NCBI GenBank assembly: GCA_951406725.2
Contig: OX597815.1
Coordinates: 12,152,001 to 12,216,000 of the forward strand
Reading direction: 5' to 3'
Length of the DNA stretch: 64,000 nt
Source of the DNA: Octopus vulgaris
Taxonomy: Eukaryota
Numbering within the stretch: position 1 is the first letter of the stretch; every line of letters begins with the position of its first letter. The position numbers were made by a program, and so were the translations under genes. The notes below the pieces were generated by a model. It was not told the origin of the DNA. It worked only from the letters and a program-made list of their open reading frames with translations, and searched no databases. Below, piece after piece: positions 1 through 64,000 of the stretch.

Positions 1-100
1 CGAAACGTTAACGACTTTTTCAATTCCCGAGCGTAATACTAATACATCATTTTTTTTTCTACACCACCTGCCTCCGTCTTTTTTTTTTCATGAATTCTCC
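1..100 (+). mobile_element. 3' part of HHR-bearing short element (family H2), cut by window edge
   Basis: Starts CGAAACGTTAA...TTCCCGAGCGT, matching the region following the HHR core in the copies at 31044-31078 and 34083-34116. Confidence 0.55.

Positions 101-193
<93 letters not shown>
101..193. repeat. (TCTA)n microsatellite
   Basis: Perfect tetranucleotide tract. Confidence 0.95.
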
Positions 194-195
194 TT

Positions 196-487
196 AGTTG
201 CGTAGTTGTTAGGGAGATGCACACACCACCGCCAGATCCTGGTTTCATTTCCTGAGCTGGGTGGTACGTTGGTTTCTTCAGTAAAACACTTCATCTCACG
301 CTGCTCTGCGATCACTTTGACATCTAACGCATGGTAAACAGTGCGCTTGTTCAGACAACGTCGATTTGATAGAGAGATTGAGCTAGTGTGCAGGACGAAC
401 ATTTGGTCCCTATAAACCAATCACTTGTGCAGGTCATTCGGCAAAATCTGAACACTCATACCACGTCGTCGATGGGAGAGTCCATTG
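196..487 (+). mobile_element. Degenerate tRNA-derived SINE
   Basis: Degenerate A box (GCGTAGTTGTTAGG) and B box (GGTTTCATTTCCTG) followed by TTCTTCAGTAAAACACTTCATCTCACGCTGCTC body. Confidence 0.55.
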
Positions 488-506
488 TGTATACATACAT
501 ACATAC

Positions 507-1075
507 ATGATGGCTGCCCCCTCGTTATCGAGTATGACCATTGCACGAAGCTTAAGTGTTATTGGTATTGAGATCGAATGTGACTTTTTAGCCCAGCTAA
601 AGATCTACAATATCTTGTACAGAATTGGCAACTAAAACCTTTACCGGTGCAAGCCGGCTGTATTTGGAACTGGGCTTCATGTACGGCTGTATTCGGAACT
701 GGGCTTTGCATGTCGTCTAAGTCCTACTGCCGAATTATACTCTCTTCCACATGCTCGACAGATATGATTAGTATGGTGTGTTACACCACCAACAGTGGCC
801 AGGTTGTCACTCATCTGTCTCGTTTTATGACTACGAAGATAACTCTTGAGTCCATCTTTACTGAGGCAGGTTCTTGCACAGACACAGAAAGCGTAACAGC
901 GAAGCCCTTCCTGACATCCCTCCTTACCTTCTCACGCGCAACTCGAGATTTCTCAAAAGTAGCTATCCCCTTGTGCACAATTCTTCTCCACATGCTACGA
1001 TCAATAGCTCTGTTTTACCATGAGTCAGGAGAGATGCAAGCATCTCTTAAGGAAGCGTTCAGCAAGTCCTTATAA
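507..1075 (-). pseudogene. RTE-clade LINE 3' fragment (ORF C-terminus plus 3' tail)
   Basis: Minus strand reads YKDLLNASLRDACISPDSW*NRAIDRSMWRRIVHKGIATFEKSR... then CRACGRE..GL.RH zinc-finger-like motif, typical of RTE ORF C-termini; ends in CTCG-ATAA-CGAG stem-loop and (CAT)/(TGTA) tail. Confidence 0.8.
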
Positions 1076-1111
1076 ATGCATACATACATACATATATACA
1101 TACATACCTAA

Positions 1112-1185
<74 letters not shown>

Positions 1186-1855
1186 AAAGACCATTTACGG
1201 TATATTTGAAGTATTAATTTATAAAAATATGGTAAAGTAAAAGAATTCACTTTACCACACACCGAACTTTTCAGAAATAGCAGCCAATACTTCAAAAATA
1301 CCGTAAATGGTCTTTACATACCGAATACTGCTTGGTCGAATTTATTAACAATTAATTAATTCGACCCCTTTTTTGATAACAATATAATGCTTTCTCTCCA
1401 AGAATTTGAACTGCAGTTTTTACCTCTGTAGAAATGTAATGCTCTATGACTCACGTGGGTGCACAGGGAGAATAATAGATCTCATTCGTATTTTTGGATT
1501 CGCTAGTACTGGGTGTCTGGCATGGTTTGTCCGATGTTACAGATATCGGACGGGTATGTTTAATTCTTAGTATTTTCAAATCTAAATCAGAAGAAATCTC
1601 TGAGCTGATGAAGGAAAAGTGGCGTTTTACCCACAAATCCAGAAACAGACTGTCCTCGGGTATCGTATATGGATGTGATCTTTCATTGTTTTTCCCTTAT
1701 ACCTATGTGAGTTATTTTTCTGAGTATGCATTGTCTGGAGAATTTTATTTGCAGTTGAAGAAATAGCCAAATTTTTGGCTGCTATTTCTGAAAAGTTCGG
1801 TGTGTGGTAAAGTGAATTCTTTTACTTTACCATATTTTTATAAATTAATACTTCT
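1186..1855 (+). mobile_element. HHR-containing non-autonomous Penelope/retrozyme-like element (family H1) with inverted end duplication
   Basis: Unit 1286-1853 contains an HHR; about 1209-1288 is the reverse complement of about 1776-1853; flanked by (TA)n; homologues at 29680-30065 and 54748-55020. Confidence 0.75.
1599..1660 (+). ncRNA. Type I hammerhead ribozyme, intact core
   Basis: Stem I CTGAG/CTCGG; CTGATGA 1605-1611; stem II GGA..GTGG/CCAC..TCC; GAAA 1642-1645; stem III A-CAG-a-CTG-T; cleavage triplet GTC. Confidence 0.75.
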
Positions 1856-1890
<35 letters not shown>

Positions 1891-2005
1891 ATATATACAT
1901 ATTCACACATATTTATATATATGTATGCATGTATGTATAAATGTTACTATCTAACTGTACATACATACATACATACATACATACATACATACATACATAC
2001 ATACA

Positions 2006-2039
<34 letters not shown>

Positions 2040-3432
2040 CACTCATTTAGATATGGAACTCTTGCTTTAACAAAAATGTACGTTTAAAAATTAACACTTT
2101 AGCAAGTTATTTTATTGTTTCATACAAGAACTTTGAAGATAAAGACTAATCTATTTTACCATTGTTTCACATTTAAAGGCATGTATACTACAAAAATATT
2201 CAGTAATTAATTAGGAACTATAAATTGAAGAATTAGTTTCGATAGTTTTTCAATATATTCGAAATGTTACGTACTTTTACACATTCATGGAGCGTATTAA
2301 CTGAATATAAAGTATGAATAAATTTAAAGGTGAAATAGAATATTTTCTACTTATCACGATATTTAAAACTGGAGATTAATTTTATGAACGCCTATGATTA
2401 GCAAAGTGAGGAATTTTAATACATTAAGCATTCAAGGATATACTGAGTATGTATTTTGTGTGAAATATAATTGCAAATTAATATTGTTATCGATAGTGTT
2501 AGAAGTAATTAAATAAATGAGATATGTTATGAATAAATACAAATTTACGTGTGGAATCAATGAAGGAATAAATTATTTTCTATTTTCCAAGATCTTTCAC
2601 GCAGTGATGTAGGTTCTTTTTACAGTTCTTAAACAATATTTCACGCACCAGATTGATTCCATGATCTAAAATATATTTCCTTATCTATGTAGGATATAAT
2701 CAGTAGTTTGCCAGAGTATATCACTTTTGGAAGATGCTGAACCAATGTGCATTCATTTTCTGCACTGTGTCAGCAAATGTTTGGTGCAATAACTAGAGCA
2801 ACATAACGAATGCATACCGTGTAAAATAAGATTAAAATATGCACACGCCTAGATATTATTCTATGATGTAGAGACATTCACTAATCCACAGTGAAATTAT
2901 TGTAAAATCTATGGTCAGTGAGAAATGACAGACTGCAGCTGCAAAATTCAGTCGAGAGCTTTTTTCTGGCAAGCATGTATGGTATTTAGCAACAGATTTG
3001 ACAGTAAGTAGTTATGTTTTGTTTTTGAACTATTTTTCCAAAGTAAAGAGAAAGAAAAATCATAATTGGTGATATATACCTCATTATGGAAAAATGTACA
3101 AAACAATGTTTGTTAATTTTACGGGCATTCAAGTAGTTGAACTGCCGGTAGTAAGCCGCATAGCAGCTAGTATATGTAGTAGGGCAGTAGATAGGCTAAG
3201 GAGTAAACTCAGAGAGGTAGAATTAAACAAGGATGAGGAGGTTAATAAAAATATTTAGAAAGTAGGTGAAAAATAGCGTTAACTTGATTTAAGTGTGGGG
3301 CTAGGGGAGAGATTATTACGAGTTGCACATGTAAACTCTTTACTAGTAATGGATAGCTTGTTTATAATCATGCTAACACGAATTTCAATGAATTTATCTC
3401 GCTTCTCTCTTTTCCTCCGTTTTCTCTCTTTG

Positions 3433-3890
<458 letters not shown>

Positions 3891-4549
3891 AAATATCTTT
3901 ACATATACTTACACATATACATTGAAGACCGTGAGAAAGAACGTTTCTGAGCGTGTGATTGATGTACTTAGGCATTTCCTTTGATAGGAAATGGCAAATG
4001 AGTGGGTTTGGCAACAACAATATTTACTCGTAGAAAATATTAAAACTTACTGCTAGACACTTTCAATATATTGATCTCGTAGACAAGTATTTCCTGCGCA
4101 CTATTCCCATTACTTGCGTTTTCTCCCGGAATTTTATTTGCGAATGTCTGTATGCATGTGTGTGCGTACGTATGTGTTCGTGTTTGAGTGTTTGCGTGAA
4201 TGTGTACGTGTTTTTGTGGGTAAGTTAGTTGGTGCTGAAATCGTTTTGAAGTCGTGGCTTCTTCTTTTGCTTACCTCAGGTAAACTTACTCTCAAAATAT
4301 TTACTCAATCAAAATTAAATTAGCAATGAAAATTAATATATTTTAAATTCACTTCATAAATATTTTTTTCCTATGCACAAACTAAACACTGCTGTAAATG
4401 GTAAGCATTATAACATTCATAAAAGCTAGCTTTCCCAAATCATACATTAAACGTCTCACTTCATAACCGAAAAATGCTTAAAAACCAGCCACTTAAAAAC
4501 ATGCTCTTGTTCAGAATAATGTTGTCATATCTGACGAGTATGACAATTG

Positions 4550-4937
4550 GTGGTGGAAGCACTCCGTCGGTTACGACAATGAGAGTTCCGGTTGATCCGA
4601 ATCAACGGAACAGCCTGCTCGTGAAATTAACATGTAAGTGGCTGAGCACTCCACAGAAACGTGTACCCTTAACGTAATTCTCGGGGATATTCAGCGTGAC
4701 ACAGAGAGTGACAAGGCCGGCCCTTTGAAATACAGGTACAACAGAAACAGGAAGTAAGAGTGAGAGAAAGTTGTGGTCAAAGAGTACAGCAGGGATCACC
4801 ACCATCCTCTGCCGGAGCCTCGTGGAGCTTTAGGTGTTTTCGCTCAATAAACACTCACATCGCCCGGTCTGGGAATCGAAACGGCGATCCTATGACCGCG
4901 AGTCCGCTGCCCTGTCCACTGGGCCATTGTGCCTCCT
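4550..4937 (-). mobile_element. Full-length tRNA-derived SINE (family B)
   Basis: Minus strand begins GGAGGCACAATGGCCCAGTGG...GTTTCGATTCCCAGACCGGG (A/B boxes); body homologous to 44990-45290. Confidence 0.8.
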
Positions 4938-5214
4938 GTTTGCCAATTATTAACTTACTAACACACTATAAAATCTGACACACCCCAGTGCTGTTTCTTA
5001 CAACTTTTGTATCTCCTACACTATTTCAATGGCTATGCATTTATGATCTGTTTTACTTCACACAATATTCAAATTTTTATAATAATCTCTTGCATCTTGG
5101 CGCTTCATTCTGGGTGTGCATTAATGAGTCTGTTTTCATTAGTACGTCTTGTCAGTTCGTTATCAGAATGCAGCTCACTAGAATTATCTACCCGTCCTCA
5201 CATTTTCTGTGCTC

Positions 5215-5320
5215 GATGATTCTGAAGGGTGTAGCCTTGGTGTTAATTAAAACCCAGATGCACACTTAGCAGTGTGCAGCGGTTTGCAGCCGAAACGTGC
5301 GTAGTTCTAAGAAATAAAGA
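5215..5320 (+). other. Degenerate HHR-like motif, Penelope-like terminus
   Basis: CTGAAGG...TGCACAC/GTGTGCA hairpin...GCCGAAACGTGCGTA then AATAAA; stem I poor and A9 altered. Confidence 0.4.
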
Positions 5321-5583
5321 TGTAAAAAGAAAAGGATAATAAAATAGGATATGTATATCTCCGTTCACCTGATTTTCATTAATTTCATTATTTTCTCTAC
5401 CGAATCTATTCGGATTTACGAAGCGATGATAACAACCGAGTCTAGTAAATGCTCACTTAATTGATTTTCATTAACATTCGTTGTGGCTAGCCGACATTGA
5501 GAACCGATATAAGAGCCAACTCGTTAAGCGTCAGGATTACATATCCTTCGAAACCATTTTGTATATGTACACACACACATATA

Positions 5584-5645
<62 letters not shown>

Positions 5646-5688
5646 AACACGCATATACACACGCTCACAAATACGCACACACACACCC

Positions 5689-5731
<43 letters not shown>

Positions 5732-5800
5732 GCGTCCGTATATGTGTGTAAATAAATAAGAATAAGTTGGAGGGTGTTCATTACTTCATATTATTCATCT

Positions 5801-5805
5801 GTAGC

Positions 5806-5902
<97 letters not shown>

Positions 5903-6013
5903 ATAAGGATAATAATGATAATGATAGTAATAATAACATTATTAATAATAATAATATTATTATTATTATTATCATTATTATTATTATCATTATCATTATT
6001 ATTATTATTATTG

Positions 6014-6080
<67 letters not shown>
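5801..6080. repeat. (AGT)n / (AAT)n / (ATT)n compound microsatellite
   Basis: Direct reading. Confidence 0.95.
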
Positions 6081-6081
<1 letters not shown>

Positions 6082-6570
6082 TCAGACAAAGAACATGCCT
6101 CCTCATTGATATGACTGTTCCCAATCGATATAAACGTATCTGTCAAGACCTACCAAAAACTGAGCAAATATAAAGATCTTGAAATAGAAATCAGCAAAAT
6201 GTGGAAGCTGAAGACTAAAACAGTACCTGTTGTCATAGGTGCCCTGGGAATGATAGCGAAAGGGACAGATTGCTACCTAACTCAGATACCAGGAAACCCC
6301 AAAATGGCAGAAATTCAAAAGATAGTGCTCATGGGAACTGCTCATATCCTACGCAAAATACTCACTATGTAATCCCAAGGTTTAAAACAAACTTTTTTTT
6401 TAATTTAAAAAAATTTTTTTTTAATGTATTAGACATTCACTAGTACAACACCAAAGAAAAAAAAAAAAAACCAAATATATGGCACAGAACTTCCAACCTG
6501 TTGTCTCTTGAGGTCTCTGGGTGAGACTTGGAGCCAACTTGTACAGACATAAAGCAAAAGTCAAACATAA
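6081..6570 (+). pseudogene. R4/Dong-clade non-LTR retrotransposon 3' fragment (restriction-like endonuclease end plus 3' UTR)
   Basis: Reads TCLLIDMTVP/IDINVSVKTYQKLSKYKDLEIEISKMWKLKTKTVPVVIGALGMI...IQKIVLMGTAHILRKIL* with one frameshift; (AAT)n on both sides. Confidence 0.85.
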
Positions 6571-6611
<41 letters not shown>

Positions 6612-8614
6612 GGAAAGATGAAGATGAGTGTTGAATAAAATAACACAAATATAGATACATCACCACTCTTTATTTTCTGTAACGTATGTAACTTCCTTCG
6701 ATTTCTCAGGAAAAATGTTTCGTTACATATATAAATATATACCAGGTACATGCCGTCAGTAATTATTGAGGGTAGGCAGTTGGTGAAGTTTATGTAGTAA
6801 AATACACAAAAAAAGTTAAGCGAAACAGATGTGCAACTCAGTTGAAGGCAAATATACACCTACCTTTATGACACCTAAAGAAATCGGTGTTGTGGGAGTG
6901 TACGCAGCACGTGTACTACAGCAATACTATTCGTAACTTAAATACTGAGATTGAAAAGTAGGGGCCAATTATCCTTACCTAATTTTCAAAAAAAAAAAAG
7001 AAATTACATTTTATGCTTAGTAATCATAATTTTATTGAATTAGGTGCATCTTTTGCCATAAAAGGGAAATATTGCTATCGATCTATTTCATTCAGTGTAG
7101 GTCTACTTTGCCTAGGTAGGCGGCACATCCCTGATATATCCATATATAGCTGACTTCAAGGCAGTCAAGATATAATAATTCACGTCTTCTATCAAGTATA
7201 ATACACCCAATGGAAAAGAAAACTCGTAATCTCTCTGCACAAACATACACATAGACTTACATACACACACACACACGCATGCACACATACACGCACACAC
7301 GCACACACGCACGTAAGCGGGCATAACATTATTACGTACGCTTAGGAATGAGATCTGCACGAATATTCAGCACGAAACATTTGGTAGCATTGTATTTTTT
7401 CTGTACCTTAATTATTTTTCTAGAACTAAAAAGAAAAAAAGAAAAAAGAAAACCGTGCCCGGACCACATGTGGGCGGGAAATGTGAGTTTCCGAAATGGT
7501 TATAATATTTTATTTTGTCTTACACAATTTGTTTTATATTTCTCTATTTCAATTAACATTCGCTTCCTATTTCCTGTTCATAAATGTAGCGTTTTGTTTT
7601 CATTTCCCGAAAGAAATAATGCAATCAATATTCTGTATTTTCTTTTTTGCTTTCTTAAAACACCATGAACATTAAGGAAACAATTGACCGCCAATAATCT
7701 ATATTTAATAATGTATTTCATTTTAACTGACGTTGCTTTTTTTTCTTATTTAGCGTCAAAAATATCATACATATTAATGACTAACTTGAGTAACTCAATG
7801 ATATTTAAATGTCATAGCTATATATGGAAATACTGAAATTTGTATTTCATGAGGTTTACCTTAAGGAAGAAAACTGATCCTCAGCTGCCAATAATGCATC
7901 ACTCGGAGTTATCAACATTATTGCAAACTCTGACTATTACAATGTGAGCTATGACGGGAGAGAAACACAACAATTATCGAACACATTATATTCTTCCTCT
8001 TGAAAACAATTAACAGACCATATTTTATATCCATCACTCGTATTGTAGTAAGCATTCCCTAAGTAAGCATATTCTAGTTGTTTCACAACAGTAAAAATCT
8101 AGTCAATGCGAAAAATCCCGCGTGGTTGCATTTCTTACTAGAAAATCGAGCTAAATGCATCTTAAATCCCGCTCTGCCAACCATAAAAACAGAGCCTGGA
8201 TGTTATTCAATAATATAGTCACCGGTGGAAAGCAAATGCAAGCCATTCTTCGAAAATTAGAGGAGAACAAAGAAATTAAGGCACAGGAAAAGGTAATCTG
8301 TAAGATACAATATATATGGGGAAAGAAAAAACGAAATAATGTGGCAAAGCATGAGCAAGCTTAAAAAGAGGGTACACCTCATGCAGAATCGCAAAAATTG
8401 CAGATCAGTAATTCCGTGTAATATTTTCGTGTACGCATGCCAATGGAAAAGTATTTATGCTAACACTTCCTAATAAATGTTGGCAAGTGTTAGCATAGAC
8501 GACTGGACATTCATATATATATATACATACATACATACATACATATATAAATATATGCATATATACATGCATATATGTACATACCTACATATTTATGCAT
8601 ACATACATGCATAT

Positions 8615-8830
8615 GTGGGTACAGGACATCAAAAAACCGTTGAACACAATGAGAAACGAATAAAAACAAAAACATAGAAACGAACTTGTTTTTCAAACAA
8701 CGAATAAAGAGAGTACAAGACATACAACACAAGGAATATTCCCCTTCTTCAGTTGTCCCTGTTTCGGCTACTCCGCGTTGCGAAGGTAAGGAGAAGACGC
8801 GTCTTCGTTCAAACAGTCCTTCCCGCGAAG
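8615..8830 (-). mobile_element. Dispersed repeat family P (Penelope-terminus-like)
   Basis: Reverse complement of 58105-58290 and 55640-55745 (AATGAGAAACGAA.A.A.AAAAACA; CTGAAGAAGGGGAATATT). Confidence 0.6.
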
Positions 8831-9654
8831 CAAATTAAATAAAATGTGTCATTTTTTGCGGCTAATTTCAGAGTTATGTTCCTCGTTATCAAAGCATAGT
8901 CTCTGAAGGTGTATCAAGGCGACAGTAGGTGGCATTTATCTATGAATGGAGTATGCGTGTAGGCTTATATCGGGGTTAAGAAAGAGTCTATTAGATGGAT
9001 ATCTGGCGTATAAGGATGGGTATATATGTGAGTGCTTCTGTGTATGTTCTGGTCAAACTCCATGCTGGATTCCCATGTATTTGTGGAGGGACACCCGAAG
9101 CTGGGGAACCGCCACCTATAGTCACAATGGGGGATGAAAGTAAGATAAGATATACTTTCCTTCATGTAGGCAAGGAATAAAAATTTGACTTTTGCCGCTG
9201 AGGTAGATGCCTGGGTGCTGAGCACTCTTTAAAATCGTTCTTTTCTCAGCCTGGTGCAATCTATAATTCCTATTGCTATTGAAGTATGTTTATGCCAAAA
9301 GGCCGCGTAAGATCTGCGTACTTTTTATATGTTTATATTTAATACGAGAACGACAGGACGTGGGATTCTTCTGCCGATTCTCATGAAGGAATGCAAACAT
9401 GTCATAGTTATGACACAGAAAACAATTTACAGTTAGTAGCTAAAGAAAATATCGTCCTAACAAATTTATAGTCGATAATCTCTCTCTCTTTTTTCCTTCC
9501 ACACACACATAGACACACACATACACACATATATACACACTGACACGTATGAAGACACACATGCACACGCGCACACACATATATATATATATTAGATTCG
9601 TACGTCTGTTAGAGAAAGTTAGAGAGAAATGGAGACAAAGAGATAGATAGATAA

Positions 9655-9702
<48 letters not shown>

Positions 9703-9722
9703 TTAGATAGATATATAGATTA

Positions 9723-9797
<75 letters not shown>

Positions 9798-10984
9798 TGT
9801 ATGCTTGCAGCTCTGCAATAGTAAGCTACATATTTAGAAATGAGACTTAATACCTCGATACGGCTGAGAAATCCAAGTAAAATCAAGAGATTCCAGCTAA
9901 AATATCTACCTCTACTCGTTCTTACTTTTGTATACTGTAAAAACAAATTTGTTTCTGCGTGTGTGTTTGTATGATTATATAAAACATACAAGCAAATGCG
10001 TATACATACATATTCCAATGTGAATGTGTGTGTGTTTGTGTGTGTGTAAATCCGTATGCTTACATTTATATATCTATAGACATATGAGGGTGTATACATA
10101 AATGTATCTGCGTGCAAACAAACAACATGAAGCCAAAGTCATTGAGTAAAGGCAAGGAAGGAATTTAATTATTCAAAGTAGAAATTATGTCTGAAGCATT
10201 TAATGAAATTTTAAATTACAAGAACTGTTTAAACTAGTTCCATTCCACTTCCTAACACATGAGAACAGATACAACACAAGCTATACATCCAACCTCTACT
10301 ACACCAAACCCATCTCCCGTATATACCACTTCTTCATTCCGCGCAGCTCTAATCTTTCACGTTGCCGTTCACAGGAATTCTTCAAATGTCGTATAAAATT
10401 TTATTATCTCCGTTACTAAATGCATCGCACTCTCGAACGACAAGTACAAACCGTCGGTCAACATTACATTCTGAGAATGGTTGAATGAACGGAGCCATGT
10501 AAAATCGTATTGGTAATACTTGCAGAAGAAATACGACGTTACAACATGTGTGTAATATAACTTTAATGAAGATGCAGTGCAGCAGACAATCAGGAAAACG
10601 TTCATTAGTAATTGACTTCACTCTGCCACTAACGTCAGAGGAATTTAACCGATACTTTCCCCTTGGTGATCAAGTGCTGTGTTGTGTTACTAAACACATT
10701 ACATTTTATAAGCGAAGTTGTTCGATGTCTTCTTTCGCTTATAAGTTTAAGTCATTGAGTTTACACTACGGCTTACTTTGCTCCGAGAAACCAGCAATGC
10801 AAATCTTCCAGTCATAAATTCTCCATCTCTTTTTCAAACACTGGTTATCTGATATCATATTTTCAGATATGATATGCCATTCTTATTTTTAAAACAGTAG
10901 TATCTGGTTCCAGAAAATTAGACTGCTATTTCTAACAGCTCTATCCACCGAGCTTGCCTTTGACCACGTATACTTTTTCACTCT

Positions 10985-11292
10985 ATTACTTGTTCCTGTC
11001 ATTTCACTGTGGCCATGCTGGAGCACCACCACCCCAGGACTTATTCTTTGTAAGCCTAGTACTTATTCTATCGGTCTCTATTGCTGAACCGCTAAGTTAC
11101 GGGGACGTAAACACACCAACATTGGTTGTCAAGCGATGTTGGGGGGACAAATACAGACACACAAACACACCCACCCATCCACACACACACAAACCCACAC
11201 ACATATATATATGTAGTGCCACGCAGTGGGACTGAACCCGGAACCATGTGGTTGGTAAGCAAGCTACTTACCACGCTGCCACTCCTGTGCCT
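10985..11292 (-). mobile_element. SINE family A, internally deleted
   Basis: Matches head AGGAGTGGC..GTGGTAAGTAGC...GGGTTCAGTCCCACTGCGTGGC and tail GGTGCTCCAGCATGGCC of the full copies. Confidence 0.85.
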
Positions 11293-11699
11293 ATATGTTT
11301 GTTAGTATTAAATAATTTGGTTTCGAAATCACAACGTTCATTGGAGACACAACACGGTGTTAAAGGTCTTTCAGAAAGTTTTAAAATAGCACTATATATT
11401 ACTATGTACAGCAACTTTATTAAATCTTGTCAAAGCCAAACATTAAATTGACATTCATAGAAATGAACTTCGTTTCTAGATGCATCACCTCCAACATCAA
11501 TAACCATTTCTAAATAGCATTTTGTTAATTATATCTACAACCTAGGCATATAAGATATTGCAAATGAACTTTAGTATCATTCTAAAAAGAATATTCTTCA
11601 TTCTCAATTCAAATAAATATATATTTTAACCCATAGGCATGAAGCTAATAGCTGTAACATCAATAACTCATCTAATCTTAAACAAATTGTTGTTACTCT

Positions 11700-12040
11700 A
11701 GCTTGAGTGGATATGGTGGACGAAAACTGAAAGGATATGTGTGTGTGTACATGAGACTAAGTGTCTGTGTGTGTGTGTGTCTGCGTATATGAGAGTGTTT
11801 GTCTGTGTGTATGTATCTGTGTGCTTGTGTCTATGTTGTTCCCCACCCATTGACTAACAACCGGTGTTGGTGATTTCCAGTCCACGTGATTTATCGGACA
11901 GGGAAAAGATACAATAAGTACCAGTCTTAGAAACGAAATAATTACTGGGGTTAATTATTTCGACTAAAATCCGCCCAGGCGGTGCCCCAGCATGGCGGCG
12001 TTCTAATGTCTATAACAAGAAAAAAAATTAAAAGATAAGA
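11700..12040 (+). mobile_element. Older diverged SINE family A copy lacking head
   Basis: TTGAGTGGATATGGTGGACGAAAACTGAAAG...GGCGGTGCCCCAGCATGG. Confidence 0.7.
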
Positions 12041-12085
12041 TGTGTGTGTGTGTGTGTATTTGCGTACAAATGAAAATTTTATACT

Positions 12086-12246
12086 CAGGAGTGGCTGTGT
12101 GGTAAGTAGCTCGCTAACCAGCCACATGGTTCCGGGTTCAGTCCCACTGCGTGGCATCTTGGGCAAGTGTCTTCTGCTATAGCCCCGGGTCGACCAATGC
12201 CTTGTGAGTGGATTTGGTAGACGGAAACTGAAAGAAGCCTGTCGTA

Positions 12247-12287
<41 letters not shown>

Positions 12288-12507
12288 ATGTATGTTTGTG
12301 TGTCTGTGTTTGTCCCCCTAGCATTACTTGACAAACGATGCTAGTGTGTTTACGTCCCCGTCACCTAGCGGTTCGGCAAAAGAGACCGATAAAATAAGTA
12401 CTAGGCTTACAAAGAATAAGTCCCGGGGGTCGAGTTGCTCGACTAAAGGCGGTGCTCCAGCATGGCCGCAGTCAAATAACTGAAACAAGTAAAAGAGTAA
12501 AAGAGAG
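12086..12507 (+). mobile_element. Full-length tRNA-derived SINE family A with internal (TA)n(TG)n
   Basis: A/B boxes, CORE-like CTTGGGCAAGTG, tail GGCGGTGCTCCAGCATGGCCGCAGTC..., (GTAAAAGA)n end; many copies in window. Confidence 0.9.
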
Positions 12508-13207
12508 TAATGCGTTATGGCAGACTTGAATGGCATCATAGCTCTTCACTTTTGTATTTTTAGTGGCAGACGAATTCTCCAATTCCAAGATAAATTTACA
12601 AAACATCCTCCCTACAGTGATGAATTTTGGTCATTCAATCATTAGTGTTTCGTCACGTTTGTGCTCCATTACTAGGATCACCGCCCGGAAATTTAAATCT
12701 AGGCCACAAAACAATTCCTATTATGCTAACGAGATAACAAAATATTTTCGGGTGCGTGATATATTCTCGATCTAAGTTCTTCCCAATGTTCATCTCAGGG
12801 AAATTTCCATCGACAATATACAAAAAGTAAGAAAAAAGTAAAAAAGTTATGCTACGTAATGCACAGTATCCACTTTGAGGCTACGTCGTTTAAGTCAATG
12901 CCTTATATTTATTTCTGCTGTTGAAAATCAGAAAAAAATTTAAACAAATAAACAATCATGTTAGATATTAATGATTGATCAATTACTTGTTTGACTGGAG
13001 AGGATCCTAAACGCTTGTTTTAAAGAGAAATATTTATTGAGAATTTTAGAAAGAGAAAATTTTAGAAAGATGTGGATGCGGTCTCAATGGGGAAAAAAAA
13101 GCTAAGTAGAGGACACGCTCAAGATGTACATAATAAGTACTAGACGCATATTGTTGTTGTTACTTTGTTAGCTTTTTCCACAAGAGTTTATGACAGTATG
13201 CACAATA

Positions 13208-13265
<58 letters not shown>

Positions 13266-13367
13266 ATATAAATATAAGAGAGTGTTCACTATATTGATCA
13301 CTCTAGCACCAGTTAATCCAAGAGGTTTCAACCACGAAAAATACATATATATATATATATATATGTA

Positions 13368-13420
<53 letters not shown>

Positions 13421-14073
13421 TTATAAAAACACACACATATATGCACACAAACACACACAAATACATAATATATCTATCTATATCTCTGTCTCTGTCTCTC
13501 TGTGTGAGAGTGTATATGTGTTATGCATGTATTTACGTCTGTATGTATTATATACGTACGTGTAGTCCAATTAATAAAAAGCGAATTTTACTGTAGGGTA
13601 GCAAATGTTTATAATATCATGATTGGTTAATGTTTTCACGATTTTATCGATATGAAATTCTTAATCCACATATGTTTTGGCTCAAACGAAGTGACTCGTA
13701 TAATTCAGAGACAATTAGGTACATATTGATACACACAGGCCCTCACATGTGCAAACAGAAGAGTGTAAAAACACACAACTATCAGGTCTATGGTCTAAGC
13801 GTGTATGTTTTTTTCGTAAACGCCTGATTGCCCGTGTATGTATGGAGACACATATGAACGCACGCGCATACCCCACACTAACATACACACACACACATGC
13901 GCACACTCACTCACACGCATACCTGCTTTAATCTCTACATGATTTTCTTCACTTTTTCTAGACAATGTTTGAATACCCATTATGAGCATAATGCCGTCTT
14001 CACAGAAGTGCGAATCTAAATATAAAGAGAATCTCCACACACACACTCACACACACACATGCACACACGCACA

Positions 14074-14660
14074 CACTCACACACACGTATATACTTGTAT
14101 ACACAGGTAACGAATATCATTATAGATATACGATTCTAATTAAGACAGCTACCCAATGTTATAAAGACAGGAGCGTCTGTGTGGTAAATAGCTTGCTTAC
14201 CAACCACATGTTTCCGGGTTCATTCCCACTGCGTGGTACCGTGGGCTGGTGTCTTATACTATAGCCTCGGTCTGACCAAAGACTTGTGAGTAGATTTAGT
14301 CGACGGAAACTGAAAGAAGCCCGTCGTATATATGAATACACTCACACACACGTATATATTTGTATACACAGGTAACGAATATCATTATCGATATAGGATT
14401 CTAATTAAGACAGATAATCAATGTTATGAAGACAGGAGTGGCTGTGTGGTAACTAACTTGCTTACCCACCACATGGTTCCGGGTTCATTCCCACTGCGTG
14501 GCACGTTGGACACGTGTCTTCTACTATAGCCTCGGACAGACCAAAGACTTGTGAGTAGATTTGGTAGACGGAAACTGAAAGAAGCCCGTTGTATATATGT
14601 ATACACTCACACACACGTATATATTTGCATATACAGGTAACGAATATCATTATCGATACA
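14074..14660 (+). repeat. 265-bp tandem duplication (about 2.2 units), each unit containing the 5' half of SINE A
   Basis: CAGGTAACGAATATCATTAT recurs at 14104, 14369 and 14634. Confidence 0.9.
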
Positions 14661-15479
14661 CGTTTCCAATCAACCATTACAATTTATTCAATTAACTTTT
14701 CCTAGGTACATCATTATATTTCTAACATGAGCGACTTTTGATATTAATATATTTCTTTTATTCTAACTCAATTTTATTTTGTGTGGATATTGTATATTCT
14801 TCCTCTCTCTTCCCCCCTCTCTTTATCTATATCCATCTCTTGCTCCTTGTTATATAATCATACACGAACACATACACACATAAATATAGACATATACATA
14901 TACTTATACAGAGACGGCCATTGTCCAATTATTTCATGACATTTATAAGGAAAGGACTGAATTGGATTAAGGTAAACGGAGCTAAAAATATTACACAGTT
15001 ATTTTTAAACAAATATCGAAGAATCTGAAATCAAAAACCATCTGAGACATGAGACACCCGCATTGTCACAAAGTAACAATCATTTGAAAAGAAAGATAAA
15101 AGGAAAAATATTGCAGATAAACGTATATTTTTGATTTCAAGAGATGGATTTTTTCATGACTTGGTGATATGTAAAGCTTGATAATATGGAGGCTATGCGC
15201 AGCGAATCGAATATAACTGACAAAATTATACAAAACTACAAGCGGTGGTATGAAACAATCGAGTGAGTACCATAAAATTTTAGTAATATTTTAGTAATAT
15301 TTTAGTAAAATTTATAGAAAAGGAATAACAGAAATACACAGGACATCCTAAATATGAAGCTGAATCTTTACAAGGAATACATAACACAAGCAAAATATAT
15401 TTATTCTCGTAGTGAAAGGAGCTGAAACGACCAGCATTGTAATCTCGATGATTATAGAAACAGCGAATCCTAAAATTTA

Positions 15480-15672
15480 CACGTTAGCAAGCTGGGGAAA
15501 AGGTTCATCGGCATTTTGTACGTCATTATTTTCTGAGTTCAAATTTCGCTGAGGTTTACTTTGCTTTCATCATTTCAGAGTCGATAAAGTAGGTATCAGT
15601 CGAGAAGCGCAGTTGATCTAATCAAATTAAACCCTTCCTCGTAATTGTTGGCCTTGTGCCAACATTTGAAAC

Positions 15673-15675
<3 letters not shown>
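15480..15675 (+). mobile_element. Degenerate Meta-domain SINE (family M)
   Basis: GAGTTCAAATTTCGCTGAGGTTTACTTTGCTTTCATCATTTCAGAGTCGATAAA resembles the 55905 copy. Confidence 0.7.
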
Positions 15676-15711
<36 letters not shown>

Positions 15712-15909
15712 TACTACTACTACTACTACAATTATGATAGTGTGTGTTAATTTACTTAGCAGATATTTTATCTTGAGGTTTGGCGACAAAATGCTTTTAC
15801 AAATATCAAGACATACCTACATGCATACATACATACATACATACATAAATACATAAGTATGTGTGTATACATATCTATATAATTATATATATATATATAT
15901 ACATACACA

Positions 15910-16020
<111 letters not shown>

Positions 16021-16318
16021 GTTTAAATATTTGTTGTGCAAGATTTTGCTAAGTCGTATGTTGAAACAGATATTGTTATATTTTGTATAGAAAATGGCTG
16101 ACGGTTAGTAAGGAGAGACACAAATAAGAAAGAAGAAAACAAAGGACCACTGATGTGGTCACAGGAGTGTGACGAAAGAACTCTGGCATAAATAAGATTA
16201 AGATTAATGTAAAAAATAAATATCAATGAAGCAAAATAACACCAAATATATAGTGCCTGTGTTTTTTTTGGCTAAACTGGCAATATGACCATTCCGAAAT
16301 ATAACAATATATATATAT

Positions 16319-16418
<100 letters not shown>

Positions 16419-16765
16419 TGACCATCCATACATACATATATATGTGTTAGTGTGTGTGTGTGTGAAAGAGAGAGCGAGAGACATAGAGAAAGAGAGAGTG
16501 TAAGAGACTTTTGGCTGGAGAAACTTTGATGCACCAAGCCAATCCAATTCTTAGGAAATTCTATTTAGTTGAAGATTTCATTTTTCTGTTGTTCTATCTC
16601 TTTCGCTGTGTGGAGCTTAAATCTAGAAAGAGCCGAAACACGTAACAATATGATTGGGAATATTTTGTAAAACCTTATATATATGCTTCCGTTTAGCATG
16701 TATGGCTATAAAATATTTGGTGAAGTATATTAAAAGATATTGCATTGGGAATACTGGTGAAGAGC

Positions 16766-16804
<39 letters not shown>

Positions 16805-16964
16805 GGGGAGCTTCCAATCCATATATAAGGAAACAATCTGCCGGGAAAAGCAATATCGCGTTAGGTTTCGCGGTGAAATTGCGCAATGTATAAATTATGT
16901 TTCACTTTTAAAGTGGAATTGGATGAAATTTGAAGCTAAATTGAACTATGTATGCCTATGCCTA

Positions 16965-18200
<1,236 letters not shown>

Positions 18201-18479
18201 ATAATAAAATTTGTATAAAAACTTATTACGTCCTGCCAATGGGAAATTTAATATTTTGATATAGAATAATAAAAATTACATGTTTTTGTCTTTGCCTATT
18301 TATTCATCCACATTCACACATGCGTTTTGTGCGTGCCTATAAAACGGACAGAAAAAAATCATCACCAAGATAAATGACAGTAAGAGCAAACAGAAGAAGA
18401 AAAAGAAGAAGAAGAAGAAAAGATGAAGAAGAGGAAGAAGAACAACAACAATACCAACAATAATAATAATGATTAAATT

Positions 18480-19225
18480 ACGACGTGTGAACTATAGCAA
18501 GCAGAGCCCTTATATAGCCAATACTTATGGAAGCTGAAAAGACTGGAAACAGATGAATCAAATTCACAAAAACGGTTAAGAACTGCAGATTTCGAAGCAG
18601 AAACTGAAGATATCTTTAGAGCGCCACTGTACCAATTCCCACCCACCAGCTTCCAATAACAAATCAGAATACACTATGTAAGAATAGGATATGAGAAGAT
18701 GTGTAAGACACGAGTAACCTAATTTATTAGTAGGTAACCTGTTTTAGCCAAGTCTGCATCTATGACAATATTTTAAGACATTGGAGAAATGGCAATATTA
18801 TAAAATACCAAAGATAGTTTTGATGTTGCAGATGTACGTCAGAAATGTTCTCTGAGAATGTGAAAGCAATTATGACCTTGGTTAAGCCAATACACAAGTG
18901 GATAATAGCCGACAAGATATTCTTGCCAACTTTCTGACTGGAAGCAGTTTCAAAAGATGATAACGTTTCTCTACAATAGAATGAGAAATTATCTAAATAT
19001 ATAAATCTGCAAACGAAGATAACCCTAAAACGAATCCAGATAACAAAAAAAAAAAACAGTTAGAAAAAAAAAACAATGTCTATAAAAATAGGTGTTTAAG
19101 AATGACAAAAACAAGTAGAATTACGCACAAGCACACAAACGTTTTACAACAGTGCATAACATACAGGAACTAGCACTAGTAGTTACTAAACCTATTACGT
19201 ACGTAGGTTACTTCCACTATAGAAA
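18480..19225 (+). pseudogene. Heavily decayed R4/Dong-clade LINE 3' region
   Basis: Fragments LRTADFEAETED, DNSRQDIL (NRPDI-like), DDNVSLQ*NEKLSKYINLQ and NIQELAL are collinear with an RLE domain; preceded by (AAT)n. Confidence 0.55.
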
Positions 19226-19575
19226 TAACACAAATACCAAGCAATAATAACGGACAGTAACGTTGCATTAATTATGCGATCAGTTTATTTGTCGTATATA
19301 ACTGCCTCAATTATTTAACTCTGTACATGCAGTGCGAACAATACACGGGATATGTTCGTCAGTTTTATGTTTCTGAAGACATTTAAATATGTCTGTGTGT
19401 ATGCGTGTGTACGTATCTGTGCGTCTGCATGTGCATATTTTTACATACACACACAACTGCACGCACAAACAAGCAATATGTTATTATTTATTTAGAGACA
19501 GAGATATATTAGCAACTATATTCTCTCTCTCTCGCTAACAGTGTGTATATATATATATATATATTTGTATAAAAG

Positions 19576-19610
<35 letters not shown>

Positions 19611-19625
19611 TTGTATATAAGTATG

Positions 19626-19699
<74 letters not shown>

Positions 19700-20363
19700 T
19701 AATTTTGAAAATGTTTATGGTTATTACGCACATGCAAATATATAATACATTGCTTTAATAACATCTTAGCTAGCTATACACTCTCTTGACTATCCTGTCT
19801 CAAGTTGTTGACAGCACGTTAAAACATATTTACTGTTAGGAATCCATAAAACCACATTCTCTATTAAATGACATTCAAGTAATTTTATCAAAAATGAGAT
19901 TTACTCGCAGCATAATGCATAATTCTGTCTATAATGTGTTTTATAATTTCCATTCTATTCACAAAGCATTTTGTCCTAGCATTTCCTTTTCTTTCTCTCT
20001 GATATATACTCTCTTCATCTTTTTCAGAGTTTTCTGAAATTTTCCTATATATCTCTTCCGTATGTCTAATATTTACCCTCTATCTCTTTTTCTCTTCTAC
20101 CCCACGCCAATCTCACGTTTTTACTCTCTCACTCTTTCTCCATTTTGCCTTCCCTCTCTATCTCTCTCTCTCCTTATTTAATTTCATTTTCATGTGTATG
20201 TATGGAGAGAGTGGGCGAGAGGGAGGTATCGACAGAAAGAAATATCCACGTAAAACAATTTACAGATGTATATAATGTAATATCGCATGTTATATACACG
20301 CACACATACATACATCATTTATATACATACACATACCCACATACATATATATTTATATCTATA

Positions 20364-20404
<41 letters not shown>

Positions 20405-20413
20405 TGGATTAAC

Positions 20414-20475
<62 letters not shown>

Positions 20476-21589
20476 TAATCCAAACAATATATATATATAT
20501 ATATATGAATTTCCTTGTTTGAGATCTGTGCATTTCCATTTACTACCTCATTTACTATTATGTCGATACATAGACAATCCTATTCATTAGCTGAACTACA
20601 TAATTCTAATTCGTACAATATCACCAACACTCACTCTAACTTTATTAGTTTGCTCATTTCAATACTGTTATCATGTTCTCTTTTGTATTTGAGTTCATCT
20701 TTGCAATGATTCTCAACTTCTAGAGATACTGAAATTTTCTTTCCTCATATTGAACTAAATAATTCATTTTCTCATTTCGTTTATATTGGCAAAACTTGTA
20801 CAGACATGTCCAGGCTTTCACTATCAATTAGGGATTGTGGTGAGATATAATTAATTTGACTAAACCATCTTGTTTCCTAGTGTTAGCTAATTCCTAATTA
20901 TTGGATAAATATTGAAATAATATGCTTGCGATCGTCTCTAAGCAATGCTAATTAACAATGTTCAGTGAAGTTATTTTTGTACAAGATTGTATTTAAGCTA
21001 CATATATTATGATCCACAACCGTACTATTTTACAGCGAAGACAAACTTGGTCGTATTCTTTAAATTTATATATGTGTGTGTATGTATTTATCTGTGTGTA
21101 TGTTCGTATATGTCTGGCGAGTACATAGGTATATTAGTGCCCACGCATGTGTGCATCGCATTCATATTTTCTATGCATTCATATTTTCTACATGTCTATA
21201 CTGCATCGTTTTACATTAGCGCTCAGAATGTCGAGTACGGTTATGTTCAAAATCGTGCTGATATTCAAGTTGTGTGGGACGTCACTGTTTCTCTATCTGT
21301 GACCCTGAGATGGAATACCGCACCCTCTTACTGTGTTCGTAAACTCACATACTCTTCATCTTTCTTAGCATTTATCTTTGTTCAACGTTTTATATTGTTG
21401 TGTTTTTAGCCAAATACAACTTGCACAATCTCGAACCATTAAAGCATAATGGAAAAATCAGTGTTAGGATACTCGCACCAAAGTTTACTTTATCTAACAT
21501 ATTAGCAAAAATAATTGTTTACATTGCACCATTGTTTCAAACATAGCCTGTGTTAGCTCAATCAACTCTCAAATGAGTTCCGTATCAGT

Positions 21590-21795
21590 TTCAAATTTTG
21601 GCACATGGTCAGCAAGTTTAGAGAAAGGGGTACGTCAATTACATCGACCCTAGTATTCAACTACTATTTATTGTACAGACCCCGAAAGGATAAAAGGTAA
21701 TGTCCATCTCAGCGGAATTTTAACACAGAACGTGAAGACGGATAAAATGCCACTAAGCATTTTGCCCGGTTTGCTAGATTCTACATTCTTGCTGC
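21590..21795 (-). mobile_element. Degenerate SINE family M
   Basis: GACCCCGAAAGGATAAAAGG...GCGGAATTT...CTAAGCATTTTGCCCGG. Confidence 0.75.
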
Positions 21796-22999
21796 TTTAA
21801 TAAATTATTTGCAACCATCATGAGACAAGGAATACGAACCAAGCTGTAGCTACCCAAATGGGTGTCATTGTATATAAACTCTACTGTTGTTCACCCCACC
21901 CAAAGTAGAAGCCAATACATGACGCCGTTAGTCATTACTCAAAGCAACACCATTTAATATTTCGACAATTACAATTGTTTTGAAGGAATCTGTAGTTCTG
22001 CAACAAATTTTATATCTAATAAATATTAGGGAATAACTGGTAAGGTACTGTTACTGTTCAATATATATAAATATTCTTGTTGGCTTCATGGACATTTTAC
22101 TTGATCTCTTAGGTTGATTGACCAGATTTTCATATATTCTAATAATGGTGAGAGTTATTTTTATGGTTGGTGAACTAAAACTTGGGCTTTGATGTGGTTA
22201 CGGGCGTGCACCTGTATGTTTTTGTCTTCTTCTGAAATTTTGTCAAGAACAGAAGGATAACTCATGTATTTAACCAGATGAAAGTCGAATGTTGGAACAG
22301 CTTTAAGCGATTAACTCGCACATATAAATTAAATAGAAGCTTACGTTAGGTTAATCTTTGTATTCAGCAGTTGGTTGTTATCAGGTTAAAATGAAAGATT
22401 TGAAGATTCTTGTGATTTTCATTCTATTTACAGTGTTGGCATTGCATCCTCTTCAGATCACAGAAACCATTTGTCTTCGATTATTTATTATACAAACTGT
22501 GTAACTCAATGATCTAGTGTCAACTTTGCCTGTCATCATTTCGGGGTCTATAAGATAAGTAGTAGTTGAGTAATAGGATCAATGTAATCAACTTGTCCCT
22601 CAAAATTGCTATCCCTATGTCAAACTTTAAAAACCATAATCTAGCGTGCTTAGTTTTCGAACACGTCTAGTAGTATGGTGTCTACTTTGATATAAAATGC
22701 TAATTTTATTTGCAATGTAATTTACGTAAATGTTGGTGTGTATTGCAAGTTATCTTTGCTTTTAGGGTGCATTGCAAGAGTTCTGATTGACTATGCATTT
22801 TCATTGGTTCTGGCGTTTTGACCGCATTGTTTTTCGCATAGTGAGATTTCTAAAAAAGGTTTTATGTTGTCGCGAAGAAGTAATTTAATGCTTTACGCAC
22901 GTCATAAAAATCTTACTGAATGTGTTTATCATATTAGCCCAACAGATTCTATTATAGCTTGAAGATAGTATGTGATTCCATATACCAGACACGTGTATT

Positions 23000-23040
<41 letters not shown>

Positions 23041-23094
23041 GGATGATGATGATGATGATGATAATAAGGATGATGATGATGATGATGATAATGA

Positions 23095-23149
<55 letters not shown>

Positions 23150-24628
23150 AATAACTTCGTTAATTTAAATATCGATCTGATCAAGTGGCCAGCATGGGAA
23201 TAAAAACCTTTTAAGGAAATAATTATAATTATATATATATATCCAGCTTTTTAGGTTGAGGTTCAAAATCACCTAATGTCAATCAACTTTTCCTGTCATC
23301 GTTTGGGGTTGTTAAAATAAATAGTCAGTACAGCTCTGGGGTCACTGAAATTGACTAACCATATCCCCATATGATTGAAGGCCTTGGGCAAAAATTTTAA
23401 ACAAGTAGCATTACGACTGAGCATAGATTTACCGATTATTTAAACCATTGAAATAAGAAAGCATTATGAGAATGCCTAAGCAAAATTAATTATGAACGCA
23501 ACAAAATAAAGATTAGTCATTGGAATGTCACTGATATCCTAAGTGACAATTTTAAATTATTGTATCACACATTCATCTGTTCAACTGATAGATACGAAAT
23601 ACGTAATATATCCAGCCATTCACAAAATTTCATAGCTTGAGCAAGAATGATAATTACTTTAAATAAATGTTTTTTTTATGTTGTTTAATATTAGAATTTT
23701 TGTTTCATTGTACGCCCAAATTTCAGGTTATTTTACATCCCCTGTGTGATAAATAAATATATTTTACTACTAATAGAAGTCTCACTAGAGACTATTGCCA
23801 TGAGGGAAACATATCATACCTCCTCTGTGCTGCGTGAGCATACATCTGCTCTATTCTACGGTTGGATTTAATCGATGAGCTATATGCTTGTGAGTATTAT
23901 TGAAGATTGCATTTCACATGATGACCAGACGAAGACGATCAAGATTAACATTCCGTATAATATGGAACTTTCAATCTCTGGAATAGAATGTTGCATTTAG
24001 TCTTCAGAACATTTTCTTTAATGATACGCTTTTTCTGTGATTTGCTTTTGCATAACTTGAAGAGTATAACTAGAGCGACAACGTACTCTGAGTAAAAGCA
24101 GAATTGCATAACTAATGTGATATGACCTAAAAATATCCCAGATAAAAGTTTTCATCGAAAGCAAATAGGAATTTGAAATGTCTGATGAGTAATACAAGCG
24201 CCAGTGTGAGGAAATGTTTCTTCGTAAAATGTTTTCATGTTAAATTTTTACCTCTAAACTTTATCAGATGTCAATAACTATACGCAAATTTCACTGTGAA
24301 TAACAATTCAAAATTGAAAATTGTATTGATGTAATTATAGTATTCCGTTATAAGTATAATCCCCACGGCTATACAGAAGAATATTGTAAATTCGAAACGG
24401 TATGGAGTAAACACAGGAAATTCTTTAAAAAAACTTATAATATAGATTAATTTTGGTTCCTTTTTCAACTAAGAATAAAAAAATACATTATAAAAGATGA
24501 TATACTTGACAACCTTTTACCACTGTATCGCCAGAGTGTTCATACACACACACATATATATATATAAGGAGAGAGAGATATACACATATACACACATGCA
24601 TATATATATATGCAAGTATAAATGCATG

Positions 24629-24659
<31 letters not shown>

Positions 24660-25089
24660 GTGTATATATATATATATACATATATATATATACATATGGT
24701 TTTTTATATATATATATACATATAGAAATTGAGAGGCAGAGTAACTGTAAGAGAGAGTGAGGGGAGACAGTTGAAAAGTAAATGATATATGTGTGTGTAT
24801 TTTTGTGTGTATATACATATATCTTCATATTGTTAGCTTATAAGAAGAAATGTCCATAATTTTTACTATCCATTGTATTTATGTTGAAATGCAAAATTAT
24901 ATTCACGTGTAAATCTATAAAAAACACGCATTGAAATCGGTATTTCAATGCATTAATAATTATTTTTAGAAATATATCTGCTATCCACTTAACATCATAC
25001 AAGTTTGCATATCCACCTTTATTTGACAATATTCATACATACATCTGTCTGGCTGTATCTGCGTGCGTATGTATATAGATAAAGAAAGA

Positions 25090-25307
25090 AATCATTATTT
25101 ACATTATTTACATTTAACAGATATTTGTCCTCATCTTGTGTGCTGTTTCGGGGGATATAATAATAATGATGATAATAATAATGATAATAATAATAATAAT
25201 AATAATATTAATAATAATAATAATAATAATAATGATGATGATGATGATGATGATGATAATAAATAATAATAACAATAATAATAATAATGATGATGATGAT
25301 GATGATG

Positions 25308-25346
<39 letters not shown>

Positions 25347-25650
25347 TAATAATAATAATAATAATAATAATAGTAATTTTAATAATAATAAATGGCGGTG
25401 CCCCAGCATGGCCACAGCTCGTGAGCTGAAACTTGATAAAATAAAATAAAAGAAAAACAACAACATCTAAAAAATACCTAAGGAATGAGAATCTAGGTTT
25501 GAAATTTCCACTAGACACCTGTTGAAGGCTGGAAAATATATCAGCCGAAATGTTGTGTTAACCAGAAACGAAATGAGGACAAATATCCGTCAAATGTAAT
25601 TAATGTAAATAATGTACATAATTCCTCATCTCTCTATTATAGAACTGAGA
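25090..25650 (+). mobile_element. HHR element (family H3) with inverted end copy, enclosing (AAT)n and a SINE A tail
   Basis: 25095-25137 is the reverse complement of about 25570-25617; homologous copy at 37245-37385 (-). Confidence 0.7.
25515..25558 (+). ncRNA. Minimal type I HHR motif with core substitution
   Basis: ACAC-CTGTTGAA-GGCTG..CAGCC-GAAA-TGTT-GTGT; A6 changed to T. Confidence 0.6.
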
Positions 25651-25655
25651 TATAC

Positions 25656-25762
<107 letters not shown>

Positions 25763-26253
25763 TTGCCATCATTGATTTGAAATGTTTCAGACACGGTTAT
25801 ATTATTACTTTCAGCTGTCACTTGATTGATAAGGTTTAGCACAATGTGAAAATCTTCTACTTTCTTTATGTTGATAGCTATCAACATTTTGGGATCATCG
25901 GCGTATGCCTCATTATATGAGGATGAATATTAGTGACACTAGAACAGCTCCTTGAGATACTCCACTTATTGAAGCCGATTTGATAGAAATAAGACTTTGC
26001 CTACAAAATGTGAATTTCTTCTTATGTCGAAGTGTCATACTTTGAGTTTTCCAGTGAACCCTGTTTCTCTAAATGTGTGTGGGATAATCCCGTGAACAAT
26101 CTAGTTACAGGCTTCATTATTCAAAACGTATATAGATAGGAACGTTGGTAAAGATACAATGATGGTGTCGTAGTTATTTTGTGAGGCAACCACGTCCTTT
26201 AAGAGTAAAAGCTGTGAATATAAGAGATGTTCTTAGTTTTAAGATAGCTGTAT

Positions 26254-26627
26254 AGAGGGGACAAACAAGGACAGACAATGGGCTTAAGTCAATTACATCG
26301 ACCCCAGTGCTTAACTGGTACTTAATTTATCGACTCCGAAAGGATGAAAGGCAAAGTCGATCTCGGCGGAATTTGAACTCACAACGTAACGGTAGACGAA
26401 ATACCTATTTCTTTATTACCCACAAGGGGCTAAACACAGAGGGGACAAACAAGGACAGACATAGGTATTGAGTCGATTACATCGACTCCAGTGCGTAACT
26501 GGTACTTAATTTATCGACCCCGAAAGGATGAAAGGCAAAGTCGACCTCGGCGGAATTTGAACTCACAACGTAACGCAGACGAAATACCGTTAAGCATTTC
26601 GCCGGCGTGCTAACGATTCTGCCAGCT
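26254..26627 (-). mobile_element. Dimeric SINE family M
   Basis: Two tandem copies of reverse-complemented GCCTTTCATCCTTTCGGGGTCGATAAATTAAGTACCAG (Meta-domain-like) behind a tRNA-like head. Confidence 0.9.
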
Positions 26628-29008
26628 AAATATCTATATGCATGAAATGCTAGAGAAACAGATTTGTAGCATCTAGCCTAAATTCTACAGTCTTGCTTCC
26701 TTTTTCTAGGTAAGTGAGACTGCCGATTTTTTCAGAAGATCTGAGAATATAACATCGTTTTCGGATTTGTAGAATATCATCCTATTGCTATTTTTGTAGT
26801 TTAAAAGATGTGGCTGCAGGGGTGAAATTCAGGCCACTACCCAAAAGTGCATTGTTATTCTAGATATTTATAAACGCGAGTAGTGTCTCGAACTTGAATC
26901 CAGACACAACTGATTAAAGGTTGTGTAGGTGTAATTATTCTTTTGGAGACTATGGAATACGCAGCCACTTACATGCGAATTCAACAAGTTAGATTAGTTT
27001 ATCCAAAACCTGAAAGAGAGAGAGGGAGAGAGAGAGAGAGAGTAAGATAGAAAAAGAGATGAATGAATTTACTGCACACCAGTAAGCCCCTATCTCTCTT
27101 CAACCAAAATTTAACCTGAAAAGTTCGTCGTGTGTTCCTCACGGAATAAAATTTATTCATCTGTTCAACATTTGCACTAATTTTTGGCAGTTCAAAGAAA
27201 CCCTCTGTTTCAAGGACTCTACTCAATTACAAAGAAATTTCCCATTTTCCTTGGTTTGGACGATGTTTTCAGTTAGGAAATTGGTAAAGAAGAATCAATT
27301 GTTAGCGACTGTAATTTTCTGGCAGAGAAATTATTATTTCCTTTCTTAGAAAGAATTTAATCATGTGTGATGTATAAAGAAAGTAATTTAGCGAAATAGT
27401 GTATTTTATTCATTTTTAACGTATATATTTAACCTAGAAGATTACATCGTTACAAAGGAATTCGATAACAATATAAAATTATAAAGACTTTGCGTGTTTC
27501 GACATTTATACTATCAAAGATTGTATATATAATATAATTATATTTTAAATTGTAATAATTTCCCCACAATCTGTAGTGGCGTAAACATCAATCTCCACCG
27601 TAAATTACAATGTAAACATAAAACATAACAAATTTATATTTTACTGAGCTGTTTACATAGATGATGTTTAGTCCTTTGATAAACACCCTTTCTTATGCGC
27701 AGAGCAATATTCTATGCTGCACCGTATTTCTTACTCTATTTTGAAATCAATTACCAACAGACTACAATGCAACATTTTTGTTGCATAATTAAACTAAAAC
27801 GTTTGTATATTTTACTAGTTTTCATTGTGTGCCAATATATAGCTTAGTCTTTCATATCTTAAGATATATTTGACTGAACTGATTTATCGTGCTAATGGAT
27901 GGCCAGGCCCTGAACAGTTTTCGCGTGCGGTTATCTAATCAAATTCTTCATGTGTATACAGACATCGCTTCTTCGGCTCATTATACGTGAAGACCATTTA
28001 TCTAAAGGTACATCGACATCCAGTAAGACTATCGAGTATATGGTTGTACGTTAACCAAAGTTGTAATTTGGAAACAAATTCTTCCCCCGAAATAACCATA
28101 ATTCATGTTTGTTTTCAAACCGTATTTAGTGAGAAAACTAAGGTTATAATCTACGTAAAATTAGCTTACGCTGCTTTCTGCTAATGGACCCTATATTTTA
28201 AGACATTCCGCACCGAGAGTAATGAAAATCACAATCTCTACATTGAATGTTTATGCTTCATTTTGGCCTAAATTTATTTCTTAGAAGCCAATGGAATAAT
28301 CAGTTTTCGATATGTCAGATATACACGTGATTCATGCCAGTAATGAAACCAAATATCCAGCATTGCATTGTATTCGTCTAACATAATTTATTATTTGACC
28401 TTTGGTATTTTTCTTGTTATTTTTTCTTCTTCAGATATCAAAAAAGTAACGGTGCCATTAAACTTGGAAGGTTCCTATAAATTATATACGACTGGTTTGT
28501 TATGTGCACGTTACAAAATAATAATTATTAGACTTCTCCTATGTCAAAACATTTTCTTTTATGTAGTTGACCTCACTTCAAATGCAGTCTAATTTGTATG
28601 CAGAGAGGGCATTTATGTGCTGTCCCAAAGGAGAAAGGCCACAAATCATAAAATATTCGGACATAAACCTTTCTATATTAGTTTTTTATAGATCTTTTTC
28701 ATGTCATCGAATATATTGCTATATATTCTGTTACAAAATTCTCTTGCATAGCCTTCTTTGCCAAAATGGCGAAAATATCTTTAAAATGAGACATATTGAG
28801 AGAAGTCTGAATAAATCTTGTATATATTTATTTTTGTAATATGATAGCATATATATGAAAGCATATATAGCAAAAATGTTATAACCACCTGGAAAAATTG
28901 ATACCTGCAACGAAATAGCAGCTTCTGTTTATGTAATAATAATTACATAAAACTAGTAATTTACAGAACACAAACATACGCACACACATGCATATATATA
29001 TAAATATG

Positions 29009-29049
<41 letters not shown>

Positions 29050-29679
29050 GCATATATATATGTATATAAATATGCATATACCGATGCATATGCACATACA
29101 TATGCATCTAAATATATAATAAGAATATGCATATAATTATATAAAATATATGCGTAATATCTAAATATATATATACTCGGTAATTTGGCACGATCGTTTC
29201 ACGCTACATCATTTTATTAAACATTGTAAGTATTACAATAGTTTTAAAATGTTAAGCACTCATCACCTATTTATAGAGGTTTTCCATCAATACATATACT
29301 TAATTTCATGTTAATTGATAACATTATAAAGAGGGTAGATATAAAGACAGAGATGTTGATTTGAATGTTAAGAATATTAAGGTATTAGAATTTATCTTCT
29401 GACTAAAGAATTTTCTTTAAGTCATTTTGAACTGCTAGAAAGTGGGGAGGAATATTCTGTTGAATGGAGACAAAAGAGATTTTCTATTTATAGAAATAGG
29501 TAGGGGTGAAATAAATGTCAGTTATTCCTGAAGAAATTAAAGTGGAAGGGGGATTATATTATCTTAGAGCTGTATCCTACTATTTGGCGATCAAATTTTG
29601 TATCAAGAAAACTAGTTTTCTAAAATCAGACTTTGTATTAAGAAAACAAGAAAACGTGGCTGGGTGAGGAGGAATACGA

Positions 29680-30065
29680 GATCTCATTCGTCTGTTTGAA
29701 TTCGGAAGTACTGGTCGTTAGATGTATGTTGTCTGATGACGCCTGGTCAGATAAGTTTGTTTAATTTTTACAGTACACTCAAATTTAAAATCTTGAATTA
29801 CTGTACTGAAAAGGAGGATAATAGAGTGGAAATGTGAGTTTACATTTTTCACATCAAAATAACTCAGAAACATGTATACCGGTAATCAAGCCGGGTGGAT
29901 TCGTTATTTTTCTCTCTTGACTTGCGTGAGTTATTGAGTATTGCTGTCTGGGACATTTACTTATGGTAGTGAAATAGTTTTAAATCCTATTTCTAAATTT
30001 CGGTATGTGGTGAAGCAAATTTTTGCTGAATACTAATTATAATTACACTCATAATTATAAATTTT
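29680..30065 (+). mobile_element. Diverged relative of HHR family H1
   Basis: Collinear blocks AGATCTCATTCGT, AGTACTGG, TGAGTTATT, CTATTTCT, TTCGGT.TGTGGT.AAG shared with 1477-1815; HHR remnant at 29798-29885. Confidence 0.65.
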
Positions 30066-30094
30066 TTGCATATATATATATATATATATTATAT

Positions 30095-30355
30095 GTATAA
30101 AAATGCAAACTGGGACAAGAACGTAAAACATTTAGAGGACGATACAAAAAACACGGCATTCGAAGCCTTCAATCTTCAGTCAAGAACCGGATCATCCTCG
30201 CAATTTCGGCTGATTAATCTTGAGATCGCTCCGATCCGGTGCCAGTCCCAAGGAAAAACTAAGCTACGAGCATTAGATTTCTTGGAAAAAGGATCGAATG
30301 TATACGAAACAAGGACAGAAAAACGGTTGATGCCACACGAATATAAATACAAAAA
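30095..30355 (-). mobile_element. Dispersed repeat family Q (Penelope-terminus-like)
   Basis: Reverse complement of 43185-43312 (GATTAATCAGCCGAAA...CTGAAGATTGAAGGCTTCGAATG...TTCTTGTCCCAGTTTG). Confidence 0.7.
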
Positions 30356-30357
30356 AA

Positions 30358-30872
30358 TAATCGCTCGTATCAAATATATAAATACTTTAATGGTATTAAT
30401 AATTAATACTCTAGGGGACACATATAATTATATATTGGTGCCTTCGTCCCTCTTTTTCTCTCTCTCTTTGATTCCTTTGCCCCCTTTTTTCTCTCTCTTC
30501 TCCTCTCACGTGACCGCTGGTCAGCCAGCCTATCGACTTCTAACCAGCGCCAGGAGAACATCGTTGTCTTCGTCTGCCGAAAAGGGCAAGGACAAAACAG
30601 CAGGTGTCTTACGACTATAGACAGTACAACTTAGTTTAGCTGGCGTATTTGGAAAAAAATGCCTTTTTCGGCAGACGAAGACAACGTGGCGCTGGTTAGA
30701 AGCCGAAAGGCTGGCTGACCAGCGGTCACGTGAGAGGAGAAGAGAGAAAAAAAGGGGGCAAAGGAATCAAAGAGAGAGAGAAAAAGAGGGACGAAGGCAC
30801 CAATATATAATTATATGAGTCCCCTAGAGTATTAATTATTAATACCATTAAAGTATATATTTGATACGAGCG

Positions 30873-30876
<4 letters not shown>
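30358..30876. mobile_element. Young foldback / MITE-like element with about 220-bp inverted arms
   Basis: 30358-30588 and 30660-30876 are near-perfect reverse complements around a spacer of about 70 bp. Confidence 0.9.
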
Positions 30877-30921
<45 letters not shown>

Positions 30922-30923
<2 letters not shown>

Positions 30924-31120
30924 TAAAGTTAATCCAAACAAGAAAACACAGAAAAAAGAGAAAAAAAAAAGAGAAAAAACACAGCAACGCAGGACGTGGA
31001 ACAATTAAAGTATTATTGACGCTCGGGAAAGAAGGGAAGGAGGGTTTAACGTTTCGAGCGGAGCTCTTCGTCGGAAACAAGGAGAAGGAAAGATCCCAAG
31101 GTAGGAAGACAGAGGAGAAA
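30922..31120 (-). mobile_element. HHR element family H2, with minimal HHR at 31044-31078
   Basis: Minus strand GTTT-CCGACGAA-GAGC TCC GCTC-GAAACGTT-AAAC; terminates GTTTGGATTAACTTTA at (TA)n. Confidence 0.7.
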
Positions 31121-31264
31121 ATATTTGAGCTGGTGGTGCTTAAGAGATCATATGTTGAAAGAACAGAATTTGAAGGTAGTTGAAATATGGTTTTATAATG
31201 CAAGAGAGTTCCAAAAAAAGGAATGCCTCTGTGTGTGTGTGCAAGATGACAAGTGTGTTTGTGC

Positions 31265-31317
<53 letters not shown>

Positions 31318-31419
31318 TGGTGAATAAAGGCAATGACAAAGCCAGCTGTCATGATGACTACTAGCTGTTTGTGTCAAGCCAGGTCAAAGCCGGGTCAAAA
31401 AAACAAAGGGCTATATGTA

Positions 31420-33190
31420 TCATGTGTGTGTGTTGCTTGTAGTGTGTGTGTGCATGTGTGTGTTCGTGTGTGTATGCGTAGAGTATGGGTGTGTGGCGAG
31501 TAACTGTTTAACCTAGTACGTGTGTGCTTGTACGTGCGTGTGTGTGTGTAGGGATGTATATGTGGGTTCATTTGTGTGAGAGTGTATGTATGTACGTGTA
31601 TGTGTGTGCGTGTATGTGTGCGTTTGTATGTGTTTGTGTGTATGTGTGCGTGCGCGGAGAGGTGTATATTGTGTATGTATTTCTGTCGGTGTGTATGTGA
31701 GATTGTGCGTGTTTGTACGTGTGTATGTGTGTGTGAGTGTATAGTATATATATATGTAAATGTGTGTGCGTGTGTATGTACGTGCGTGCGAGAGAATGTA
31801 TGTATATATGTGTGCGTGTGTGTAGAACGTAGGGGCTTATATGTGTGTTTATATGTGTGTGTGTATGTATGTGTGTATGTGTGTATGTGTGTGTATGTGT
31901 ATGTATGTATATGTATGCATGTGTGTATGTATGTGTGTATGTGTGTTTATGTGTGTATGTATGCGTGTTTGTATGTATGTATGTGTGTATGTGTGTGTGT
32001 ATGTGTGTATGTACGTACTTATGTATGTGTGTGTATATATGTGTGTGTGTGTGTATGTACGTACGTATGTATGTATGTGTGTGTATGTGTGTAAGTGTGT
32101 GTGTATGTATGTATGTACGTATGTGTGTATGTATGTATTTTTGCATGCGTGTATGTGTGTATGTGCGTGTGTGTACGTATGTATGTTTATGTACGTGTGT
32201 GTATGTATGTATGTGTTTATGTATGTAGTGTATGTATGTGTGTGTATGTATGTGTGCATGCGTGTATGTGTGCATGTGTGTATGTATGTATGTATATATA
32301 TGTGTGTGTATGTGTGTGTGTGTATGTATATGTATATGTATGTATGTGCGTATGTATGTATGTATGTGTGTGTATGTATGTATGTATGTGTATGTGTGTA
32401 AGTTTGTTTGTATGTATGTATGTATGTGTGTGTATGTATGTATGTGTGCGTGCGTGTGTGTGTATGTGTATGTGTGTATGTATGTATGTATGTTTGTGTA
32501 TGTATGTATATATGTATGTATGTGTGTATGTATGTGTGTATATATGTATGTATGTGTGTATGCGTGTGTGTATGTATGTGTGTGTATGTGTGTAAGTGTG
32601 TATGTATGTGTGTGTATGTAAGTGTGTGTGTATGTATGTATGTTTGTGTATGTGTGTAAGTGTGTGTGTGTGTGTATGTATGTATGTATATGTACGCGTG
32701 TGTGTATGTATGTGTGTATAGTATGTGTGTGTGTATGTATGTGTGCATGCGTGTATGTGTGCATGTGTGAGTCTGTATGTATGTATGTATATGTATGTGT
32801 ATGTATGTATGTATATATGTGTCTATATATATATGTGTGTATGTGTGTGTGTATGTGTGTGTGTATGTATGTGTGTATGCATGTATGTAAGTGTGTGTGT
32901 GTATGTATGTGCTTATGTATGTGTGTGTGTATGTATGTGTGCATGCATGTATGTGTGTATGTGCGTGTGTGTACGTATGTATATGTATGTATGTATGTAT
33001 GTGTGTATCTATGTATGTGTGTATGTGTGTGTGTATGTATGTGTGTATTTGTGTATGTGTGTATGTGTGTGTGCATGTATGTATATGTATGTGTGTGTAT
33101 GTGTGTGTATGTGTGTATGTATGTGTATGCGTGTGTGTATGTGTGTGTATGTATGTTTGTGTGTGTGTATGTGTGTATGTATGTGTGTAT
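31420..33190. repeat. About 1.8-kb degenerate (TG)/(TATG) microsatellite
   Basis: Alternating purine-pyrimidine low-complexity tract; explains the 471- and 502-aa ORFs. Confidence 0.95.
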
Positions 33191-33367
33191 ATATTTAAAA
33201 TCAGGAGATCAATATTAGAAAATTCTTCAGAAAGATATAAACGCGTGTAAAATAATTGTTGCATTAAAAATATATCTGTATAAAAACATAATGTATATGA
33301 CTGTTTAAAATTTTGAATTAAGTATTTAAAGCATCTTACGATCGTTTCATATAAGTGCTGTCCCTAT

Positions 33368-34030
33368 AATGACATCCTATATTGATAATCATTTATAATC
33401 AACTCTTTTGCTCTTCAGAGATATAAAATTTGAATTTTGTATAACATATCGAATGGTAGTTTTTATATAAATTTGAGGTAATACTATAAAATGGTGTCTG
33501 TTTGAAATATAAAATAAAAATTAAAATTTACTGCTTTCGATGAGAGTCTTTAAATCGAAATATACTTCCTTGGTTAGTCTTCTGTAATAATCGATAATAT
33601 TCATATGTAAAATCCGTGATATTGTCTTGTATTCCAAATAAATTTCATATACTTAAATAATATAGAATAATGGAATCCTGTATTGATAAGCATTCATAAA
33701 TAACTCTTCTTCTCTTTAGTAATATGAAATGTGAAATTTGTAAATACGTTAGCATGAGAATCTTGAAATTCATATGTCTTCTTAGCAATTCTTCTGTAGC
33801 AATCCATAATACTTATGTATAAAATATATATTTGTAATACAATACAATATAAGGAATTTTACATATGAATATTATGGATTATTACAGAAGACTAACAAAG
33901 GAAATATATTTAAAGACTCTGATCAAAAGCAGTGATTTTTAATTTTTGATTTATATTTCAAACAAACACCATTTTATAGTATTACTTCATAATACTACCA
34001 TTCGATATGTTATACAAAATTCAAATTCAT
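33368..34030. repeat. Diverged AT-rich inverted repeat with internal direct duplication
   Basis: 33420-33640 versus 33829-34030 inverted (e.g. AATTTGAATTTTGTATAACATATCGAATGGTAGT); 33668-33825 resembles parts of 33368-33612. Confidence 0.8.
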
Positions 34031-34039
34031 ATAAACAAG

Positions 34040-34140
34040 AAAGTGTTGTAGTTTGACGCTCGAGGAAAATAAAACAAAAATATTTTTCGTTTCGAGCCTA
34101 CGATCTTCAACAGAAAGTGAATAAGAGAAATTAAACCTAG
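34040..34140 (-). mobile_element. Degenerate HHR family H2 copy
   Basis: Minus strand TTT-CTGTTGAA-GATCGTAGGCTC-GAAACG...CTCGAGCGTCAA. Confidence 0.6.
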
Positions 34141-34989
34141 AGAGAGAGAGAGAGAGAGGGGACAAACTTTTAGATTTCAGCGGTCCAGTATGGCTAGTTT
34201 GGATTTGCGTATCCGAACCACTTCACGAACTTTCAGCACTGATTCTCAAATATATGCCAATACTCCATTTGGATTGCCACTAGTTGTACTGATCCTGGCT
34301 GCACGGATTTCACTGGATATTTACACAAAAGACACCCAAACACCCACACACACACATATATATATGCCTGTACGTGTGCATATAAATGTTTCGTAAAGCA
34401 GTATTTACAACACTTCAAATACCTATATATATATTTTTACCTTAGTGCTTGTATATAATATACTAGCGAATAATAACATACTGAATGTGACAACATAAAA
34501 TGATAAAAAAGATAGATTGAAATAGCTCACGTATTCGTGATGCAATGCTGTTTGAACCCCATTTGAAGTTAATAATTTTCATTTACATCGATGTAAAACA
34601 GAAAGTGAAAAAAAAAACACACCATTTCTGTCTCTTATAAATATAGGGAATTGGTGGTACAAGTAAACAGATCGAATATAATATCAAACCAGATTAATGA
34701 CTTTATTATCACTACAGGCTTATGTTTATACAAGTTTGTGTGTGGTAGGTTACTGTAAATAACTCGAGTGTTCTGTGATTTATTTTGAACCAAATATAAG
34801 GTTGCCAATGCTCCTGTTTATATAATTGTTTTCCTAAACACACTGCACGTAGATTTATGTTCATTACTAGATATATATGATGCCTCGTAGAGGCAATCTA
34901 ATCACACATAAACATATAAGGAATAGATACAATCGTGACGAAAGATCAGTTTAATTTAGATTAACAAAGTTAAATATTAATTAATATTT

Positions 34990-35320
34990 AAGGCAGCCGA
35001 GGTCAACTTTGCCTTCCATCCTTTAGGGGTCGATAAATTATATACCAGTCACGTACTAGAGTCGATCTGGACCCCTCCCCCAGAATTTCAGGACTTGTGC
35101 TTAGAGAAGAAAATAATATTTAAGGCTGTGAGCTAGTAGAATCGTTAACACGCCGGCAAGATACTAGCGGAATTTCGTATGATTCGCGTTCAAATTCCAC
35201 CGCACCTGACATTGCCGTTCATCCTTTCATGGTCGATGAAATAACTAGTCGTTAATCATTGGGGTTCATATAATCTACTTCATCGAAATTACTGGCCTTG
35301 GGTTAAACTTTGAAACCGAT
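34990..35320 (+). mobile_element. Two degenerate SINE M fragments
   Basis: GCCTTCCATCCTTTAGGGGTCGATAAATT and CGTTCATCCTTTCATGGTCGATGAA. Confidence 0.7.
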
Positions 35321-37244
35321 ATGAATATTTCCATTTCACTGCATGCTTATTGTATTTCTTTTAATATATTGAAGTTCAAGGGTGAACACAGTTTTTAACC
35401 GAGTATGATTGACGTTCACATTTCTCTTAGTTACTTTTTATTCACTTCAAATATGACTTTAATTTATTGTCAATTTTCGCTCACACTATTAAAGGATAAC
35501 GGCATTCGCTGAAGTAATAACTACAAAGTGATATCGATTAGTGCGTTAAGTGCAAGCTGCACTTCGATTTTGAAGTCGATGTCTTTCACCGACCGTGAAA
35601 AGTGTAGTCATTTTTATTCATACAAATATGCAGATGAAATCGCCATTACTATCCAAGCAAAAAATTGGGAATATGACACAAGCTATTGCCAAACATTTAT
35701 ATTGTATAATGAATTCGTTTCATTTTGAATTGTTGATCACAAGTTTAGCGTAGTATTTTCGTAATTATTGGTTTCTATGAAATTGACTTCGTACTGAGAT
35801 GAAGTAAATTTAAATCATCAAATGCACTGCGTTCCAACATGTTTTCATTTCTTTCCAAACACGAGCATATATTTGATTTTTGAATTTGAGATCTCAACAT
35901 ATAGACTATCGGTAATATGACTATCAGTAATACGAGACTGAGAATACCTTTGTCACAATAGGTGAAAATTGAACTTACTCTCTTGTATTTTAGACACGAG
36001 TCTATATTTGCTTAAAAGTCGAGCATATACAAAATGGAAACCCTGATCTGTATTTAAAAGGACAGAAAAAAAATTACAATTTTACATATGAATTCTCAAT
36101 AAAAAATAAAATCGTGTTACTGCAGAAAGATGAAGTTAGGAGGGGGAGGCTGCAAAAAGTAGAAAATATTCGGGATTGAAACCCTTTGATGCAACGTTTG
36201 TATGATGCGTTCCTTATTGCGTTTGAAACTCAATCGTATAGGTTGAAAATTTAGGGGCGTAAAATGTCATACAAAAATACGTTATTAATCCTTTCAGATT
36301 TTACTTCACGCATAAGTGAACATCTCCCTACATTTCGTTAAAAAAATTTAAGGAATAATTTCACTTAAACACATATGACTCAGCAACGACTTTTTTTTTT
36401 ATATAAATATTAACGAAAATAAGTAAGTTAGACGTTTGATGCTGTTATACAATAAATCATTCATTCGCTAAACAACTGATGTAGCCATAAATGCATTCTT
36501 TTTACATTACGGATGTTTTATGGTTTCCTTGAATCTATTTACAAACTTGTAGCTTATTGTTATCAGATTTCACACAACTCGTTCAAACCTGGCATTATCA
36601 CAGGAAATAAACAAGTAATATATCACTGAGGAATTGAATCACCTCAATTGTCAGACTTCAAACGAAAAACAACAACAACAACAACGACAATCATTATGAC
36701 CGCAACGATTTCAACAACCAAACCAACAGATCAACAACATGAACAACAACGAGAACAAGGATAATCAGTCAACTTTTACAGAATATTAATAAAAGACATA
36801 TAAAATGATTGTGAAATAGAATAACAAAATATAGGATTACATTTAAGGAGAAGAAGCAGGCTCTGATTAGTTTAATAAATACAAAAAATATAATCTTCCT
36901 TATATATTATATCCGATTTCAACCGAGGAAAATATTTATAGTCATGTGTCTTTCTACAAGACCTGTTCATAAAACGTATAGTAGATTAATGCTCGTTGAT
37001 CACAACCTAGTACCATTTAAGGAAATTGGATATGAAATCAGCACATATATATATATATTTACTTAAGCCATTTCTTTGTACGCATTTCGTTTTTCAATAG
37101 ATTGCAATTCTATATTTTTCCGATTAGGAAATGGGTAAACTGATCCGTTTTGACATAGAACTTCTCAGTACCGACCTAGAGTTGAAGAGCACCAGCAACA
37201 ATTTCACTAATGTGACGGTCGCTTGGCTATTCAGGAATGAGGCA

Positions 37245-37500
37245 AATTGTAGTATTGGACATTATTTACATTTGGCAGATATTTATCCTCATCTTATTTG
37301 TTGTTAACACAACGGTTCAGCTGATATACCATCCAGCCGTCATGGGAAAATTTCGAACCTGGGTTCTCATTCCTAAGGTATCTTTCGATGTTGTTGTTGT
37401 TATTATTATTATTATTATTATTATTCAGGTCACTACATGGAATCGAATTAGGAATCTTGGGGTCAGTAGCCCGCGCTCTTAACCACTACACCATATGACC
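37245..37500 (-). mobile_element. tRNA-like head + (AAT)n + family H3 tail (HHR partly deleted)
   Basis: 37427-37500 minus strand GGTCATATGGTGTAGTGGTTAAGAGCGCGGG...TTCGATTCC..AGTGACC; 37245-37385 homologous to 25470-25630. Confidence 0.7.
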
Positions 37501-37635
37501 GTCGGCAATTATGGAGTGAATTTTAGGGCTTATTAATCTAATATTTTCATATTCTTCCTTAATGTCGGTTCGCATATGGTATTCATATCTGCGCTCAATA
37601 ACGATCTGTTAAGCAACAACTACCAAAAAAAACAT

Positions 37636-38044
37636 ACTCTTTTACTCTTTTACTTGTTTCAGTCATTTGACTGCGGCCATGCTGCAGCACCGCCTTTAAT
37701 CGAGCAACTCGACCTCGGGACTTATTCTTTTTGTAAGCCCAGTACTTATCCTATCGGTCTCTTATGCCGAACCGCTAAGTGACGGGGACATAAACACACC
37801 AGCATCGGTTGTCAAGCAATGCTAGGGGAACAAACACAGACGCACAAACACACACACGCATATAAATATATACATATATACGACGGGCTTCTTTCAGTTT
37901 CCGTCTACCAAATCCACTGACGAGGCTTTGGTCGGCCCGAGACTATAGTAGAAGACACTTGCCCAAGGTGTCACGCAGTGGGACTGAACCCGGAACCATG
38001 TGGTTGGTAAACAAGCTACTTACCTCACAGCCACTCCTGCGCCT
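37636..38044 (-). mobile_element. Full-length SINE family A
   Basis: Reverse complement of the 12086 copy. Confidence 0.9.
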
Positions 38045-38194
38045 ATCTACTATCTACTCCAATTATGAAGAAAGGAGAGGATGAAACCAATAATCTGTAT
38101 TCCCTATGTGAATGGTTTCTCCGAAAAGATACAAAAGATATGCAAAAAGAAGTGCAAAATGGACATGAAGAAGTCTTACACAAAAAAGGTCTAC

Positions 38195-38490
38195 GTAATA
38201 AGGAAGAAAGAAAAGTCGATATTATGACAGGTTAGCTTAGGAGGTAAAGCAGCTGTGGTCGATGAAAAAAGTGGTTGATGTACCAATAATTGTTGGAGGC
38301 CTGGGAAGAGTGAATAAAAATTGTGACTAGTACATGTAACAAATAAGGGCTGCAATAAGTGTGGAGCACTTGCAGAAAACAGCACCGCTTGGAACCGTTC
38401 GATTAGACTGGATGGTGCTCGAAAACTAAGAGGTGGTAGCTTAGTTCACTAGTATATCTCCAGCGTTAGAAGCTGTGCAAAGTCAATGAT
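38195..38490 (+). pseudogene. R4/Dong-clade LINE 3' fragment, second family
   Basis: Reads YDRLA*EVKQLWSMKKVVDVPIIVGGLG...VEHLQKTAPLGT..; ends at (TAC)n/(TAA)n. Confidence 0.75.
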
Positions 38491-38532
38491 ACTACTACTA
38501 CTACTACTACTACCACAACCAAAACCACCACC

Positions 38533-38623
<91 letters not shown>

Positions 38624-38632
38624 GTATATATA

Positions 38633-39180
38633 CAAGGTTATTCAAAAAGAATGAATCGATTTCATTACGCAATGTTTCAATAAAGAGAAGCAATAGAAAA
38701 CTCCAGCTAAGTCACAAGTATTTACTTACAATCAACTTTATTTCCTGTCTTACAAGTATTCAATGTGACCACCAATCTGCAGCACGGGTAACATCATTGC
38801 GATAAGAGAATTCCTCTCAGACGTGTATCAACATATCAAAAGGAAGTTCATTATGGGACTAAAAAATAAATTTGCATTGCTTGAGGCGATTCCAGAAGAT
38901 ATTGACATTGAAATGGAAATGGGAAAAATCTCCGCTAAAAGATTCAACCAGACAGCCACAGAAGTACTCAGTAGATCGTGTTATGCTGATACGCGTCTGG
39001 GAAGAATTTTTTTATTGCATTGATATTGCCCATGCTGCAATTAGTGGCCACATTAAACACTTGTAAGACAGGAAATAAAAATCGATTGTGAGTAAATACC
39101 TGCGACTTACCTGGAGTTTCTATTGATTTTCCTTATTAAAATGTTGCGTAATGAAATCGGTTCATTCTGTTTGAATAACC

Positions 39181-39183
<3 letters not shown>
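38633..39183. mobile_element. Non-autonomous Tc1/mariner element built from two inverted 3' ends
   Basis: TA|CAAGGTTATTCAAA ... TTTGAATAACCCTG|TA; arms of about 200 bp; right arm encodes the transposase-like C-terminus MLIRVWEEFFYCIDIAHAAISGHIKHL*. Confidence 0.85.
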
Positions 39184-39250
<67 letters not shown>

Positions 39251-39269
39251 AAGCAATATATATATATAT

Positions 39270-39790
39270 TCCTTTTTTTATTTGTTTTAGTCATTTGACT
39301 GCGGCCATGCTAGAGCACTACCTTCAGTCGAGCAAATCGACCCCGGGACTTATTCTTTGTAAGCCCAGTACTTATTCGATCGGTCACTTTTTGCCGAACC
39401 GCTAAGTGACGGGGACGTAAACACACCAGCATCGGTTGTCAAGCGATGTTGGGGGGACAAACACAGACACACAAACATATACACACACATACATATATAT
39501 ATCTATCTATCTATCTATCTATCTATCTCTTTCTCAAACACACACACACACACATATATACAAAGTGGTTAGGAGAGCACACAGATCGAAAAATTATGGT
39601 TCTTTTATTCTTTTATTCTTTTACATGTTTCAGTCATTTCACTGAGGCCATAGCGGAGCACCGCCTTTATTCAAGCGACTTATTCTTTGTAAGCCTAGTA
39701 CTTATTCTATCAGTCACTATTGCCGAACCGCTAAGTTACGGGACATAAACACACCAGCATATTTTGTCAAGTGAGATTGGGGACACAAAC
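39270..39790 (-). mobile_element. Two 5'-truncated SINE A copies
   Basis: Tail halves at 39270-39480 and 39602-39790. Confidence 0.85.
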
Positions 39791-40209
39791 ACACACACAC
39801 ACACACACCCATATATATATATATATGTGTGTGTGTGTGTAGTGTGATAAGAAGTTGAGTTCTATTTCATCCGTTCCTTTGTCGGGTTCCAAAGCTCTAT
39901 TTCTAATAAAGATTCTTCATATTACATTGTTAGAATTTTTCGAATATGAAAATACTTCAAGTGTACGGTATGCTATGAGCATTCAAGAAGCTATACAAGG
40001 TCAAAAGATAATTAAAGATAGAGAAGAAAATATCTTAAAAGTTTAAAAAGAATTTATTCCATGCATGCGATCGTTTTGAACAATAATATTAACATGTAAA
40101 TAAGATTGTAAAAACATTAGAAATTAATTTAATTGTAATTAAATTACATACTACTGTTCTCAGTGCGAAAAAAGAAAACTTTAAAAAATACATCAGAAAA
40201 TATATTTAT

Positions 40210-40424
40210 ATTTCTTTACTGCCCACAAGGGGCTAAACATAGAGGGGACAAACAAGGACAGACAAAGGGATTAAGTTGATTACATCAACTCCAGTGCGTA
40301 ACTGGTACTTAATTTATCGACCCCGAAAGGATGAAAGGCAAAGTCGAACTCAGAACGTAACGACAGACGAAATACCGCTAAGCATTTCGCCCAGCGCGCT
40401 GACGCTTCTGCCAGCTCGCCGCCT
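40210..40424 (-). mobile_element. SINE family M monomer
   Basis: Head AGGCGGCGAGCTGGCAGAA, Meta-like domain, tail CCCCTTGTGGGCAGTAAAGAAA. Confidence 0.9.
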
Positions 40425-40429
40425 AAAAA

Positions 40430-40816
40430 TCTCTCTATATATAAACGGCAGTTTGTCTGTGCGTGTTTCTGTGTGTCTGTTTTCTCGTACCCTCACCCTG
40501 ACCACGGCTTTCAACCGATTCTGATGAAACTTGACACACGCATAGCCCAATGTCATAATTCAAAACTAACGCAGCGAAAATTTTGAAAAGTTCCCCCAGT
40601 TCTGAAAAAAATCGATAAATTCGACATGGGGTCGAGAATAAAAAAAAACAAACCACAGACTGTCTAGGGGACGCAACTCAACCTTTTTTTACTCTCAAAA
40701 AACAATTTACCATAATTTTTTTTCCATTTTTTTGCTATTTTTTGGCTATAACTCTCTAAAGATGCTTTATAGTTATTTCCCTTACAAACCTGAGCAACGC
40801 CGGGCGATACTGCTAG
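40430..40816 (+). mobile_element. Non-autonomous Helitron
   Basis: A|TCTCTCTATATATAAA 5' end; subterminal hairpin CCTGAGCAACGCCGGG 40789-40804; CTAG|T 3' end; no TSD; CAACCGATTCTGATGAAACTTG core. Confidence 0.85.
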
Positions 40817-41300
40817 TATATTATATTGTTACTGAAGACTAGACGGAATGAATGTCACATATTTTCGGATATACATAATATCCTTATAAATGATAAAGGC
40901 ATGCTAAGATAGTGTTATTAAGTCTCGTTGTGTATGAACTAAAACTGATGCGGCAAACGGTAATTTGAATATGTAAGTGAAATATATCATGTGACATTCT
41001 CTCCATCTAGTCTTCAATAACGATATAATATTTTTCTGATCTATTTTTTTCATGCATTCTTTTTTCCACAATGAAGAGAACAGGAATATGCAATCAATTT
41101 ATAATAATTAAGTTAATTTCGAACGTTGTTACCATGTTATTTACATGTACATATAAACGTTCGAAACGATCGCATACATGGATTCGCATACATGGATTAA
41201 ATTCTGTTTAGAATTTTAACACCTTTTCTTCTCCATCTTTAATTGTTTGTTGAGCTTGTATAGGACATATGTTCTATAAATACTCATAACACACATTATA

Positions 41301-41351
<51 letters not shown>

Positions 41352-41352
41352 A

Positions 41353-41721
41353 AAATGAAAGAATGGAGTTGAACGTCGATTTAACAAAATTCCTTTCTTC
41401 TCGACATATGTTTCGAAGGCTGCATATTCCTAATTTCCAAGGAATAAGGGGTGCATTATGCCGCTTTCTCATCAGGAAAAACAAGGAACTTATGTCAGCA
41501 TCAAGATGAACAAAAGCTCTTAGATGACTGCCCACACGGAGCTCAACTCGTTCAACTCCATTCCTTCATTTATTTGTATTTAAAAAAACACACAAATTTC
41601 CACACGAAAGCACGTGATCTCTGCCCTTGGCATGTAGCTTCAACCGTGTTTTTCTGACGTGAATTTGCTACCCAGGTATCGGTTAACCGAATTATCCATA
41701 CTAAGATAATTCATTCAACTA

Positions 41722-41722
<1 letters not shown>
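41353..41722 (-). mobile_element. HHR element family H4 with inverted end duplication, embedded in (TA)n
   Basis: 41353-41375 is the reverse complement of 41549-41571; (TA)n on both flanks. Confidence 0.7.
41398..41480 (-). ncRNA. Type I hammerhead ribozyme, intact core
   Basis: Minus strand TTTTC-CTGATGA-GAAAGC..TATTCCT/AGGAATA..GCCTTC-GAAA-CATATG-TC-GAGAA; palindromic stem III ACATATGT. Confidence 0.78.
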
Positions 41723-41802
<80 letters not shown>

Positions 41803-41823
41803 GTGTGTGTGTGTGTGTGTGTA

Positions 41824-41993
41824 TGACGGGCTTCTTTCAGTTTCTGCCTACCAAATCCATCCAGAAAGCTTTGATCGGCCCGAGACTATAGTAGAAGACA
41901 CTCGCCGAAGATGCCTTGGAGTGGAGTGGGACTGATCGCTGAACCATCTGGTTGCTAAAGCAAGCTACTTACCACACACCCACTTCTGCGCCT
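41824..41993 (-). mobile_element. SINE A 5' half
   Basis: Homology to the head of family A. Confidence 0.8.
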
Positions 41994-42326
41994 ATTGGCC
42001 ATTCCTTAATACTATCGTTACAGTGTGTGATTTAAAATATAACCGGTTTCGATTTCATTCAACATACAAAATATTAAAATGAATCGTTTCAGAAAATTAA
42101 AAAGAAAAAAAAAACTTAGTGTTGAAGAGCTTTTGCCCATATTCTTAATGAATTTTCATTTTAGAGTAATTTTCTTATATATGTTTTGTCTATGTACGTT
42201 TGAGGTGAGGTTCAGGATGTCAAGCTTAAGAAATTCGATTGGAAATGAGTCTTTTGAATTGAATAGGATGCTTTTATTCAGGTTGTGGCCTGGTGTGTGT
42301 GTTTGTGTATGTGGTTTTATTTCTGT

Positions 42327-42367
<41 letters not shown>

Positions 42368-42503
42368 GTTTGGAATACATTGTGAAAAGATTTTTCTTTG
42401 CTTCTTTTTCTATTCAGAAAATATGGTTTAGTCGTTAAGTGGTTTTATTAAGGATAGTCACTCAAAGAATTTGGTAGAAATTAATTATTTTCCATTTACT
42501 TCG

Positions 42504-42536
<33 letters not shown>

Positions 42537-43059
42537 TTTGGGTGTGTCAAAGCATTTTTTTACCTCTTGAGACGGTATGGTCAGTAGTTCTGGCCAGCTG
42601 TGTGTGTGTATGCTGTTTTGTCTGTGAGTGTGTGTGTGTTGTTTTCGGAAATATGTTTCGTATATGTTTCTATGTTGTGGTGGGGTTTTAGGGAATGCTT
42701 TGTGTGTGTGTGTGTTATTATGGTGTGTGCTTGTGCGTGAAACCCTTATCTATTGATTAATAATGGGCGTTTAAAGATTTTGTTGTGGTTTAAATTTGTT
42801 AAAGAGTTTGGTATGTTTGCTATTTGTAGTTTGTGTGTGTATATAGTTTTAGTGGTGTATATACGTGTATGTATGGGTGTGAATGTGTATATGTTTTCTT
42901 TTGAGATTTGAAAACATGTTCTCGAATATGTAGTGCGGGTTTGTGTGTAATTTTGCTTTTATGGGAATGTTTCGGCGTGTGTTTGTGTTATTTGTGTCCC
43001 TACATACTTGTGTGTGGTATGTATATAAATGTGTGTATATATATATATATATAAATCTT

Positions 43060-43117
<58 letters not shown>

Positions 43118-43147
43118 AGGCCAACAGACGCCGCTATATATGTTATA

Positions 43148-43318
43148 TGTATAAAAATACAAACTGGGACAAGAACGTAAAACAAGATTAATCAGCCGAA
43201 ACTGCTAGGATGATCCGGTTCTTGACTGAAGATTGAAGGCTTCGAATGTCTCGTCCGTGTTTTTTGTATCGTCTTCTAAATGTTTTACGTTCTTGTCCCA
43301 GTTTGTATTTTTCTACAT
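43148..43318 (+). mobile_element. Family Q fragment with inverted terminal duplication
   Basis: AAAAATACAAACTGGGACAAGAACGTAAAACA (about 43153-43184) versus its exact reverse complement at 43281-43312. Confidence 0.8.
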
Positions 43319-43324
43319 ATAATA

Positions 43325-43399
<75 letters not shown>

Positions 43400-44989
43400 G
43401 TATGTATGTCTATGCGTATACTTATGTTACATACTATGAAATTGAAATGTATGATTGATGAGATGTTGCGAATTAACCTCTGTTCTTTACACAGAATAAC
43501 ATAAAGTTCATTGGTTTTTTTATGGACACGTGCTTGGAATGATAAATCCGTATCAGGAGATGGTTAGTGAAAGCACTCTATGTGTTTAAACAGGAATGGA
43601 TATAAATGACAATTGGCGTGCCAGCTACATCTTTACCCGAGTCGGGGATAGTGCTAAATGGCTTCTGTACTCCACAGTGATTTACATAATTTAGCATCTC
43701 TCTGAAAATCTTGTTCACACGATACAGTGACAAATCAGTCAAAGCAGACAGTAGATGAAATCCCTCCACATTAAGAAGGGTAAAGAAGGTTGGATATAAC
43801 CATAGTTAATCACCAGTGGTTGATGTTTGGTGTCCATATACTTAGTGGGTTCACAGGGTCATTGTATTAAGGATATATAGGGCAGAAATATGTGTGCAGC
43901 CTGCATTGTGTAGCGCAATCTAGTGCGGTATATCAGGAAGAGAATATTCGGAGTCATTTGTTTGAAATGCATCAAAAGCATTTTTATCCCTTCTTAACAA
44001 TGCGAAATACATGCATAATTCAAGCTGTAAGATTAGTATCGTATTTTTCAGGAACAAGGACGGTATCAAATGGAATATACGCAAAAGATGAGCTTTGTCA
44101 AGGACATACCATTTAATGTTGGTTAAGATCTCCCGGAATCTCTATTCGAAACAGAATTTTGAGTTAGAGGTTTCCTTTCTCCATATATCTCAAAGAGTGC
44201 ATATATGTTTCTGCGATTATCTCATCTTGCAATTATTGGCTACAATGCCTATGTAATGTCTCTTAACAAAACCCGTTAGTGTGATTGTCGCTCTACAGGC
44301 TTTAGCTTTCGTGAGGCAAAATGCTTTCAGCGAACAGTTGATACGATTTCGGCACTTGCTGGTGAGAGAAGAATGTGGGCTAGAGATGGTATGGATGCTT
44401 GTTTGATTCTAATAGAGCTTGTGATTTGGGAAGCCATGTTATATACACATAAATAGCTAACCATAACGTTATGGGCATTAAACAGCTTATATCTATGGGT
44501 TCGAGAGAAATGCTGCCAAATTAATGTCAGGCCGCTCTTTTTGCATCGATCACTCAGCGAGATTAATATCAAGCTGTCTTTAAAACCTAGAATGCTTTCA
44601 TGAATTATCTGTTGTTGGTTAGTGTTCCCTATACCAACGTGATACGAAATGAACAATGTCGGCCAAATTCTATTTGGAAATGAAAGTAAAAAAAAAAAAA
44701 ATTCTACTTTGCTTCCAAGTGTTTAAAAAAATGAATGTGGATTCACATCTACACAACTTTGAAAATAACATGAGGAACTTAGTCGAAAACCATAAACCTC
44801 GCTCTATATGTTGCATGCTACTTTGCAACTTCCATCCTTTTCATCACTTACACACACACATACAAACTCATGCTCACACGAGCACACACACACACACACA
44901 CATACACCCACATACATATATATTTATATGCTTATATAGATCCATATATATGCATATACATACGCATACACACACACAGACATACATAT

Positions 44990-45290
44990 GACGGATCAGT
45001 CCGTCGGTTACGACAATGTGTTTTCCAGTCGATCCCATTAACAAAGCAGCTCACGAAATTAACGTGTAAGTGACTGAATACTCCAAAGACACGCCTACAC
45101 TTTACGCAGTTCTCAGGGAGATTCTGCGTAACACAGCGTGTGAAATGGCTTGCTCTTTGATTACAGGTACAACACATATTTGTCTGCTGAGTGAACGGGA
45201 GTAACGAAAAAAAAATGTCTTACTTAAAAATTCAAAACGCACCGCCCGGAATCGAACACATGACCTTACGATTTAGACGCCTTAGCCTTA
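44990..45290 (-). mobile_element. Diverged SINE family B copy
   Basis: CCGTCGGTTACGACAATG...GAAATTAAC.TGTAAGTG.CTGA shared with 4560-4740. Confidence 0.75.
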
Positions 45291-45354
45291 GACAATAAGA
45301 CACACCACACTCAGCCCCCGCGCGCGCACACAGATTCACAGATATATATGTATA

Positions 45355-45620
45355 TATATATTATTTATAATCTGTTCTGTCTGTTTGTGTGTCTTCTAGG
45401 TCCTCAGGTATCCTCCATCCGATTGCGCTCAAATTTGATATGTAGATACCGACGGTATCAGGGCGTGTATAAGTCTTGCAAAAATTACAAAAATCGTTTC
45501 CAGGTGAGAATGTGATCAATAAAGCCATGGGAACGTGCATTTTTACGCGCAAGTACATCAGCTGTCGCGATCGATACTATGCGTACGCGAGAAAAATGCA
45601 CGTGCAGTTTGCGCAAAGAG
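45355..45620 (+). mobile_element. Possible Helitron-like 5' fragment
   Basis: TTTATAATCTGTTCTGTCTGTTTGTGTGT...CCGATTGCGCTCAAATTTGATATG resembles the start of the 40430 element; no 3' end found. Confidence 0.45.
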
Positions 45621-46206
45621 AGCCGGCTGGATTGAAATAATGCCACAAAATGCAGTATAATTAAGAGACCAAAAAAGTAAGATGCAAAAGAGATATTTTC
45701 CTCAAACTTGGCATGAAGGAAGGAAAGACTATTTGCTTCTCAAGAATTTTTTTTTCGCCTTAACTTCGTTTAACAAAACCAAAAATATTATTGAAATAAA
45801 GGCATACTTAATTATTTCTAATGAAAAGAAAATACTAATTGCTTTTTATTCAAGAGATATGAAGCAGCACAGTCCATTGGACGGGGCGCTTTTTTTGCTC
45901 GTTTAATGCATAAAACGTTCAATATATGCTGGATATCTTGTTCAGGAAAACGTAATGCCCGTGAGATTTTAAACATATCTATATTCGTATAAAATGTGGT
46001 TATTTTAATTGCTCCTATTATGTAAAATAATAACTAAGCGCACTTTAAACGGATTTCTGAAATTATAATAAACATTAAATGCTTTCTATTAGTTGCTCAG
46101 CCCGCGGTAAGATGTATGTAGGTGGTGAAAATGAAACTGCCTCTCAGCTTGCTCTTCATAAATCTACGTTGTTACTACACGTAAAAATGGAAGCTCGTAA
46201 TCGCCG

Positions 46207-46263
<57 letters not shown>

Positions 46264-46305
46264 TACCACTAAGTATCTGTACATCATTCATATCTCTTCA
46301 CTTGT

Positions 46306-46349
<44 letters not shown>

Positions 46350-46368
46350 TGTGTGCTATCTGTGTATC

Positions 46369-46424
46369 TTCCACTGATAAGGCAGAGCATTCCTTATGCA
46401 GAGTCAGAAATCCGGGATCTGGAA
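46369..46424 (+). ncRNA. Type I HHR motif (family H5), G8>A
   Basis: TTCCA-CTGATAA-GGC..GCAT/ATGC..GTC-A-GAAA-TCCgGGA-TC-TGGAA; lies in an island of about 100 bp between two (TA)n tracts. Confidence 0.65.
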
Positions 46425-46445
46425 TTATCCAGTAAGTTTTGGCTA

Positions 46446-46525
<80 letters not shown>

Positions 46526-46578
46526 TTAATTGTTGAATAGAAAACTTGTATCTTCTCTCTCTCTCTTGAATAGAAAAC

Positions 46579-46629
<51 letters not shown>

Positions 46630-47642
46630 TATATTTTACAATTAAACTATTGTGTTCTAATCAATTGCAGAACAATTTCGCCATTTCATTCAGCTTAAGT
46701 TTTAAAATCGCTCGGTAATTCCACAGCTTTTCCAACTAATGAGATTATTAAGTTGAGAAATAACTCAATGAATCGCGTCCAGAATTACTTAACTGCAGTA
46801 AATATATTACCTTTTGAATTGACATGGGATTCTCGGAAAGTGATTGACCTATTTAGCGAAAATAATTTTATACCAGACTTAACATCTTCTAGCATCATCG
46901 CCTATATTTCGCAGTATATTTGGAAATCATTTGACAAACACGATAATAATAGCCACATGTGTCAATTTAGTTAAAGTCAATTATTTTAAGTGATATGAAA
47001 AGCATAGAGCATTTGTCACATGTCTGCTTCAGTAGACGCTTCATATCGATCAGCACTAATATCTAGCTAAACCTAAATAATAACCATATTCAAAGTTTGA
47101 TTGCCGTTATATTAGCAAATTCTTCCGGATAAATATCAAAAAGAAACCTTGACGTATGAAAATATTAACCTCCTTCAGTTATTATCTACTTTCAAACCGT
47201 TGGCAGCAATGGTGCAAAGACCGAAAGAAATCGCTGTTAAATTCGTGTAATTCCTATTTGTTTTGCAGAAATACGAATTTGTAAGTTAATATATATAAAT
47301 AAATATGTGGATGAATAAATAAATATATATCGATCGATAGTTATGGTGACAGAAGATTAGACATACGGAGTATATATGAATGTGAAAATGGAAATAAGCA
47401 AGCCATACACCCCGGAACGCTGCAAGAAGTTTGGGTGTGGCAGGTTTAGCAATTTAGTCTATTAACGAGAGTTAGTATGATTCTTCAATATAGCGAAATC
47501 AATAACAGAGAAACATGATAGAACTGTAATCACTCTAATTGTACAACTCAATAGTTGGTGATATAATATAATGATACTTTTGTTCACTGAAATCACTATT
47601 ACGAATTTTGGGCTGATCAACACTTGATCAAAACATGATATG

Positions 47643-47742
<100 letters not shown>

Positions 47743-47798
47743 TATGTATTTATATGTTTATATACATATATACCTGTTTGTATGTATATGTGTATATG

Positions 47799-47839
<41 letters not shown>

Positions 47840-47842
47840 GTT

Positions 47843-47873
<31 letters not shown>

Positions 47874-48087
47874 GTATATATATAAATGAATAAATAAATA
47901 TATATATATGTATGTGTGTGTGTGTGAATATATATACACACACAGATATATATGCATGCATATAGATACAATATGTGTGTTTAAGTGAGCATGTGTCTGT
48001 GTTTCTTATGTTACAAGAGAGAAAGAAAGAGAGACAGAGAGTGAGGGAGAGATAGTGTGTGAGAGAGAGAGGGATATAGATAGATAA

Positions 48088-48128
<41 letters not shown>

Positions 48129-48153
48129 TAGATAGATAGATAGATAGATATAT

Positions 48154-48218
<65 letters not shown>

Positions 48219-48899
48219 AGATTGAAAAAAATCTTTCAACATCAAGATTATCAACAATAGTAAGAGGACGGAATAAAATGCGACACGAGGAACAAAAGTA
48301 ACACGGAATAATCAAAAGGAAATGAGTTCATATATATGAATGACAATCAATGGTAATTTTCTTATGGCTTCTACAGACAATAGTTCATAGTAAAACATCT
48401 ATTACAGACATTGAAGATGATGTTCACGCCTCCATCCTTACCACTCAATCTCTCAAACAAGCACAATGCATTACACAATGTCTCCAGTGCTTCACCGACA
48501 TCGAAACACTATTCAAATTACAACAATTGATCTGCGTGTGTATCATTCTATCTTCTTTTTCGTCTGATTTTCTCTCTCATGTCTTGCTCTGTGTTGTATA
48601 TAATTTCCTTTAATATAAATGCAAGGATATTCACTAAAGTTACCCTAGGAAGTACGAATACCGATATTAGAATATACATAAACTGATAACTAATTCAGCT
48701 GGCAGTTAGAATAATAAACACACACACATACACACACACTATATGTATATATGTGCGTGTGTGCGTGCGTGTGTGTGTGTATGTATATATATATATAAAT
48801 ATATATATATATATTTATATATACATATATCATATATATATACATATGCATATACATATATGTATACGTGTGCCTATTTGTGTAAATGTATGAATATAA

Positions 48900-49033
<134 letters not shown>

Positions 49034-49706
49034 TCACACACACATCAAAGCGTGTCAGTGTATAATGTCTGGATACAGTATGATGAAGAGAGCATGACTA
49101 AAGACTGAGTCAGGTAGGTTTCAGCGAGCAAGAGATGACAAGTGTCTTGCCCAATATTTAAGCGAAAATCGCCGAAATAATCATCAATACATAAGATGAG
49201 CAAAATCTTTTAGACAAACCTTTTATAGATGGATCTATCTATCTACCTGTCTATCTTTAAGCTACTAATTTAATATAATGTTCGGTCATCCTTCGATCGC
49301 TGAGGAAAAATAACAACTTGTGTGAGATTTGTTAAGACTTCATGTACATTAGAGATTTATTCCGATCCAAGACGATAGTATTTACATTCAATAGAACATA
49401 ATGGGAATTTGAATAGGGAAATGTTTTTGTCTTGATGCATTCCACGACTGGTGAAAGAGGATTTAAGAAAATACAATCAACGTGAAGTTGTCTTGTAGCA
49501 GGAACAGAAATAGAGAAACCGTAGCTAGCTGCAGCCAGTGTGTGAGAGAAAGACGATGTTACCTGTCTCTGCACGTCTTTTATAGCTATGTAAAGAGAGC
49601 CACCTAGTTGCTAACGATGTTACAAGGAAGATAACTATAGATGACTCTCATTATACCATGACGGCATTGGATTTAAATAAGGTTGCCTACATATCTATCA
49701 ACCAGT

Positions 49707-50049
<343 letters not shown>

Positions 50050-52603
50050 CATATAAATACATTCGATAGATAGACACAAATAATTTCCAACACTTTCCAC
50101 ACGAATCAGACCTCATGTCTACTGTGCTCATCTCTATATCGTTGCAGCATATCAGCTCGCATGTACACATATATTTATATATAAGGATTTCCTTACATAT
50201 TACAGTTTCAGTAAAGTATATTTCAATTTTACATTGTCAATAGAATTATTTTCTGTAGGATAAATATCGATAGAATTTTTGGTAGACAGTGATATTAGTG
50301 AAAAAGTTTCTTTGCTGAAGTCACAAAAAATGGAAAAATGCCGAAAACATTCTTAGTAATTTTTCTATCGGTGTTATTCCAACGAGTTTTCTTTAGAATA
50401 AATACTAGTAGAAAGGAAAGAAACAATATGGATGAACGGGATTTAGGTGAAAAAGCAAACGGCAGGGATGTAAAATACGAAGTTTGTAAGGCTGAACAAC
50501 CATGAAGTATTAGTGGTGCTATGTATAGAAGAACGAAGTGAAACGACAATGATGCCTCAATGCGTGAGATTTACGAAACTAATGAGTGTTTTTAAATTCT
50601 GAATGTTATCTACAATGTGAAATGCGGTAAAGTAGAGGCAACGTACGAAAGACAGAAATGGTAAGTTTAAGAAAGTAAAAGGGGTAAAAAGTGAAGTAAG
50701 AGAAAGTATAAAAAATGTTGTTAAATATATTCCTTAAATGAAAGATGAACTAAGGGAGAGAGATCTATGTACAATAACAAACGAAATACAATAGGTTTAA
50801 CAATGAATATTATATTAACATTAATAGGATTAGAAATATCAAAACCTAAATATAAAAAGTTTAATTCAAATATTTTATCTAATTTAGCATAGCGTTTAAA
50901 AGAAACCCGGGGTGAAACAGGCAGTAAATGTAATAAAAATATATAAAGAAAAAAGGGCACTTGCTATTTACGTTAAATAATTAAATATTATAGTCATACA
51001 TGAATGTGAATATATATTGATCAATGAATAAATGTATTTACTTGCAAAATCGACAAGTATTAGATTGTAATTCTTAATGCATTTTATATTTTCTGTTTTA
51101 ATATAATCAATATAGTTAACATAATTCTTATATGCATTCCAAACACATGTAATATGGGCAAATGAATACATTGTGCATATTTGAAAAAAAATCAAGAATC
51201 TAAAAAGAGGAAAGCAATGATTAATAAATGGGATTTAAAGGAATTAAATTTAATGGGGTGCAAATTAGATAAATATAAGATAACTTATTCTTAATATGTT
51301 CAAGGCGGATGGTAAAATAGGAAGCATCACTTAAAGTGAAATATCACTGAATACAGGAACAAAGCAAAGAAATTTATAACAGAAAATTCATGATTTGTAA
51401 GAAAATTCCACAGGGGTAATTGCGGTTTGTTCGTAAAACATTACATAATTGAATGCAGTAATTTCAAAGTAATTGAAAACGAAAATAAAATGCATACAAA
51501 ATTAAAGGCTAAAATTTTTAAACAGATATGAATAATACATATAACTTACAACACACTGATTCATTGATATATGGTGTATATTTTTCCACGATTCTCTTTA
51601 AGATTGTATGTGGTGCGCAGTTGGTCGTCAGATCGCATAAATGGCTAAGAAACTTAGTAGCTTTATTTTTATCACTCTTTCTGATAGGGATTTGCATAAA
51701 GGCATTTACAAATTACCTTTGCATAAGCGCAAGTTGTGCGTAGCTGCAAATTCGCACATTCTTTCTAGATCTGTATTTCTTAATCACACCACATAAGATG
51801 AGGTTTTCCTGGAATCATATCTTGGAGATGATTTAGCACTGTTTTCAGGAATCCGGGCATAATAGCATGATAAGTTGTGTGGGTATGCTTAATTAGATGT
51901 TTTACCCCTGGGTCGACAGTAACATTAGATATCAATGGCATTGATATATGATTTATTCGTTTATGTGTAGTGACATTAAATATAAACGTATCGGAACAAA
52001 ATTCATCATTCTTTTCGTTCGAATGTTGGATGTCTCTCTGTTGGGTTACTCCAAAACACCCAAGAAGATATTCTACAATAATTAAGCTGTGATGTAAGAC
52101 AACGAAGTGTGGAATGAATAAAGTAGCTGCAACACGAATTTTGGTTTTCTTAACAATGATCCCGATTAGATAGTCTGCAATAGTTATATCAATGTAACTA
52201 TAGTATCGTGTACCACTGAAAATTTGTTATAACCTGTCCGACAGTGGCTTGTACTTTTAATTAAAAAAAACTATCCTTATTGATTCTTGCTTGGGCTGGA
52301 GTATTACCTGCCCATATATAATTAGAAAGAGATTTTAAAAGTTTTTAGATATTAAAAAATATTCTATTATTCAACAAGATGTCACTAACATTTGTGGAAG
52401 AATTTTGTATATACAATGACATAACACATTTATACGACAGGTGAATATGTTGAACCTGTTTCTCCAATGTATTTTCATTGCATTGTGAATATGTGATGCA
52501 GTAAATGAGAGTTTGTGTTTTGCAATTAATGTCTGCAAATTTATAGAAACTTTGTTGAAATTAAAACGCACTACAAAAAATAAAGATGCGACTTCTGTTA
52601 CAC

Positions 52604-52912
52604 CAGAGGTTCTGGAAAATTTTGACCACATGAAACCCCCAGCGCCCCCACCCTATTTTTTTGTATAGATACATATTCTATATTTTACTAATTTATATAT
52701 ACTATGAATAATTTGATATTTAATATAATATATAATTTATATACAATACTATAATAATATTATAAATACATAGCGCGCCCAAATCCACTGACTTCCTCCC
52801 AGTGCCACCTGTTTCTCTATCCTCGCCCCACCCTCTTCGGCACCAGCGGCCACCTGGACTCTCTCAACACCCACCGGAGGTAGAGCGGTGGCGCCAACTT
52901 TGAGAACCTTTG
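52604..52912. mobile_element. hAT (Charlie-like) MITE
   Basis: Termini CAGAGGTTCT / AGAACCTTTG; 8-bp TSD TGTTACAC / TGTTAGAC (7 of 8). Confidence 0.8.
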
Positions 52913-53253
52913 TGTTAGACCAACAACTGATCTTACCTAGACTCAGGATATTTTATTTAAAGAATGGAATGAAATGCATTTGGAAAACGAAGCCTTCCAG
53001 AAAGTAACCAGATATGAAATAGTCTACTGAATCAAAGAAGACAAACAAACTGGAATGTAATTAGTAACGAAATAGTCACAAGCACATAGATAAAATAAAT
53101 AAACCGAGAACCACTTAGTTTCACATGAAAATTCCGTCTCATGGTCATCAATTTTCAATCAAATGAGGAAAAGGAAAATCTGAAGAAATCTCGCACTTTA
53201 AAACATCGAAGTGGAGATTAGAAAAGACCATCCTTGAATAGGTAATTGAACAG

Positions 53254-53828
<575 letters not shown>

Positions 53829-54344
53829 GGTGTGTTTGTCATTGTTTTGAAGGCTGACCATTCACGCCACAGGACAAGTTCCGGCCAAATCGAAAGACAT
53901 AAAGGTAAATAGAGAGAGGGAGAGGGAGAGATTGAAAGGACTAGATGGTCATAAGGCCATCGTCATTATTATTACCATAGTTAAATTGTGAAATTGGACA
54001 AAACACTCATGCTGTCTCAATTAAGATCTGTGTGACAGGTAATCAAACTGAAACTCTCCTTTACACACACACACACATACACACACACACACACACGCGC
54101 GCGCGCACGCACAGGCACACACACACACACAGACATATATATATATATATATATATATATAGGTTATAAGAGGTAATGGTGTCATTGAGACCCTAAGGTG
54201 TCAGGTAATGCTGAATAAGTGCTTTAAACAGATCATAGTTAAGTTCCAGATTCGGCAATTTTGCCAAGAAGGGGTTCAACGTTGGTCATGTCAGCGTTTG
54301 TATATAAGATTTTTTTGCGTAATGAGATAAAAAACCCAAGGCTA

Positions 54345-54712
54345 TGTAGATAGAACATTTCTAGGTAGAAGGTCTTACAGCTGTTTCAAGGATAATTATA
54401 AATTATATACCCTCATCATAGACGGTATGGGAGGAAGGTTAAGTGATAGTTAATTTAGATAAGATACGAAATAGAGAGTAAGGTGGAGGAAACAAAATAG
54501 ATGTGAAATATGTAGGCATATTGGATTTTCCCCTACAAATCTCACATCTATATCCTTTCCTCCATCTCACTCCCTATTGTATATCCTATTTTGGTTAAGT
54601 AACTATTACTTAACCATTGTCTCACACCGTCTCCGATGAAGGGATATAATTACTAAATATCCTGGAAGCTTCTGTAAGACCTATGACCTATCTATAAATG
54701 TTCTAGTATCTC
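54345..54712. mobile_element. Head-to-head inverted pair of HHR family H6 fragments
   Basis: 54345-54515 versus 54531-54712 inverted; HHR motifs at 54372-54423 (-; ATGATGA..GAAACAGCTGTA-AGAC) and 54629-54680 (+; GTCT-CCGATGAA..GGAAGC..TGTA-AGAC). Confidence 0.75.
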
Positions 54713-54747
54713 ATCAACATTTTTATATATATATATATATATATATA

Positions 54748-55020
54748 TTGTTATGAAAGGGGTCAATTAATTAATTATTAATAAATTGACCAAGCAGTAT
54801 TCGTATTAAAGACCATTTACGGTATATTTGATATTAATTTATAAAAATATGGTAAAGTAAAGAATTCATTACCACAAGCTTTAGAAATAGCAGCCAAAAT
54901 TTGGCTATTTCTTCAACTGCAAATAAAGTATCAGACAATGCATACTCAGAAAAATAACTCACATAGGAATAAGGAAAACAATCACATACAGTCTGTTTCT
55001 GGATTTGGTAAAACGCCACT
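54748..55020 (-). mobile_element. Circularly permuted copy of HHR family H1
   Basis: Minus strand matches 1617-1853 and then continues directly into 1290-1382. Confidence 0.8.
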
Positions 55021-55037
55021 TACGTCAAAATTTCTTA

Positions 55038-55084
<47 letters not shown>

Positions 55085-55109
55085 TTTATAAATTAATACT
55101 TTTTATAAA

Positions 55110-55147
<38 letters not shown>

Positions 55148-55639
55148 GTAAATACATGCACACGCACACATATACATAGACCTTTATACAAGAACAAAAC
55201 TTTTGCGTTCGTAAAGAATATTTTTCTTTTGTAGGGATATGTTATGTAGGCGCCAGTTTTGCACTATTATCGATTGTTGACTCTGAGTATTATTCGCGAG
55301 TTTATGCCCTAATGTTCATGGTTGGTTTGTTTTACCATTTCAGCATTTTCCCTTCCAAAAGTGCAATTGTCTCTATGGCGACTTCATTCTTTCCGATAAA
55401 GGCGAAATGATTAATAGTTTAAAGAAATATACATAGAATAATCTGTTTTTAAGCACAGGTTCTTATCTGTTTTTAATCAATAGGTTCTTACGTTTTCGCC
55501 TACGTTACATTTCGGCCAATTGTTAGTGTCCATATTTGCACCTTTAAAGAGCATTATGATGTTGCTATTTTTTCGCTTCTCTCGAATGGAGAATATGTCC
55601 GATTGTCGAAAACATAGCAGTCACTATGCTTTGTCTCGG

Positions 55640-55745
55640 TTCTCTGTTTGCTTTTTTTGTTGTTCGAAAAAGAATTTCGTTTTCAATGTTTTTGTTTTTA
55701 TGCTTTCGTTTCTCATTGTGTCTACATTTTTTCATGCCCTGTAGC
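55640..55745 (+). mobile_element. Family P 3' fragment
   Basis: TTTTGTTTTTATGCTTTCGTTTCTCATTGTG shared with 58230 and, inverted, with 8645. Confidence 0.6.
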
Positions 55746-55858
55746 AAAATATGCATGCATATATACGTATATGTATATATACAGGTATACACACATATGT
55801 ATGTATATACGCATATATTTATATATAATTTATATATATACACACACACACACACACA

Positions 55859-55894
<36 letters not shown>

Positions 55895-55904
55895 TCATAT
55901 AATC

Positions 55905-56317
55905 GGCGGCGAGCTGGCAGACACGTTGGCCCGCCGAGCGAAATGCTTAGTGGTATTTCGTCTGCGTTACGTTGTGAGTTCAAATTCCGCCGAGGTCGAC
56001 TTTGCCTTTCATCCTTTCGGGGTCGATAAATTAAGTACCAGTAACGCACTGGGGTCGATGTAATCGACTTAATACCTATGTCTGTCCTTGTTTGTCCCCT
56101 CTGTGTTTAGCCCCTTGTGGGTAATAAAGAAACAGGTATTTCGTCTGTCGTTACGTTCTAAGTTCAAATTCCGCCGAGGTCGACTTTCCTTTTCATCCTT
56201 TCGGGGTCGGTAAATAAAGTACCAGTTTCGCACTGGGGTCGATGCAATCGACGTAATCCCTTTGTTTGTCCTCGTTTATTCCCTTTGTGTTTAGCCCCTT
56301 GTGGGCAATTAAGAAAT
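55905..56317 (+). mobile_element. Dimeric SINE family M
   Basis: GGCGGCGAGCTGGCAGA head, GAGTTCAAATTCC B box, two Meta-like domains. Confidence 0.9.
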
Positions 56318-57587
56318 GTATATATATATTGATATACGTGTGAGTGTAGAATTAAAATAATAATTGAATGGGGTATATATTTTAAATGAGTTAAAATATG
56401 GGAATTCAATAAGCAAGCTGGAATGTTTAAGGATAATAAAGACGAGAAACGAGGGGCAAAGGCGAAGCTACGGTACATGGACATTCCAGAAAAGAAGGTT
56501 TTTCTTTCCTAAAAGACAATTTTATGGACATAAATATTCGTTGACGATTAATACCAGTGGGTAATAAATTAAAGACAAGTGCAAGTAAAGGGAATGTTTG
56601 CAAAAAGCAAACTCATAAAGGTAAACGCAATGATTTAAATGGAGTTAGAAATCTCCATAAATTTGAAGATTAAAAATAAAGAAAGAAGACAACAGAACCC
56701 GAGTGAAATCGCATAATAAATCTACGTTTGGTGAAAATAATATATAGGGTAGCGATAAAGGCAAGAATTGTTTTTATATTCACATTTTAAATTTGCGAGA
56801 AACATTTTAAAGTAGATATACCGTTTCAAATTTATGGTTCGATTTCAATAACGGCTTGATAAAAATCAGAGAATCGTTTTGGATTGAGCAAGCTAAAAAT
56901 AAAAGAGGTTATAATGGAAGTAATATCTAAAAGACTTCCAAAAAGGCACTCACTTAATATTAATATTCAGAGATGTAGCTAAAAATTAGAAGGAGCGAGG
57001 ACATTATCTGTGTGGTGTGTAAATAAGTCTATCTTTCAAATACAAAATGAATGTATAGTTTTTAGAAGATGTAGAACTTAAAATTGCATACGAATATAAT
57101 GTGTTGTTAGGAGGTAGAATGTGCAAAATGTAAAGCAAATTATTTTCCTATTGATGCGCGTGACAGGGATTGTTGTTCTCGAACATTTTCAGCTCTGCAG
57201 AGATATTTATTATAGTGAGGTCAGTTAACTATTCATTAGATGTAAGAGCGATATATTAAGGTATTTTGATGGTGATCTTAGAATTTTCTAGAAATTTTCT
57301 ATAGTGTAGGTGAAAATATTGAGTAACATGAATGGCAAAACAGATCTTGCACGTGATGTTTCTTTCTCTTTTATGCATGGACAGCCGACAACAGATGACG
57401 AGTCGTTTCTTAAATTACTTGAATTGTTTTCCATTTGTGTCACTCGTTGTTCGCATATAAAATTTTGTCTTCGTATTTCATGTTGTTTAGGTATTGTTCC
57501 ATCCTGTACATACACACACACATATACATATACATATATATAAATATGCATATATATATACATATATTATTATTATTATATATCTAT

Positions 57588-57753
57588 AGGCGCAGAAGTG
57601 GCTGTGTGGTAAGTAGCTTGTCTACCAACCACATGGTTCCGGGTTCAGTCTCACTGCGTGGACCCTTGGGTAAGTGTCTTCTACTATAGCCTCGGGCCGA
57701 TCAAAGCCTTGTGAGTGGATTTGGTTGACGGAAACTGAAAGAAGCCCGTCGTA

Positions 57754-57811
<58 letters not shown>

Positions 57812-58028
57812 TGTGTGTGTTTGTGTGTCAGTGTTTGTCCTCTAGCATTGCTTGACAATCGATGCTGGTGTGTTTATGTCCCCGTTACTTAGCGGTTCGG
57901 CAAAAGAGACCGATAGAATAAGTACTGGGCTTACAAAAGATTAAGTCCCGGGGTCGAGTTGCTCGATTGAAGGCGGTGCTCCAGCATGGCCGCAGTCAAA
58001 TGACTGAAACAAGTAAAAGAGTAAAAGA

Positions 58029-58030
<2 letters not shown>
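57588..58030 (+). mobile_element. Full-length SINE family A
   Basis: Same as 12086. Confidence 0.9.
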
Positions 58031-58091
<61 letters not shown>

Positions 58092-58104
58092 TATGATCCA
58101 TTTC

Positions 58105-58290
58105 CAAGTCGAAACGCGGAGTAGATGAAACAGGGACAACTGATGAAGGGGAATATTTTTTTATGTTACATGTCTCGTTTCTCTGTTGTTTTTTTTTTTC
58201 GTTCTTCGAAAAAAGTTTGTTTACCATGTTTTTGTTTTTATGTTTTCGTTTCTCAGTGTGCTCAACGTTTGTATGTAGTCCTGTACCCAT
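58105..58290 (+). mobile_element. Family P fragment
   Basis: GTCGAAACGCGGAGTAGATGAAACAGGGACAACTGATGAAGGGGAATATT matches reverse complement of 8735-8785. Confidence 0.65.
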
Positions 58291-58811
58291 ATATGCATGT
58301 ATATATACATATATATATAGGTATGTACATATATGTATGTATATATATGCATATATTCATATATTATTTTTATTTTACATATATATATATGTATGTATTA
58401 TGTGCGTATGAGTGTGTGTGCGTGTGTGTGTGTGTGTGCATTTGCGTGTGTACTTATATTGTTCATGTCATAAGAGTTTTATACACAGGGAGAACACGGC
58501 AGTCATTTTGGGGTACAGTGGATCTCGCAGAAAAGCCAGAGTTCAGAACCTGTTAATAGTGTGTTACAAAAATATTAGGATAGAAGAGGTCGAAAACTGT
58601 TCGTTGATCTCTTCACCACAACTTCAATAAACATGACAGGCATACATTAGACCGCGGCAATATACTTACACGCTATTACATATAGCATTATCTATGTGCT
58701 TCGAGAACCACCCTACCGAAAATTAGTTATATCTATGTTTGAGTGTGTGTATGTGTCTGTGTGTGTGTGTGTGTGAATATACACGAGGTCGGATCAATAA
58801 GTATCTGGTCA

Positions 58812-58959
58812 AGTTCACATTCCGCCGAGGTTGACTTTGCCTTTCATCCTTTCGGGGTCGATAAATTAAGTACCAGTTACGCACTGGAGTCTACGTAATT
58901 GACTTAATCCCTGTGTCTGTCCCCTCTATATTTAGCCCCTTGTGGGCAATAAAGAAACA
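58812..58959 (+). mobile_element. 5'-truncated SINE M inserted in the mariner left TIR
   Basis: 10-bp TSD TATCTGGTCA at 58802-58811 and 58960-58969. Confidence 0.9.
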
Positions 58960-59133
58960 TATCTGGTCAGTTGCCAAGGTAACAAAACTAAAGCACCCAG
59001 ATTCAAGCCGCTCGGCTCAGATTGACGTTGAACGCTGCTCTGCATGCGTACAAAACTTCAATGTTCTAGCTTACTCCCGCTGTTTAGCGTGTGTATTATA
59101 ATAGGTGTGTAGCGTGTGATCCTCGCATTCACC

Positions 59134-59560
59134 ATGGCAGAGAAAGTTGTCATGCCGATACCTACTCAGAGGCCTACGCGAAGTTACAGAAAGTGTATGG
59201 AGAGGAGTGAATGAGCCGTACGCAAGTGTACAATTGGTTCAGACGTTTCTGAGAAGGCCGAAAAAATATCGATATCGATGAGCGTTTTGGGAGACCTGCA
59301 AGCAGCACGACTGAGAAAGACATCGGAGATATGATTGCAGCTTTGAGCAGAAATCGTCGATTCAACATCCATGGTGTATCAAAGGCTGTGCAGATTAGTT
59401 ACGCTTCAATTCAGTCCATTATCAATGAAGATTTGGGTATGAGACGCTGGTTTACCAAGTTTGAGCCAAAACTGCTTTCAGCTGACCAAAACATACATCC
59501 GAGTCTCAGTTATACAAGAGCTTCTTGATTGCGTCCAGAATGATGAAAATATTTTGAAAA
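59134..59560 (+). pseudogene. Mariner transposase N-terminal (HTH) pseudogene
   Basis: SEAYAKLQKVYGEE*MSRTQVYNWFRRF*EGRKNIDIDERFGRP...EDLGMRRWFTKFEPKLLS (WVPxxL-like); stops and frameshift; no catalytic DDD domain. Confidence 0.88.
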
Positions 59561-61305
59561 CTTCGCTGAAATCTCAGCAGGTATTACGAAGCTTTTGTCA
59601 GAATTTGATGCAAATTCTCTGCTCAACTTTATCTTCGTCCATGCAACGAACACACGCTACATACGTTCCTCCCCAGTACTGCTGGTAACAGAGGAAGCGA
59701 TGTAGAACGTTAAAATTTAGTGTGCATGGACAGCAGTGTTCGATGTCAATCTGTGCCAACAGTCTCGCTCTGCTTGCTTCAGTTTCGTTTCTATGGTATA
59801 GAATTTATACATTTGGGTTGAGAGAAGGAGATAGACATACATAGATAGGAAGAGAGAGAGAGAGAGAGACTACAAGAGGGACATAGATTAAAAGAACACA
59901 GATCATAAAGCGAGAAATCTGTTCAAGCCTTTTATTGAGCCATTTTTAAATGAAGTATGTAATACAATACAAGCAATCGATATATAAAATTATGTGTGAA
60001 ACACTTATACTATGCAAATTAGTTGCTGCAGTCTGCCGTATGGCTACTAGATTGGTGGACTTTATTAGTAGGTTGCCTGCGTTTTTTTCTATTTTCTTTG
60101 TAGGATTGGTTAACCTAATGTAGACACATCTGATGAGAACCCAATCAGTTTTGAATCCAGTTAGGACTGTTTATAAGGCATCAGTTAAAACTCTGTATCC
60201 GAGAGCCTCTATCGGCACTGCCAATATACTACAGAATACTTTTCTTTTTTTCAAATATAGAATTAGCTGCTATTAGTGGTAATGTAGCTATGAGTCATTT
60301 CGTTTTTGCTTTTGTGCAGCCCAACATTTTAATATTAATGTCGAGACGGTTAATTCATGACAAAATTCCCAATAATCGCTCATGTTCCTTCTATTGATAT
60401 AAAATCTTTGCCATTTGCAGCAATTACACACTTCGTCATCGAATACTTAGCTCCAAGAAACCTGTGTTATATTTTAGATACCAGTATAGCTGATAATAGT
60501 TTTTACATCTTTTGCAATATCGTAATTGTCTGCTTTTCTATTGATGTCGTCGTGTCATGCATGTTATTTATAATGATTACTTGCATGGCGAATTTAAGGT
60601 TGAAACGCATACCGCTAAGATCTGAAACGACACGTTTCTACAGCGGATGTGATAAGAAGAAAGTAGCAGCTATTTATGAAGATTTATTGCTTTATTGATG
60701 CTGGGAATGGTTGCCATCAAATTCAGTGATCATATACACCAAGCTTATTTGTATCTTTTAGTAATATACACGCTTATGCAATTACATACAATTTTTAAAT
60801 ATATTTCTTTTGATCTGTAATTGCCGACAATTATTAAAATATATTCACCTATGTCAGTCTACTATAAAAAAATCATCGTAATTTAAATGCAATAGGTACA
60901 TTCAAAGTGCTATATGTTTAGAATGATGGACGCCTAGGGTTTATGAATTTTGTATTTTTCGTTTTTCAGATAGTAATTTTCTTTCTACAATAATTTTATC
61001 ACATTTTGATATTTTAAATGTAAAATATGATAAAATATTTTTTAATGTCAATTAACTTTAAACAAAATTGCAAGCGAAAACACACATATATGCAAATGCA
61101 TATATATTATTACCCTTCTGTCACAAAATCCGTGAAAGTATTGCATTAACATACATGAAACATATTGGGAAATTGCAATTAGAAAGGAAAACAAGCTATC
61201 ACCCATTGTTTTTCAATGGTCATCTTTTAACAAAATAATATTGAAATTGAATTATAACTAATAATAAATCTCGGAGCGAGTTATAAACAGTAGCTACAAC
61301 ACATC

Positions 61306-61626
61306 GTGACGTATATTTGCCATTGAAATATGACTAAACCCTAAGGGTGGATGCTACTTTAGTTTGTAGCCCCAGGAGGCCACCGCCTCCAGCTGGCTAT
61401 AGACACACTTTCTGTGCCCTATCAGTATTTGCAAAGGGAATCATCCTCCCCGTCTTCTACTTACGATAAGTAAGAATGCAGGAAGGATGACTTCCCTTTG
61501 CAAATACTGATAGGGCAAAGAAATTGTGTCTATAGCCAGCTGGAGGCAGTGGCCTCCCGGGGCTACAAACTAGAGTAGTATCCACCCTTAGGGTTTAGCC
61601 ATATTTAAATGGCAACTATACGCCAC
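61306..61626. repeat. 320-bp near-perfect palindrome (hairpin element)
   Basis: Arms such as CTAAACCCTAAGGGTGGAT / ATCCACCCTTAGGGTTTAG; centre TACTTA-CGA-TAAGTA near 61466. Confidence 0.92.
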
Positions 61627-63145
61627 CCTGAATAATAACTGTTTATGATTTTGTCTTGTGTCAGTTTATAGTTTCCTAAAGAGAAAAATCATTTCGAAGT
61701 ATTGTTTATATATTCTGATATCAGTTATCTTTATGGCATTTACCTATTTAATCTTGTGGTGGTTTATTCATGTAACTTCGTATGCCATCATCACATTTCA
61801 GTTTATTAAAAATGTCCCTTTCTGCCACAGGGAGATCCACTGCTTATCGCTGTGTTTATGTTTGCAGATATGCGCCTTTATAAGTAGGTATTTGAGTATT
61901 GTTATTATTTATATATTTTTGCATGCATGTTAATGAATAATAGATATTCTTCGTTAGATGCCTGTTATGCATCCAAAGTCCGCATGTTTAGGGACCAAAG
62001 CATTCTCGGATCGATAAATAGAAAACAACAGTGGTTTTGGAATGAAGGAACCCTATATTGCAAAACATGCTATTCCTTTAGAAACCATGGCAGAATTATC
62101 TCGGAATATACATCCATTAAATGGAAAATAGAGAAATATGCATTCATGCATATGACAACAAACTCATAAATATCTGTGTGTTGGCTTACAAAATATCATT
62201 TTCTGCATTGACAAGAATATCAATGTAGAACCTTATTTTTCCTCCCCGGTACAAAACTGGTATTTGTTCCCTTGAAAACAAATGAAACAAATATATATTA
62301 ACTGCTGAGATTCGAACTTAAGTAAAATAGTCTAAATGACGCAAAAGACAAGTAAACAAATGTATTCACACGTACATACACATACATATATATTATTATC
62401 CCTCTGTCATTCTACAATGAAAGCATAACAATATCAATATGAAACATTTTGGCAAAATTTTAATTACAAAAGAAAACAAGTAATTATCTATTTCTAATTG
62501 ATACCGTATATATGTGTACACAGTGGAATATGTCTAGTTTGCAAGATAGCGTTTTTTTTTCTATTTTACTGAATTTAATTATCTGACAGAATAACACCTG
62601 CAATGTCCTTGATTTGACATTTTAGATAGTTAATGTGATTTCTTGAAACAACAATACCTTTAAAAAATGTATTCTTCAGTGAATGCTAGTGAATATATTC
62701 ATTTGAAATATAATCTACAACCGTCGCCGAAAATACCAAATATATATTGTTAGAATGAGCCAATAAGACATCGTGTATTAAAACAACTATTCTCACCTGC
62801 GTTTCTTCATTAACAAGAGTGAGACTATTCGCTAAATATATTGCATACAAACTTTACTGCGTAGTTATAAACAAGACTTTGAAGAAATCTGAAACGCATT
62901 TGCATCATATCACATAAAAATAATTTTAAAGTATCCACCTACATTTAAAAGAGTATAGTATGGGTTAATGTTCACACACAAATATGTATATATTTATATA
63001 GCTACTCGGAGTGTCATGGATTTCGTTCACGCCATTTTCTTGTACAAAAAGAGCGTACATATTGTGATAACTTACATCAGAATGCAAATAATCTATTTCT
63101 TTAGTGACTGCTGTTTCTCTCGATTACACATACATACATACGTAC

Positions 63146-63300
63146 ATGATGATGGCCGTCCACTCGTGACCGAGCAAGACCATTGCCGACCTTCAGGAAG
63201 GTTGTGCGCTCTAGGACTAACTTATATTTTGCATTTGCGGCTCCGGTGGTGGCTAATGAGCCCTGCTCTTGACAAGCATACACGACTGTAAACATTGCAG
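63146..63300 (-). pseudogene. RTE-clade LINE extreme 3' fragment
   Basis: Minus strand CNVYSRVCLSRAGLISHHRSRKCKI* (degenerate C2H2-type RTE C-terminus); tail CAATGGTC..CTCG-GTCA-CGAG..GCCATCATCAT like 507-550. Confidence 0.75.
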
Positions 63301-64000
63301 ACTATACATTATACATACATACATACATGCACACACACGTACGAACGTACACACACACACGGACACGGATAAATACGTCTGTGTCGAAGGCATGCTGAAG
63401 TGTGTGTGTGGTTTATAAATCTATAATTTCACTGGCTACTGCGGTCTGTGTCTGAACACCACAGGCCCAGGGGCACGATTATAACTGTGCTCTGTATGAC
63501 GCATCAAGCGCGTCTACTCTACATTCAACATGATATAATTTATCCACCAATGCAACTGAAGGAAAAAATATTGGAATACTGATTGTTCCAGAAATGATAA
63601 AAAGAATTATGTATTTATTAATTATATAACATTTTTACTCAATACAGAAGCATTTAATTAAAATTTGTATAGAATTTACTAGTCTAATATTCTAAATACT
63701 ACGTACATCATATACACGCGTATGCGTATGTGCTTCCATATATACATATTAAAATATGTATATAATATTTGACGAAAATAATATCGAATGTATGGTTGTT
63801 ATGAATGAAATATATAAAAATTCATTTCACTATTATTAAAATATTTTAAAAGAAAACGATAAAGCGAGAGTATAAAAGGAAATTTATTTTCTAAACAAAG
63901 AAAAAATGAGATTCGTCATATTTGTAGATTTTTCAATAAAGATAGGATGTTTTAAATAATTATTAGGTTTTTAACTAAAACATATTTTCTATATTTTATA

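What the first reader, a model, noticed from the sequence alone, without database searches (positions are those of the whole stretch)
1286..1853. HHR family H1 is circularly permuted between copies
Seen: the unit of about 568 bp starts and ends with AATACTTC. Both the inverted stub at 1186-1288 and the separate copy at 54748-55020(-) read straight through the end-to-start junction (...TTTATAAATTAATA(CTT)C-AAATATACCGTAAATGGTCTTT...). Inference: the template was a tandem multimer or a circular RNA cut by the intact HHR at 1599-1660, as described for retrozymes. Tandem PLE pLTRs are the alternative.
Basis: partly seen in the sequence, partly recalled or inferred. Interest (0 to 1): 0.8.

Follow-up and report, generated by a model that had tools for sequence, protein, structure and literature searches.

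The report
Hammerhead RNA ring pasted by Penelope
This is one copy of a 561-letter, protein-free repeat with a predicted self-cutting RNA motif, a known kind of jumping element; a close variant assembles as a closed 567-letter loop in two data sets that are likely RNA, so it was likely copied into AT repeats from an RNA ring by a borrowed Penelope-type enzyme.

Summary
Observation confirmed. The unit is 1286-1854: a 561-nt monomer plus 8 nt. The inverted arm (1183-1287) and the second copy (54744-55021) both read through its end-to-start junction. It has no long ORF, carries a type I hammerhead with a weak palindromic stem III, and folds strongly on the ribozyme strand (z -10). Public runs show a high-copy family, with the junction present in DNA-type contigs. 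In two runs from two studies, guessed to be RNA, the element is one 597-nt contig that closes on itself with period 567 nt, which leaves no room for a reverse transcriptase. Back-to-back arms, a one-sided tail and (TA)n targets are Penelope-like hallmarks. Not shown: that those runs are RNA, circle versus linear multimer, cleavage, and the enzyme. Rfam did not find the hammerhead. Variant sites lean to A/G (13 vs 2), as RNA editing would give. The scan noted many similar families elsewhere in this genome; none matched this sequence. New member of a known kind.

The parts
1286..1854 (+). Arm A: one 561-nt non-coding monomer plus 8 nt of the next turn; its 3' end abuts (TA)n
   Evidence: longest ATG frame 52 aa
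1183..1287 (-). Arm B: inverted 5'-truncated copy (unit 1775-1854, then 1294-1318) crossing the junction; ends 25 nt past the end of arm A; shares 2 nt (1286-1287) with arm A
   Evidence: 80 of 80 and 24 of 25
1286..1293 (+). First AATACTTC (terminal redundancy)
1847..1854 (+). Second AATACTTC; in the region of one recurrent 3' end (1845-1854)
   Evidence: (TA)n loose ends behind 1845 in X1 and at the place equal to 1850 in X14
1599..1660 (+). Type I hammerhead motif: stem I 1599-1604/1655-1660, core 1605-1611, extra A1612, long stem II 1613-1640, extra A1641, GAAA 1642-1645, palindromic stem III 1645-1653, predicted cut after 1654
   Evidence: 1604-1680 identical in a depth-13,543 contig of X6; no Rfam match
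1409..1756 (+). Predicted rod: 1409-1491 pairs with 1667-1756, enclosing the ribozyme and so holding the two cut ends near each other
   Evidence: predicted fold
1759..1831 (+). Predicted hairpins 1759-1789 and 1806-1831 and helix 1795-1805/1316-1326 around the junction; about 1770-1826 is shared with related families; candidate RT-binding region (inference)
1113..1182 (.). Left (TA)n target flank with a short (GT)n
1856..1882 (.). Right (TA)n target flank
54744..55021 (-). Copy 2, main arm: unit 1617 through the junction to 1386, then (TA)n; deletion-rich, ribozyme broken
   Evidence: the same 3' end behind 1386 in 3 contigs of X1
55080..55101 (+). Copy 2, short opposite arm ending at unit position 1853, between (TA)n tracts
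   Evidence: 22 of 22

Best explanation
This is a 561-nt non-coding, hammerhead-bearing repeat unit inserted as two back-to-back arms into (TA)n, a retrozyme-type element likely reverse-transcribed by a Penelope-like RT/GIY-YIG protein acting in trans, from an RNA that likely is a ring of about 567 nt. Steps: (1) More-than-unit copies are transcribed. Inferred; the runs are only guessed to be RNA. (2) The hammerhead cuts after 1654, probably as a dimer because stem III is palindromic and weak. Predicted. (3) The folded monomer, its ends held close by the 1409-1491/1667-1756 rod, is ligated by a host RtcB-type ligase. Inferred from mussel and axolotl retrozymes. (4) A PLE protein nicks both strands of (TA)n and primes cDNA at internal sites near the junction (about 1845-1854 for one arm; 1318 or 1386 for the other). 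The ends are seen; the enzyme is inferred. (5) The two cDNAs run back over the junction and join head to head, giving permuted, terminally redundant copies. The product is seen. The structured RNA is probably also A-to-I edited, with some edits fixed in new copies. Inferred.
For: Both window insertions have opposite arms with 3' ends facing out into (TA)n, and both cross the junction. Joint 1846->1286 'goes back 561' in X1 (2 contigs, side 21) and X3 (1 contig, side 39); variant read-throughs 1824->1294 and 1818->1298; X3 record 17 bridges 1386/1387; so the links close a cycle in genomic-type data. X9 and X17 (studies P6, P8) each hold one 597-nt contig with joint 1287->1184 and 463 letters between: period 567, and 597 = 567 + 30. 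A terminal 30-mer repeat is the Logan authors' test for circular contigs (PMC12424806, passages). These runs hold 55% and 51% of the unit's words, about 98% identity. Only 8 and 19 records lie on the 104-nt stretch, against 156 in DNA-type X6, and no (TA)n exit at the junction is listed for them, whereas X14 has one. No long ORF. Circular fold -169.7 kcal/mol, z -10.2, 0 of 60 shuffles as good; antisense -115.7. Stem III hairpin +2.1 versus self-duplex -6.9 kcal/mol, like dimer-type PLE hammerheads with an extra base after A9 (PMC4209133). Inverted 5' copy, one-sided 30-40 bp tail and (TA)n preference are PLE traits (PMC8557442). A purified PLE protein cuts and extends both strands at AT-rich DNA and starts at two internal RNA sites (PMC11167929). 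Of 23 variable places, 13 are A/G and 2 are C/T on the sense strand (p 0.003), and 11 of the 13 follow a T (p 0.0003).
Against: The RNA label of X9, X14 and X17 is a guess; the tool warns that DNA can be in them and that the two closed records may be this DNA's source. A k-mer cycle cannot tell a circle from a tandem or terminally redundant linear RNA, and the assembler simplifies graphs. X14 gave no closed contig (1 of 3). I could not see the 463 inner letters, so the hammerhead of the closed variant is unverified, and its length is 6 nt more than the window's monomer. The joint was not listed in X2 or X6 (2 of 4). Rfam found no hammerhead even at E 10. The extra A1641 is unusual. The active fold is not the predicted minimum (-9.0 vs -13.2; stem III pair probability 0.009). 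No tandem with two whole ribozymes and no PLE ORF lies in the window. In PMC11167929 the PLE hammerhead was dispensable for insertion in vitro, and no RNA-seq reads ended at its cut site. Among wobble-tolerated paired sites alone the A/G excess is not significant (6 of 7, p 0.15), and the variable places pool four runs and related subfamilies.
Confidence: 0.63

Rival explanations
1. Same non-autonomous PLE derivative, but the template is a linear multimeric or partial-tandem transcript of genomic arrays. No ring is needed, and the hammerhead is a weak or idle pLTR remnant.
For: A transcript of identical tandem units gives the same closed contig (inference from the k-mer method). PLE RT uses uncut RNA in vitro (PMC11167929). 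Eight of nine Xenopus retrozyme dimers did not cleave in vitro (preprint). Stem III is weak. Non-autonomous PLEs with head-to-tail insertions are known (PMC8557442).
Against: The closed contigs have no listed exit into flanks. The strand-specific rod fold and the conserved core fit a processed RNA. Arm A is one turn plus 8 nt, as an RT meeting its own start on a ring would give (single case, post hoc). Tested animal retrozymes all gave circles (PMC7229834).
Confidence: 0.25
2. The pieces are only the pseudo-LTR and 3' end of a longer autonomous PLE with an RT-EN ORF; the overlap is a pLTR.
For: The architecture is PLE-like. Related elements share about 1770-1826 and then diverge, and some loose ends run into unseen sequence; only 24 of 209 loose ends were shown.
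Against: Arm A itself runs from junction to junction with no ORF. The 567-nt cycle closes without room for one. All 30 bins are covered in all 4 runs and the links close.
Confidence: 0.07
3. A satellite spread at the DNA level; the closed contigs come from DNA reads of tandem arrays and no RNA step is involved now.
For: No listed run is on record as RNA (a blank, not evidence on expression). A shallow DNA library could collapse a repeat into one cycle.
Against: Dispersed two-armed insertions with recurrent ends in (TA)n, a strand-specific fold and a strand-biased A/G pattern point to reverse transcription. DNA-type runs shatter into 264-740 records on the unit.
Confidence: 0.05

Closest known systems
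Metazoan non-LTR retrozymes (Cervera and de la Pena 2020, PMC7229834; review PMC7761336; Li, Clavereau and Pollet, bioRxiv 10.64898/2026.07.22.740005)
   Same: Non-coding unit with one type I hammerhead, weak helix III, GC under 50% (34.8%), high copy number, strongly self-paired, permuted more-than-unit copies, likely PLE-mobilised.
   Different: 561-567 nt is longer than the 170-400 nt elements with proven circles, though inside Li's 51-972 bp range. In this window it is dispersed two-armed insertions, not a tandem with two whole ribozymes. Long stem II flanked by two extra A's. Circle and cleavage not shown experimentally.
[quoted passage not shown]
   Same: Inverted 5'-truncated copy next to a direct copy, a one-sided tail, (TA)n targets, a dimer-type hammerhead with an extra base after A9.
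   Different: No RT or GIY-YIG ORF. End offsets are 25-28 nt (copy 1) and about 94 nt (copy 2) rather than a fixed 30-40 bp. Naiads share the (TA)n target but lack canonical hammerheads.
Plant LTR retrozymes (as described in PMC7229834 and the 2026 preprint)
   Same: Non-coding hammerhead elements with circular RNAs of similar size.
   Different: They have type III hammerheads, LTRs, PBS/PPT, 4-bp TSDs and Gypsy partners. Here the hammerhead is type I and the ends are PLE-like.

Membership tests
Metazoan non-LTR retrozyme | Type I hammerhead motif in the unit | tested here: met
   All core boxes and stems by pattern scan; extra A1612 and A1641; no Rfam match
Metazoan non-LTR retrozyme | No protein-coding capacity; GC under 50% | tested here: met
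   Longest ATG frames 52 aa (+) and 34 aa (-); GC 34.8%
Metazoan non-LTR retrozyme | Head-to-tail repeats with at least two whole ribozymes | tested here: inconclusive
   Not in the window (1.01 units plus a stub). End-to-start joint in 2 of 4 runs.
Metazoan non-LTR retrozyme | Unit size in the reported range | tested here: met
   561-567 nt: inside 51-972 bp, above the 170-400 nt of proven circles
Metazoan non-LTR retrozyme | Highly self-paired RNA | tested here: met
   Predicted only: z -10.2, 0 of 60 shuffles
Metazoan non-LTR retrozyme | Expressed as monomeric circular RNA | tested here: inconclusive
   Closed 567-nt contig in 2 of 3 runs guessed to be RNA; cannot separate circle from multimer
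Metazoan non-LTR retrozyme | Self-cleavage at the hammerhead | not testable with these tools
   Needs in vitro transcription
Metazoan non-LTR retrozyme | TSD longer than 4 bp when present | not testable with these tools
   The target is (TA)n, so a TSD cannot be read
Autonomous EN+ Penelope-like element | RT plus GIY-YIG ORF | tested here: not met
   the 567-nt cycle has no room for it
Autonomous EN+ Penelope-like element | Inverted 5'-truncated copy beside the direct copy | tested here: met
   Both window insertions
Autonomous EN+ Penelope-like element | 30-40 bp tail on one end | tested here: inconclusive
   Offset 25-28 nt in copy 1 and about 94 nt in copy 2
Autonomous EN+ Penelope-like element | AT-rich or (TA)n target | tested here: met
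Plant LTR retrozyme | Type III hammerhead in LTRs, with PBS and PPT | tested here: not met
   Type I topology; PBS and PPT were not searched
Viroid-like or HDV-like infectious circRNA | Ribozymes in both polarities, not genome-encoded | tested here: not met
   Only a + strand motif in the unit; high-copy in DNA-type runs

The most novel reading that the evidence does not exclude
One dominant 567-nt circular RNA is the live master of this family. It is A-to-I edited, and a Penelope-type RT dimer copies it from both nicked DNA strands at two internal start sites, writing the edits into the genome. The genomic copies would then be a readable record of circRNA-to-DNA retrotransposition and of heritable RNA editing, and would give a system for testing the long-proposed circular intermediate of Penelope-like elements.
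Probability: 0.35. Interest if true: 0.72.

Novelty: new member of a known kind. Interest (0 to 1): 0.43.

Why it matters
A circular RNA template for PLEs and animal retrozymes has been proposed since 2014 (PMC4209133, PMC7229834); the 2026 preprint says the mechanism remains to be worked out. This family offers both ends of the chain: PLE-shaped genomic insertions and a closed unit-length contig in two putative transcriptomes, with a defined cut site for primers. My searches for retrozyme + cephalopod, octopus + Penelope + hammerhead and hammerhead + viroid-like + circular RNA + octopus listed no paper on such an element, judged from titles and abstract starts, and from passages for PMC8557442. 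The supplement of PMC7229834 could not be read and may list one. The class itself is known, and the scan has noted many sister families in this genome.

Tried and rejected
Whole-genome mapping of copy ends was not possible: no genome is held. Run search: no RNA holder listed on record. Rfam: 0 matches at gathering score in the window. At E up to 10 on 1180-1860 there were 8 matches, none a hammerhead; the miRNA-family hits reflect the arm A/arm B inverted repeat and were rejected. Exact-pattern scans found nothing in metagenome contigs, viral contigs or prokaryote genomes, as expected for an animal repeat. The weak hit at 29661-29714 (57 nt, 79%) was not followed up. A hammerhead-like pattern at 33418(-) has a 1-bp stem II and was rejected. 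Local folding of 1585-1680 alone is no better than shuffles (z 0.9). The 19-nt deletion in copy 2 starts at the predicted cut base, but it is 1 of 17 gaps and is kept only as a hint. Depth ratios between the shared and the post-junction part (8.9 X6, 14.3 X14, 1.7 X9, 3.8 X17) were not used as evidence, because contig depth and edge effects distort them. A search on Penelope + twin priming gave one unrelated review.

Full report
Observation. The 8-mer AATACTTC lies at 1286-1293 and 1847-1854, so the direct unit is 569 bp, a 561-nt monomer plus 8 nt. The stub at 1183-1287 on the minus strand equals 1775-1854 at 80 of 80 and continues into 1294-1318 at 24 of 25; chance is excluded. The copy at 54744-55021(-) starts at unit position 1617, crosses the junction and stops at 1386 before (TA)n, with 271 matches, 5 mismatches and 17 gaps. 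A 22-nt opposite arm at 55080-55101 equals 1832-1853. Both insertions are therefore two arms back to back, with 3' ends facing outward into (TA)n. The window is animal-like, microsatellite-rich DNA. Earlier scan notes call the genome an octopus; I did not check that label.

The ribozyme. The motif at 1599-1660 has a 6-bp stem I, core CUGAUGA (1605-1611), an extra A, a long stem II (1613-1640), another extra A, GAAA, and a palindromic stem III, with the predicted cut after C1654. Stem III costs +2.1 kcal/mol as a hairpin and gains -6.9 as a self-duplex, so the motif is predicted to need a dimer. An extra base after A9 and a palindromic helix III are features of PLE hammerheads (PMC4209133, parts 1-2 of 4 read). 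The stretch 1604-1680 is identical in a very deep contig of run X6, and no variant is listed at either extra A. Against: Rfam finds no hammerhead, and the active fold is not the predicted minimum. In copy 2 the ribozyme is broken.

The unit. It has no ATG frame over 52 aa on either strand of the circularised monomer. Folded as a circle it gives -169.7 kcal/mol, z -10.2, with 0 of 60 shuffles as good; the antisense strand gives -115.7 and the linear sense form -176.3. The fold is thus strand-specific but does not by itself favour a ring. A rod pairs 1409-1491 with 1667-1756 and would hold the two cut ends together.

Other copies. Twenty of 24 listed runs, from 8 studies, hold the unit or part of it. 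I laid 4 DNA-type or untyped runs on 1286-1854: 264-740 records each, all 30 bins covered. The joint 1846->1286 appears in X1 (2 contigs) and X3 (1 contig, 39 letters on the short side), but not in X2 or X6. Two variant forms also read across the junction. X3 record 17 bridges 1386/1387. Loose (TA)n ends lie behind 1386 (3 contigs) and 1845 (1 contig); 24 of 209 loose ends were shown. The ends seen in the window therefore recur.

The key result. I laid X6 and 3 of the 9 runs guessed to be RNA on the junction-spanning stub 1184-1287. X9 and X17, from different studies, each hold one 597-nt contig that returns from 1287 to 1184 with 463 letters between; the listed pieces have no differing letter over the stub. 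The period is 567 nt and the surplus is 30 nt, which is how the Logan authors recognise circular contigs (PMC12424806, passages). The two runs share 55% and 51% of the unit's words, about 98% identity. Limits: RNA is a guess; the tool notes the records may be this DNA's source; the inner letters were not visible; X14 gave no closed contig; and a tandem or terminally redundant linear RNA gives the same cycle.

Sign of an RNA stage. Of 23 variable places listed, 13 are A/G and 2 are C/T on the ribozyme strand (p 0.003; 10 vs 2 below 1770, p 0.017), and 11 of the 13 follow a T (p 0.0003). This matches ADAR preferences as I recall them; I read no paper on the point (one search was a listing only). 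Selection for G-U-tolerant pairs could contribute: for paired sites alone p is 0.15.

Mechanism. PLE insertions typically have an inverted 5'-truncated copy and a 30-40 bp tail at one end, and Naiads prefer (TA)n (PMC8557442, 12 of 18 passages). A purified PLE protein cuts and extends both strands of AT-rich DNA and starts at two internal RNA sites whose spacing makes the tail (PMC11167929, parts 1-2 of 4). This explains two arms with offset ends: 25-28 nt in copy 1, about 94 nt in copy 2. Coral, mussel and axolotl retrozymes form circles, likely through RtcB (PMC7229834: abstract, Results parts 1-2 of 3, Discussion; supplement unreadable). Animal retrozymes are argued to be non-autonomous pLTR derivatives, with units of 51-972 bp (bioRxiv 10.64898/2026.07.22.740005, parts 1-3 of 5; review PMC7761336, passages). 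I put the full model with a ring at 0.63, a linear multimer at 0.25, a pLTR of a longer element at 0.07 and a DNA-only satellite at 0.05.

Membership and novelty. It works like a PLE insertion but is not an autonomous PLE, because it has no ORF. It meets the retrozyme features I could test; tandem arrangement and circular expression are inconclusive and cleavage is untested. Earlier scan notes describe many hammerhead families of 353-536 nt in this genome with the same two-armed reading. These are unchecked AI notes and not independent support; none matched this sequence. In the 16 notes shown I saw no mention of a closed contig in RNA-type runs, and a word search for one found none. Verdict: new member of a known kind, interest 0.43.

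Noticed in passing
window 41345-41740 (-): A second hammerhead-bearing element between (TA)n tracts, with no BLAST match to this unit: core at 41475, long stem II, palindromic stem III, long stem I.
   Followed up: partly
window 54744-55021 (-): Copy 2 has 16 small deletions but only 5 substitutions. One of its variant ends also appears in a contig of X3 (loose end behind 1374), so not all of it is assembly error. The largest deletion (19 nt) starts at the predicted cut base.
   Followed up: partly
window 1770-1826: Related families share this hairpin stretch and diverge on both sides (loose ends). It may be the RT-binding signal and a handle on the autonomous partner.
   Followed up: no
window 1363, 1462, 1562, 1742: The window copy carries minority letters here (other letter at 80% or more of the depth in all four runs) and is 6 nt shorter than the closed variant, so it is probably not the master copy.
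   Followed up: partly
window 39991-40211 and 41023-41263: Two inverted copies (74%) of another repeat; the one beside the second hammerhead element carries a short motif like that element's stem III.
   Followed up: no
window 55844-56284, 26254-26627, 40211-40480 and others: An abundant short interspersed repeat family unrelated to this finding.
   Followed up: no
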